A DNA stretch of 54,046 bases, the filler included, from Basidiobolus ranarum (lineage: Eukaryota): the NCBI GenBank assembly GCA_040143965.1. It is 4 parts of 4 records of this genome, joined end to end, with 100 filler letters (N's around TTAATTAATTAA, not from the genome) between each part and the next. Parts side by side here need not be neighbours in the genome. Positions count along the whole stretch, not along the records: positions 1 to 13,451 come from JASJQH010007356.1; 3 more parts are not named here. One strand, 5' to 3'. The first letter of the stretch is position 1. Every line of letters starts with the position of its first letter. Made by a program: the position numbers and the translations under genes. The notes below the pieces were generated by a model that did no database searches, had not been told where the DNA came from, and worked only from the letters and a program-made list of their open reading frames with translations. Below are positions 1 to 54,046 of this stretch, in pieces.

Positions 1-752
1 TCGAAGCATGGAGAGTACCTTTCTGCTTTGCCTTGACTGTATATCTCACATTCACCATATACGTAGCTGTCACTGAATATGCTGTCAACAAGTCTCTGCC
101 GACAAACTTCCCTCTCATTGTAAGTCCATATTCCCATTTTCTAGATAATTAAGCACTTCTAATCCATCGATGTGTTTAGATGATGAACCGTATAGTGGCC
201 TGCACGGCAATAAATATGTTTGCCATAACCAACTTGGCTGGATGTGTGGCGAATGTTGTTCAACTAATGAGGGGCACGGCCTCCAAGCCGTTTCCCAAAT
301 GGCTAGCTCATTGGCTTAATCATCGTAAAAATCTTGGTTTACTAGGCTTTGCAGGGATTATGATTCATGGTTGCATGGGGGCTATTGTTTCTTTCCATTC
401 CTTCGCAGAACACTTTAACTTTCAAGATCAAATCAGTTTGTTCTTCGCCAACATATCCATCCTGTTGTACGGTATTTTGTCGATATCCTCGCTACCCGGT
501 ATTTCGACAAGCCTAAGCTGGCGCGAATGGCGGTTTATTCAATCCCGCCTCGGTTGGTTAGCTCTTTGTATAGGCTTCACTCATGATTTACTGATGACCA
601 CCCCTTACTGGAAATACCTACTTAACGGCAAACCGCCATCCGTTGGCTTCATTAGTGCAATGTTGCCAGCCTTCACAATTACACTCAAAATTATTCTAAC
701 ATTACCCCCAGTAAGCTGGAGGCTTTCTCGTGTGTTACTGGGCAAAAAATGA
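1..752 (+). CDS. STEAP-family metalloreductase, transmembrane ferric-reductase domain (5'-truncated at contig start)
   Basis: Exon 3-119 (EAWRVPFCFALTVYL...FPLI), GT-AG intron 120-179, exon 180-752. STEAP-like motifs QLMRGTASKPFPKWLAHWLNHRKNLGLLGF and SLPGISTSLSWREWRFIQSRLG; two transmembrane His (IHG, THD) as candidate heme ligands. Confidence 0.85.
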
Positions 753-783
753 AAATTTACGAGCAAATACCTAGAATGGATCA

Positions 784-804
784 ATATATATATATATATA
801 TATA
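784..804. repeat. (AT)n microsatellite
   Basis: Run of atatatat... just 3' of the STEAP stop codon. Confidence 0.9.
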
Positions 805-1567
805 CACTAACACTAACCCTAAGACCCACTAAACCCAAATTTCGTAAACTATAAACATAAATTCCAATCTTGGTCATAACGCACAAGCCTCTATCTAGGT
901 AGATAATCTATATACACCATATTATATCTGCAATGGAATTTCCGATTGACCACACAAGCGTAAAGAACATCTTTGGAAAGATGGAAACAGATTGACGGCA
1001 TACATATTTGAGCTGCTTTGCTCGGTAAAAGAACTTTCTAACGAATCCTATTCGCTTGCGCTAGGAATCAAGAATCACCAAATCAATCTTGAATATCCGA
1101 CGTTTCGCTGTACAGCTGAGACTGTCTAGATTTGATACCAGGAACCAATAAATGTCCGTCAATATGAGCATATATCATTGGGATTTTTTGAATCCTCAGG
1201 ATATTGTTATCACTGATACTTTTGGTTTCGAATCGTGACGTGTCATCCTTAATCGCTCAATCAAGATTGCTAAACGCGCATTCATCCAATTTGTAACTCA
1301 ACTCCCTTTTTAGAACTCTCTTTTAGAAGTAATTTTCGTTGAATCTTGAAATCCATCCGTGTACCTGGGTTGTTACTTGACTTTTATATCTGTTGTCGCG
1401 ATTGTTAGCTCCTCTTGTTCACTTAATTATCTCTTTGAAGTTCAGTGCATTAAACCACGAAATAATGCAAAATCTTCAAAATAATTATTACATTTGATAT
1501 ACTATTGTTTACTTGAACTGGCTGACTTTTCACCTATAATCCAAAATCTAGCTTTCTTCTTTCCTAA

Positions 1568-4500
1568 ATGCACTACAATCAGGCCCCAAACAGGCCTCTC
1601 GCTTTTAGATCTGCGAGATCTACTTCGTACGACCATACAGCACTTTCTAATGATAATAATGAACTAAACGAGCAACCGACTGCCTTCAATTCTTCTTTAT
1701 CCACACTTACGCTCACATCACCCGTGGGTTTGAACGAGACACCTGGTGACATGGAACCTAAAGATTCTATGGCTTTCAATGAGCAATATACTCCTCCCAT
1801 ATCTCCTACAGATCCAGCTTTTCATCAGTTTTTTTTAAGAAAACTCAGCTTTAGACCTAGTGAAGTGAAGGTGTTAATATATGATGAAGACATTTTACAC
1901 GGGCGTCTAGTAAGACAACATTTGAGGAAGATAGGTTATCTAGGTATGATACGTGTTTAAGGTGGATTTAGGAATTCAACAACTAAACTTACTCTTATGG
2001 TAGTTGATTTGGTCGCGGACAAAAATTCTGCTTTAGCAATCCTACGGAGATCTTGTTCAGATTCTTCAGTAAGTTTTCATTCTTGGTGAATATCTAGTTT
2101 ATATATGCTTATATAGTGCCTACATAGATTGAGAACCAATCTACATCGTGTTATCAACTGGTTATTGTTAGTATCACCTGTGAAAACTCCGACGGCTTCA
2201 ACGAGGGACTTGAGGTTCTTCAACTAGTGCGCTCCAGTGAAACACTTAAAGATCTTCCCGTGATTAGTAAGTTTTCTCCCAGTATATTATATCTCCAACA
2301 CTTCTAACCATAAATTTAAAGTGATGGCCGATCCTGAGCAACTCGAACTTGCTTGCAATTGTCTACAACTAGGAGCAGATGACTATGTTTTAAAACCTGT
2401 TAGACTGGAAACTGTGAAAACTGTCTGGAGAAGTGTATGGCGAAAACGTAAAGAACACAAGGTAACACCAACTATCAAGATTATCCTAAATGTACATCTA
2501 TTCTGAATGATTATTTACTACAGGTTATGTTGATGCTTGAAGAAGAGCGCAATAAAAGAAGATCACTTCAGCTTGCAGTTGATAAGCTACAAGATCAGAT
2601 GTTACAAGCAATAGAGACACCCATTAATCTGATTACAAGAACCGTGACTGACTTATTGCAAAGCACTGGGATGTCTGACGAGGCCAAGTATGTCAATATA
2701 ACAATATCGAGCCCTTAATACAATTCTTACTAATTGATTTATGTAGAAATACGCTTGCCACTATCTTATCTTCCTTGAAGTCTACCAATTTATATCGACC
2801 AGCCTTTGAAAAACTTTTACATAATAAACATCTAGATGCTGAGACCCGAAACTGGCTATCAACGGAGGTAATTAAAGACGCTCTACTGTCCACCCCACCA
2901 GATGGAGTACTCCTGGAGCGATCTCGGTATTCGTATCCTTCACGACATCGTAGAGCATCATCTTTCGAAGGATCAATCAACTCTGCTTTTAGCGATAGCA
3001 TCTGGCCCTCAGAAATGTGGGATCGTAATCGGGCGAATGAGCCTGAGGACTCTGCAGATTACAAAAATATGAGAAATGGAACGTATTACCATTGCTTAAA
3101 TCAACGCCGTAACTCGGATACTCAGCAGCTAACACGGTTTGCAAATGGATTCAGATCACGAAGACAAAGAATACATAGTATACATGAACAGGCGTCGAAT
3201 GAAGAGCCATTCGGACCTGAGGGGCCTTCATTGAACTGTTTTCTGGAACTATCTGACATTAAGAATGAGGATGCTGTTAATAGTGACAATCTCAGCACCG
3301 GCTTCAAACGTGATTATACTTACGACAAGCCTCTGGAAAACATTCCTGAATGTTGCCTCGATGGAGATGAAGATGGCGATTCACTCGTTGCCGATGAAAT
3401 TGTGACCAAGCAACCCCCAGTTACTAATGATGGAGAGCTGGCCTCTGTCGATCAGTCAGAGCCTTCTCTTGATGCCGCAGACTCGCACGAATACCCAAGT
3501 TCGAATCGCAACGGGCTCCAATTATCAACTACTGTTGATCGAAAGAATGGATTAGAAGCAATTAGTACAGTGCCACCCACTCCAACTTCTGAGTGCAGTT
3601 ATCCAGAGCCACCCCCTAGCCCTATGACTATCGTTCCACAACCTCAGAGAGCGGTTGTACTCAACTCGTGGGGATTTGATGTCTGGTCGTACACTGAAAT
3701 GGAACTTTTACCGTTCCTAGTTGACATGTTTAATGAGCTTGGATTTATCGAGCATTATAACATATCATTAGAGACACTTACGTGCTTCTTTCATGCAGTC
3801 AAGGATGGGTACAACACCTCACACAACCCGTACCACAACTTCCGACATGCTTTTGACGTCACACAAGCTGGATTCTTATTTTTACGTGAAGCATGTGATC
3901 TCGATTTCAATGGAACTTCGCAAGCAGGTGAAACTAAATTATCTTCCAAAATGGAAAATCAGGAGCCACCAAAATCTCCACCTTTAGACGCTACACCTGT
4001 GGTAGAAGCGGCCAAGCAATCGTGTGACTCCACTGCAGACAATGTAGAAAGCAGCAGTCAGGAATGCTCTGACCCATCCCAGAAGGTGGATGACACTCAT
4101 TGTGCGTTTACTATGAATGAGAAATTTGCATTTATAATTGCATGTCTCTGTCATGATCTATCACATGATGGACACACCAACAATTTCCATGTAGCAACCA
4201 ATTCGGAGCTAGCAATTCTTTACAACGACTGTTCGGTTCTAGAGAATTTCCATGCACACCAAACGTTTGTCTTATTACGTAGTCTGCCAGAAGCCAATAT
4301 ATTCAGCAACCTATCAGCCTCGGTGGTCGCCGAGCTACGTTCTATCATCATCAAATGTATACTGGCCACCGATATGGGTAAGCATATGGAAGTGATGGCG
4401 AATTTCAACGAATGCGTCACTTCCGGATGGCGATGGGACGACAGGAGCCACCGACTTCGATTACTAGAAATGCTTATGAAGTGTGCAGACATCAGCAACA

Positions 4501-4869
4501 CTGCTAGACCCCTCCATCTGGCCCGTGTGTGGTCTGATCTTATCCAGGAAGAAATGTTCAATCAGGTAATGTATTTCGAATATTCTCCATGCATTTGGTA
4601 ATATATGACCAACTCTCTTGCACTTGTCATTACAGGGTGATCAAGAAAAAGACATTCAACTTCCAGTCTCTGCCTTCGGAGATCGTGATAACCCGCAGCA
4701 ACCACGACTGGCAATCACATTTGCTGATTTCGTGGTTACACCTCTATTTAAGGCGATATCCGGTATTCTTCCTTCGATACTGGTTCATGTGAGAAGCTGC
4801 AGTGCCACTCGAGAATATTGGAGTGTGTATATGAATTCTGGAAGAGATAAATCTAGCGCATCAACATGA
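1568..4869 (+). CDS. RegA-like receiver-domain / class I cyclic-nucleotide phosphodiesterase fusion (7 exons)
   Basis: Introns 1944-2003, 2069-2127, 2267-2321, 2462-2523, 2688-2746 and 4566-4635 give one open frame. Receiver: KVLIYDED...YQLVIVSI...EGLEVLQLVR...DLPVIMM...GADDYVLKP. Coiled-coil linker. PDE motifs YHNFRHAFDV, CHDLSHDG, VLENFH, LATDMGKH, KCADISN, EEMFNQGD. Confidence 0.9.
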
Positions 4870-5266
4870 TTACTTAGGAATTCTTAAATCTCTGGCTTTA
4901 AATGGAATTTCGTTTTCATTTTTTTATTATCTCTGTTTTTGTATATAATTTTTGAAAACCGATTGGAGCACAACTTAGAGGGTGAGTTATGATATTCAAT
5001 GCGAGATATTACTATTCACTACGGCAATTATAAGCATAAATAAAATTACCGATTAAATGCTCTTCCACTATTGGAGTGTGCCTTCTCCGTTAATTTGTTC
5101 CCCACGAGAAGTGCTCGCATTCAGTATAACCTTTTATAAATTCAACTTGGATCTCGTCAAGTCATGGAGGTCAATCTGGTTGGCCCTGAAATATGCATAG
5201 ATAAGATATATGATAGGATCTAGATGTAGTAGAGGAGAGGATATGTACATAAGAATCTCTAAATTA

Positions 5267-7261
5267 CTAAGGGTGGTACACTTCGGAAGCTGTAACCGGT
5301 ACACTTAACGAAAGTACTTCTTTTTTAAGTGAAGTGAACAACTGCTCTGGAAGAAGGTACAACGTTTGTTTTGAACTTGGTTGCTTTTCTTCCAGAGTTT
5401 TGACAGAAGACAAAGCTATAAATAGCTTCGACATCTCATCTTGACTAGCTAAATGAACTAGTTCTACCTCTCCAGTTTTGTATGTCAAATGACTCGTCTT
5501 GAGCGACTCTAAAGAGCAGTCTAAATTACGGAACTTTTCAATCACCAACTGACGGAGGTCTTGATATAGAATATTTTCATGAAGGTTGAGGTTCATAGAG
5601 TTGTCAGAGTCTAGAACGATTTTAAGTATTTTCTGTTCAGTAACAGCATTATCTAATTGATATGAGTCTGACTCCTCTGGCAGTGAAGGTGACTCTGTAG
5701 GGCTGGTTTTTTCAAGTTTGCCTTTCCTTCTACCTTGTCTATCTGAGTGGCGGACTCTACGTGCTCTATAGCTTCCAGACAAAGTTTTTGCTTTGGTTGT
5801 AACGGAATTTCTATTTGAGGTGGTTAACTCATTTTTTCTAAAGTTCGCTAGAGTATTTTGTTTTTGAAGGGAGACCAAAGCAGTTTGACGACGACTAGAG
5901 GCTCTCTGTAGTTCGTGAGATTCTCTACGTTGGGAGGGTTTTTCATTTTGTTCTACGGTAGACTTATTAGAATGATGGGTACCCTGCCTTTTCAAAAAAG
6001 ATTCTTGAATCTCTATCACTTCTCTCATCCAAAAGAACTCCTCCAAAAGGTTATTTGAGGGCAAATAAAAGGTGAATTTATCAGTATTATCCACTATGAT
6101 CTTACGCAAGTCTTCATTGGTAGCCACTATGACGACTTTATTATCCCGTTTGTAGCAAAGGACAATCATCTCTTCCCTATCATACTCGGTGATTCCACTT
6201 TTGTTGAACTTAGCAAAGACTCGCTGTCGTAGTTCGTCGAGTTGAATATTTCGTGGTAGCAAAAAGTTGATGATATGTTCAGAGTTGAAGATCACTTTCG
6301 CCCGAATGAAAGGAGATACAAAGTGCATACTTCTTTTGGCACCCAAGGTGTAAGTGTGGGATCTAGCGAGTGATTGTCGTTTATCTTCCAATGCAAGCAT
6401 CTCTTTAGGAGTAAGATGACGTATATTCCATGGGGCCACCTTTAAAGAAGGAGTTTTCCTTAGATTATTCCACGGTGTAGACATAGTGTAGTGACTTTGC
6501 AAACTGTTTGCTAAACATGTTTTGGCACGCTGAACAGAAGCATCTGAGTTTACCATCCGCTCAGAATTTTGCCTCGATTCCAGTCGAGGTCTATTCTGTT
6601 CAGGCAGTTGTTGTTGCTGTTGCTGTTGCTGATATTGGTGTTGTTGTAAATAAGATTTCTTTCTTTCTTGACAGCGTTGTTTGTGTGGATGGTTTCTAAT
6701 ATGAGGACGTTGGTTTGACAAATCTTGGTTCAGTTTGTTGCTTGAGATCAACGGAGCGGTAGTGATTTTTTTGGCTTCAGGACTTAGCTCTCTACCCAAG
6801 TAATCGATTTTATGAGAGAAAGTAGTTTCATTAAATCCATTTTCCTTCAAATCTCCCTTCCACAAACCCAAGAATTCGGCGAAACAAAGGGAAGATCTTA
6901 CTTTCAAGGGTAATTGAAAGATTTTGGTTAAGAATCCATTTAGATCTTCTTTTCTACGTTCAGCGTACAACATCTTAGAGAACAGTAATCTTTTTCGGGT
7001 TTTCAATTTGGGTACTTGGCAGTTGGAGTTATTACATTCTACTGTGATGTAGTTGGCGAAGTATTGAAAGTGTTCGAATCTTCTAAAGATTTTGTAAGAT
7101 CCCTCCAGGTAGTGATAGTCCTCTTTCGTATCTTCTGGAAATGGGACCACGGTCATAACGAACCAGCACGTTTCTCTACGTAAGTCCAATCCTGTAATTT
7201 GAGCGCTTGCCAGTAGTGGTGCATGCTTGACAATAGGGGATGTGATATGAACTGCTGCCAT
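5267..7261 (-). CDS. PX-domain protein with two probable PB1 domains and a polyQ linker
   Basis: 664-aa intronless ORF. PX-like YKIFRRFEHF...PKL...ERRKEDLNGFL; PB1-like FIRAKVIF...LCYKRD...VATNEDL and ILKIVL...LTYKTGE...LASQDEM; (CAG/CAA)n near 6605-6645. Confidence 0.65.
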   Translation of the reverse strand: MAAVHITSPIVKHAPLLASAQITGLDLRRETCWFVMTVVPFPEDTKEDYHYLEGSYKIFRRFEHFQYFANYITVECNNSNCQVPKLKTRKRLLFSKMLYAERRKEDLNGFLTKIFQLPLKVRSSLCFAEFLGLWKGDLKENGFNETTFSHKIDYLGRELSPEAKKITTAPLISSNKLNQDLSNQRPHIRNHPHKQRCQERKKSYLQQHQYQQQQQQQQLPEQNRPRLESRQNSERMVNSDASVQRAKTCLANSLQSHYTMSTPWNNLRKTPSLKVAPWNIRHLTPKEMLALEDKRQSLARSHTYTLGAKRSMHFVSPFIRAKVIFNSEHIINFLLPRNIQLDELRQRVFAKFNKSGITEYDREEMIVLCYKRDNKVVIVATNEDLRKIIVDNTDKFTFYLPSNNLLEEFFWMREVIEIQESFLKRQGTHHSNKSTVEQNEKPSQRRESHELQRASSRRQTALVSLQKQNTLANFRKNELTTSNRNSVTTKAKTLSGSYRARRVRHSDRQGRRKGKLEKTSPTESPSLPEESDSYQLDNAVTEQKILKIVLDSDNSMNLNLHENILYQDLRQLVIEKFRNLDCSLESLKTSHLTYKTGEVELVHLASQDEMSKLFIALSSVKTLEEKQPSSKQTLYLLPEQLFTSLKKEVLSLSVPVTASEVYHP

Positions 7262-7522
7262 AACGAAAGTACGTCAAGTAATTTGAATAGGGACCGGTTC
7301 ACTTGCTAAAGCGATGAATGCGATCGGTTCGAAGAGTTTTCAGATCAAGAGAGAGGGTGTTAAGAGGAATTCCTGGCAGGAATGGAGCGTATATATATGA
7401 CATACAAATGCATGCTTATGTCTTTCCATACGCCTCTTTGTATGCCACTTTACAGTAGAATCATGGTAACAATTGAGCTACTGGCACTTCTATTCACTTG
7501 CAATCCACACTTGAGCTCATCA

Positions 7523-7574
7523 ATGGATTGATTCGAGGGATTGATTCGATGGATTGATTCGATGGATTGATTCA
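7523..7574. repeat. 4 x 13-nt tandem repeat (ATGGATTGATTCG)
   Basis: Units at 7523, 7536 (agggattgattcg), 7549 and 7562 (atggattgattca). Confidence 0.9.
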
Positions 7575-8259
7575 ATTTTGTGGTAATAAAATACGGAGGA
7601 TACTCCAGAGGATATATTCCTTCAATAGCTACCATTTTGAAATGTTCAATTCCTCAGCTGCCTGGCTCCATGCAGCCTAAATGCCCGACTACTTCTAGAT
7701 CTATAGAGAACTTTCGCTGCTGGACACTTCATTTACAATCGGTGCATTCCCCAAAGCCGCGTAAGAAATGCTGATGGAAATTCTCGAGACAGGCCCCAGT
7801 TTTCATTACAGTGGAAAATCACCCTCTTGTTCCCAATAAGGGATAAAGTAAGCATTTCAAATTGTTTGTTAATAGACTTTTGATGTTCTGCTTAGACAGA
7901 CACGAATTTAACTTGGTACCTGGTGAAACCTAAGGAGATCCCCCTTTTTTGAATCTTCTTTTAGTCGATAGGAATGTGGTTGGTGGCAACCATTCAGGCA
8001 ATTAATTTCATGTTACCTCAATGTCGTCACGTAATTTGGACAAAAAGAAAAATAAACTAATGCCTATGCGAACTTAAGAAGAGAGCTCAGGTAGTACAAA
8101 TATTTATTGTTGTAACCGAATATACTTCCTCTAGAACATTAAATCTTCGATTCATCTCCGCCAAGAATCTTTATAAATAAGTGAAGCTTTGGTAAGGAAA
8201 TGTCTATAACAACCTTTTTGTGCAGGTTCACTACTTTTTTTCTCTTATTACTGCTTTAT

Positions 8260-9075
8260 ATGTTCGGAAAGCAATATCTCACCGTAGCTTTATTAGCTTT
8301 GGCTTGTATTGGAAATGTCGAGGGCCACTCCTATCTTACCAACCCCGCTCCACGCGTTGATCGCGGTCAGTGCCGTTTGGATGGTAAGACTTTCACCGGT
8401 TCCAATCCTAAGATTTGCCAAGGGCCCTGCGAGTCCACAGAAGTGATCCCACTCAACAAACGTAAAGTTTACAAGAGAGGGGAAGATATCAATATTACTT
8501 GGGCCAGAAACAATCATCCAGGTGGTTTCGTTCGTTTAGCATTTGCACCAACCAAGAAATCCGGTAGTACCAGTGAATTTGAGAAGAATATTCACAAGTA
8601 TTCTTGTTACGAGGCAGGAGTTGGATGTCACGGTCAAGGTAAATCCAACCTTGATAAATTGGGTAATCGTGGTAAGGGGTGTAATACTGCCATCAAGATT
8701 CCCAAATGGTTAGATGATGGTGAGTGGACATTACAATGGTCTTGGTATGGTTCTATGCAAGGCCATGGTGATTTCTATTCTTGTTCCGATATTATCGTTA
8801 AAGGTGGCTCCAAAGGTAGCAAACAACCAGCAGCATTTGAAGGTGGCGATTCTCGTAACCCTAACAAGCAAGTATGCGCCATTGGTTGGGGTGATCGTCT
8901 TGGTGTTTGCAAGTGGAACAGATGTTGGGATGTTAAGAATAAGAACGCCCGTAAACCATTCGAAAAGAAGGGTTGGAATACCAATGTGGTCATTAACACC
9001 GTTCCTTACAGTAAAACTGCTCTCAAGATGTTACCCGCTCGCAACCCCAAGTCTAGTAAATCTACTCCTTGGTAA
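8260..9075 (+). CDS. Secreted lytic polysaccharide monooxygenase-like protein
   Basis: The ATG at 8260 gives signal peptide MFGKQYLTVALLALACIGNVEG followed by His1 (HSYLTNPAPR). Second His in NNHPGG; WTLQWSW...FYSCSDI; Cys/Lys-rich C-terminal module. Confidence 0.75.
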   Translation: MFGKQYLTVALLALACIGNVEGHSYLTNPAPRVDRGQCRLDGKTFTGSNPKICQGPCESTEVIPLNKRKVYKRGEDINITWARNNHPGGFVRLAFAPTKKSGSTSEFEKNIHKYSCYEAGVGCHGQGKSNLDKLGNRGKGCNTAIKIPKWLDDGEWTLQWSWYGSMQGHGDFYSCSDIIVKGGSKGSKQPAAFEGGDSRNPNKQVCAIGWGDRLGVCKWNRCWDVKNKNARKPFEKKGWNTNVVINTVPYSKTALKMLPARNPKSSKSTPW

Positions 9076-9400
9076 ATTTCATTCTCTTCAATGTCATTTT
9101 AGGATATGTATTGAATAAAGTTGAATAATTTAATCAATTTTAAGTATTTTCCTTGGTAAATTCGTATTTATGCACTATTTTTGGGTACAAGTGTAATATA
9201 GTCTCTCAGTTGGTGTCAGCCTCTTAACACTTAATATTCTTATGCAGCGGATAATATCACAAGCGATTGGTTCACTTTTATTATAAATCAGCATCAAAGA
9301 AAAGATTCATATGCAGATCATTTCAAGATTATATAGTAAATGAGTATATTGATTTTTAAAGCCTGCGGACTTAGCCCTAACCCGAATCTGACATATGAAC

Positions 9401-10703
9401 TTAAATGTTTCCATCATGATCAACCGATATATCTTCAAATAATGACAGCGCCTCTTCCAAGATACGGTATGAATTTTCTTTTCCAGAAGTACCATCGGAC
9501 GAATCACCAGCCGCTCTAATACCCAACACTTTTCTACCTAAGATGTTAATATTCAAGTTACGGATTTCTTGTGACCATTCCTCTCTAGGTTTGGCTCCTA
9601 CTCCCCACCTGCCGGTTCCGTCCACAACCAGTCCTCCAGATTCTTGAAGAATTATCATGGCCGCTGCGATATCCCAAACGTGAACACCAATTTCCCAATA
9701 AATATCAGAACCACCTCTTGCTAGCATGCATAAATTAAGTGCAGCAGAACCAGTAGATCTAATTCCACGAACATGGCCACCAGCGGGGACACTACTATTT
9801 GCTGATGCCATACGATGGATCGAGGACACCTTAGAGTTAATCACCGAAGGATTACGATCAGCACCATACTCGGTCACAAAGAGACAGTGGGCAAGGTCAG
9901 GGAGAGGTGGGGGATTGGGGTGAGTAAGTGGTAAGGTAGCACCGTTAAGTTGAGCGCCATATCCCTTAGCTCCAGTGTAAAGCTTAAATAAAAATTTCAA
10001 GAATTAGTTGAACGTATATAATCCCATGATATTTTTCAAACTTTTACCTCGTCAAGAATTGGATTATAGACTACACCAACCACTGGCTCTTTGTTAATGG
10101 CCAAACCGATGCTTACAGCAACAAAAGGAAAACTATCAATATATTAGTTAGCTATGGTGAGTAAAGTGTAGGTCAAATACAATAAAACCCCCATTACCCG
10201 TGAACAAAGTTGGTAGTTCCATCTAAAAGATTATCAAATAATAGTAAAGGTAAGTTATTAACAATAAAGAACAATAAGAGCTCCAAGGCTCTTACCAATA
10301 GGGTCTACAATCCAAGTAGGTTCGTCGGTAAGCTTCCAAGCCTCACCACTAGCCGTAGTTTCCTCCCCAACAAACCTAAACCAGACGAGATGGTTAACAA
10401 TGTAAGGAAAAATAAAGAGAAACTGAGAGAAAAATGAAAGCTGAAGTACTTATGGTGTGGGTATTTTTCCTTTAGTTTTCCAAACACCAATTTCTCCACT
10501 AACTGGTCGGTGGCGGTGACAAGGTCAGTTGGGTTTTCGTCCTTAATGTGAAGACTTGTACTTTTACTATAAAATACATCCTTGATGATGGCACCAGCCT
10601 CACGAGCTACTAGTACTGCATATTCTAAGAAAGGGATTATTTCTTCAACGGAGGTTGGCTGACTCATCTCGATGGATACAGTTGAGTTGGACTCTAAACT
10701 CAT
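9401..10703 (-). CDS. Inositol monophosphatase (multi-exon)
   Basis: [31 protein letters not shown] and WDIAAA motifs across exons with GT-AG introns. Confidence 0.9.
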
Positions 10704-11345
10704 AAAAGTTTGTGTGAAATAGGGATTTATCGGGATTAATTCATAAATTTCTAGCGCTGGATGGTCATGCGATTATGATGAAGTACTGATCAGAATAAGC
10801 ATCGAAATGACCCGACAAGAATAGGCATATAAATCAAGGCTTGTTTTAGTAACAAATTGGAGCAAGATACCTGACATTTATATGAAATATACTTGGCTCT
10901 TGACTCGCACTCCCGCTCAATTATTGATGCATCTTGTAAGTCGAGTAACGCAGACCCACATGGAAATCAGCTGCATGAATGAAGTGAGAGGAAAGCAAGA
11001 GCAATCATTTGGACTTATACCTCCGAAGATTTGCTAGAGATTATGAGCCACCTGAGACTGAGTTACCAGATTTGTGCTAGTGCCGAGACAACAGCAATTA
11101 ACCTGATGGTGTTAAAACCATTCGGAGGATTCCGGATTTTGATACTTCAATATCTATATTAAATATCGACATGTCAATTTCTCACGTACATCTCTGTATC
11201 CAAATTAGGAAGTGCAATAATCGTTTAATGAAAATATCAAATGATTTTACTTCTAGTTACCGATTTCACCCATCAATATTTTTATCACGGCCTTGATCAA
11301 GGTGAATTCTTTCCGTTTTCTGGTCTTTACACTCCAACTCCAATC

Positions 11346-12779
11346 ATGTCCAATAGTAGGAACGCTAATGGAGGTCCTCAAAGGCAACTATCGTTGACTG
11401 AAAGTGCCACCATTTCTGCTATATCTCCTGCGGTTGCGGTGTTTCTCACCAACCCTTTTGACGTTGGTACGTGATTAGAAAACATTGCCATGGTTACCAA
11501 AGAAACTCACTCTTCCTCCATTACAGCTAAAGTAAGAATGCAACTACAAGGCGAAGGAGTTGCTGGTCAAAAAGTAGCCTATCTTTTCTCTAGTCTTTTC
11601 GGCCACGTACTAAAGAAATAATTTTCATTTCAATAGATATACAAGAATAGTTTCGATTGCATGTGGAAACTTTGGAGTAATGAAGGTGAATGCACTCCAT
11701 CCTGTATTAAGTCTCCATAATATACTAAATAATTTGCTTAAATAGGTTTCCAAGCATTATATAAGGGTATTACACCAGCTGTGTATAGAGAAGGCTCCAA
11801 AAATATTTTTCGTATCGTACGTTTTGTTACTTGATGGATAATACTTGAATAGGATTCTTTATCTTAACTGTTGTTCTCAGGGAATGTTTGATCCATTATT
11901 GAATGCTGTACATGATCCAAATTCTGGAGTCACTGCACCCACTTGGAAGCGTGTTGTAGTAGGAAGCCTTTGCGGTGCAATGGGCGCGGTTAGTTGTAAC
12001 CCTTTCGAGTTGGCCAAAACGAGGTACCTTTCTTTCTGGTTTAATGTCGACTTTGAAATGATTTAATGAACTCGTTATTAGACTACAATCGGCTGTGAAA
12101 ATCACTGGAGCTGCGCATGTTGGCTATCAACACGGGTAAGTTACAGTCGTTTCTTTTGTTATAAACATGGAAATCTAAACAGGTTGTAAACACAATGTTC
12201 GGGTATATAGATACTCGGGGCTCAACGATGCGTTGATAAGTGTCATAAAGCGAGATGGATTCTTAGGTCTGTATAGAGGCTCTATGATGTCTATGGCTCG
12301 TTCTTTGGTAGGAAGTGGAGCGAATATGAGTACATATTCTCTGAGTAAAGAGTACATGCTACGAAATGGATTCCAAGATAGCGCATGGGTTGACATTGTA
12401 TGTGGATTCTATAGCGCATTTTGGTCGGTTCTGTGCATGAATCCTATTGATACCTTACGGGTTAGTTTAATTCCAATCCACTTCATTCGTATCTATTTCC
12501 CATGTATTAATAGTGAAATTTGTGTGATAGACTCGTCTCTATAATCAACCTACCTCTCAAAATGGTGCCGGACTTCTCTACGCGAATGGTTTTGATGCAT
12601 TTAAGAAAGTCACTTCATCTGAAGGTTATGGAGCGCTTTACAAAGGATTTGTATCCCACTTCTTGCGTATCGGACCTCATTTCGCCCTCTCCTTTTGCTT
12701 TGTAGGGATTTTACGTCGGGCCATCTTCACCTATAAAGATTCTAAAGAGGGGCTCGTCACGGCAACAACATTGTTTTAG
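11346..12779 (+). CDS. Mitochondrial carrier, oxaloacetate carrier / SLC25A34-35-like (multi-exon)
   Basis: Three PxD/ExxKxR repeats (NPFDV-AKVRMQ, NPFELAKTR-LQ, NPIDTLR-TRLY); HFLRIGPH; TAG at 12777-12779. Confidence 0.85.
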
Positions 12780-13211
12780 TATGGGTCGCGTAACTTCATT
12801 GGAATACTTCCCATTTCATTCATTCCTGTACACACAATCACATCTAATTCCTTTCATTTCACTGCTCTTGTTTTCCTTGATATATTGCATCCCTTCCTTG
12901 CCACGTGATTCGCCCACTAACCTCTGGCCAATCACCCAATGTAAAGGAAATATACTCATACTCATACCATTATCTTTATCTACCATACTACATTATGTTC
13001 TGGCATACCATACGAGCACCTCTGAATATATTGTACCTTACAAGCACCTCTAAAGAAGGTCATTGTGTCAAAATGATTTTATCCATATAGTTGATCCAAA
13101 GTGGATGATTGAGATTTATTAGTTAGAGGAGGGGATATGAACTTTCTACTATTGATGATGAAGGTAGGTATTGGATAAATGAGAGGTATTGTAGAAAGGA
13201 TCAACGAACAT

Positions 13212-13451
13212 TTAGAGGATCAACCGAAAAATGGTCAAAAATGTCAGGGGAATCAGGTACGAGTGGATCCTGATATTATTACTCTCACTAGCCAGATAGT
13301 TTGAGGGAGTAGACTTGAGTGCATCAGTTTGCGCTACAACCGCACTGACTATTACTGGCGTCGTGGAAGTAGCAATTGTAGAAGTAGCAATTGTGGGAGT
13401 AGGTATGCTAGTGGTGGGCACTATCACGTTGGCTAGATCTGGGGAATCACC
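13212..13451 (-). CDS. C-terminal fragment of a Ser/Thr-rich, probably GPI-anchored or membrane protein (truncated by contig end)
   Basis: PTTSIPTPTIATSTIATSTT stalk, SESN candidate omega site and hydrophobic C-terminus; the frame runs into the N gap. Confidence 0.55.
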   Translation of the reverse strand, partial: GDSPDLANVIVPTTSIPTPTIATSTIATSTTPVIVSAVVAQTDALKSTPSNYLASESNNIRIHSYLIPLTFLTIFRLIL

Positions 13452-13551
13452 NNNNNNNNNNNNNNNNNNNNNNNNNNNNNNNNNNNNNNNNNNNNTTAAT
13501 TAATTAANNNNNNNNNNNNNNNNNNNNNNNNNNNNNNNNNNNNNNNNNNNN
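13452..13551. other. Artificial contig linker (100 nt of N containing TTAATTAATTAA)
   Basis: Six-frame stop spacer embedded in Ns; the same at all three gaps. Confidence 0.97.
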
Positions 13552-14600
13552 CTACTCTCTACCATAACATAGCAACCCACTGCTATTCCCAAGACATATA
13601 TTAGTTAGATCTGCTCTGCTGATATATCCTGCTTAAGCAGTTCTAAGATTCTGTACTTAACTGTTTCTTTGGATCAGTAAAGTTCAAGACTTATTAGCCA
13701 CTTTTCTCTTGGACACAATGGGTGGGAGTAAAATGAGCTATTTTTGGGGCAATTTGGATGAGTTTGAAATTTCCAATATGAAACTGCCAAGTCTTACATT
13801 ATTCACATATATATATAATATATACTCTGATTTGCAGTTAAGTGATGTTTGACTAAGTAATCTTAACTTACTTATATGGTATATATGAAGTAGTTAGGTG
13901 TATAAAGACAGAGATAACAAATATGATAAAGACAATAAACTTCAACATAGACCTCCAGCTAGACCTATGGAAGCAATACCTTGCCTCTAAGACACCTTTC
14001 TTGATTCCCATTATTCCATGTTTTTGTCCTATTGTCCATCTGGTTTGTACTAAGTACCTTCCTTTCTGCTTACCACTTCTGCCCATTAACACTATATTTA
14101 CATCCACTGAACTTAATTACATTGGTCATCAAGTTAAGCATGGATATGAACCAGTATTGTCACAATATCTTAAAAGATTAATGTCTTGAGTGTCACTTTG
14201 TTTAGATGAGTATTTAAGCTAAATAAAGTCCACACCATATGGTGCTTTTCACCCCCCTGACCCTCTACTCAGGCCTCATCCCTTCTGGAATACTTCACTC
14301 TTGGCTCCATCCTATCTGGAATACTCTTAGGCCTAGCTTACTAGGAAACTTAGCTTTGTCAACATCTTGACTTTAACTTTGAATATTATATTCTAACTAG
14401 GCTTATTTATTTATTGACTATGTTTAAATAGATAAATAAATATTACACCTTCTGGTGCTTATCATCCCCTACACTGACTGTCTCCCCCTGCTTTTCATCC
14501 CCCCTAACCCAAATTCTTGAACAGTAAGGATAGAGAAATTGAGCAATGTTTCAATGCTCTGGCACCTTCAGTTATATCCATAAGACCCATAGAGCACAAG
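13552..14600. mobile_element. Degenerate repeat / transposon relic (family unassigned)
   Basis: No CpG seen over ~1 kb, no credible ORF, contig-end position, three short related motifs (ggtgcttttcaccccc-like) at ~14241, 14454 and 14489. Confidence 0.4.
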
Positions 14601-15307
14601 TATCCGGGACAGCAAGTCACATCTGCGAATTGTTATTTCTGTGGCAAACTGCGGAGTATATAGCTAAATAAGGAATAGATAGGATAATGGTATTGCATAA
14701 TGAAAAATCAGTATCTCCATGGATTTGGTTATTGTACATTGTGATTGGATAAATTGGTCAAAAGAGAACCCTATACACTTCAGCATTACGCGCTTAAAGA
14801 TACCAAGGGAGTGATTACCTCCTTGTGATTAAAGTATGCTTGGATTGGTGAACATGTCTCCTAAGCTTATGGAGGGCTAGGGTTTAGCTCATGTAAGCTT
14901 CCATACAAAGCTAAAGAGATACTTCCCTATATATGATGCATGTTTGCAAAATGTTCCACGGTAAATCTATATTGTCCTGTCAACATCTACCCAGCAAAAT
15001 CTCTCAGGACCAGATTCATAGTACTAGCTACATTAGCCACTACCAAGATGAGAAGTGGCAAGAGAGATACAACCATAACTTCTCCCCACCGCTTTACTTA
15101 CTATCATTACTTATACCTCAGATGAAATGTATGTGTTTCTTGTAGCCAAGATAGAATGGTGCTCTTAAATGTATTTATTGGATTAACATGCACTTCCATT
15201 TACCAACTGGGTTACATTTATTTCAAATTGGGTGTCATAATGAGTTTCGTAATTATTTCGTGCATACATGCTATGTTTCTTAATTGCTTCTTGTGTTTCT
15301 TGATTTT

Positions 15308-17203
15308 CTAGTAGCCTGACCAATAGGCTCCATTGTTTGTGACTTTGGCTGAGTCGTAAACAAGATAGGTAGAACTGTTGTATGGTCGGGACGGGAACAC
15401 GCCAATAAAGTTGCTCTGAATTTCCATACTTTTTACTGTGGCTGACCCATTGACCCAGTATCCCACGCCGTTAGCGTTGTTGCTTGTAGGATAAACTCGA
15501 GTTGTCAAGGCAAATCGGTCATTGGCGTAGATCTCAATGATTGAGTTATCAACCCAAATATCCAATTCCAGAGTTTCCCGATCGATAGTGCGTTCGATCT
15601 GGTTATAGAAATCAAACAGCGAAAAGAATCCAGTGACCGGCGTTGTGGTGAACTGGTGGATCAGAGTGGATCGGGAACGATCTACAGTGATGGTGGAATT
15701 TCTTGGATCAAATATAATACTAGTGCGTTCTTGAGTTTCGTCGCTAGAGCGAAGGACAAGAGCGACTTGGGAATCGTCATGGATAGATAGACTAGCCTTC
15801 AAGCGGAATTTATCTCCGAGGTTACTCAATCTGTGCATCTCTCCCTCGCCATGAATGGTTTTGTTCATCATAATGGCCGGTTGCATCGGTACAAACAAAT
15901 TGCGCACTTGTTGTACGGGCTTTATACCCATCGTTGTAACCGTGTATGTCCCATTTTGATTTTCTCGGGCAGTCCAGGGGGATCTCTTGGTGAGCATTCC
16001 ATTGGTGTTGACTACGCCAGTGTAAGTTTTTACTGATAATTCTCGAGGAAGAGTAAGTGCGCCTTGGTATCCCATTGCCTTATCCCCGTAATTATTTGTA
16101 TCTTCGGCAATCCAGCCAAGGGCGATTCTCTTTCCAGAAGAGCTATCCAAGAACGAACTAATAGCGTAAGTAATTCCCCAATCCATAGCTCCAGTGGCGA
16201 TTGTTTCAAATTTAACCGTCTGATCATCAGTATGTGCAGTGATTATGCCCTCAGACCAGATGGAAGAATGATTATTGATATGGAATGAGTTGGCTGCACC
16301 TTCGGTTCCCATCGTAGCAAAATGATGCAGGTTTCCCTCTTCATCAGGAAGAGTAAAGACGTTGGCACATTCGAAGTTGAACCCATACCCAAGAGAGTGG
16401 TCACTCCAACTAGCATTTAGGCCTTGGGATACAATCTTTCCGAGGAAAGTCCACTCTGTGAGATCATTCTTTGGTGCGGAATATAGCAGTACATCAGGCC
16501 CAACCTCTTTGATACCACCGGAGACTGTCACATAGGCATGCTTCACTTCATTATCGGCTCCGTAGATAATACTATCCAAAGGAGTACTGGGGTCTATGTA
16601 CATCGAATCACGGAAAGCAGTTACGTTGTAGCCCTTTGGTGGATGAAGAATAACTGGTTTTCCATCGTTATAGGGAGTCCAGGTGTTACCATAATCACTG
16701 GAAACGGCCAAAGCTTGAGATGAAGTTCCATAGATATATGGACGATCCCAACTGGTTGGTAGATGCTTTACTGCTGTATACATGATGGTTAAGTTTCCAT
16801 CTCCTCCATCGATTAGGGATCCATCAAAAACACCCAGTTGATCTGGAGAGTTCGGAGTGGGAGACAAGGCAATTGGGTTCTCCCAACCACCAACATCGTA
16901 CCAGACGATAAGATCACTAGAAACAGCATGGCCCCAGGTCATATTCCCCCATTGGACGTGGTGTGGATGCCACTGATAGAAAAGATGGTAGGTCCTGGTA
17001 TTGGGTTCGTAGAAGGGAGCACACGGGTCATTCATCCAAGAGTTAGGTGCGATGAAATGATAAGAAGGCCGCCACTTCTGAAAGAGGGTATTGTTAGCTA
17101 CGGTATTAAGATCCTCAGAAGAGAGATTCCAGGCATTTGCTGCTGGTTGCAGTAAAGCGAGAGAAACCCCCAGAAGAGAGTGTATCCATACCGAAGAAAG
17201 CAT
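15308..17203 (-). CDS. Secreted GH32 beta-fructofuranosidase (invertase/inulinase)
   Basis: Signal peptide; WMNDPC nucleophile motif, WGHAVS, FDGS, FRD, FEC; C-terminal beta-sandwich (VDNSIIEIYAND); intronless. Confidence 0.93.
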   Translation of the reverse strand: MLSSVWIHSLLGVSLALLQPAANAWNLSSEDLNTVANNTLFQKWRPSYHFIAPNSWMNDPCAPFYEPNTRTYHLFYQWHPHHVQWGNMTWGHAVSSDLIVWYDVGGWENPIALSPTPNSPDQLGVFDGSLIDGGDGNLTIMYTAVKHLPTSWDRPYIYGTSSQALAVSSDYGNTWTPYNDGKPVILHPPKGYNVTAFRDSMYIDPSTPLDSIIYGADNEVKHAYVTVSGGIKEVGPDVLLYSAPKNDLTEWTFLGKIVSQGLNASWSDHSLGYGFNFECANVFTLPDEEGNLHHFATMGTEGAANSFHINNHSSIWSEGIITAHTDDQTVKFETIATGAMDWGITYAISSFLDSSSGKRIALGWIAEDTNNYGDKAMGYQGALTLPRELSVKTYTGVVNTNGMLTKRSPWTARENQNGTYTVTTMGIKPVQQVRNLFVPMQPAIMMNKTIHGEGEMHRLSNLGDKFRLKASLSIHDDSQVALVLRSSDETQERTSIIFDPRNSTITVDRSRSTLIHQFTTTPVTGFFSLFDFYNQIERTIDRETLELDIWVDNSIIEIYANDRFALTTRVYPTSNNANGVGYWVNGSATVKSMEIQSNFIGVFPSRPYNSSTYLVYDSAKVTNNGAYWSGY

Positions 17204-18310
17204 ATTGTTGTTCCGAGGAATAGGATTTGAAGTCTATTTATAAACTTTGAAGACATACCTATTTAGGAAATGGGACCACGGTAGTGAGTCAGTATATAAA
17301 GAAAACGGGTACACTTTACTCCGGCAATGGTACCACTTTGCTAAGCACTACATCCTATTGGGAAGGAATGTACACAACAAGTGGGTTAGCATCAATAAGT
17401 GAACGGAGCTGTCAAATCCAATGAATTCAAGACAGCCCTGTCCTAAATTGATCTGGAACCGGTGCGCCACTATCGACAAAAGAAGCTAGTTAGATCTTTC
17501 GCGAGCACTAGAAATCGTTAATCTAGATAACTCAACCCAACGAAAATCACTGTCTCAGCCTCATTTGTATTTTAGTAATTTCACAACTGTTACGAAACAA
17601 TCGAAATGTTTCAGCTAATTGAGGATAGATAACTACATATGGGTGGATTTAGAATGAATTGTGGTAAATTGTGACATATCTATTAGTGGAAGAATATAGG
17701 GCTAGGCATCCGATTTACGATCGGAATTGTAATCCTGATATCAAGTGAGTATGTGGCGCTTAACAGTCGTTGAAAATCTGAGAGAGTCGGCTCCATGTCT
17801 AATCGCACTCATTACCATACGCATAAGGCTTGAAAAGTGGATGAACTCTAGCTGATAAGGATATGTGAATAAAGAATAGTATTAACACAAACCAATGACT
17901 GTGGAAGAAGGTAAATAGCATTGTATTTCGAAATTGACTACATAGTATCTAATAGAATGAGGCGGAACAAGCTAAACAAAATCGATGGAAAGGGAACAGT
18001 ATGCCAAGTTTGAAGTCATTAAAAACCAATGGAAATCTTGGAAATATTCCGACATAATGCAGTATAGGTGCTTTCATTACCAACTTTTCCAAGATGAAGT
18101 CTATTAACAATTGGCTTACGTCATCGATATTTGTGTACTTACTGAATGTTGGAAAATAGACTGACCTATCCCAGAGATGTTGAGAAAACCTGAGTTCTCA
18201 ACCAGGCAAGACTTTTCTCCACTTCCTTAGTACAGAAGGAACACATATCTGTGCTGTTCTTCTTTTTTGCAGTACTATTATCAATATCTTGCTTTAATAT
18301 AGTCAAAAGC

Positions 18311-19320
18311 AGGTGTAAACCACATATTTTCTAACCATCATCAACACTTCCAATTCATCCCAAATGATTACAACAGGTCATGAACACCAAGTTAGTACTA
18401 TTTACTAGTACTCTCCATTGGTACCCTTTAACATTAAGCAACTATATGGTGGTTACTCATGATTACTCATATATTGTGTCAATTCTACAAATTGTGTTGT
18501 TTATTTTTAGTAATTCTACAGTAGTTGGTTATATCCAATACAATGTTGTGAGTATTTGGGGTGAATTGGAAGGCTTGGGAAAATTACAAGAAATATGTGT
18601 TTTGCACTTGTTAGCTGTTTGGGCTTAACATGATTATATATACTTATTGTGAAAATGAAATAAACCTATAACTGCTGAAATTAGCATAGCCTAAAGCACC
18701 TATTTAATCATACATAGCTTAGTGTTTAGTTACTTTTTATTTCAGTAAGATGTCACCTTAAGTTCTGAGATATATAGATTTTTGAAACTTTTACTAAAAG
18801 CCCTTAACTTAGCTATATATGACTAAAGAGGTGCTTAGGCAATGCTAACTTCAATATTATCAACATTTAGCCAACTTTTAAAATTCTCCAAATAGTGGTG
18901 TCATGGTAACAAAATCCAGCAAGCTGTGTGAAGAACTATCAAATAGTGGATTTAATCATGATTACATGTGGAGTTGGAGGGCTTTTGTTGAAAATGAAAT
19001 AGCTTAAGCATCTATATATTCATATGGTTAGCTCCCTAAATTTTACTATGTGTGTATTAACTATCTTCATAAGGAATTTACATAGATTATTGAGACCAAC
19101 TTAGAAGTTTGAAGATTATATGATTTTCTCAAACTTATCCAGGAGATATCAAAGCTTTGACATGTTCCTGGGACCTTCCTGAACATAATATACACATAGT
19201 TTTGACCACTTATTGACAAAAGTATACAAGTCAACTTACACTCAATAAATCATTAAGTGAAAACATCTAATTCTTCTAGCTCTCCAAACCACTTCCAACA
19301 ACTCCCAAAATACTTTAACA
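18311..19320. mobile_element. Nested inverted-repeat (foldback/MITE-like) non-coding element
   Basis: 18311-18375 is a diverged reverse complement of 18544-18609, and 18676-18719 of 18811-18853. 19230-19320 is a further related inverted unit. The region is CpG-free. Confidence 0.6.
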
Positions 19321-20392
19321 GCTTTGAGTATTTGAGAAAGAATGCAAACAGTACGAATATGTAAAAGTTATTTGCAAATGGAACTTTGTGAGTGCTTTTT
19401 CCCATATCAAATAAAAAATAATAAGAATTAGATTATATTTGTATAAGAGAGCTTTGAATGGAGGTTTGAAAATTTTGCAAACACGTGGAAAGTATTCACT
19501 TTAGTGGTGCTGATGATAAGCGATGTCTTGGGAAGTATCGTTGATACTATGAGTTAGGTGTTGTATTGTGTGCCTAGATTAGATATTTCTAAGATTATGT
19601 AGCGATAGAAGTATAGCAAACCAATCATGTCAATCCTACCGAATGGTATCGATGATAAGTGCGTAAAACTAGTTCAATATGGTATTCGGATGTAAAAGGA
19701 TATCTGTTCATCGATAAGGCACGCAGACAATTTGCATGAACACGCTCTAAACATAGCCAGTGATACAAGCTGTCATACAAACCATGGGAAATAGTCAGAT
19801 CTATGAACAAGAACAACAATGCCACGCAAATCGGAATGAAATTCATTTATTCTAGCCACATATATGGCTTAGCCAGATATCAAGATATACTCTTGACTAG
19901 TTATCAAGATATGGTCTGAGAATTTACTGAGAGTCAGCCCCATGCTCGATCATCATTCGCGATCTCCATTTACGCCATCCCAATGACCCATTCACCCACA
20001 CATGATCAGTCTCTGTCCAGTAAACTTGGCAGAAAGTGGAACTTATTGTGCATGTCCCAGATAGAATTAGTGGAGAGATATACCTTTTACGCGTTATGAG
20101 ACCTGGCCCCAATATATGTCTCCTTATTTGGCATTTATTACTTCTCCTTGTCTGGTATCGTGGATACTAAAATTGGCAATCCCATCGCGATAACTAGTGA
20201 GAGAAAACCAGTTGAACCATGAATAAGTTGTGTATATTCGATCCAGTTCTTGGCTGATGTACATTCCATATAGTAGGATTTTCATGAAAGTCCAGAAGTA
20301 GAACATGAAAGGATCCGATAGTAAAATGTTTATTTCATTTTGGTTTTAATCCTAAAATTTACATATTTTCTTTAGAGTTGTGGACGGTGAAT

Positions 20393-21896
20393 CTATTTCC
20401 CGTGATGGTTACTTTTGGATGTCAACTCTTCGATACTCTTTCCCTTCGTTTCTTTGACGAAAAAGAGAACTGCTAAGAAACCTACGGCGCAACATGAGGC
20501 AAAGATAATAAAGACATAGCCGTGCATGGTATCTGAGAGGGTGGGGAAAATGAGACCGATAACGAAATTGGATAACCAATTGGCGGTAAGGGCAAAACTG
20601 GTGGTGGTGGAGACAGCATTGGTTGGAAGTAATTCACTCATAATAAGGAAAGGGATAGAACCAAGACCGATGGCGAAGGAAGCAACAAACAACATGATAG
20701 CTGCCACTGTTAAACCGTTGCTGGGTACTTGAAGACCGACACACATAAGAATACAGAAAATCGCTGAACCACCACTGGAAGCCAGTAATAAAATCTTTCT
20801 ACCAGCACGATCGACTAGTACAACGGAAATGATGGTCATTACAACGTTTAAGCAACAAAGACCAACTGTAACGTATTTAGCATTGTCCCCATAAATATTA
20901 GTAAAGATGGAGGTAGAGTAGTACATGACACCGTTGATTCCAGACCATTGCTGGAGAAGACTGAGGCCAATGGAAATGAAGAAATTCAATCTGCAGTAGG
21001 AATCTCTCATGATTTCAGTAAAACCAAGACTCTTGGGGAGATCCTTAGCTGCCTCACGAGCTTGAACGATCTCTTCGAATTCAGCCTCAATATCATATCC
21101 GCTTCTCAACTTGACTAAAGCAGCTCTTGCTTCTTCAAGGCGACCTCTTGAAACAAGATAACGAGGGGTCTCAACACATAGTGGCATCAAGACTGCCTGG
21201 ATAAGTCCAAAAGCACCAGGAAGGGCAACTAATACTCTCCAACCGACAGGTGTAGACATACCCAAACTCATGCACAGAACAACTACAATACCAATAACAG
21301 TGTAGAACTGATTGATAGAACCGAATGTACCTCTGGTCTTAGTGGGAGCAATTTCACCAATATAAGTTGGTAAGACTACACCGCCGTAACCACATGAGAA
21401 ACCCATAAAGAAACGGCCAACAGTCCACATACCAGGGTTAATAGAGCAACCAATTAAGATACCACCCAGAACGAAGAAGAAATTGTTGACTAAAAGAGCA
21501 TTACGTCGGCCGAGTCTTTCTTGCGCGTAACCGGCACACATACTACCGATTGTTCCGCCAAGAGCACCACTACCGACTGCGAAACCCCAAAGCCATGAGC
21601 CCATATTGAAGCAGTAAGGAAATATACCGCTCAACTTCTCCTCGGATTGATCGCAGTTGTGAATAGAGTCGGATGCTAGGAAATAATGGCAATGTCAGTA
21701 AAAGTTTGATGTTACGCATGTTCTGGAGGCTCGACTTACTGATGTTGGTAGAAGATGTATTGAAACCACTGCAGAACATCACCAGACAAGCAATCATCAC
21801 ACAGAACAAGGTATATGAAGGATAGCTGACATCGCGAGAGTCAAGAGGACTGGTAATTTGGGTGCCTGTAGCTGGATCTTGTTTTGTTTCACCCAT
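20393..21896 (-). CDS. MFS sugar porter (GLUT-like hexose transporter), 2 exons
   Basis: Start MGETKQDP, one intron at ~21677-21739. Motifs ERLGRR, YIGEIAP, ETPRYL, QQWSGIN, DRAGRK, SELLP, KETKGK. Confidence 0.92.
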
Positions 21897-23993
21897 TTGC
21901 TGATTGAAGTTGGAATTCAGTTTGTATTTAGGTTGTTGGACATCGCGTCTTTTATAAGTGAAGGGTTGTAGCATTGGTGAGCCGAAGTCATCATTATTGG
22001 TCAATATCGAACAGTATCTCTTCCCCATTTCGATCACCCTATAATAAGCATTAGTGATTACTTGTGTATATACCCCAGGTAGAGTCAGCCAAGCAACAGG
22101 AATGGAGGTTTCAAAGTATACCATAAAAGTGGCTTTTCTTTCTATTTCTGTCAACGATGACAACTGCATTCCGGTCATTCCTAGCGATCGGGATTGTAAT
22201 GGTTTGTTAACACCATCCACTCTCATTGTATCACTAAATCCAACAAATCAAATTAGCCACAATATATAAATGGAAAAAGAGTCGCTTACTAGAGTATCCG
22301 ATTTATTAGCTATATTCCAGAATATACTATCTCTAGACCAAACTCTCTTTTTAACTCAATATAGACCCATATAAGCAAGAACATTATGTGACATGTATAA
22401 CTGAAAATAAATAGCAGCATTACCCATAGATGGGAATTATTTCCGGATTTATTCTACCAGATAGGTTTACCGAGACTTTATGGACTTGTCTGCTGCTACT
22501 GCTGTTTCTTTAATACATATTCCGCTGGACAGGTTCAACCAAGTTTTCAAGAAACTTTAGTCTGGAAATTTTGCATTATATTTTATGAGAAACATGTAAT
22601 AGAAACCAGGGACGGTGCTGACAAGCTTTGATAGAAGAACATAAAATGGCTGTACATCTGTAAAATGGATACTCCAAGTTCCAACCAGTTGACGATATGG
22701 AATTAATAAGGTTAATTAGTTGACAAATCATATATATACATATTCTAGATCCCATTGGCCATGAATATTTTAAATATACTCTATTGAACGATATTTGAAC
22801 ATGTATTCTAGATGCTTACAAAAATAGTCATCAGAGGGCATATGAGCATAAGCCGATAGAAAGAGGCATCCAGAGGAGTATACAGGGTAAGTATATAGGG
22901 ATGATAGAAAGAAGTATTTGGAGGAACACATAATGGCTAGAAGATAGCACTGCTTATAGTATCGATTAAAGTCTGAAATTGTAACTAGATAGGAAGCTAA
23001 ATGAAACTGCAATCTTATATACAGTCAGCGAAGGAAAACTTAAGAAGGAAAAGCCACTGTCTGCAATTGGCCCAAAAAGGCATTAATTCAGTTATATATG
23101 CTTTGATGTTTACATATAGGGAACTATTAATTTTACTAAATGTGCTACTACTAATAGACTATAAGAGATCAGAGGTCTAGATAGAACACTTTTCTGCGTT
23201 TTGCTGTAAAAATTCTATTTTATAATCTGAGAGCTCTACGTTGTTAGGTAAGAAATTTCGAGATGAATATTTGAAATTGTGGAAAATCATTTAAGCCATC
23301 CCAAATGATTTTGCCTTTACCGAGGAGATAAGTATTGGATTCAAGTAGTGGTACTGAGAAGTAAACCTTTTCTTTGAAGTGCTGATTTGAATTCTAACAA
23401 ATAATGACATCTTTCTATTAAGGAAAAGTATTTATCTTATAATATAATTTTATTATTACAACGGCTACACAATAAAATCCAAGTTAGACACAAGGCATAC
23501 TGTTAGTTAGCTTGGAGTTCTAACGCCTAGTTGGAGTTTTTCAAAAATACTTTCCATTTTCTCCATCTTTTTAACATTCACCTGAGCTTACATGTTGTTG
23601 GTTACATTGGGTTGGATTGATTCGATTCAGGTTGGGAGGTTAATCGTTTAGAATTGATCATCAAGTAATCGATTCAGATCGATTCTATTGGCAGTCTGTC
23701 CACATAGCTACAAGATCGTCATAATCTATCACAACCAATCATCCTTATGTCACTCAGCATTCCGCAATATAAACTTTCAAATACAACCGGGGATACTAAA
23801 CCAAGTTTAGACATAGCTTTTAGTAGAAAGTAGTAAGAGTTGATTATAAATAACGCATTTTATAATCAGGTTATTATCGACATTAATATCTAGGAGTAGA
23901 AGATAATGTCTTACGATTGAACTTAGGGCTAGTCAATCATATAAAAATAGAAGCAAAAAAGTTTGTTGTCAATGGTAAGGAGATAAAAGTAAA

Positions 23994-24066
23994 CGACCGA
24001 GGTGGGGGTCGAACCCACGACTTTCTCCTCCGGAGGGAGACACTCTTTCCACTGAGCTACACGGCC
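23994..24066 (-). tRNA. tRNA-Arg(CCG)
   Basis: GGCCGTGTAGCTCAGTGGAAAGAG...TCTCC-CTCCGGA-GGAGA...GTGGGTTCGACCCCCAC-CTCGGTCG folds into a cloverleaf with anticodon CCG; one U:U mismatch in the acceptor stem. Confidence 0.93.
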
Positions 24067-24995
24067 AGTACTGTTGATTATTGATTAACTACTTCAGTAT
24101 ACCTCATAAAATCAATACACATCTTGTCAGCTCTACCATCATAACTGTCATATATTTTGTTCGCATGATTAGTGTCCCCAATTGGGTGAATGGGAAATGC
24201 ACTGTAAATCTATATATTAATTCGTTTATGGTAAGTTAGTGTAATATATTCAAGAGAATAATCATTCCTGAGATATTACAAATAAGCAGCTATTATTCAA
24301 CCAGGAAGCAATGAACTTTGGGGAAGGAGTAGAGAATACTTATGTCTAGAATTTATGTCACTATGACTTGACTCGGAAATCTTCGGAGTTTGATGAAAAT
24401 AATACTAGAATATCCCAGTTATGGTGATAGATACTCTTTATCTGGATGAAAATTATGATGTCTATGCTCTTTGTTTGCAAAGATTGTTGGTGAATTTACT
24501 CATAGGAAAACAAAACTCTTGCCTGAAATATCGGCATTTCAGGCGAATGATTGTTATGTAAGAAGGGTTAGAACCTGAGACCAAACATAGGTCGACTCCG
24601 CGTATTTGTAATGATCGGAAAAGGCAATCTTGAAGTGTGGGGATAGAAATGTCTTCTCAATTGGATTGGAAATTCAACTAACTACTATATTAGTCTTGTA
24701 AATGAAAATCGTCGAGTTAAATTCCCCCATTAATATAGCTAAGCCATTACTCCGCATGAGCACCCATCTTACATCTATCTTGAAGTGACCCAAGTGTTTA
24801 ACGATTTTGGTTTAAGGAGTAGTGGAGAGGAAAGGGAAGCGTCCAAGACCCAAAAACGAGTTACGGTCGTTGTTACACAGTTTAAACCGCAACTAACCCG
24901 AGAATGCTATCTTTCAAAGTATATAAGACATCACTGTGAGAAACAGTAATTCTACATTCAAGAAACCAACTAACTATCAACAACAATAATCAGCC

Positions 24996-26210
24996 ATGCC
25001 TCAGATGAACCCAGGAGACCTTTACGAACAAGTGAAAATCACTCGCTCGGATGGGAATATACCACATATTCTTATCATTGGTGGCGGTGTTTCTGGACTT
25101 ACTACTGCTTGGGCTTTGTGCGAAGCGGGATGTAAAGTAACAGTTATTGCCAAGCAATACTCGTCCACCCGACCTGAGAAAGAAAAGATCGCTTCTGAAA
25201 TGGGTAGCGGTTTGTGGGAATGGGCTCCTTCGGCCAGTGGATCTAGTAAAGATGCACAAAACGAGTATCAAAATTCCAAGCGTTGGTGTCAGCCAACTTA
25301 TGTCAAATTCGAAGAACTCCATGCAAAATACGGTGCGGATATTACTGGAATTCGCTCTCGTATGTCCTGCTTCGTGTTTGATAAAAATATCGAAAATATT
25401 GATGAATCTGCCAAGAATAAGATGATAGAAATCAAGGAACATTGCGATGGATTCTACCGTGGCGTAAAGCATCTGGTCAGAAAGTATAACATCAGCACAG
25501 TTGGAGAGAAAGCTTTCGATTTTCAAGATGGTTATGAGTATTTCTCTTATGTAGTTGACCCAAAGAAGTACCTCGCATGGTTGAAGAGAAATATCGAGGA
25601 GCTTGGTGTTCGTCTCTTGAAATTTGAAGTAACCGGGAATCTGTTAAATGAAGGAGAAAATTTGCTAAATATGTTTCAGGCCGACGTACTGGTTAACTGC
25701 ACTGGATTAGCATCTGTAAGCCTATGTCATGACACAGAGTTGGTCCCCATTCGTACCACTCTATTACATTCCAGAAACGATGGTGTTCGGTTTCCTATGA
25801 TTAAGAGTTGCATCTCTGTCTACAAGCATGTTGGTGCTAGATCAGAAGAGAGAAGTAGATACGAGATTGAGCGCACTATATTCCTTATCCCACGCAATGA
25901 TAAAGCACTGATTATGGGCGACAATTCCCAGATGCAAAATAATGCAAATATTCTACAGGAAATACATAAAAATTGTACGCGTCTCTATCCCGAACTCCGA
26001 AATGCTGAACCCATCGATTATGACTATCACACCCAACAATATCGTAAATACCCTCGAGTTGGTCAAGATAAGGACAACAGTAAAATTTTCCACAACTATG
26101 GACATGGTTACTCGCGTTATAGCTTATCGTATGGATGTGCTCTTGATGTTCGTAAAGCAATTCGACGATATTTTGATGAACTCGATGTTAAACTGAATAG
26201 TCACTTATAA
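24996..26210 (+). CDS. D-amino-acid oxidase-family FAD-dependent oxidoreductase (divergent)
   Basis: ILIIGGGVSGLTTA Rossmann motif, VNCTGL, C-terminal HNYGHG...SYGCA; intronless. Confidence 0.8.
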   Translation: MPQMNPGDLYEQVKITRSDGNIPHILIIGGGVSGLTTAWALCEAGCKVTVIAKQYSSTRPEKEKIASEMGSGLWEWAPSASGSSKDAQNEYQNSKRWCQPTYVKFEELHAKYGADITGIRSRMSCFVFDKNIENIDESAKNKMIEIKEHCDGFYRGVKHLVRKYNISTVGEKAFDFQDGYEYFSYVVDPKKYLAWLKRNIEELGVRLLKFEVTGNLLNEGENLLNMFQADVLVNCTGLASVSLCHDTELVPIRTTLLHSRNDGVRFPMIKSCISVYKHVGARSEERSRYEIERTIFLIPRNDKALIMGDNSQMQNNANILQEIHKNCTRLYPELRNAEPIDYDYHTQQYRKYPRVGQDKDNSKIFHNYGHGYSRYSLSYGCALDVRKAIRRYFDELDVKLNSHL

Positions 26211-26888
26211 CCCTCAACCCATGAATGTTCACTCTAATTCACCTTTCTTCTCCTAGTATTGTTGAATTAAGAAGTATCCTAACCATTATTCAATTTGATA
26301 AAGTGAAAAAGCCACATTACTAGTGTATAAACACTATCGCTCATAACTGATTCCCTTTTTTTGCATGCATTTTGGAAGTGTCAATATCTCTGCATTCACT
26401 GCGTGTATTAACTTTTGCCACATTGGCTAAACAGAGGCCAAATATCAATATTTGATGTTATGAAGGTGATTCCACTAGTTGGTGATATTACATACATTTA
26501 GTGAATCAGTCATGAGCTCAACATATTTTTTGCGCTAAAATTATACGTTGTTGATTATATATCTAAATGTTGCATTATATAAGTTCCAGACTTTGGACAT
26601 TATGCTTTTGGCCATTGCCATTACATGTTTCACATAAATCATGTTTGCTAGCACCAATCAAATCTCTCAGAATTAATTGATAATGGGTGGAAATTGACCA
26701 AATATCAGAAGTTCAAGATGTGTTATTTTTCCATGTTGAACATTACTATATATTTCTTATATATGGAGAAGATGCTGCAGCTATTGATTTGAAAGTGACT
26801 CCTGAACAAGTTAATACCTTTAAAGGTTGCATAACTTACTAAATATTATTGACAAAATATCTTGACCAGAAATAAAAATTATTGTAGA

Positions 26889-26981
26889 TGTTAAAGTATT
26901 TGGGAGCCTGTTGGAAGTGGTTTGGAGAATTAGAGGAATTGGTGGTTTTCACTTATTGATTTATTGAGTAGAAAGTTGACA
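26889..26981. repeat. Dispersed copy of the 19230-19320 repeat, inverted
   Basis: Its reverse complement (gtcaactttctactcaataaatcaataagtgaaaaccaccaattcctctaattctccaaaccacttccaaca...) aligns closely with 19230-19320. Confidence 0.85.
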
Positions 26982-26992
26982 TTTATAGTTTT

Positions 26993-27092
26993 NNNNNNNN
27001 NNNNNNNNNNNNNNNNNNNNNNNNNNNNNNNNNNNNTTAATTAATTAANNNNNNNNNNNNNNNNNNNNNNNNNNNNNNNNNNNNNNNNNNNN
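26993..27092. other. Artificial contig linker
   Basis: N run containing TTAATTAATTAA. Confidence 0.97.
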
Positions 27093-27758
27093 GTGATTGG
27101 AACCGCATCCCGCATCCTGTTCACCACTGTAAATAATAGGATTTGAGGAGCTACTCGTTGAGTAGGATTATCTTGCGGAATACAGTGAGCGCTTATTAAT
27201 GACACGTAACACTGCGAGTAGGCGCTGCATTGTCGCTCTATAAATCTGGGTTTTCATTCACCAGTTGTCTTGTTGAGACTTTTAGTATCTTGTGACTTGG
27301 CCTATGTGTTGTTGCTGCACAAAGATATCTCAATTTTGGGAAACGTGAACGTCGTCACTGAACGCCTGGCGAGAGACTAAGGTACAAGCATTGTCACAAC
27401 GAGCTTTCGGATCTTAAATCTCAGGCTACAGAAAATCACTCAATTCACTATCAATTATCAAGCTATGCTACCCGGACTAGATAAGAAAGTGCTAAAATTG
27501 ATCACTTCAGCCGAGGAAATCATAGGCTTTGAAGGAATATGGAAATCAATGACATCCAAATTCACATGCCGCAGTTGAGTTGACGCGAACAACACATCAG
27601 TGCCACATGTATTGGATACTTCCAGTTAAATGACCGCAATGGATTTACCGTATTTAAGTAGATTTGCAATTTAGTCACAGAAAGACAACACCTTAGAGAT
27701 AAGCCCAGCACTCTTAACTTCAAAAGCGATCTAGCCTAGAAATTTATAACTCATACTG

Positions 27759-28406
27759 ATGACCAAGCCGACAGACTCAACTATTCCTCCACAGGAAAAG
27801 CCCAAGGAACAACCCCTTCAAGAACTGAAAGAGGGTACAGTCGACACAGTTGAAAGCAACTTCCGTTATCTTGCCTATGCTTCTCGACTAAGAACCTTGG
27901 CGATGGCTGGGTCTCGCTATCTAGCATACACCTCCGATGTTGGTGAGGCTTTTCGTCCTCTTGTAAATCCTTTGCTGGTTCGTAGTTGTTATGGTATAAG
28001 TTGGGCGTACATCGGTTTCGATGTATTTTACGAAGGATACAAAGCTAAACTGGCCGGAAAAGACAACTCGGTGGTTGGGGCTACAATTGTAAAACGTTCC
28101 GTCTTTCAGTCCCTCGCAAGTATGGCTTTGCCGGCATTTACCATTCATTCGGTAGTGAGGTACGCTAGCAAGATGGCTAAAAACATCAAAAACCAGAAAG
28201 TCAGGGTTTGGACTCCGACCATTCTTGGTCTAGCCGTAGTGCCCTTCCTTCCGTATATTTTCGATCATTCCGTGGAGAAGGCCGTTGATTTCGTTTTCAA
28301 AGAGGCAGAAAAGAAAATCACTGGCCATCAGGAAACACCGGAAATGTCTCCTGAAGCCAGCTCTAATACAACCAACATTTTATCTGAAGACAAGAAAAAT
28401 GTGTAA
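27759..28406 (+). CDS. MTFP1: Mitochondrial fission process protein 1 (MTP18 family)
   Basis: RYLAYTSDVGEAFRP, YGISWAY, FQSLASMALPAFTIH and PTILGLAVVPFLPYIFDHSVE motifs. Confidence 0.9.
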   Translation: MTKPTDSTIPPQEKPKEQPLQELKEGTVDTVESNFRYLAYASRLRTLAMAGSRYLAYTSDVGEAFRPLVNPLLVRSCYGISWAYIGFDVFYEGYKAKLAGKDNSVVGATIVKRSVFQSLASMALPAFTIHSVVRYASKMAKNIKNQKVRVWTPTILGLAVVPFLPYIFDHSVEKAVDFVFKEAEKKITGHQETPEMSPEASSNTTNILSEDKKNV

Positions 28407-29381
28407 AGTCATACAGCACTTCTTTGCCAGTAAATAATTAATGCCAAGTTCTATCCATTTAGTTAAAGGAATAATATATTTGAATAAGTGATAAACCAGA
28501 ATTCAAACAATGCCCATACCTTGTTGATTCATGTTTCTGGACATCCTTAAATGCACTGCATGTGATACGTCTAAATCAGCCACGCGATTCGTTTTGTTCA
28601 GTCTTTAAAAAGTGGGTCGAAGGTGTGAGTTATGAGCAATTGAGCATAGCTTGATTTCAAGTATAAATACTGTAGTCAAGATTCTCTCAACTCTAGACAA
28701 TATTGCATTGAACTGTGGTAGACTCATACTTAGTATGTAACGAGATTTGGCTGAGCAGTGGATAGTGTTCAGGCAAGAAAAAGCACCGCAAGTTTTCTGT
28801 TAAGAGAATATCCTATTTGCACATGGTGGCATGAATAAAAATATGAATGCTTATTTCAAAGCTAAAACTACCGATTTTGGTTTCGAAAGTCATTTTAGAG
28901 ATGTAAGGTGAGCAGAGTTTAAGCTCCTGCTTAGTAGAGATCGGAATTTTTAATTCAGTAACCTTAAGAGCCTTGAAAATTCCATTTAAGCTTCGAGAAA
29001 TCCAGATATTATCATATGATATGGTAGAAGATGTAAATGAGGAGAAAATAAAGGGTACATTCGAACCAGCAGTTTCATAATAATATATATATACTGAATT
29101 GTTCATGTTCGGGCAATGTCAAGTACACATATGTAATCGCAAGCAGGTACAATCCAAATCTTCCTCCCGTTACCTAGACCTCAAATGCTAAGATCTGCAA
29201 TCTCTCCTTTACTCCTTCCCCTTCAATAATGAAACGTTCATTCACATTTCCCTTTTAACGGCTGAAATCGTACAGCATTTTCCTGGCTTGATTTGCTTTC
29301 CTTAAAGATATCTCTCTTGTTGTTGTATATCACTGTTGCATTTCCTTATTACCATCTTTCGGAACATCGCTAACGGACATC

Positions 29382-29855
29382 ATGAAATTTGGATGTATTA
29401 TTGGTATCTTTATTACCATCATTGGAATGGTTATCGCTGCCGAAAACTACCTTCCACAACTTCCGCCCAATAGTGCCTGTGAAGATGCCCCCACATACTC
29501 TGTGTGTCGCAGTAATGCTCTCGCGGCTATCTGCCCACCTAGTGACAACCTATGTAACTGTCGCCAAGCTCAAAACCTTCTTCGGTGCCTATCTTCATGC
29601 ACACGCGACCCAACCATTGCCAAATTATCAGGACCGCAATCTGCTGAGGTTCAGAAATATTGTCCATTAGTACCGACTAGCATTTTGACTGCTGAGCCAT
29701 CTATAACAAGCCCAGCTTCAGCAGCCAGTACTAGTAGCACTACTGGAGGCAACCCAATGCAATCTTCCATTCTAAATTCGGCACACTATAAAGAGCCACT
29801 TTACTTCCTGAGTGGTGGAGTGGTTATACTTACATTATTGAATACCTACAGTTAG
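29382..29855 (+). CDS. Secreted 8-Cys (CFEM-like) protein with Ser/Thr stalk and probable GPI signal
   Basis: Signal peptide; C-x8-C-x8-C-x6-CxC-x8-C-x3-C-x20-C; NSA candidate omega site and hydrophobic tail. Confidence 0.8.
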   Translation: MKFGCIIGIFITIIGMVIAAENYLPQLPPNSACEDAPTYSVCRSNALAAICPPSDNLCNCRQAQNLLRCLSSCTRDPTIAKLSGPQSAEVQKYCPLVPTSILTAEPSITSPASAASTSSTTGGNPMQSSILNSAHYKEPLYFLSGGVVILTLLNTYS

Positions 29856-30845
29856 GTCACCTTTTATGACAAGTTAGAGCAACTTTATCGACCAGAATAT
29901 TTACAATTCCTCTCTACCAAACCAAAGAGAAGGGCATTTTTCATTCTCCATTCTCGATATATTAGTTAATTCCGTTAATGTATACTTCAGTAAAATAAAT
30001 ATTAGATATATATTCAGACACGTATGTTAACAAAACCACTTTTCCTTTGAAATATGTCTTGTTTTACATTTCCAAAAATATCGGAGGGGGTGATCATATA
30101 ATTGTAAAGCTTAACATATTGCTAGGGGCCTTTACCTTTTTTTCCAAAAATATGTTCAACAACGTTTTACCTCAGAAAGTAGGAAACCAACTCGTTGTTG
30201 CAATCCTAAGAGCTATCGGATACTCTGTACTCCATAGAATAATTTGAATGACAATCAACACAAGTATTATTTAATGCAGTACAACACTACTGTATTACAG
30301 GTATGCCGTAGTCGTATGAAAGCGATGAGAATATTTAGCGAATTCATTGTGACTCTAAATTCACTGTCGATGAAATGCCTACCACCACCCATATTATTAG
30401 ATCTTCTGGAACTCTTCCACAAAATCCATACAAAGAGCATGCTTGCATAAATAATCCGGTTACATTTTAATCGACAGGAAGATCTCATTTGTACAGTTTA
30501 ATTACATTCGAGCCATAATGGTCCGAAAACGGGTAAATTGACAATAGACATATTTGGTATATAATCTTGGTTATATTTATTAGAGCATAATTGACCGAAA
30601 ACTTTTCCACCCTCAGTTTACTTATGGAAAAGATCTTAATTAAATTCAACTCTCTAACAATCTAATGTAGACAGGGCAAATTAGAGCAACGGGACTTTAT
30701 TTCATTTTAAACACATATGGGAATTAGTTTAGAAGAATTCTCTTCAAAGATTAATACATCCAAATCATCCTGGAATAAGCATGTATTACTTTTAAAATAT
30801 ATAACTATTGGACCTCAAAAAGTACTCCATATTCACTACTCCGGC

Positions 30846-31328
30846 TTAAATCAAAAGAGCAACTAGTCCAGTAAGAGCGACAAGACCCGAAGCTAAAGTG
30901 ACTTTACCGGCAGAGTTGGGCTTATTGGTTGGGGTAGTAGAAGTACCTGCAGGTGCTGTGGGGTTGGTAGAAGTTGTACCTGCTGTAGGAGCGACCCCAC
31001 CAGAGGTGGAGGGTGTGGGAGAAGCGACACCAGGGGTGGCCGATGCGGCGGTATTACACCATCTCTGTGTTTCGCCTTGCTGGGCATTACCAAAGCTAGA
31101 AAGGACGGGATCGTCCTTACAGAATCCAAGACAGTCCATTAAAAGTCTGGATTGTTTACAGTTGCAGGGAGCGTCAGTAGCACCGCAAGTAGTGGACATA
31201 ACATTATCGAAGCATAGGTTGTAGGTAGTGGCGTCTTGGCAAGTGTTACCAGGTTCAGCTCTACGAAGAAATACGGCAGAGGCGGCTGTAGAACCACCAA
31301 GAGCAAAATGGATAGTGGTGAATTACAT
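30846..31328 (-). pseudogene. Paralogous 8-Cys CFEM-like GPI protein with a TAA at codon 2 (pseudogene or sequence error)
   Basis: ATG (31328) TAA TTC ACC ACT... is in frame with the 30846-31199 ORF; identical Cys spacing to 29382-29855; NSA and hydrophobic tail. Confidence 0.7.
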
Positions 31329-32627
31329 GATGATATTTGAGGAACAGGCGATGCGAGAGATGTACCGAGAATCATGAAGATGCAATTCTTTTATAAGAAA
31401 ACTCGCCATAGTCGCCTTCAAAAACCATTGGCATATGCAATGTTGGTAGTACCTGGTGAAAGTTCCATATGAAGCTCCGAAGAATACGATCATTTATTTG
31501 AAGTCTATATTTATCCATATCTAGGCTTGATTATTTGCGTTCACAAACGGGCTCATTAATTATGGCGTATTACGGATTCAGTATTCAGTGTAACCGAAAA
31601 TGTGCTTTCTCCAACCAAGATGATTTCCATGTTTGCACAAGAAATCATGGAAACCCACATTGATATTGCTAGTGACCAAAACAATAATATCGAGTTCCAA
31701 AGCGGATAAGAAGTGGACTATGATCCACTGCTGATTGAACCTTAATGCGATGTATAGCTCATTTAACCTCGAGTTGTACGGACCATACAGAACATCAACA
31801 AACAAAGTTGCCATATCATTGGATACTCGGTCGCAGTTAAATATGAACTATTATATAGAGTTGATTTACAAAGAGGTTCTCCATATTGATCTATTTATTT
31901 TTAGAACCAAGCAGATTCCTCACTTGATTGGTATACTTCCCTTGTTAGTAGCTTGGATCTTTAGAAATCTGCTATCTCGACTGTGAATCTCAAAGCTGCT
32001 AGCAATATGGCCTATTTCTTTGTGGCGATTGGTTTAATAAATACCATCAACTGGTGACAGAATGTGGAGATGACACTCACCTATCGTTCTGATCTTGGTG
32101 TGGATGAGGCTAGCCAACCCTGCATGTATTCATGGCTTTCATTGTTGTAAGTCATCCCTTGGTTGTTAGTCTGCTACGATATCAAGAGCTAGACTGGATG
32201 AGGTGGTTGAGCCTGTGAGTTCTCAAGGTCTAGTGTAGTACTTTTGCAGGACTAGGGCAAATGATAGCCTGATGATTCACTGGATATGCAGAGTAGTATC
32301 TGGCACGTATGCTTAGCTCGAGGCTGGTAGAGTTGGGAGCACTAATCAAGAAGTTAACTCACAAAATGCGTTGATGGCTCATATCTTGTATATCCCAATG
32401 ACTTTCATGGACTTGATTCCATCCACAACATTGAATTAGTAAAATAAAGAACTGACTAGTTGGTGACGTGCTCTAACTATTTTGGCTATATCAGTAGATG
32501 ACGTAAAAGGTTCTTGGAAATTTTATGATATTTAACTACTATCTCCAAGAATACCTTTTCCCAAGAAACTCTTACAAATCTCCTCACCACGCTCGTTTCT
32601 TTCTCTCAAAGTACCTTAAACAAAGCA

Positions 32628-33864
32628 ATGGGTCAATCGGATTTACAATCTCTTATCGACATGGGTTTCCCTGAGATTCGTGTGTAAGTGAATTCTTTTC
32701 ATTTGTTGTCTATTCTCCTATTTAACTCATGCCGTGTTTATTTGAAGTAAGAAAGCTTTAAAGGCTACCAAAAACTCTGGTCTTCAGCCCGCTATGGATT
32801 GGTAAGTGAAAGGTTTCTCATGGTGGTGGTGGGGGCGAAATATTACTTGTCTCTTTTTCTAACCGATTATATATCATAAGGATACTTGCTCATGCTGAAG
32901 ATGCTGATATTGATGTTGCTATGGAAGACGCACCACAAGTAGAGGAGGAGTCACATGAGGCTGCTGAATCTGGTAATGATGTTTTTCTAAGAAACTTTGT
33001 TTAATTTGGTCTCTAAAAATGAAATTATCCACATTAGGTGAGGTTAAAGAAGGTGAGCAAACGGCTGAAAGTTTAAAATGTAACGATTGTGGCAAGTTAT
33101 TCCGTGATGGTAAGTGTATCAAAGTCTACTCGTTATACTTTTATATGGATATCCATTCTCAATTGACTCTATCAACTTAAGCCAATGCTGCCGAATTTCA
33201 TGCTATTAAAACGCAACATGCAAACTTTTCAGAATCCACTGAAGCTATCAAACCTTTGAATCCAGAAGAAAAAGCGGCTAAATTGGCCGAATTAAAGGAG
33301 AGATTATCAAAGAAGCGTGAATTACAAAGACTTAAGGAGATCGAAGAGGAAAAAGAAAGAGAACGTATACGTCGTAAGAGTGGCCAAGATTTAACTGATA
33401 TTAAAGAGAAAATGGCTCAAAAAGAGATGCAGAAGGCTCTTGAGGAAAAAAAGAGAGAACAAAAGGCTGAAAAGGATGCCAAGGCTAGGATTAGGGCTCA
33501 AATTGAAGCAGACAAAAAGGAACGTATAGCTAAAAGAGAGGCAGCCAAACTTGCCGCTCAAGGACAAGCTCCCGTTGAGCCTACTGTACAGACTACCGCA
33601 CCCACAGAGCAGAAACTCACCGGAGAATATGCCGAGACTAGGATTCAAATTCGCTTCCCTAATGGAAGTGCCCTTCATAACACTTTCAAAACCGAAGATA
33701 CTCTAGATGATGTCTACAGCTATGTCGAGAGTACGGGACAAGCCGAGCCTGGCTTCAAACTGATGACTGCTTTCCCTAGGAGAGTGTTAGGTCGCGAGGA
33801 TGGTAGCAAGTCACTTAAAGATTTACAACTTTCTCCTTCCGCCGCTTTGGTTTTATCACCATAA
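32628..33864 (+). CDS. UBA - C2H2 zinc finger - coiled coil - UBX protein (UBXN1/SAKS1-like Cdc48 adaptor)
   Basis: LIDMGF...AMDW (UBA), KCNDCGK...FHAIKTQH, TRIQIRFPNG...TAFPRR...LSPSAAL (UBX); several short introns. Confidence 0.88.
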
Positions 33865-34329
33865 ATTGTATGATTAATATCTATACAGGTTTGTAAATTG
33901 TCTGATTTATCTCTCTTTAAGCATACCAGTCCATCAAGAGCACCTTTGATTCCATGCTCTATTATCGTCAATATACATATTAACTTGGAAAAAGTCTACA
34001 CCAAGAATATAAAACGGTAGAATCGTAAAATAAACCCAATTTATTCATTAGTAGTGTATATTACGATATTGAAGCATTTTACGTTTCTTGTACTAATTGA
34101 CAAATCTAGAGTGTCAATATACAATCATACAAATTTCATTTACTAGCACCAAAGAATCAGAAAGGCGCATGCTCAATCATGTTAATGAGTATTTTAATAG
34201 ACGTTGGGAACATTCCAACAACGAAACTAGGACTCTCAGTTATCTACTAACATACAAAAATCACAAAGGAGTAACATACATGTGGTCTAATCTCGAAGGC
34301 TCGTAATTTCAACGAATAATGCGGGGTAC

Positions 34330-35378
34330 CTAGCCCTCGAGGTTTTCCCGAGAGAAGCGTACAATATATAACTTTTCTCTTCCTGCTTTGCGTAGTGTAA
34401 TAATCTAAATGATTGTCGAAAAAGGTTAGATAAAGGAAGAGTATTTAAGAAAGACATGAAGATAATACAACTTTAGATTCAAGTCCATATTGTGTTTTCA
34501 TAAGATTCATGATTTCTTGTGGTCGATTATCCAAGATTAATACAAGGTAAAAGACTCCTCGTGGTGATAACAGGTCCTATTATTAAAGAAAGTTTAGTAG
34601 TGAAGGCTAATAAGCGAGAATTTGACTAATCCAAAGTTTACATCAACAATAGGAAGCATTTTATCGATGACCTCGCGACCATCAATTCCACCTGCCCACG
34701 CAGCTTCAATGGAATGACTTCCAACTTCCTCCGAAGGTGTAACAACATACGGAGGATTAAATACTAAAACATCAATCGCTTTATGGAGCCGTGTGCTTAA
34801 GCCTTGAGTGAAGTGAGTTATTACCGGGTTAACTATGGCCTAAGAGAAATGGTGTATCACTGGTTACTATATAATCAGGCTATTTTAAAGGGTGAAAGCT
34901 CTTGCCTTATTTTTTGCAGCAGTTAGGGAAGTAGCTCGAGCTGCATCCGGATTTATATCTGTTGATAAAAACACTACACGAAGTTGAGTATGCATAGCCA
35001 TATTTACGTATATATCCGAAGTTTTTCTTTCACAATCTACTCACATCCTGAACCCATTAACTTCTCTAGAAATGTGATAACGCAACCAGAGCCCGATCTA
35101 CCAACATATTATTAATTTCGGTTTAAATTTTTCCAGTCATATCAACAATAATCACCCAATCTCTAAACATATACCACCTCTAAGAGGTTTGAGCGTCTCG
35201 AAGTCTTCTTCGAAGGCATCTAAAAGTAAAAAGGTGTCCTCTAAGTAGATAAAAGTAAGGCTAAATCAATGAGAGTTTCAAATAGATAACACAAGCAAAC
35301 AACGGGACAACCTGCCGGTTCATAAAATTTTTCATAATCCTTGGAGGAGAAATGAGTCAAATAAGGAGTCGGTATCAT
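34330..35378 (-). CDS. MTQ2: HemK2/N6AMT1/Mtq2 eRF1 glutamine methyltransferase (multi-exon; absent from the ORF track)
   Basis: MIPTP...YEPA-EDTFLLLDAF, CLEIG-SGSGCV, TDINP, FNPPYV, AWAGGIDGREV, GVFYLV, RKAGREKL; TAG at 34330-34332. Confidence 0.9.
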
Positions 35379-36903
35379 TGATACTATTCTATTATACAAA
35401 TATATGCTCTGAAGGAGTATAGAGAGTAAATCAGGGATATACGGTAATAGCTCACTTCGTAATACATTTAAAAAAACCTTTTTTTTTAAATCAGACAGTA
35501 AATAAAATCACTCACCTCCAATTTCGCCCTAAATATAATGCTTGATTTAACGTAACATCACAACTTCCAGATGTGAAGGTGTGCATCAATCTCTTCAGAC
35601 AAAAGTTTTAATTTTCGTTGGGCCTTCTTGGGTAGTGGTGTATTTAGAATGTATTGATCTCAAGTAAAATGGAGTGTATCCAATTCCTCTGAGTTTCATG
35701 TGATTAATTTCGGGTACCAGCTTCTAAGCTCATTTAGTGCTTCATTTTATATGATCTGGATTGACACATTTCGGCTAGCTTTATTGTTATAATTGAGTGT
35801 TAACCACGGCAAGCAACACGAAGGTTAAAGTATCATTACTCAAAAGCTACGTGCCATATGCATGTATTAAATAAAGCAAGTTCTCTTACAATTCAGTAGT
35901 TTTTAGACATTTTACCAAGTTCACTGGAGCAATAATCGATTTTAGTCAATCAATATTTGTGAACAGAATAAAGGGTGTTACAGATCTCCTTTCCGGGGTT
36001 ATAGGGAATCGCAGGTGGCGTAGAGAATAGTGATAGATCTATTTACTGTATAGTAACGATAAGGCGAATTACGGGTGGTTAGACAAGTTTCTTTTTATTT
36101 CGAGCTTTTCGGAATGTCCCACTCTACGTCCTGTTTCAATGAGTGTGTTCTACAACTGGCCCCTAAGCATCCTTAGAACATATTCAGATAGTTTAATCGT
36201 TAACGCCGGTCGAGTAACTAGGTGGATATCATAGGAAGTTATTCATAGCCATTCGTATTCCGCGAAAAGACTACCCATGCTCTCGAGTATATCACTAGGT
36301 ATTGTGTAGGAAAGTTAGGCTATCACTACATAAAAACCGTCGTAAATAGTGATCGTACATTGCAGTGCATTAAAAGCTGTTGACATATCATTACCAAATC
36401 CAAGGAAAAATCCGCATATGTTGGTTCAAATGCGATCGTAAGGAAGCATCTTGCGACTTTTCTCTCGTTATCATTCACATACATAAAAAAAACATATACT
36501 GGGAAGAAACCCACTACGTAACAGAGTAAAATCTCTATATTATTCATGCATCAGATCGTGGAGCAATCATTCTATGTTATGATAAGAGCGAAGCAACAAA
36601 CTATTCCATTTAGAGAGGGTTTTTTCTCAAGCTACATAATAATGGAAAGGAGCTGGTGTGGCATGCAGAAGTCACTCACAATGACATTAGCCCATTTAAT
36701 AATAAAATTAGATAGGTGATTGATCTAGAACATTAGAGAGCGCTATTTCCAACTAACGATGATGTGAAAAAGTTACTAGAGGACCCGTGCTCGACGTCAC
36801 TCAAGATGTAACAAAATGCTGATGGTTTTGATGCGAAGGTAAGATACTATGGAATTTATGATTGTAACATATGCAAAGGAAGTAACTGATGAATTCGGGA
36901 CCA

Positions 36904-38282
36904 CTACCGCACAGTGCTCTCAAGAGCGCCTAGGACAATCTCCTGGAAAGTCAGAGTATCTCTTTTCGCTAAGTTAGTCTGTATAGTTCGTCGGAATGCT
37001 TTCCCCCTCCCTCCCTTAAATATGTTGTATAATGGCCGAATCAACACACTAATACTCATGTCTCCCCTTTCGTGTAACTTGGAAGCATAATCCAGATAAC
37101 TCAGAACCACAGCTTCTTCTGTAAGTTCAGCTTTCTGTGTATCCCCTAATAGTTCTATCTCAAAAGTTAAAGAATGTTCGCAATTTCAATAAAGCGAGTC
37201 ATGGGAAGCTGATAACATACCACGATCCAAAGTGTCTAAAAACATCGGATGCTCTCGTACTACAAACATAGAAACGAATCAACTAACTGAAGTTTTATCT
37301 CACATTGAACCAGAGGGTACGTACTTTTGCGGCCTAACATAACGCCATGAACGACTTTTAAATGTTCGCGTATCTGATCAACTGTCTCAATCCCACCATT
37401 GATAGTGAATTTCAAATGAGGAAAATCGTGTCGTAATTTGTATACTCTTGAGTAATCCAGTGGGGGTATCTTTCGATTCTCTTCGGGAGAAAGTCCCTTT
37501 AACCAAGCCTTTCTGGCGTGAACAATAATATGCTGGACTGGTGTTTGATTGGTGATGGAGTTAATCTAGTTCAATTTAGAATGAGCCAAACGGTCTGAAA
37601 AGAATATCGAGAAAATGAAAAGCTTGCTTACAAAATCACATAAATACTCGTAGCTGTCATATTCATCTACACCAATTCTACATTTGACGGTGACTGGTAT
37701 CGTTACGCCAATATCAGAGATATGGGTTAAAATTTCTCGAACTTTTTCCGGCGTTTTCATTAGTACGGCCCCGAAAGAACCTGCCTTATGAAGAGTGTCA
37801 GTTCAGACTTAAAATCCTAGAGAACAATTAGGAAGTAGAAGGGAGGTGGTTGTCACAAAACTCACTTGAACTCTTGAACTCGGGCAACCAATATTAATAT
37901 TCACTTCAGAGAAACCAGAAGCTTGAAGTATGTTTGTTGCTTGAGCCATGGTTTCAGGGTCAGTACCACCTATCTGAACAACTGTATTTTCTTCTGGTGG
38001 ACCACATAATCTTTCCAGTTGTTTTTCCCGATTAATGATAGCGTTTACGTGATACATTTGTGTATACGATATGTTCTTTTTCGAGGGGGAAATAATCCTT
38101 AAGAGTTGCAAAAAATGGGGGTCTGTCACATCTACCATGGGTGCAACACTAACGGGCTTGCTGAAAGGTTGGTGAGGTTCCAAAGTTTGGTTAGGAACAC
38201 TTTGTATCCTTCTTATGCAAGTAATGGCATGTGATTTTTTCAAGTGATGGTTTAGAAAGGTTGTCGAATGAAGTAACCACAT
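36904..38282 (-). CDS. tRNA-dihydrouridine synthase, DusA-type (multi-exon)
   Basis: [70 protein letters not shown]. The start codon is uncertain. Confidence 0.85.
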
Positions 38283-38910
38283 GTCGTTAAGGTGGACTTG
38301 ACCTTGGCTAGCCTTTGGAGTACAACAGTGATTTTCATGGCATCCGTGTGTTACTTTTATGGTAGATATTTTTTTCAATTTTTCAAAAGGAAAATCTCTC
38401 GAATACTCATTTAATGTATGCTGATTTCATACCAAATTTAGAAGATTTGAATTAAAGTATGCAACTTAATTGGTTGCTACTCAATAGGTCTACTATGAAT
38501 GCACGGTCAAGAATCCTAGAAGGATCCATAGCAGTGATATACAGAAGCACATACTTCAAGATTCTTTTATTGTGGTGATTCGATACTGTTCTAGCAGTAA
38601 ATAAATGAAGGGAGGGCTCCTTTGGATGATCCCAGTTTGGGGGGATTGGTTCGCAAGCAATCTGTCAAAAATGAAGTAGCCCAACAATGCATCAAAATCA
38701 TCGCAGCGTGGCGATGGAAAAGATAAGGAGGAAAGTCAAAGGTAGGGGATAATTAACTACATATACTCTTAAGGTAGGTCGGCATACAGTAGCCCTCAAG
38801 GTGGTCTCGTCCAAAATCAGTGTTTTGGACAAATCGGCTGAACCATTCGAAATATACAGAGGAATAGTTATGGCTAATGCAAAAGATCGAAGACAATTGT
38901 ATTTCGACCG

Positions 38911-39852
38911 TTATAGTAGGTGTCCGCTTCTTCTGATTGACGCTATGTAACATCCCATATTCACAAATGCCACTATGGCTGAACCCATATTATGTTTTGA
39001 GAAAATGTACTTCCATTGCTGTCGATTTGATAAGTGTTTAACATGGAAGCGAAGTTGAATGAGCGAGGTGAATGCAAAGGTTAAAAGCAGGATTTTTTGA
39101 GAGGATAAGTCTTTCATCCGGAAACCCATTAATGCCAGAAACGCCCATGGTAAATTCATTTCTCCCAAAAACTTGGAGATAAGTAAGGTAGTTGGATTCA
39201 GTTGGTCGATACCATATGGTAGATGCGCGTGTGATAAGAGTGAAGACTTCTCAGTTTTAGCTAAAGAGTATCCAACCATCAAATGCCAACTCGCTGTTGC
39301 CAAAAACGCAGTTTGGTTGGTTTTGAAAAGTACTAAGAAAGCCTGTAATAAATGATGTGCTGAGTTTAAAACTACTGAAAGTCCATCATCCGTACTTTCA
39401 GTGGTTCCTTTGAAAGTCTGGTTATTAGTCCGACGAGGTTCGTAATTCAAAAAACGCCGGTTTATCCCCTTTTTAAGGTCTCTATTGTCATCGGTTGTAG
39501 TGCGCAAATCTGAGTACTGTGGTTGAGAATTACGTGTAGTATACACTGCATCCACCGATGAGGGATGATCTACATCAGGTTGATTTATTCTGGGGATTAG
39601 TTCATTTTCATCAATATTTGAATGGTTCTTTTCGGTTCCTTGTAGAGTTTCTGAGATGTCAGCTTCCTCGTCGTCAGTTTCCTCCGGGGTAAGACGAGAA
39701 TCTTCCTCTTCGCTCCAAGCTTGCGGAGATCTATCAACAATGGAGTATGGGTAGGTGGCCTGATCTTTCAATTCTTTGTTTGTGTGAGAAGGTTGAAATT
39801 GGAATCCTGGTTCTGGGTCTTCATATGAAGCAAACGACATAACTACCGACAT
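38911..39852 (-). CDS. Hypothetical protein: acidic disordered N-terminus, hydrophobic C-terminal segments
   Basis: Open frame of ~313 codons from the ATG at 39852; several candidate TM helices in the last 140 aa; no family recognised. Confidence 0.65.
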   Translation of the reverse strand: MSVVMSFASYEDPEPGFQFQPSHTNKELKDQATYPYSIVDRSPQAWSEEEDSRLTPEETDDEEADISETLQGTEKNHSNIDENELIPRINQPDVDHPSSVDAVYTTRNSQPQYSDLRTTTDDNRDLKKGINRRFLNYEPRRTNNQTFKGTTESTDDGLSVVLNSAHHLLQAFLVLFKTNQTAFLATASWHLMVGYSLAKTEKSSLLSHAHLPYGIDQLNPTTLLISKFLGEMNLPWAFLALMGFRMKDLSSQKILLLTFAFTSLIQLRFHVKHLSNRQQWKYIFSKHNMGSAIVAFVNMGCYIASIRRSGHLL

Positions 39853-40532
39853 TATCCGTTGTCTATGAGTTTCACTATTAGCTGCTGCTAGGGAGTTACA
39901 ATTGGTATGTAGGGTTCTGGATGAATGTAGATTTCTCAATCAGTGAACCACAAACAAAAGGGTGCAAGTACTAAACGTCTATAATGAAAGTAGCCTTAAC
40001 CCTTGAAAATCGGAGTCCCCATAAAATTTGCTCTCAACCCGGATATTAATCAGATAGCTCAAGTTCCAGACTAAGGGGTTGATGATCTTGTGTCATAAAG
40101 AAACATCCATCTATAATTTATAGCAGATGATTCAAATACCCAAAAATGATCCAAGGATAATTCATAGGGAACAGAAGAGATCGGTATTTGTTGAGGCGAC
40201 GTACACATAGATAATAGTGGCCTACATCAACTAGAGGATGGGACTGTCAGACTGGTTGACAGATGCTCACATGAGATAATATGTTCAAGGGAGAAATGTT
40301 TCAAGCAGCTATAATCCCTGGATTTCACTTTGGGCATTGGGAAAGGAGGAACAAAGGGTAGGAAAGTGCTGACAGGATCATTTCCATAATTGCCTCTAGT
40401 CAACAACCAGCCGCAAAAGACTGGAGATCGGCCCAAACAGCACATGGTGAGGATAATGTGTCTCTGACCTTATTTGGTAAGTATTCTAAACAGCGGCCCT
40501 GGCCATTCGGAGTTGCGCCCCCACTTTGTAGG

Positions 40533-40632
40533 NNNNNNNNNNNNNNNNNNNNNNNNNNNNNNNNNNNNNNNNNNNNTTAATTAATTAANNNNNNNNNNNN
40601 NNNNNNNNNNNNNNNNNNNNNNNNNNNNNNNN
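40533..40632. other. Artificial contig linker
   Basis: N run containing TTAATTAATTAA. Confidence 0.97.
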
Positions 40633-40726
40633 CTCCTCGCGCCCCCCCCAGGGGGGGCCGGAATTCATTAGCAATGAAAGAGATTTATAAAGAGAGCACA
40701 ATAACAAACCATCATTACAAACTAAG

Positions 40727-41599
40727 ATGTTTAAACTCCCTCGAAAAGTAATTGACTTTCTGCCCAAAAGTTTACCAACTAGGAAAGTTCCTTCCCACAG
40801 TCGACGATTTTTCTACACCATTGATGAGTTTCCTTCTAATGCTGCACTAGTGCCAGGGGTATTCACCACTTTTACCTTATCTAAAGTGACTCCGGTTAAC
40901 TCTACTAGTTCTATATTTCGTTTTGCCCTACCACCAACACATTGCTTAGGGTTAAACGTTTCTTCCTGTATCGTTGCCAAACTTCCAGACCAATTGAGTG
41001 GGGGGACTTTTATTGCTCGACCTTATACACCCATTTCAGACGAGAAGACCTTGGGATATTTTGAGTTACTTATCAAACGATATCCAAATGGTCCACTCTC
41101 CGAGTATTTTCATGGACTTTTACCAGGAGAAATGGTAGAATTTCAAGGACCGTTTCCGAAATTCAGTTACAAACCCAATGAATTTTCCAAACTTGGAATG
41201 ATAGCTGGTGGTACTGGCATCACACCGATGTATCAACTACTGAGAAAGATATTCCAAAATTCTGAAGATAAAACTCAAGTTAGTTTGATATTCGCCAACA
41301 AAAGAGAAGAGGATATTCTATTACGTGAAGAAATATTGTTCATGTGTCAAGAGAAGAGTTCACAATTTAAAGTTCATTTCGCTATTAGTGAAAATTCTCT
41401 GGGGGAAAAGACGAGGATAGATAAAAGGACATTGGAGGAGTACATGCCTTCTCCTGCACTGGGTGATGCTAGAATATTTATATGTGGTCCACCAGAGATG
41501 GTGGCTTATATTGCTGGTGAAGAAACCAAGATATCAAAGGAAGTGGGTGGTTTATTGAAAAGTTTAGGATACAGTGGTGATTCAGTGTACCGACTGTAA
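40727..41599 (+). CDS. NADH-cytochrome b5 reductase (MCR1/CBR-like)
   Basis: RPYTP, LLIKRYPNGPLS, MIAGGTGITPMYQ, LIFAN, ICGPP; basic presequence-like N-terminus. Confidence 0.92.
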   Translation: MFKLPRKVIDFLPKSLPTRKVPSHSRRFFYTIDEFPSNAALVPGVFTTFTLSKVTPVNSTSSIFRFALPPTHCLGLNVSSCIVAKLPDQLSGGTFIARPYTPISDEKTLGYFELLIKRYPNGPLSEYFHGLLPGEMVEFQGPFPKFSYKPNEFSKLGMIAGGTGITPMYQLLRKIFQNSEDKTQVSLIFANKREEDILLREEILFMCQEKSSQFKVHFAISENSLGEKTRIDKRTLEEYMPSPALGDARIFICGPPEMVAYIAGEETKISKEVGGLLKSLGYSGDSVYRL

Positions 41600-41623
41600 G
41601 CTTCATTGATCTCTCTCTGGTGA

Positions 41624-42093
41624 CTAAAATTGGACAAACATACTCTTTCGAGGTTTTCCATCGACATTCTTGGAACGGTGACCTTTTCCTTCTGTATCCT
41701 CGACTAGAATGATGTCGCCAGTGTTGAATCTCCTAGTCTCCATATCTGTGGTAGTAATATCTACCGAGCCATCCACCATGATAATAAATTGCTTACTAAG
41801 AAAAGCTGGTTAGTCATAAAAGATGTGTATACATTCCAAGGGTACAAACCATGGAGCATTATGCCAGTCCAAGTCGTAGGTTCCTAGAGAGCACAGGTCA
41901 TTACAAAGCCATCAAAAAGAAGGAAAACATTTCTCAACTGACCTTCTGTCTCACGAAACACAACGCCCTTCACGTCGTATTTCTTGGAGAGGTTTCCTAG
42001 GGGATTGGTGATATCCAAAGGTATATCCATATGCAAGAATTTTGACCCTCCATCAGAAGTAGTTACTATTCTAGTGACTTTGAATTCACTCAT
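41624..42093 (-). CDS. Small cupin-domain protein (3 exons)
   Basis: Introns 41942-41884 and 41849-41796 give ...FRETEGTYDLDWHNAPCKQFIIMVDGSVDI...GDIILVEDTEGKGHRSKN...MFVQF*. Confidence 0.8.
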
Positions 42094-42370
42094 GATAATC
42101 TAAAATGTAGCTTCAGTTGCTCCGCCAAACCATATTTTATACAGAGTTCTTGTGCATGTGATTGAGTAACCGGATGTCATCGGTAAAGGATAAATGATGA
42201 CTATTCTGAATCCGGATATTCCATTCGGTAAGCAATAATACCTTACTAAGCACATTAATTTGAATAATTCAAAGCCCATTACTAGATTGAATAGACGGAC
42301 ACACATAGTTACTTTACAGTTCAAAGCCCAGTGCTTCAGTGTGAGATAAATAGTGTTTCTTGACACGACT

Positions 42371-42947
42371 TTATTGGGAAGTATCCTCCACGTAAATTTG
42401 AGATAGACCAATTTTCATGTCCTCTGGAATCTGTTTAATAGGTCTTCTATCTGGCTGACTTACGAATACGTGAGTAAAGCCACCAATTACACTGGCGATG
42501 TCCTTATCTTTTTCAAAAATCCCAACTTGATACTTAACACTGGAGTTACCAATCTTGGTAATTGCCAAACCAGCTTCAATAACCACCGGGAAAGATACCG
42601 GAGCATGAAAAGTCGCAAAGGAAGAGATTACCAAACCAATAGGCCCGGTTGAACTGGAGGGTACCAGCTTACACTGCTGAATGAGATAGGTATTGACCAC
42701 GGTATCAATGTAGTGATAGAATATAGAGTTATTTATGTGGCCATATTGGTCGTTATCTGACCATCTAAAAGCATTCTATAGTTTAGTTTCCAACCATTAC
42801 CAAGTCCAAGTTAAAATAAAAGACTTGCCTTGTTTGTATTGGTAAAATGAACTTATAGAATTCTCTTTTCCTAATTGCTGGAATATTAGGAATATCTTTA
42901 CCTTTCATATGGTGGGTCAATTGAGTTAATCTCCTTCCTGCTGACAT
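42371..42947 (-). CDS. Hotdog-fold acyl-CoA thioesterase (4HBT/YbgC-like)
   Basis: IQTR-WSDNDQYGHINNSIYYHYIDT, KIGNSSVKYQVGIF, GFTHVFV; one intron at ~42766-42828. Confidence 0.87.
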
Positions 42948-43195
42948 TATGAAACGACGAAGAGAGCAGAAACCAAGTGCAACACAAGGTGAAGTGAGCT
43001 GAACTGTGACGTATTTAAAGCAATTTACATGAGGAATAAATTATCCTAAAGTGAAGCTTTATTATTAGCCACCTTGATAGTTATGACTAAAATATATACA
43101 TAAAATTATGGATATCTAAGAGCATGCAGGAAGTTCCCAAGAAAGAAGTTGATATCATAAACGCAGCTCACAATACTAATTTGAACACATCCATA

Positions 43196-44548
43196 TCAAT
43201 CCGATATTCTACCTAAATCGGTGGCATCGACTGGGTTGTAACGAGGATACCAATCGTCAGCATTCAACTTTTCAGCAAAGTCGATAAACTTACATTCACT
43301 CCCAGAGATATACCTTCTAGTCGGTTTGAGTGTCATAGCTGCAACAGTCTCAGAAAAACCACTTCGTGTGATAACCAAAGCGTCCATTTGTTGGAGAATA
43401 AACCAATCAGAATAGGTGCGAACGTTATCTTGAAAAAGCTTCCCAGCTGAATCACGATCCAAATGAGTGATATTTCCTTGATTGAAATACAGGTCGTATT
43501 GAAGTTTTTGAAATTCTTGGTGTAGTAATTGAATGGCAGATTGTGAATCAGTAGCAACAAAGAATATCGGTTTAAGAGGAGTAGAGTGTTCTTGAACATA
43601 TTTTTCATACAAGGATACTGCTTCCGCGACGAAACATCTTACTGCCACTTCAATATTCACTCGTTTAGGATCATTCCACACACCCTCACCTCCGGTACGC
43701 ATGTGAAGTCCGATTTTGTACACCTCTCGAGCATCCCATTGCTGTGTCACATTATTTATATACGGTAGAAGTTTGTTTGAAGGTGTGGTTAACAGAATAC
43801 GTGCGGCAATGGTGTAGAGATAACTAGCAGGTAATTGATGAAGTTGATATTGCTTTCCAGCCTCGGAGCCCCAGGTATTATTCTTTGTCAATCTAACCCA
43901 AAATGCTTGATTAGAGTGAACATTGATTTTTTCAAAACGTTTCCACTGCTCCAAGAAATTCATGGAATAGGAGTCTTCAATCACTGCTGACGAATCAGTA
44001 TCACCGTAGTTGAGAACTGAAGTCTTTCCCTTGTCCATGGATATTCTAGTACTAATCCAATCAATCCCATTGGAGTTTGGAACGATAAATTCTTGTAGTA
44101 AAAGAGGCTTAGTCCATTCAATTTTGAACTGAGAGTCAGTTAGTAAAGCAAGATAGAAAGTGGACAGAACTCCTTGGATTCGATCACCCAAACCACCACA
44201 AAGATCATCATCTTTACATACAAAGGATATTGTCCGAGGTACACCACAAGAAGTGACGCCTTCCAATTCCATAATATGTTTATATCTGCTTTGAACTGCG
44301 TTTACAAATTCATCTAGTTTCCCACTTTTATCGTCCTCCACGATATCCCCAGTCAGTCCAGCAAAAGAGAGATATGGAAATTCATAGCCATGAAGACGTA
44401 AACAATCAATATACGTAGATCTAACTTTTACAAGGAATTCTTCAAAACGACCTTGGTGTATGCCAAGAAGTAGAACTATAAATACTATTATAGAAACGGT
44501 AGAGAGGATATGATTCTTTAAGAGTTGAAGGATTTTTCTAATAATCAT
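43196..44548 (-). CDS. Type II membrane GT-B glycosyltransferase, fucosyltransferase-like
   Basis: N-terminal TM anchor; GGLGDR, GLHMRTG, FVATDS, DWFIL...SGFS motifs typical of GDP-fucose-using enzymes. Confidence 0.72.
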   Translation of the reverse strand: MIIRKILQLLKNHILSTVSIIVFIVLLLGIHQGRFEEFLVKVRSTYIDCLRLHGYEFPYLSFAGLTGDIVEDDKSGKLDEFVNAVQSRYKHIMELEGVTSCGVPRTISFVCKDDDLCGGLGDRIQGVLSTFYLALLTDSQFKIEWTKPLLLQEFIVPNSNGIDWISTRISMDKGKTSVLNYGDTDSSAVIEDSYSMNFLEQWKRFEKINVHSNQAFWVRLTKNNTWGSEAGKQYQLHQLPASYLYTIAARILLTTPSNKLLPYINNVTQQWDAREVYKIGLHMRTGGEGVWNDPKRVNIEVAVRCFVAEAVSLYEKYVQEHSTPLKPIFFVATDSQSAIQLLHQEFQKLQYDLYFNQGNITHLDRDSAGKLFQDNVRTYSDWFILQQMDALVITRSGFSETVAAMTLKPTRRYISGSECKFIDFAEKLNADDWYPRYNPVDATDLGRISD

Positions 44549-44940
44549 GGTGCAAGTGAAGTGAGAAATAGGAGATGGTATAAATATGTTCTTGCAAGCG
44601 ACAGATCGACATCTGAACCTTCCTTCCTCTTATTTATATCTATATATGCAAGTGAGTTGCATATTTGGACATGATTTGACCCTGACAAGTAGCTTTCCAG
44701 ATATGTGCAGATTGTAATAGCTACTGATTGCTTTCAATTTACGGTGTACTAGTTTACAACGATGCTTCAACAACGATATTAAATAGGTTTGACACTCTAT
44801 CAGTAGATATGTAATAATGTGGAACAATAAAGTTGAAGTAGATATACACATTTTATTTACAACAATGTACACCTTGAGAATATCTAAGAAAAAGATTTGG
44901 TTAGAATCAGAAATATTTGGATTTTAACCTTTGCCATAAT

Positions 44941-45030
44941 AATAGTTTCAGTAAATGGCATGGTAACTGCCGGTATAATCACTATGTATCATTAGACCGT
45001 CGTGAAAATTTGTATCATCATATAACTATT
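44941..45030 (-). ncRNA. snR73: Box C/D snoRNA, snR73 homolog (25S Cm2959)
   Basis: C box ATGATGA; guide TCACGACGGTCTA followed by D' ATGA, complementary to LSU UAGACCGUCGUGA; C' GTGATTA; D box CTGA; AATAGTT/AACTATT stem. Confidence 0.9.
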
Positions 45031-45207
45031 GTTGAATCATGGCAAAACGCTAACGGTGCAGAAATCAACTTACTTTGACAGCAGTGTCATTAGGAGCATC
45101 ATTGGAACACCATGGAGCAAACGAGATTGAATAAACACATAGTAAGCCTGTAAATAAGTAGTAGGTTAGATAGTTGCTAGTGAATAGTGTGGATAGTAGT
45201 CGAGTGT

Positions 45208-45283
45208 AGTTTATCAGTGACGAAAGGTATCCTTCATTAAGATCGGACATATGCTTGTCTTTGTCTAACTCATCCTTTAAACT
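45208..45283 (-). ncRNA. snR74: Box C/D snoRNA, snR74 homolog (18S Am28)
   Basis: Variant C box AGGATGA; guide AGACAAGCATATG followed by D' CCGA, complementary to 18S CAUAUGCUUGUCU; D box CTGA; AGTTTA/TAAACT stem plus outer TAGTCGAG/CTCGACTA stem. Confidence 0.9.
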
Positions 45284-45441
45284 TCTCGACTATAAGATAT
45301 GGGAGATATGCTTACCAAATGATGAACTGGAGTATTCCTGAGATAAGTGAGTATGTTGTGTGGCCAAATGAGATAAACTACAAAATTCTGGATAATTATT
45401 AATATGGATTATGGAGATGGAAATAATTGGAATGCGACAAA

Positions 45442-45530
45442 ATCAATCAGGTTTTGGCATGAATGGTAGTAAAGATGGTGTCAACAGTGAATAACTCATT
45501 CTGACTCGTCATCAAAGTCATCATCTTGAT
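45442..45530 (-). ncRNA. snR75: Box C/D snoRNA, snR75 homolog (25S Gm2288)
   Basis: C box ATGATGA; guide GATGACGAG followed by D' CAGA, complementary to LSU CUCGUCAUC; CCATTCATGC element; D box CTGA; ATCAA/TTGAT stem. Confidence 0.87.
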
Positions 45531-45693
45531 TTTTATACACATTGAAATGAAAATTTCACTCACCATATCAAAACCATTACATTCATTATGAACAAAGACG
45601 GCATTAATTGGTGGCTACGGTGAAAACGGTAATAAGCCTAAGAATCATTGATATTAGTATAAAGAATTAAAATATACGGTGATTTTGGCTTTT

Positions 45694-45775
45694 TCAGAAA
45701 GAGTACAGTGCAAAATTATCCATCATGAATTTTCGGCCGGTAATTCCAGCTTTTTTTGCGTGTATATCATCATTT
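45694..45775 (-). ncRNA. snR77: Box C/D snoRNA, snR77 homolog, copy B
   Basis: Paralog of 46173-46259 with the same guide and D' CCGA. The homologous D box reads CTGT; another CTGA lies 11 nt downstream (45697-45694). Confidence 0.75.
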
Positions 45776-45917
45776 AAACCATCCAAACAATCTAAAAGAA
45801 ACTCACCATTCGGTAAAAAAGTCGCGAGCACATGCTCTTTATATACAAGTCGAGCCTAACGATGTTACTAAAGTATTGTTAGAAGGTATTCATGATGAAT
45901 AATGTTGTTGTTTAACG

Positions 45918-46019
45918 TGTATGTGATCGGTCATCGGTTTTCTAGGCCGGAAAATGCATATCGTCAGTGTCAGCGTCTAAACTGATCAGTGCCCAGTGCG
46001 TTTCGTCATCTCACATACA
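45918..46019 (-). ncRNA. snR76: Box C/D snoRNA, snR76 homolog (25S Cm2197)
   Basis: Variant C box GAGATGA; guide GCACTGGGCA followed by D' CTGA, complementary to LSU UGCCCAGUGC; variant D box CCGA; 9-bp terminal stem TGTATGTGA/TCACATACA. Confidence 0.85.
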
Positions 46020-46172
46020 TCCTTAAACATGATGTTGTAAATAAAACTCACCATAGTTGCTTCGTAGTGACCGGCACTAGAGTACGATCGATGAACTTCG
46101 ATATTTGAGGTTCTAGAAGATGAAAGATGAATCGTTAGAATTGCTTTGTATTTGATTCATGATTTTTAGCTA

Positions 46173-46259
46173 TTGGGTTGTCAGTGCAAAATCTTCCGTC
46201 ATGTATTTTCGGACGGTAATTCCAGCTTTTATTGCGTGTGTATCATCATTTAAACCCAA
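46173..46259 (-). ncRNA. snR77: Box C/D snoRNA, snR77 homolog (18S Um578), copy A
   Basis: C box ATGATGA; guide AGCTGGAATTACCG followed by D' CCGA, complementary to 18S CGGUAAUUCCAGCU; D box CTGA; 7-bp terminal stem TTGGGTT/AACCCAA. Confidence 0.92.
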
Positions 46260-46408
46260 CGTAGCCATGCTCTATAGAGAAAATACATACCATATTATAG
46301 TACAATCATCGGTAGCTTTGACAATCAACATCACTGATTGGAATCTGAAAGATGAATTACTATTAGAATGGATTGCTATAGGATTGGATGAAAGGGTAAG
46401 TTTCGTGG

Positions 46409-46490
46409 TTGCCCTCAGAGAGTGCGTTATAATCACTAAATGATTCAGAAACTCTAGTTTGAAATATAAAATAATTTCATCCCGGGGTAA
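46409..46490 (-). ncRNA. snR78: Box C/D snoRNA, snR78 homolog (25S Um2421 in yeast numbering)
   Basis: Variant C box GGGATGA; guide TCAAACTAGAGT followed by D' CTGA, complementary to LSU ACUCUAGUUUGA; C' GTGATTA; D box CTGA at 46418-46415. Confidence 0.85.
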
Positions 46491-46569
46491 TTGCAACTGT
46501 TGTTCAAAGTAAAGAATACTGTACCTGGTAGTGATGGAAGAGGTATGGGTCTAAGTTGTACTTGTGGCT

Positions 46570-46577
46570 TTTTTATA
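46570..46577 (-). promoter_or_regulatory. Candidate TATA box of the snoRNA host gene
   Basis: TATAAAAA on the minus strand, ~50 nt upstream of the first donor site. Confidence 0.5.
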
Positions 46578-48719
46578 GTGATGAATTTTTTTTTCATCAG
46601 CTCGTCTGATTTAAACAAGGGTATTAGTCTAGCATACATGATTGGCTCTATATATGCATCATTAAGAATAAATTGGATTTTCAAAGAATTGTCGCGTATT
46701 TTTCCCGAAAGAAGTTAATATTCAAAAATCAGATATTAACCCTAAGTAGCGTGTATTTGAAAGTTTATATCTTATTGGATTAGGTTAGTGATTTTGATAT
46801 GGCAAAAGATCGCAGTTTAAATATAAAACATTAAATAGAATTTATCCCTGATACTGTATTCAATAACTAGTTTCTTCGTTGAAGGTTGTAGATTAGATTT
46901 GTCGCCACAGAGGGAAAATATAGAAAGTATCACCATTGTTAGTATATCAAACAATGTCTTATTTACATGATGAGGCCATTTCTTAAATAGAATCACTGGA
47001 CGTACTTTTCAAGCTGTTTCCCATAATTTAGTATCATTCCAGATATCACTTGCTCATTCGCTTTAACTGGATTTATGTAATTTGATTGCGACATCGGGAT
47101 AAACTTTGTCGCTATAGTTTAAATTACCTGGATGCTGCATACTACCGCTATCTTCTACCAACAATTCCTACCAAGTGCGTGGTAATGTTGTGCTACTTGA
47201 TAAGTGTTTGTGGAACATCAGGTTTATTAAGTAGTCAGACATTCTAGAACCTGCTAATGAACATTTATTGTGCAGTTGTACTAAATTCATCCCTTGACAC
47301 TAGCGAAATGCTTTGGTTGAGGCTTAGGTGGCAGAATTAGGTACTCTATGCCATAAGTTGTGAGTATTCAGGACATCGCTGGCAGTTCAGAAGTATCTGC
47401 AAATATAGACGAACACACACATAAACACAGTGTGTTCTTATGCATTTGGAGATGGCTAACCTCTCTAGCATGCAATAACGGTAACATGGGTGGTTACATT
47501 TCATCAACCATTTAATTAAATCAAGAATCATTTATGCACCATTTGACGAAGCAATGTTCGGAGGTTTAGTAATAACCAGAACCTGAATCGGTGTATCTTG
47601 GCTTTCATAACCAAACCACTGTCTTATTCTCAGGATCGCTGTTTTTTATCAGTACAAACTAAATTAGGTGCGATTGATTATATATTATCCGTCATTCACC
47701 TACTCACCCTCTCCCTATCCCCATTAGGGATACTGCTTTGATTATATTAGACTTGCATAAGGCGAGTTGATAGGCACATGTTGGAGATATATATATCTTG
47801 CCTCCAGTCTAACAATCTTTATTTCGTTTCATCCCAATAGCTATCACTTCATTGTCAACCCTAAGTAAAACGAACACCATGTCGACCATCAGTATGAATA
47901 TACATTTACGAGAGGCTCAGTTTATGTCTTCTGAAGTTAGTAAACACCTCCAACCAACATTAAATATCAAGCGTAAACTCTCAGGGGGTAACGATTTTTA
48001 TACATAACCTCAGAACCTTCTTTGAGTATAATTTACCTATAGCCTTTCAATAGACCTTCAACCACTGGACCATTTCAAGCATCATCTTACTTTCTTTAGC
48101 GAAACGCAAGGCTATCGAGATGCACAAGTAGGTATATTTACTCTGTACATAGCTCTTTCGTATACTAAAGGTACTCTCCAAAACGTAGCATTATGTCACT
48201 TCTAGTGGACGTCGGTGCGCAGTTGGGCATATATTTGACAGTGTTTTGTCGACTCACGAAAAAAGACCTTGAATGTGGAGAGCATATTTATAGCTTGTGT
48301 AATATAGAGTAGATATATCAGTTTGTCTGGATAAACTTAGAGGTCTTTGTACAGTTAAAACCTATATACCCTTGTACCCTTATACCCTATCCTCTCATAT
48401 ACCTACATAGATTTAATTCTATTCCATATGACTACTTTTTGAAGGATTTTGAACTTAATTTATTTTCATAGTTTCTATTCTATTTTCGTAATTCTCTCCG
48501 TATGCTAGAGATTACTAGCTAGAATCAGCTTTAGAACTACTACATATAGGATTTGATATGAACTTTGTGTGATAGAGTAAATTTGCATATCAATAATTTA
48601 TTAAACTACAGATCCAATGAGATTTGAATACTGCTCAGTTATTGTGAGAATAAATTAGGATAAATAAATTAGGGAAATTATTGAGTGAACCCAGTTTTTG
48701 TTCGAATAAATTAAGGAAA

Positions 48720-51700
48720 TTATTGAATAAGGACCATTTTCCAATCTTGTACTAAAGATAAGCCAAGTTTGGAAATAGAGAGTAGTTGAACATCCTCATC
48801 ATATTCGTATTGATCAGATTTCAATTCTGCTCCATCGACTTCAATAGTTCTAATCTTACTAACACCCAAAACCTCGATTTCTTCAATCTTCACGTTGTCG
48901 GATGGATGATATTCGTACCTACCACTAGTACTTAAAATACCATTCTCGAGTTGGAATTCGATATGAGTCGACTTGGTCATATCTAAAGGTTTATCATCAT
49001 CGAGGTAAAGTTCTCCTCGTGCCGATTGCTTGTCATCTAAAGATATGATCAATTTGAATGGATTTTGGCGACATTCATCTGTGGTCAATGAGGGTCTTTG
49101 AAGTGGAAGAATGGCACCTCCTCGTAGATGAATAGGCATGAAGTCAAGTGGGGCATCTAATGTCAAATACTCTCCAATCTCTTTGTTATTGGATACCAAC
49201 TTCTTGGTGTAATAATCGTACCATTTTCCACGAGGGAAATAACCCTTGACATCACAAGCTCCCTTCTCTAATACAGGGGTGACCAAGATGGCGTTTCCAA
49301 GAAGGAATTGCGTCTCATTTCTTAGAGTCTCAGTATCTTCAGGATATTCCATGCACAAGCTGCGAATAACAGTATCCCCTTTAGTACTAGAACGCCAGAA
49401 TAGTGTGTACCAATATGGCAACATGGCGTAGCGGATTTGAAGATATTTTTTGGTAGTATCTGCAAGTGAGGAGTATATATAAGGCTCCTGGCTGGGATGG
49501 TTTACAGCATTATGGTTACGTGAAAAAGGATAGAAGCATCCAAGTTGATGCCAACGGATTAAGAGTTCTTCCTCAGAAGGATCGTTAAATCCACCAATAT
49601 CTGGACCTACCATAGGCATACCAAACAACTGGAAGTTGAACATTCCTGGAATAGAGTACCTAAGATGATCCCAATTTGACCCTAATTTTTAAGTTAGTAA
49701 AGAGTTGGAAATTCACTTAATGTAAAATGTCTGTTTACAATTGTCACCAAGCCAGTGATAAGCAAAAGCTCCACTACCAACAAATGTACTTCTAGTGAGA
49801 AGGAACGGTTTGCGTTCAGGGTAGTACGCTCTATAGGCCTTATAACTGGCCAAAGACTCCATATGGCCGAAAAGATTGTGAGCATCATACTCGGTCACTC
49901 CACCATAATGTTTAGCATCCATAGGAGAGGTGCGTGTATGGAGGGGGGCATGAGTGCCACCATTATTGATCTTATAAGGAGGGTTTAAAATTCCAATGGG
50001 TTCATCTTCGGATAGTTCAGGTTGGGCGTCTTTGTCAATTTCCACATGCTCTGCTTTCAGGATTTCCTCTAAACCATCTTTCTCATCGATGATGTTGGTT
50101 TGCTCGGAAGTTCCTGCATCCTGGACCATGGTTTCAACTGTCTGTCCTTCAGTTGGAATCATTGGGTCATCGTCTTCTGGCTGATCAGTGCAATCTCCAT
50201 CGGCAAAATTAGCAATTTCATTCATATCTGTAGATAGACAAGTTAGGCGACATATTGAAACACAAATGGCAATTCAACTCATGTACCTAGCCAAACACCA
50301 TCCAAAGGTAAGGTATCAAACCATTCGTGGAATAACTCAGTCCAGTATTTGTCGGCCTCGGGGTGAAACCAATCTACATCGACATTAGTAATACTTTCTT
50401 ACTACCACATCAAGTGAGCCTGAGACTTACCTGGGAATGTAGTCTTGCCAGGCCACACTCGTCCAACAAAGATTTCTCCATCGCTACGCTTGATGAATAC
50501 ATCTCGTTCCATTCCAACTTCATATGGTTTGTTCCCCTCCTCCACTTTGATTCCGGGATCCACGATCATAATCATCTTTTGATTTCGTGAATGAAGATCT
50601 TTGAGGAAGTCGTTAAGCTTGGCGGCAGGATAGCGAACGGGATCAAAAGTGAATGACTTGTACTTGTTCATGTAACTACAGCGAAAGAGCGTGTTTAATG
50701 GAGATTCCAAAGTAATGGGTATCAATTCGAAAATGATTACTCGATGTCTATCCACATGCATTCTAGAGGAATGTCGGCTTTCCTATAATCGTCGACTACC
50801 TTCTTCACAATGTCGAGTGTTTCGTATCCCCAACGACATTGATGGAAGCCCAAGGACCTACAATGGAAATTAATATTTATTGTGGACATGTTGATGCTTC
50901 AGAATTACCAGTAGGGCAGCATAGTGGGAAGGCCGATCAATTCTTGGTACTGTTGAGTTACTTGTTGCGGAGTATCACCAACAAATACGTACAAGTCCAA
51001 AACACCACCAATGACCCGATAGGTAAGTTGACTATTATCTTGTGATAGTTTAATGTCCATTCCATTACTATTGAATAAAAGCTGCACATATGTAAGAGAG
51101 GGACATTGAAGATGAGCTATTTAGTCTACTTACAACACCGTGTGCTTTGCCATCACGAATCTCCATATAGAATGGGTGACTTCCGTATACATTCTCATCT
51201 TCAGGGCAAGCCGCATCTAAGTGTATGATTTAGTGCCACGATCGAGAGCTCGTCACAACAAAAAAAAATTACCTCTATTCCATATAGTGGTTAAACTTCC
51301 CTCTTCTCTTCTGAATCGAGCGTTGGTCTCACCCAAGCCGTAGATATTGGCGTTCTTCGGAAGGTGAGTAGATAGTTCCAAATATTGATCCTTAAAGACT
51401 AGTCCGAGATCCCTAGTATCGAACAATTTTTCACCAGTCTTGCGTTCAACAACAAATCCAAAAGGAGATTCGGTATAGTGGAAGTTGTATTCGCATGACT
51501 CTAATCCTTTAACATCTGGGGAGGGAGTGTTGTTCAATGGCACAATATGATTTGGGATTTGCCAGCGTTTCTCGGGAATATCGGTGATCTTGATATGTAT
51601 ACGCGTAGGGGTTTCGTAGGTGACTTGAAACTTCAACTCTTCAATATCTTCTCCATATTGTGGTAAGGTGGGATGCAAAAGCGATAGTTTAGCTTCTAAT

Positions 51701-51877
51701 AGAGTGTCGGATTTCGTTTGGATGCCACCGAGGGAGTACTCTCCGATCTCGCCAGTTGCAAAATAGCTAGATTTGTAAGCGTTAGAGTGGTTGTTCCAAT
51801 AAACACCATGGAACTAGTCATACATACTTGGAGATTGAAGACAAAGCGTGTCTTAGGGACTTGGTCAACGATGTCAT
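48720..51877 (-). CDS. GH31 alpha-glucosidase (multi-exon)
   Basis: [33 protein letters not shown] (nucleophile), [19 protein letters not shown] (acid/base), [15 protein letters not shown]. Probable start [10 protein letters not shown] at 51877. Confidence 0.93.
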
Positions 51878-52399
51878 TGGTATATTGAGGTGAAGATGTG
51901 AGATGGAATCGTACACCTTTATATGGATTTGTTAAACCAATCAAGTTTAACAACTAGTAGTAACTAGATCAATATTCTTAGGGTTTCTTTCGAAGACGAG
52001 TAATAAATGCCTGCTTATAGTACAATAGATGACTTACAGTCTGCTTATGGAGTATGTTAACTTGGCCCATTCTACTAATTCAGGGGTGATCATGACGTGA
52101 AGCTCCTCCCGCTGTTATTGTGATTACTGGCTTAGATGGGTTGGATCGCAAATGAGAGCTCGATCTGCGACATAATCAGAAATTCTTAGTGGTTTGATTT
52201 TGCGATAAGCACTGCTTTGCTCATCTAATAGATAGCGCGTCTGTGATTCATCATTAGTCCGCAACAACAGCTGGGCATGGTGGGTAGGTGTGGGGATTGT
52301 GAAGGTTAGGGAGGGCTTGGGAGAGTTACTCAGAGAGCCCAGAATTGATGAACACAATTGGCTGCCTCAATCTAAGATGAGATCATAATCCGTTTGTGC

Positions 52400-53557
52400 A
52401 TGAATACTAGATTTCATCATTCAGCAAATATGAAACAATCCTTACGTAAATTTAACCCACAATAGTGGAGACTATTACAGGCCAACTAAGATGGTATCAG
52501 TACAACAAACCACTCTATTCCTAGAGAGTTTGTACCAGCGGGAGAAAGGAAAAGCAGTTTTATTGGAAACCCGTATATCCTACTCTCAAAGTGAAGTTGC
52601 GCGCAAAGAGGAGGTTGTTGGAATCGTTTTATCGCATCCATATGGTCCATTAGGTATGGAAAATCCTTGAGTAATTTGTAAAAGTGAATTTCCCCTTCAT
52701 CCTGCTTATGTACCTTGTCATTATGAAGGCGGAAACTTTGATAACAATGTGATCCGAAAACTACAGACATATTTCACTCAGCAAGGCTTCGTCGTAGTTT
52801 CATTCAACTCTAGGTATCTCTCTTTTCTTTTAACAATCTGTATTATTCCCATTTTTATCAATATTTGGTGTGGTATATTGTCAGTAACACCTTCAATTAT
52901 ATAAGAGGATCAGGAAATTCGAGTGGAAAAACTTCTTGGACTGGAATACCTGAGACAGAAGATTACAAAACGATTGTTAGTTATTTGGCAAAAGAGCAGG
53001 AACTGGAGACTTACACAGGGAATACTTTCGACTTTCCCAAGCCAAGTAAAATAGTGATTTGTGTACGTATGAAGCAGCAATACATCTTAATCGATGACCC
53101 CTAGTATATATCCAGGCTTACCGTTATTTTATAGGGTTACTCATATGGCTCGGTAGTGGCTTCTTCATTCAGACCAATAGATATCCCGAGTGTAAAGTTG
53201 TACTATGCCTTTGTTAGCTATCCTTTGAGTGTAGTCTGGTTACTCACCCTATGGAAGTGCAACTGGTTCTTCAAAAGAATCAATGAGATCATGGGTATTT
53301 CAGAAATGGATCAGACCTCAGAACAGAGTAGTCTGAATGAAAGCACCAATCCGCGACCAACACTTTTTATTTATGGTGACAGAGACCAGTTCACCTCGCT
53401 TTCATCGTATCAAAAATGGTTCAACCAATTCCCAACTGATCTTACTAATATCAAGTTGAGTCTAGTTGAAGGTTGTGACCATTTCTGGTTTGGAAAGGAA
53501 AAAAGAATTGTGAAATGTATAGAAGATTGGTTGAACGATGCTGTGTTAAGCGGTTGA
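52400..53557 (+). CDS. Alpha/beta-hydrolase (multi-exon)
   Basis: HPYGPL-GGN, FNSR-GSGNS, GYSYG nucleophile elbow, GDRDQF, CDHFW; spliced start inferred at 52400. Confidence 0.82.
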
Positions 53558-54046
53558 AGAATCTACACATATGTTTACTCATATTCATATGACTGCTCTT
53601 CCCGAGCGAGCGTCCCTAGCATTGGAAGCTTAAATGACAACTTGAAACAATAAACAAAACGTACAACCAATTGGAAAGGGAGAATTAACTTTATTAGTAA
53701 ACAGCATACTTATACTGCATATTCTTCAATTTTTCGGATTAAAGAGTAACTCTGCTAGGGCGCAGAACGCAGTCTAAAATGACCCAAATGGTTTCCGGAG
53801 TGAGGTCAAGCAGGCATTCTTGAGCTAATAGCCAAGATTGTGATAGATTAGCTCAATGCCCACTTTAGAAAGGTCCGACTAGCAAATCGATGGTGGCTGA
53901 ATACAGGTAAAAATAGAACGAGGGCATTTTTCACACCCACTCATCCCACTCATCCCACGCGTAATGACAATGAACTATTTTTACATTTTCATTTTTGATA
54001 TGATTTAGATACAACTTCACGTTAGAGTTCGTTTTCATTCGGAGTT

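What the first reader, a model, noticed from the sequence alone, without database searches (positions are those of the whole stretch)
1568..4869. Fungal RegA-like receiver-cAMP phosphodiesterase
Seen: splicing joins a receiver domain, a coiled coil and a complete class I PDE. Known: the receiver-PDE fusion RegA is the histidine kinase/RdeA phosphorelay output controlling PKA in Dictyostelium, whereas Dikarya response regulators are Ssk1, Skn7 and Rim15, and Pde2 has no receiver. The linker (AIETPINLITRTVTDLL...ILSSLKSTNLYRPAFEKLL...ETRNWLSTE) resembles the RegA linker as I recall it. The usual PDE invariant Gln position reads Ala (PRLAITFADFV), which I also recall as RegA-like. Inference: an ancient receiver-to-cAMP signalling module retained in early-diverging fungi.
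Basis: partly seen in the sequence, partly recalled or inferred. Interest (0 to 1): 0.8.

Follow-up and report, generated by a model that had tools for sequence, protein, structure and literature searches.

The report
Fungal RegA-type phosphodiesterase lacking phosphoacceptor aspartate
This fungal gene is a real relative of the slime-mould enzyme RegA, which destroys the messenger cAMP on command from sensor kinases, but the fungal copy has lost the amino acid that receives that command, so it must be controlled another way.

Summary
The gene is real. Seven exons give 978 aa, identical to a Basidiobolus ranarum protein in NCBI; a paralogue keeps all 6 intron positions.

It is RegA-family. Receiver, coil and linker align with Dictyostelium RegA (28% identity, E 5e-28). 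A linker profile built without opisthokonts scores it 87 bits and passes 0 of 120 Pde2-type proteins. Both have Ala at the invariant Gln. Orthologues occur in Blastocladiomycota, Sanchytrium and the holozoan Pigoraptor, forming a well-supported clade (100/98).

Two corrections. First, the receiver is aspartate-less: RegA D212 is Ser162 and the conserved Ser/Thr is Ala196, so it cannot be a normal phosphorelay output, though it is strongly conserved. Second, Pde2 does have a cryptic receiver in Mucoromycota, Basidiobolus and Sordariales.

The Catenaria orthologue is already listed as an 'atypical receiver' with a phosphodiesterase domain (PMC8510515 supplement), without the RegA link.

Best reading: an active, probably cAMP-preferring PDE whose pseudo-receiver is an allosteric module, perhaps switched by Ser/Thr kinases. 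PDE8 and transcripts were not tested.

The parts
1568..4869 (+). Seven-exon gene for a 978-aa receiver - coiled coil - helical linker - class I PDE protein (B. ranarum KAK9710230.1)
1799..1864 (+). Conserved pre-receiver segment (aa 78-99): SPTDP, a predicted helix (83-92) and the basophilic site RKLS (91-94)
   Evidence: 91% identical between paralogues; SPTDP in 6 of 7 and R[KR]LS in 6 of 7 named fungal N-termini shown; helix at pLDDT about 63-74
1865..2419 (+). Receiver-fold domain (aa 100-226, exons 1-4): D106/E107 and K218 kept; phospho-acceptor Asp replaced by Ser162, Ser/Thr by Ala196
2170..2172 (+). Ser162 codon AGT at the column of RegA D212; mid-exon, so no splice choice restores Asp; paralogue has AGC
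2420..2607 (+). Long helix continuing receiver helix 5, probable coiled coil (aa 227-268)
   Evidence: continuous helix 222-286; 93% identical between paralogues
2608..2873 (+). RegA-family helical linker (aa 269-337)
   Evidence: 86.9 bits, E 2e-26, against a profile from non-opisthokont RegA-type proteins; 0 of 120 Pde2-type proteins pass; 96% identical between paralogues
2874..3617 (+). Low-confidence, probably disordered insert (aa 338-585) with conserved islands around RRAS (363-366) and RRNS (415-418)
   Evidence: pLDDT below 50 at 341-580; 14-15 of 20 positions identical in three Basidiobolus proteins at the islands, 1-8 of 20 in most other windows of the insert
3618..4827 (+). Class I PDE catalytic domain (aa 586-965) with a variable insert at 678-745; metal and catalytic residues intact; Ala927 at the invariant Gln, Met at the F340 column

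Best explanation
An active class I cyclic-nucleotide phosphodiesterase of the RegA family, inherited vertically from the opisthokont ancestor and duplicated in Basidiobolus. SHOWN: architecture, family, intact catalytic residues, loss of the phospho-acceptor Asp and of the Ser/Thr, and strong conservation of the altered receiver, coil and linker. INFERRED: it prefers cAMP and lowers PKA activity (about 0.65); it is not switched by Asp phosphorylation from the HPt (about 0.9); the pseudo-receiver still couples to the catalytic domain through the long helix and linker, probably in a dimer (about 0.6). The input has most likely moved to Ser/Thr phosphorylation or partner binding at the receiver end (about 0.45), with the conserved RKLS and SP sites just before the receiver as first candidates. 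That would give PKA a feedback brake on its own signal.
For: All metal and catalytic columns checked match PDE4D and RegA; the model overlays PDE9A at Z 44, rmsd 1.7. Asn at the PDE4 N321 column and Ala at the Gln column are shared with RegA, which is cAMP-specific (PMC11988041 passages). D212 maps to S162 in two multiple alignments and by eye in the pairwise alignment; S162 ends strand 3 and A196 ends strand 4 in the model. Of 80 receiver-plus-linker proteins outside the opisthokont clade, 60 have all five receiver residues, 11 are truncated or gapped and 9 deviate; 0 of 13 in the opisthokont clade show all five. Between paralogues, synonymous sites are saturated (pS 0.78-0.99) while receiver, coil and linker are 84%, 93% and 96% identical. 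Fungi form one clade (100/100) with Pigoraptor and one unnamed ENA protein as sister (100/98).
Against: No activity, transcript or phosphosite data. Kinase motifs are short and common. The substrate cannot be read safely once the invariant Gln is gone, and the best solved-structure matches are the cGMP enzyme PDE9A. Dimer formation was not modelled. The window clade is not sister to Dictyostelium RegA with strong support (89/88 for the larger group). NCBI also annotates a paralogue variant that starts inside the receiver (P0002), and the B. meristosporus model starts inside it too, so receiver-less forms may exist.
Confidence: 0.62

Rival explanations
1. True phosphorelay output as in Dictyostelium: histidine kinase to HPt to receiver switches the PDE on.
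For: The genome has the upstream parts: 24 HisKA matches and 2 HPt matches with the conserved His. Receiver fold, D106/E107 and K218 are kept. Blastocladiomycota orthologues keep the Asp.
Against: Asp is Ser and Ser/Thr is Ala in both B. ranarum paralogues. By the definition in PMC12632262 this is an aspartate-less pseudo-receiver.
Confidence: 0.06
2. The receiver is only a structural or dimerisation element and the enzyme is constitutively active, controlled by expression or by receiver-less isoforms.
For: Loss of two catalytic residues; shorter annotated forms lacking most of the receiver; Sanchytrium has no detectable receiver.
Against: 84% identity of the whole receiver and 91% of the pre-receiver segment at saturated synonymous sites suggest conserved surfaces, not fold alone.
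Confidence: 0.2
3. A cGMP-preferring or dual-specificity enzyme, for example the off-switch of cGMP signalling in these fungi.
For: Top sequence and fold matches are PDE9A; the invariant Gln is absent. Blastocladiomycota, which hold most fungal orthologues, have a rhodopsin-guanylyl cyclase (PMC4046227, search listing only).
Against: RegA has the same Ala and Asn and is cAMP-specific. PDE9 has Glu after this Asn where the window protein has Thr880.
Confidence: 0.2
4. A Pde2 duplicate or an independent receiver-PDE fusion that only resembles RegA.
For: Pde2-type proteins also carry a receiver. On catalytic columns alone the AU test does not reject joining them with the window clade (p 0.061).
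Against: Linker profile passes 0 of 120 Pde2-type proteins; Pde2 keeps Gln; with receiver columns added the union is rejected at p 0.028; the genome has four separate Pde2-type loci.
Confidence: 0.05

Closest known systems
Dictyostelium discoideum RegA (Q23917) and its amoebozoan and heterolobosean homologues
   Same: Receiver, coil, helical linker, class I PDE in the same order; 28% identity over the N-terminal module and 40-42% in the PDE; Ala at the invariant Gln.
   Different: D212 is Ser and S242 is Ala; two large inserts (aa 338-585, 678-745); a fungal pre-receiver segment; belongs to a different subclade.
Catenaria anguillulae A0A1Y2HN41 (CanguRR10 in PMC8510515 supplement)
   Same: [quoted passage not shown]
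   Different: Keeps the Asp. The paper's main text has no whole-word hit for RegA, Dictyostelium or cAMP, and Basidiobolus has no hit in main text or supplements.
Fungal high-affinity PDE Pde2/PdeH (solved: Candida albicans 6CPT/6CPU)
   Same: Class I PDE; an N-terminal receiver fold in Mucoromycota, Basidiobolus and Sordariales members.
   Different: No RegA linker, invariant Gln kept, separate clade at 100/99-100.
Animal PDE8
   Same: Receiver-like domain upstream of a cAMP PDE (PMC13095499 passage).
   Different: Has a PAS domain between them. No PDE8 sequence was among my fetched proteins, so kinship is untested. I recall that its pre-catalytic segment resembles this linker; that is a lead only.
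Fungal pseudo-receivers (Ascomycota Rim15)
   Same: Receiver fold without the phospho-acceptor Asp (PMC12632262, PMC8510515 passages).
   Different: Output is a PDE, not a kinase; the substitution is Ser, not the usual Glu.

Membership tests
RegA family | Receiver domain followed by a class I (HDc) PDE in one chain (definition in PMC3906536 section 3.1) | tested here: met
RegA family | Coil plus helical linker homologous to that of RegA | tested here: met
   86.9 bits, E 2e-26, with a non-opisthokont profile; no hit in 7 named or control animal-type PDEs, 0 of 120 Pde2-type pass
RegA family | One-to-one orthology with Dictyostelium RegA | tested here: inconclusive
   Groups with other protist receiver-PDEs (99/97); union with the Dictyostelium clade only 89/88; AU p 0.21
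RegA family | Phosphorylatable Asp (D212) that activates the PDE | tested here: not met
   Ser162 in the window, Ser165 in the paralogue
RegA family | cAMP-specific hydrolysis | not testable with these tools
   Only residue comparison
Canonical response regulator | Five active-site residues DD, D, T/S, K | tested here: not met
   D106, E107, K218 present; S162 and A196 replace D and T/S
Aspartate-less receiver (ALR) | Receiver fold lacking the Asp site | tested here: met
Class I PDE | Metal ligands and catalytic His, Glu, Thr, Asp; helical catalytic fold | tested here: met
Class I PDE | Invariant purine-binding Gln | tested here: not met
   Ala927, as in RegA (A690), which is reported as active; Gly or Ser in the other opisthokont members
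Fungal Pde2/PdeH | Falls in the Pde2 clade | tested here: not met
   Separate starred clades; AU p 0.061 on catalytic columns, 0.028 with receiver columns
PDE8 | REC-PAS-PDE architecture | tested here: not met
   No PAS hit at E 0.1
PDE8 | Phylogenetic grouping with PDE8 | not tested
   No PDE8 sequence among fetched proteins

The most novel reading that the evidence does not exclude
Fungi inherited two separate receiver-PDE lineages, RegA-type and Pde2/PdeH, so fungal class I cAMP phosphodiesterases are an overlooked class of response regulators. A direct HPt-to-cAMP link survives in the Asp-keeping members (Paraphysoderma RegA-type; Mucoromycota and Basidiobolus Pde2, which keep D, S and mostly K). 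The window protein shows the end point, a receiver rewired from Asp to Ser/Thr-kinase control, possibly at Ser162 itself.
Probability: 0.25. Interest if true: 0.8.

Novelty: new variant of a known kind. Interest (0 to 1): 0.55.

Why it matters
RegA was described from Amoebozoa and Naegleria (PMC3906536). An opisthokont clade that includes fungi and a filasterean shows that the module was kept in the common ancestor of fungi and animals. The clade records a stepwise decay of the phosphorylation site: Ser/Thr lost in all named members, the second acidic residue in Blastocladiales, the Asp in Basidiobolus. That is a ready-made series for asking how pseudo-receivers are switched, which PMC12632262 calls unresolved. 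The side result, a cryptic receiver on Pde2/PdeH, makes a direct link between two-component and cAMP signalling testable in laboratory fungi. The fusion itself is already in public annotation, and this copy is the least likely of its clade to be a phosphorelay output.

Tried and rejected
Two separate genes: rejected by the single spliced frame, the NCBI model and the paralogue's introns.

A hidden 72-nt intron at 3083-3154 (candidate): rejected, because the stretch is conserved as protein in three Basidiobolus sequences.

Contamination by an amoeba: rejected by the second copy in the genome, the B. meristosporus orthologue and the fungal clade.

Solved structure for the coil and linker: 6 weak, unrelated hits; an extended PDE9A alignment into the linker is low quality. 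One search returned nothing because my threshold was too strict.

The Clim_evm protein (P0148) has the linker (70.9 bits), but its Asp column differs between alignments, so I draw nothing from it. I mislabelled it Creolimax in scripts; the prefix is, from recall, Corallochytrium.

Pigoraptor's N-terminus looks incomplete, so its acidic pair is not counted as evidence.

PMC4395418 passages had nothing on PDEs. The Candida PDE2 structure paper was not found. The structural match to 6CPU did not cover the receiver region, which is inconclusive for yeasts.

Full report
GENE. Window 1-13451 is contig C7356 of G000. Seven + strand exons between 1568 and 4869 with six short GT..AG introns give 978 aa. 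This is letter for letter P0001, Basidiobolus ranarum KAK9710230.1, annotated only as a 3',5'-cyclic-nucleotide phosphodiesterase. The paralogue P0110 (C7328, 993 aa) has six introns at the same aligned residues and phases. RNA reads could not be examined, so splicing rests on the frame, the NCBI model and the paralogue.

DOMAINS. Pfam gives Response_reg above its cut-off (37.0 against 30.2 bits) and PDEase_I. The AlphaFold model (60-sequence alignment, mean pLDDT 68.8, pTM 0.51) has a confident receiver, a helix running from 222 to 286, three linker helices, a low-confidence insert at 341-580 and the catalytic domain with a second insert at 682-737. The arrangement of the domains relative to each other is not reliable. 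Structure matches: PDE9A Z 44.0, rmsd 1.7, 319 aligned; CheY Z 19.6, rmsd 1.8, 128 aligned.

FAMILY. D. discoideum RegA (P0197 = Q23917) aligns over residues 95-335 at 28% identity, E 5e-28, and in the PDE at 40-42%. To avoid circularity I built receiver and linker profiles from 15 non-opisthokont proteins only. The window protein scores 73.5 and 86.9 bits. Of 120 proteins from the Pde2-type search, 0 reach E 1e-3 on the linker (best 1.4 bits); 7 animal-type control PDEs give no linker hit. RegA has Ala690 where PDE4 has the invariant Gln, and so does the window protein (Ala927). Other fungal members have Gly, Pigoraptor and Gefionella have Ser, and many protist members and all three Pde2 proteins shown keep Gln. 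All metal and catalytic columns checked are intact.

DISTRIBUTION AND TREE. Named fungal members: B. ranarum (2), B. meristosporus, Catenaria, Allomyces, Blastocladiella, Sorochytrium, Paraphysoderma and Sanchytrium. Named others: Pigoraptor chileana (Filasterea), Gefionella, Gloeochaete, several Amoebozoa, Willaertia and Acrasis. No named chytrid, Mucoromycota or Dikarya protein with the linker appeared among the 109 rows or the best 120 of 795. Most rows are unnamed and the search needs shared words, so absence is not shown. Of 102 new proteins from the profile search, 39 went into the FastTree run, and none fell inside the fungal clade.

IQ-TREE (LG+G4, no mixture model) was run on subsets. 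Catalytic domain, 46 of the 120 rows: fungi 100/99, with Pigoraptor and one ENA protein 98/90, Pde2 apart at 100/100. Full length, 38 rows: 100/100 and 100/98. Receiver plus PDE, 36 rows: the window clade lies in a 17-row group with amoebozoan, Gefionella and Gloeochaete proteins (99/97) that excludes Dictyostelium RegA; the two join at only 89/88. AU tests: union with Pde2 p 0.061 (catalytic only, not rejected) and 0.028 (with receiver); union with the Dictyostelium clade p 0.21. An opisthokont clade points to vertical descent. Strict orthology with Dictyostelium RegA is open, and PDE8 was not in any tree.

THE RECEIVER IS ASPARTATE-LESS. RegA is activated through D212 (PMC11988041 passages). 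That column is Ser162 here and Ser165 in the paralogue, coded AGT and AGC in mid-exon. The Ser/Thr column is Ala196. PMC12632262 (passages) defines such domains as aspartate-less pseudo-receivers. Among 93 stored proteins with both receiver and linker, 60 of 80 outside the opisthokont clade have all five residues, 11 are truncated or gapped and 9 deviate. None of the 13 inside shows all five. Every named opisthokont member has Ala or Val at the Ser/Thr column; the unnamed ENA protein keeps Ser but is truncated. Paraphysoderma keeps DD, D and K; Blastocladiales keep D and K but lose the second acidic residue. PMC8510515 reads the next residue (Ser) as T for Catenaria; in Basidiobolus that residue is Asp, so neither register gives a Ser/Thr. 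The domain is not decaying: paralogue identity is 84% (receiver), 93% (coil) and 96% (linker) against 29-58% in the inserts, with synonymous sites saturated. The genome has 24 HisKA and 2 HPt matches, so the loss is not for want of a phosphorelay.

MECHANISM. Most likely the enzyme hydrolyses cAMP and limits PKA, and the pseudo-receiver still acts on the catalytic domain through the long helix and linker (inference from RegA and from conservation). Candidate inputs are the conserved SPTDP and RKLS just upstream of the receiver (each in 6 of 7 named fungal N-termini; a similar basic motif in 3 of 10 protist N-termini shown, not in RegA), and RRAS and RRNS in conserved islands of the insert. Reading these as PKA or proline-directed kinase sites rests on recalled consensus motifs. 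Rivals are a purely structural receiver, cGMP preference, true phosphorelay control and origin from Pde2.

PDE2 HAS A RECEIVER. The genome holds four Pde2-type loci (C2363, C6988, C610, C34). The Pde2-type profile's only PDB match at E 1e-95 is 6CPT/6CPU, the 'yeast caPDE2' structure. 99 of 120 Pde2-type proteins hit the receiver profile at E below 1e-3. Profile-profile: 25 Mucoromycota and Basidiobolus N-termini, probability 99.2, with D, S and K aligned (K in 22 of 25 by pattern); 13 Sordariales N-termini, probability 78.8, K in 0 of 13. A Podospora model gives (beta-alpha)5 with best Z 13.8 to a receiver domain (rmsd 2.3, 131 aligned), and rows 18-50 are almost all receivers. Yeast Pde2 was not tested.

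LITERATURE. PMC3906536 (passages and section 3.1) found RegA in dictyostelids, Acanthamoeba and Naegleria after screening GenBank eukaryotes. PMC4758236 (passages) adds Physarum. PMC8510515 (passages and supplement hits) lists the Catenaria orthologue and an Umbelopsis receiver-PDE among unclassified regulators, with no mention of RegA in the main text. PMC13095499 (passages) covers PDE8 and the invariant Gln. Ten searches listed no paper that, by title or abstract start, places RegA in fungi or describes a receiver on Pde2. The library lacks most subscription papers and bioRxiv supplements, and I did not see the caPDE2 structure paper, so prior mention is possible.

VERDICT. Observation confirmed; interpretation partly supported. 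A new variant of a known kind: a RegA-family PDE with an aspartate-less receiver. Interest 0.55.

Noticed in passing
L012 (G000:C2363:350-2956) and G000:C6988, C610, C34: Four Pde2-type genes. The C2363 model keeps D, S and K in its receiver-like domain and one residue of the acidic pair; the others show similar fragments.
   Followed up: partly
P0137, P0134, P0136, P0322, P0324, P0329, P0330, P0331, P0346: Protist-like receiver-PDE proteins with a C-terminal HPt domain, some with a second receiver: a phosphorelay step and its output in one chain.
   Followed up: no
P0368, P0393: GAF-containing PDEs that also score on the RegA linker profile (50 and 37 bits), so the linker is older or wider than the receiver fusion.
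   Followed up: no
L014, L017 (G000:C38, C7844): A third pair of class I PDEs, closest to unnamed proteins, not Pde2 or the window clade by best hits.
   Followed up: no
window 5267-7273 (-): Long open frame with PX and two PB1 matches, convergent with the PDE gene.
   Followed up: no
window 1-752 (+): 3' end of a membrane-protein gene that looks by eye like a STEAP or ferric-reductase tail; no Pfam hit.
   Followed up: partly
window 8185-9075 (+): Secreted-looking Cys-rich protein with His after a likely signal peptide, LPMO-like by eye; no Pfam hit at E 0.05.
   Followed up: no
window 15308-17233 (-) and 24990-26210 (+): Single long frames for a GH32 enzyme and an FAD-dependent (DAO family) oxidoreductase; these lie beyond contig C7356.
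   Followed up: no

What the first reader, a model, noticed from the sequence alone, without database searches (positions are those of the whole stretch)
44884..46577. Hidden seven-intron non-coding gene carrying the snR78-snR73 snoRNA cluster, one snoRNA per intron
Seen: this apparently intergenic 1.7 kb resolves into seven minus-strand GT..branch..AG introns separated by ~50-75 nt exons. Each intron holds one C/D'/D-box unit, most with a terminal stem, and a 9-14 nt rRNA-complementary guide. The fifth nucleotide upstream of each D' box falls on the yeast sites Um2421, Um578, Cm2197, Gm2288, Am28 and Cm2959. Known: S. cerevisiae has the polycistronic snR78-77-76-75-74-73-72 cluster in this order, and intronic versions occur in other fungi. 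Inference: finding the order intact and fully intronic in an apparently early-diverging fungus suggests the cluster is very old and that the spliced host is ancestral. I saw no snR72 guide.
Basis: partly seen in the sequence, partly recalled or inferred. Interest (0 to 1): 0.82.

Follow-up and report, generated by a model that had tools for sequence, protein, structure and literature searches.

The report
Intron-borne snoRNA cluster in Basidiobolus
This stretch is a non-coding gene whose seven introns each carry one small RNA that guides methylation of ribosomal RNA, an arrangement already known from other fungi and here found, nearly complete, in an early-branching fungus.

Summary
On the minus strand of 44884-46524, Rfam finds seven box C/D snoRNAs in the order snR78, snR77, snR76, snR77 (second copy), snR75, snR74 (SNORD27) and snR73 (Z161/228 clan). 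Three of the 7 reach Rfam's gathering score; the other four have E-values of 9e-7 to 8e-3.

Each snoRNA lies in its own 168-190 nt GT..YTAAY..YAG intron, and the exons between are 54-74 nt. This signal pattern occurs at 7 of 7 snoRNAs against 0.6% of random positions.

The D' guides pair with stand-in eukaryotic rRNAs at 18S A28 and U579/580. In the large subunit they pair at a C, G, U and C spaced 91, 133 and 534-547 nt apart.

The spliced exons show no codon-usage signal. The source is Basidiobolus ranarum by a 100% protein match.

Three points limit the finding:
- Expression and splicing could not be tested, because no RNA-seq and no genome were offered.
- The order is not strictly intact, since snR77 is duplicated.
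- The arrangement is already published for Ascomycota, Basidiomycota and Rhizopus oryzae (PMC3596301).

It is a new member of a known kind, of moderate interest.

The parts
46571..46654 (-). Candidate promoter region: TATA-like motifs TATATAG (46654-46648) and TATAAAA (46577-46571). The transcript start is not mapped.
   Evidence: Motif scan. This is inference only; no RNA data were available.
46525..46570 (-). Exon 1. Its 5' end is unknown; its 3' end is at the weak donor CAG|GTACAG.
   Evidence: A bona fide GTACAT donor in the neighbouring GH31 gene shows that such donors are used in this genome.
46345..46524 (-). Intron 1, 180 nt: donor GTACAG, branch CTAAT, acceptor CAG.
46413..46487 (-). 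snR78-family C/D snoRNA: C box GGAUGA, D' CUGA, D CUGA. The D' guide points at the LSU U that matches yeast U2421.
   Evidence: Rfam RF01176, 50.6 bits against a gathering score of 48. Duplexes of 9-10 bp with 1 G-U in 3 of 3 stand-in LSUs.
46291..46344 (-). Exon 2, 54 nt.
46113..46290 (-). Intron 2, 178 nt: donor GTATGT, branch CTAAC, acceptor TAG.
46179..46253 (-). snR77 copy a, the positional counterpart of yeast snR77. It has D' CCGA, a D box CUGA directly after UUUUGCA, and an 8-bp terminal stem. The guide points at 18S U579/580.
   Evidence: Rfam RF01181, 36.4 bits, below the gathering score of 50, E 0.0083. A 15-bp duplex with 1 G-U in 5 of 5 stand-in 18S sequences. Stem.
46052..46112 (-). 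Exon 3, 61 nt.
45868..46051 (-). Intron 3, 184 nt: donor GTGAGT, branch CTAAC, acceptor TAG.
45923..46014 (-). snR76-family C/D snoRNA: C box AUGACGA, D' CUGA, variant D box CCGA, 9-bp terminal stem. The guide points at the LSU C that matches yeast C2197.
   Evidence: Rfam RF01209, 39.4 bits, below the gathering score of 55, E 2.2e-6. A 10-bp duplex with no G-U in 3 of 3 stand-in LSUs. Stem.
45807..45867 (-). Exon 4, 61 nt.
45638..45806 (-). Intron 4, 169 nt: donor GTGAGT, branch CTAAT, acceptor TAG.
45692..45777 (-). snR77 copy b, the extra copy, lying between snR76 and snR75. It has the same 18S U579/580 guide.
   Evidence: Rfam RF01181, 51.1 bits against a gathering score of 50. A 14-bp duplex with no G-U in 5 of 5 stand-in 18S sequences. 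About 91% identical to copy a, by my count, and only within the snoRNA body.
45564..45637 (-). Exon 5, 74 nt.
45378..45563 (-). Intron 5, 186 nt: donor GTGAGT, branch-like TTAAT, acceptor TAG.
45445..45529 (-). snR75-family C/D snoRNA: D' CAGA and an 8-bp terminal stem. The guide points at the LSU G that matches yeast G2288. A second conserved 10-nt element pairs 19-28 nt downstream of the target.
   Evidence: Rfam RF01185, 55.9 bits against a gathering score of 40. A 9-bp duplex in 2 of 3 stand-in LSUs. The extra 10-bp pairing was seen in the 2 of 2 LSUs examined. The extra-pairing role is known for yeast snR75 (PMC3116282).
45316..45377 (-). Exon 6, 62 nt.
45148..45315 (-). Intron 6, 168 nt: donor GTAAGC, branch CTAAC, acceptor CAG.
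45210..45281 (-). snR74/SNORD27-family C/D snoRNA: D' CCGA and a 6-bp terminal stem. The guide points at 18S A28.
   Evidence: Rfam RF00086, 47.8 bits, below the gathering score of 52, E 9e-7. A 13-bp duplex with no G-U giving A28 in L107, L108 and L152, 9 bp in L172, and none in L054. RF00086 covers yeast snR74 (PMC3511168 table).
45074..45147 (-). Exon 7, 74 nt.
44884..45073 (-). Intron 7, 190 nt: donor GTAAGT, branch CTAAC, acceptor TAG.
44943..45028 (-). snR73/U35/Z161-228 clan C/D snoRNA: non-consensus D' AUGA and a 7-bp terminal stem. The guide points at the LSU C that matches yeast C2959.
   Evidence: Rfam RF00328 (clan CL00056), 32.2 bits, below the gathering score of 45, E 0.0016. A 15-16-bp duplex with 1 G-U in 3 of 3 stand-in LSUs. 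The clan holds yeast snR73 (PMC3511168 table).
44830..44883 (-). Last exon. Its 3' end is not mapped. AATAAA lies at 44857-44852.
   Evidence: This is inference only.

Best explanation
The region is an RNA polymerase II gene on the minus strand with eight short exons and seven introns. Its spliced product is non-coding, and its useful products are the seven box C/D snoRNAs, one per intron.

Inferred mechanism:
1. The primary transcript is spliced.
2. While the intron is still in the spliceosome, the snoRNP core proteins assemble on the C/D kink-turn. The snoRNA sits a fixed distance upstream of the branch point.
3. The lariat is debranched, and exonucleases trim it back to the protein-protected ends, which are closed by a terminal stem.
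4. The mature snoRNPs then guide 2'-O-methylation of pre-rRNA.

The predicted targets are 18S A28 (snR74) and 18S U~578 (two redundant snR77 copies). In the large subunit they are the counterparts of yeast C2197 (snR76), G2288 (snR75, helped by an extra 10-nt pairing element), U2421 (snR78) and C2959 (snR73).

The locus is the Basidiobolus counterpart of the fungal snR72-78 'cluster I'. It has no snR72 function and carries an extra snR77 unit.

Shown here: the snoRNA family identities, box and stem anatomy, splice signals and their regular spacing, guide complementarity to conserved rRNA, and the lack of a coding signal.

Inferred, not shown: transcription, splicing, snoRNA accumulation and the methylations themselves.
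For: - Family identity: Rfam finds seven same-strand C/D families in yeast cluster order. Three of the 7 are above the gathering score, and four are below it with E-values of 9e-7 to 8e-3.
- Splice signals: canonical donor, branch and acceptor flank every snoRNA. This holds for 7 of 7 against 0.59% of random positions.
- Spacing: the donor lies 33-52 nt before the C box. The end of the D box lies 40-52 nt before the branch A in 7 of 7. That is close to the ~50 nt upstream of the branch point reported as the preferred position for human intronic C/D snoRNAs (PMC5519232, passages).
- Intron size: the host introns are 168-190 nt. The eight introns that exactly reproduce the annotated GH31 protein next door are 51-65 nt, so the extra length is the snoRNA payload.
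- Guides: the D' guides give A28 and U579/580 in 18S. They give C, G, U and C in the LSU at spacings of 91, 133 and 534-547 nt, as for the yeast sites.
- Site assignments in print: L2288 for snR75 and L2197 for snR76 (PMC3116282). 25S-2421 for snR78 (PMC5824354). Am28 for snR74, Um578 for snR77 and snR73 in clan CL00056 (PMC3511168).
- Terminal stems: 6-9 bp in 6 of 7.
- No coding signal: the longest spliced ATG ORF is 87 aa, within the 159-267 bp range reported for the non-coding N. crassa hosts (PMC2780460). Its codon-usage log-likelihood is 0.002 bits per codon. That is below the minimum (0.032) of 51 real coding chunks and inside the intergenic range. None of 7 unspliced ORFs has a Pfam match.
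Against:
- The organism's own rRNA was not available, because no genome is held. Pairing was tested only on unnamed stand-in eukaryotic rDNAs.
- Four of the 7 snoRNAs are below Rfam's gathering score.
- The intron 1 donor, GTACAG, is weak, and exon 1 and the transcript start are undefined.
- snR76 has a variant D box, CCGA. snR78 has only a 3-bp terminal stem and 9-10 bp of pairing with the stand-ins.
- The spliced exons carry a stop-free frame of 120 codons. This is longer than expected by chance: p 0.007 by shuffling, 0.03 by permuting exon order, and 0.0006 against random intergenic pieces.
- MFE z-scores for the seven snoRNAs are unremarkable, from -1.1 to +0.8, though this is usual for C/D snoRNAs.
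Confidence: 0.86

Rival explanations
1. The snoRNAs are real but are released from an unspliced polycistronic precursor by endonuclease cuts between the units. This is how RNase III (Rnt1) works on the S. cerevisiae snR72-78 cluster and how plant clusters are processed. Under this reading the splice-like signals play no part.
For: [quoted passage not shown] No junction reads could be obtained here.
Against: Donor, branch and acceptor are present around 7 of 7 snoRNAs, against 0.59% of random positions. The distance from D box to branch point is nearly constant at 40-52 nt. All non-Saccharomyces lineages examined in PMC3596301, including a zygomycete, were scored as intronic. N. crassa host splicing was confirmed there by RT-PCR (PMC2780460).
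Confidence: 0.04
2. The host is not purely non-coding. The spliced transcript also encodes a small protein of 87 aa from the ATG in exon 4, within a stop-free frame of 120 codons that runs from exon 3 to exon 8.
For: The stop-free frame is longer than expected: p 0.007 (shuffle), 0.03 (exon-order permutation) and 0.0006 (random intergenic pieces).
Against: - Codon usage of the frame is indistinguishable from intergenic DNA. It scores 0.002 bits per codon, against a mean of 0.211 and a minimum of 0.032 in 51 real coding chunks.
- By my reading of the spliced sequence printed, several ATGs in other frames precede the ORF's ATG.
- ORFs of 159-267 bp are reported in the accepted non-coding N. crassa hosts (PMC2780460).
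- A homology search with the spliced product could not be run, so conservation of the peptide remains untested.
Confidence: 0.05
3. The array is partly decayed and one or more units are inactive relics. The candidates are snR77 copy a (shortened 3' part, below gathering score), snR76 (D box CCGA) and snR78 (3-bp stem).
For: Four of the 7 are below Rfam's gathering score. There are variant boxes. snR77 is redundant, so one copy is free to decay.
Against: - Both snR77 copies keep an intact C box, D box, 6-8-bp terminal stem and a 14-15-bp guide.
- snR76 keeps a 9-bp stem and a perfect 10-bp guide.
- Divergent D' and C' boxes are shown to be active in yeast (PMC3116282).
- Low bit scores are expected for a lineage far from the Rfam seed species.
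Confidence: 0.1

Closest known systems
S. cerevisiae snR72-snR78 polycistronic cluster ('cluster I')
   Same: The same snoRNA families are on one strand in the same order (78-77-76-75-74-73). They have the same predicted methylation sites, and snR75 carries the same extra base-pairing element.
   Different: The yeast cluster has no introns and arises from an unspliced transcript (PMC3596301). It ends with snR72, which is absent here, and it has a single snR77.
Intronic cluster I of filamentous Ascomycota (for example Neurospora crassa), Basidiomycota and Rhizopus oryzae
   Same: There is one snoRNA per intron of a host with only short ORFs and canonical splice signals. The exons are poorly conserved and the host resembles the mammalian UHG genes (PMC3596301; PMC2780460).
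   Different: - Euascomycetes carry a fused snR78/72 double-guide snoRNA (N. crassa CD5). Here the D-side guide of snR78 finds no rRNA match of 9 bp or more.
- R. oryzae is reported to have lost the snR76 intron. Here snR76 is present.
- A second snR77 unit appears in none of the passages I read.
Mammalian non-coding snoRNA host genes (UHG/SNHG1, GAS5)
   Same: They are multi-intron hosts with little coding potential and one C/D snoRNA per intron, placed about 50 nt upstream of the branch point (PMC5519232; here 40-52 nt). SNORD27, the snR74 counterpart, is recalled to lie in SNHG1; no call checked this.
   Different: The snoRNA sets and their order differ. The mammalian introns are much longer, and their hosts have 5'TOP promoters, which were not assessed here. 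The likeness is in how they work; common descent of the hosts is not shown.

Membership tests
Box C/D snoRNA (each of the seven units) | C box (RUGAUGA-like) near the 5' end and D box (CUGA) near the 3' end | tested here: met
   C boxes: AUGAUGA in 4, GGAUGA in 2, AUGACGA in 1. D boxes: CUGA in 6 of 7 and CCGA in snR76.
Box C/D snoRNA (each of the seven units) | Terminal helix bringing the C and D boxes together | tested here: met
   Stems of 6-9 bp in 6 of 7 and 3 bp in snR78. Random flank pairs reach 6 bp or more in about 15% of trials. MFE folds close the ends.
Box C/D snoRNA (each of the seven units) | Guide of 9 nt or more complementary to rRNA, ending next to D or D', with the target at the fifth paired position | tested here: met
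   9-16 bp for all seven D' guides on stand-in rRNAs (L054, L107, L108, L152, L172). The targets are A28, U579/580, C, G, U and C. The organism's own rRNA was not available.
Box C/D snoRNA (each of the seven units) | Stable ~70-100 nt RNA bound by fibrillarin, Nop56, Nop58 and Snu13; methylation present at the target | not testable with these tools
Rfam families snR78, snR77, snR76, snR75, SNORD27, snoZ161_228 | Score at or above the curated gathering threshold | tested here: inconclusive
   Met by 3 of 7: snR78 50.6 (threshold 48), snR77-b 51.1 (50), snR75 55.9 (40). Not met by 4 of 7: SNORD27 47.8 (52), snR76 39.4 (55), snR77-a 36.4 (50), Z161/228 32.2 (45). Those four have E-values of 9e-7 to 8e-3 over a 2.9-kb search.
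Fungal snoRNA cluster I (snR78-77-76-75-74-73-72) | The same families on one strand, within about 1.5-2 kb, in this order | tested here: met
   The order is 78-77-76-77-75-74-73 over 1.55 kb. It is collinear with yeast once the second snR77 is removed.
Fungal snoRNA cluster I (snR78-77-76-75-74-73-72) | snR72 function (LSU A876 guide) at the 3' end or as the D guide of snR78 | tested here: not met
   There is no Rfam match downstream of snR73. No D-guide duplex of 9 bp or more was found for snR78. Loss of the snR72 intron from the cluster is reported for most fungi (PMC3596301), so this does not exclude membership.
Non-coding, UHG-like snoRNA host gene | Each snoRNA inside a spliceosomal intron with canonical signals | tested here: met
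   7 of 7. The intron 1 donor, GTACAG, is weak.
Non-coding, UHG-like snoRNA host gene | Spliced product without coding capacity | tested here: met
   The longest ATG ORF is 87 aa. Its codon-usage score lies inside the intergenic range and below all 51 coding chunks. An unexplained 120-codon stop-free frame remains. A homology search with the spliced ORF was not possible.
Non-coding, UHG-like snoRNA host gene | The transcript exists and is spliced as predicted | not testable with these tools
   no genome and no sequencing runs were offered for this window.

The most novel reading that the evidence does not exclude
Basidiobolus carries the fullest version of cluster I among the non-Dikarya cases I found in print: 78-77-76-75-74-73, all intronic. 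If this is homologous by descent, the array and its spliced non-coding host predate the split between zygomycete-grade fungi and Dikarya.

That would contradict the 2018 'fungal snoRNAome' model, in which the cluster formed at the root of Ascomycota from dispersed genes (PMC5824354). It would also make the snR76 gap in Rhizopus a secondary loss.

The extra snR77 unit, and the shared flank segments between introns 1 and 2 and between introns 3 and 4, would then show that such arrays grow by duplicating whole intron-plus-snoRNA modules.
Probability: 0.6. Interest if true: 0.45.

Novelty: new member of a known kind. Interest (0 to 1): 0.35.

Why it matters
The locus gives a clean annotation of seven rRNA-methylation guides and their host gene in a region with no database-matched reading frame, in a poorly studied fungal phylum.

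It also bears on a disagreement in print. One paper finds the snR72-78 cluster, intronic, in Basidiomycota and a zygomycete (PMC3596301). A later survey places its origin at the root of Ascomycota (PMC5824354). A nearly complete, collinear, fully intronic copy in Basidiobolomycota favours the older origin. It also favours the view that the intron-less yeast cluster is the derived state.

The very regular 40-52 nt distance from snoRNA to branch point suggests that position-dependent, splicing-coupled snoRNP assembly, known from mammals, also works in this lineage.

None of this is surprising to a specialist. It is a useful data point, not a new kind of system.

Tried and rejected
The organism's own rRNA, junction reads and genome-wide snoRNA context were therefore out of reach.
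- The genome search for a eukaryotic LSU in the records behind L054 and L107 failed twice with a machine error. LSU stand-ins were taken from a metagenome scan instead.
- The genome-contig scan returned 107 stretches. I sent to Rfam only the 6 that formed similar pairs, and 2 of those 6 were eukaryotic 18S.
- The metagenome scan returned 113 stretches. I sent 4 to Rfam, and 3 of those 4 held complete rDNA units. The remaining stretches from both scans were not examined.
- A heuristic search for coding introns between neighbouring ORFs was unproductive. It was replaced by an exact protein-guided model of the GH31 gene.
The coding question was then addressed only by codon statistics and by Pfam on unspliced ORFs given by reference, 0 of 7 with a match.
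- Second (D-side) guides: none is convincing. The snR74 D guide pairs over 10 bp with 1 G-U to 18S near 1148-1157 in 4 stand-ins. Other D guides gave comparable hits, so I treat it as background.
- The conserved element in the 3' half of snR76 found no clear partner within 100 nt either side of its target in the stand-ins.
- snR72 guide: none found.
- More snoRNAs upstream, in 46600-48800: none. The only match is SCARNA7 at E 0.88.
- Mitrovich et al. 2010 (Science), recalled as the first report of intronic snoRNA clusters in Candida and of intron loss in Saccharomyces, is not held. I saw only its reference entry.
- Earlier findings of this scan: nothing on this genome or topic.
- 'Not in print' claim: the search 'Basidiobolus' + 'snoRNA' found 1 paper, judged unrelated from its title and abstract. 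The terms Basidiobolus, Zoopagomycota and Entomophthoromycotina do not occur in PMC5824354. Supplements of these papers were closed and may list more taxa.
Full report
**What is there.** I read 44600-46900 on the minus strand and scanned the window against Rfam.

At gathering thresholds the whole window gives four matches:
- a tRNA at 23994-24066;
- snR75 at 45445-45529, 55.9 bits against a threshold of 40;
- snR77 at 45692-45777, 51.1 against 50;
- snR78 at 46413-46487, 50.6 against 48.

A permissive scan of 44300-47200 listed 29 matches. Between and after the first three snoRNAs, on the same strand, it adds four more:
- SNORD27 at 45210-45281, 47.8 against 52, E 9e-7;
- snR76 at 45923-46014, 39.4 against 55, E 2.2e-6;
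- a second snR77 at 46179-46253, 36.4 against 50, E 0.0083;
- snoZ161_228 at 44943-45028, 32.2 against 45, E 0.0016.

The table in PMC3511168 (passages read) links these families to yeast. RF00086 (SNORD27) corresponds to yeast snR74, which targets Am28. RF00328 lies in clan CL00056 with yeast snR73. RF01181 (snR77) targets Um578.

The array therefore reads 78-77-76-77-75-74-73.

**Introns.** Each snoRNA lies in a GT..AG interval of 168-190 nt, and the internal exons are 54-74 nt. The donors are GTACAG, GTATGT, GTGAGT (three times), GTAAGC and GTAAGT. A YTAAY branch motif lies 11-22 nt before the acceptor.

The spacing is very regular. The donor lies 33-52 nt before the C box. The end of the D box lies 40-52 nt before the branch A.

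As a control I asked how often a donor-like motif 20-55 nt upstream occurs together with a branch-plus-acceptor motif 15-75 nt downstream. Both occur at 7 of 7 snoRNAs and at 0.59% of 40,000 random positions of the window. The donor pattern included GTACAG after the fact; without it the count is 6 of 7.

To learn what real introns look like in this genome I rebuilt the neighbouring GH31 gene. The 899-aa database protein P0121 is reproduced exactly by eight introns of 51-65 nt. Their donors include GTACAT, GTAATT and GTAAAC. The weak intron 1 donor is therefore within the genome's usage. The host introns are about three times the usual length, which the snoRNA payload explains.

**snoRNA anatomy.**
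- C boxes are AUGAUGA (four), GGAUGA (two) and AUGACGA (snR76).
- D boxes are CUGA, except CCGA in snR76.
- D' boxes are CUGA, CCGA, CAGA and AUGA.
- Terminal stems of 6-9 bp flank the boxes in 6 of 7, and snR78 has 3 bp. Random flank pairs reach 6 bp or more in about 15% of trials. MFE folds close the ends, with unremarkable z-scores of -1.1 to +0.8.

**Guides.** No genome is held for this window, so the organism's own rRNA could not be used. I fetched stand-ins by searching public collections with two 14-base stretches of the window's + strand.

Of 107 genome contigs stretches I sent 6 to Rfam, and 2 held eukaryotic 18S: L054 and L107. Of 113 metagenome stretches I sent 4, and 3 held complete rDNA units: L108, L172 and L152.

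Applying the rule of the fifth nucleotide upstream of D' gives these results:

| snoRNA | Duplex | Predicted target |
|---|---|---|
| snR74 | 13 bp, no G-U, in L107, L108, L152; 9 bp in L172; none in L054 | 18S A28 |
| snR77 a and b | 15 and 14 bp, in 5 of 5 stand-in 18S | 18S U570-582 (U579/580 in the three full units) |
| snR76 | 10 bp, in 3 of 3 | LSU C2168 in L108 |
| snR75 | 9 bp, in 2 of 3 | LSU G2259 in L108 |
| snR78 | 9-10 bp with 1 G-U, in 3 of 3 | LSU U2392 in L108 |
| snR73 | 15-16 bp with 1 G-U, in 3 of 3 | LSU C2926 in L108 |

The LSU spacings in L108 are 91, 133 and 534 nt. In L172 they are 91, 133 and 545 nt. The yeast numbers are 2197, 2288, 2421 and 2959, spaced 91, 133 and 538 nt.

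Those yeast numbers are confirmed in print. L2197 for snR76 and L2288 for snR75 come from PMC3116282. 25S-2421 for snR78 comes from PMC5824354.

A second conserved element in snR75 pairs perfectly over 10 bp, 19-28 nt downstream of its target. This matches the 'extra base-pairing' shown to boost methylation by yeast snR75 (PMC3116282, passages).

No guide for the snR72 site was found. PMC3596301 reports that most fungi have lost the snR72 intron from this cluster.

**Host gene.** Joining the predicted exons gives no long ORF. The longest ATG ORF is 87 aa, within the 159-267 bp reported for the N. crassa hosts (PMC2780460).

One frame is stop-free for 120 codons, which is more than chance predicts: p 0.007, 0.03 and 0.0006 under three controls. 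Its codon usage, however, scores 0.002 bits per codon. That is below all 51 real coding chunks of the window (minimum 0.032, mean 0.211) and inside the intergenic range.

A homology search with the spliced product could not be run. None of 7 unspliced ORFs in the region has a Pfam match.

TATA-like motifs lie at 46654-46648 and 46577-46571, and AATAAA lies at 44857-44852. The transcript ends are not mapped. No further snoRNA was found in the 2 kb upstream.

**Organism and context.** The GH31 fragment next to the locus is 100% identical to a protein that NCBI names as from Basidiobolus ranarum, and 76% identical to one from B. meristosporus. The taxonomy places the species in phylum Basidiobolomycota.

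The window is a concatenation. Paired runs of N around a 12-nt spacer lie at 13452-13551, 26993-27092 and 40533-40632. The piece holding the locus, 40633-54046, is 13,414 nt long.

**Mechanism.** The best reading is splicing-dependent production. snoRNP assembly is coupled to the spliceosome at a fixed distance from the branch point. The lariat is then debranched and trimmed by exonucleases to the stem-closed ends.

The 40-52 nt spacing is close to the ~50 nt given for human intronic C/D snoRNAs in PMC5519232. All of this is inferred from anatomy, because no RNA data were available.

**Comparison with what is known.** PMC3596301 (passages) analysed this same 'cluster I'. It states that in Euascomycetes, Basidiomycota and Rhizopus oryzae all its snoRNAs are intronic. 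It also states that the hosts lack long ORFs, that R. oryzae lost the snR76 intron, and that most fungi lost the snR72 intron.

PMC2780460 confirmed such hosts in N. crassa by RT-PCR. PMC5824354 instead places the origin of the snR77-to-73 cluster at the root of Ascomycota. Its early-branching lineages, as named in the text I read, are Microsporidia, Mucoromycotina, Chytridiomycota and Blastocladiomycota.

A search for 'Basidiobolus' plus 'snoRNA' found one paper, judged unrelated from its title and abstract. Supplements were closed and may list more taxa.

The Basidiobolus locus is thus a new member of a known kind. It is more complete than the Rhizopus version because snR76 is present. It favours the older-origin view and adds a lineage-specific second snR77 unit.

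The two snR77 copies are about 91% identical by my count from the alignment, and only within the snoRNA body. Two pairs of intron flanks are also alike, which hints at duplication of whole modules:
- Introns 1 and 2 share about 40 nt around the branch site (p 0.005).
- Introns 3 and 4 share 17 nt at the donor, where none of 200 shuffles scored as high.

With 42 pairs tested, this is only suggestive.

**Verdict.** It is a new member of a known kind, with interest 0.35.

Noticed in passing
window 13452-13551, 26993-27092, 40533-40632: Paired 44-N runs lie around a 12-nt spacer that has a stop in every frame. The window is therefore four separate pieces joined artificially, and adjacency across the spacers is not real. 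The piece with the snoRNA locus is 40633-54046 (13,414 nt).
   Followed up: partly
window 46179-46253 and 45692-45777 (-): snR77 is present twice within the array. The copies are about 91% identical, by my count from the alignment, inside the snoRNA body only. In copy a the D box follows UUUUGCA directly. Copy b has 11 more nt before its D box, as in the yeast consensus.
   Followed up: yes
window 46345-46400 vs 46113-46165; 46030-46055 vs 45785-45810 (-): Introns 1 and 2 share a ~40-nt similar 3' flank that includes the branch site (p 0.005). Introns 3 and 4 share a 17-nt donor region. Four of the 7 host exons that precede an intron end in ATG, against 0 of 8 such exons in the GH31 gene. This hints at duplication of whole exon-intron modules or at gene conversion, but with 42 pairs tested it is only suggestive.
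   Followed up: partly
window 45218-45232 (-), snR74 D-side guide: A 10-bp duplex with 1 G-U forms with a conserved 18S segment near position 1148-1157 in four stand-in 18S sequences. It would predict a G methylation. Other D guides gave comparable hits, so it is probably chance.
   Followed up: partly
window 44830-46112 (-), spliced exons 3-8: The spliced host has a stop-free frame of 120 codons (87 aa from an ATG), longer than chance predicts (p 0.0006-0.03). It has no codon-usage signal. It remains unexplained.
   Followed up: partly
window 48720-51877 (-): This is a GH31 alpha-glucosidase gene. The annotated 899-aa protein is reproduced exactly with eight introns of 51-65 nt and loosely conserved donors (GTAATT, GTACAT, GTAAAC).
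   Followed up: yes
window 46700-48720: About 2 kb between the GH31 stop codon and the host-gene promoter has no ORF of 120 codons or more and no Rfam match better than E 0.88.
   Followed up: partly
window 43196-44548 (-): A 450-aa ORF with no Pfam match lies directly downstream of the host gene.
   Followed up: no
window 23994-24066 (-): A tRNA gene (Rfam 59.2 bits) on another of the joined pieces.
   Followed up: no
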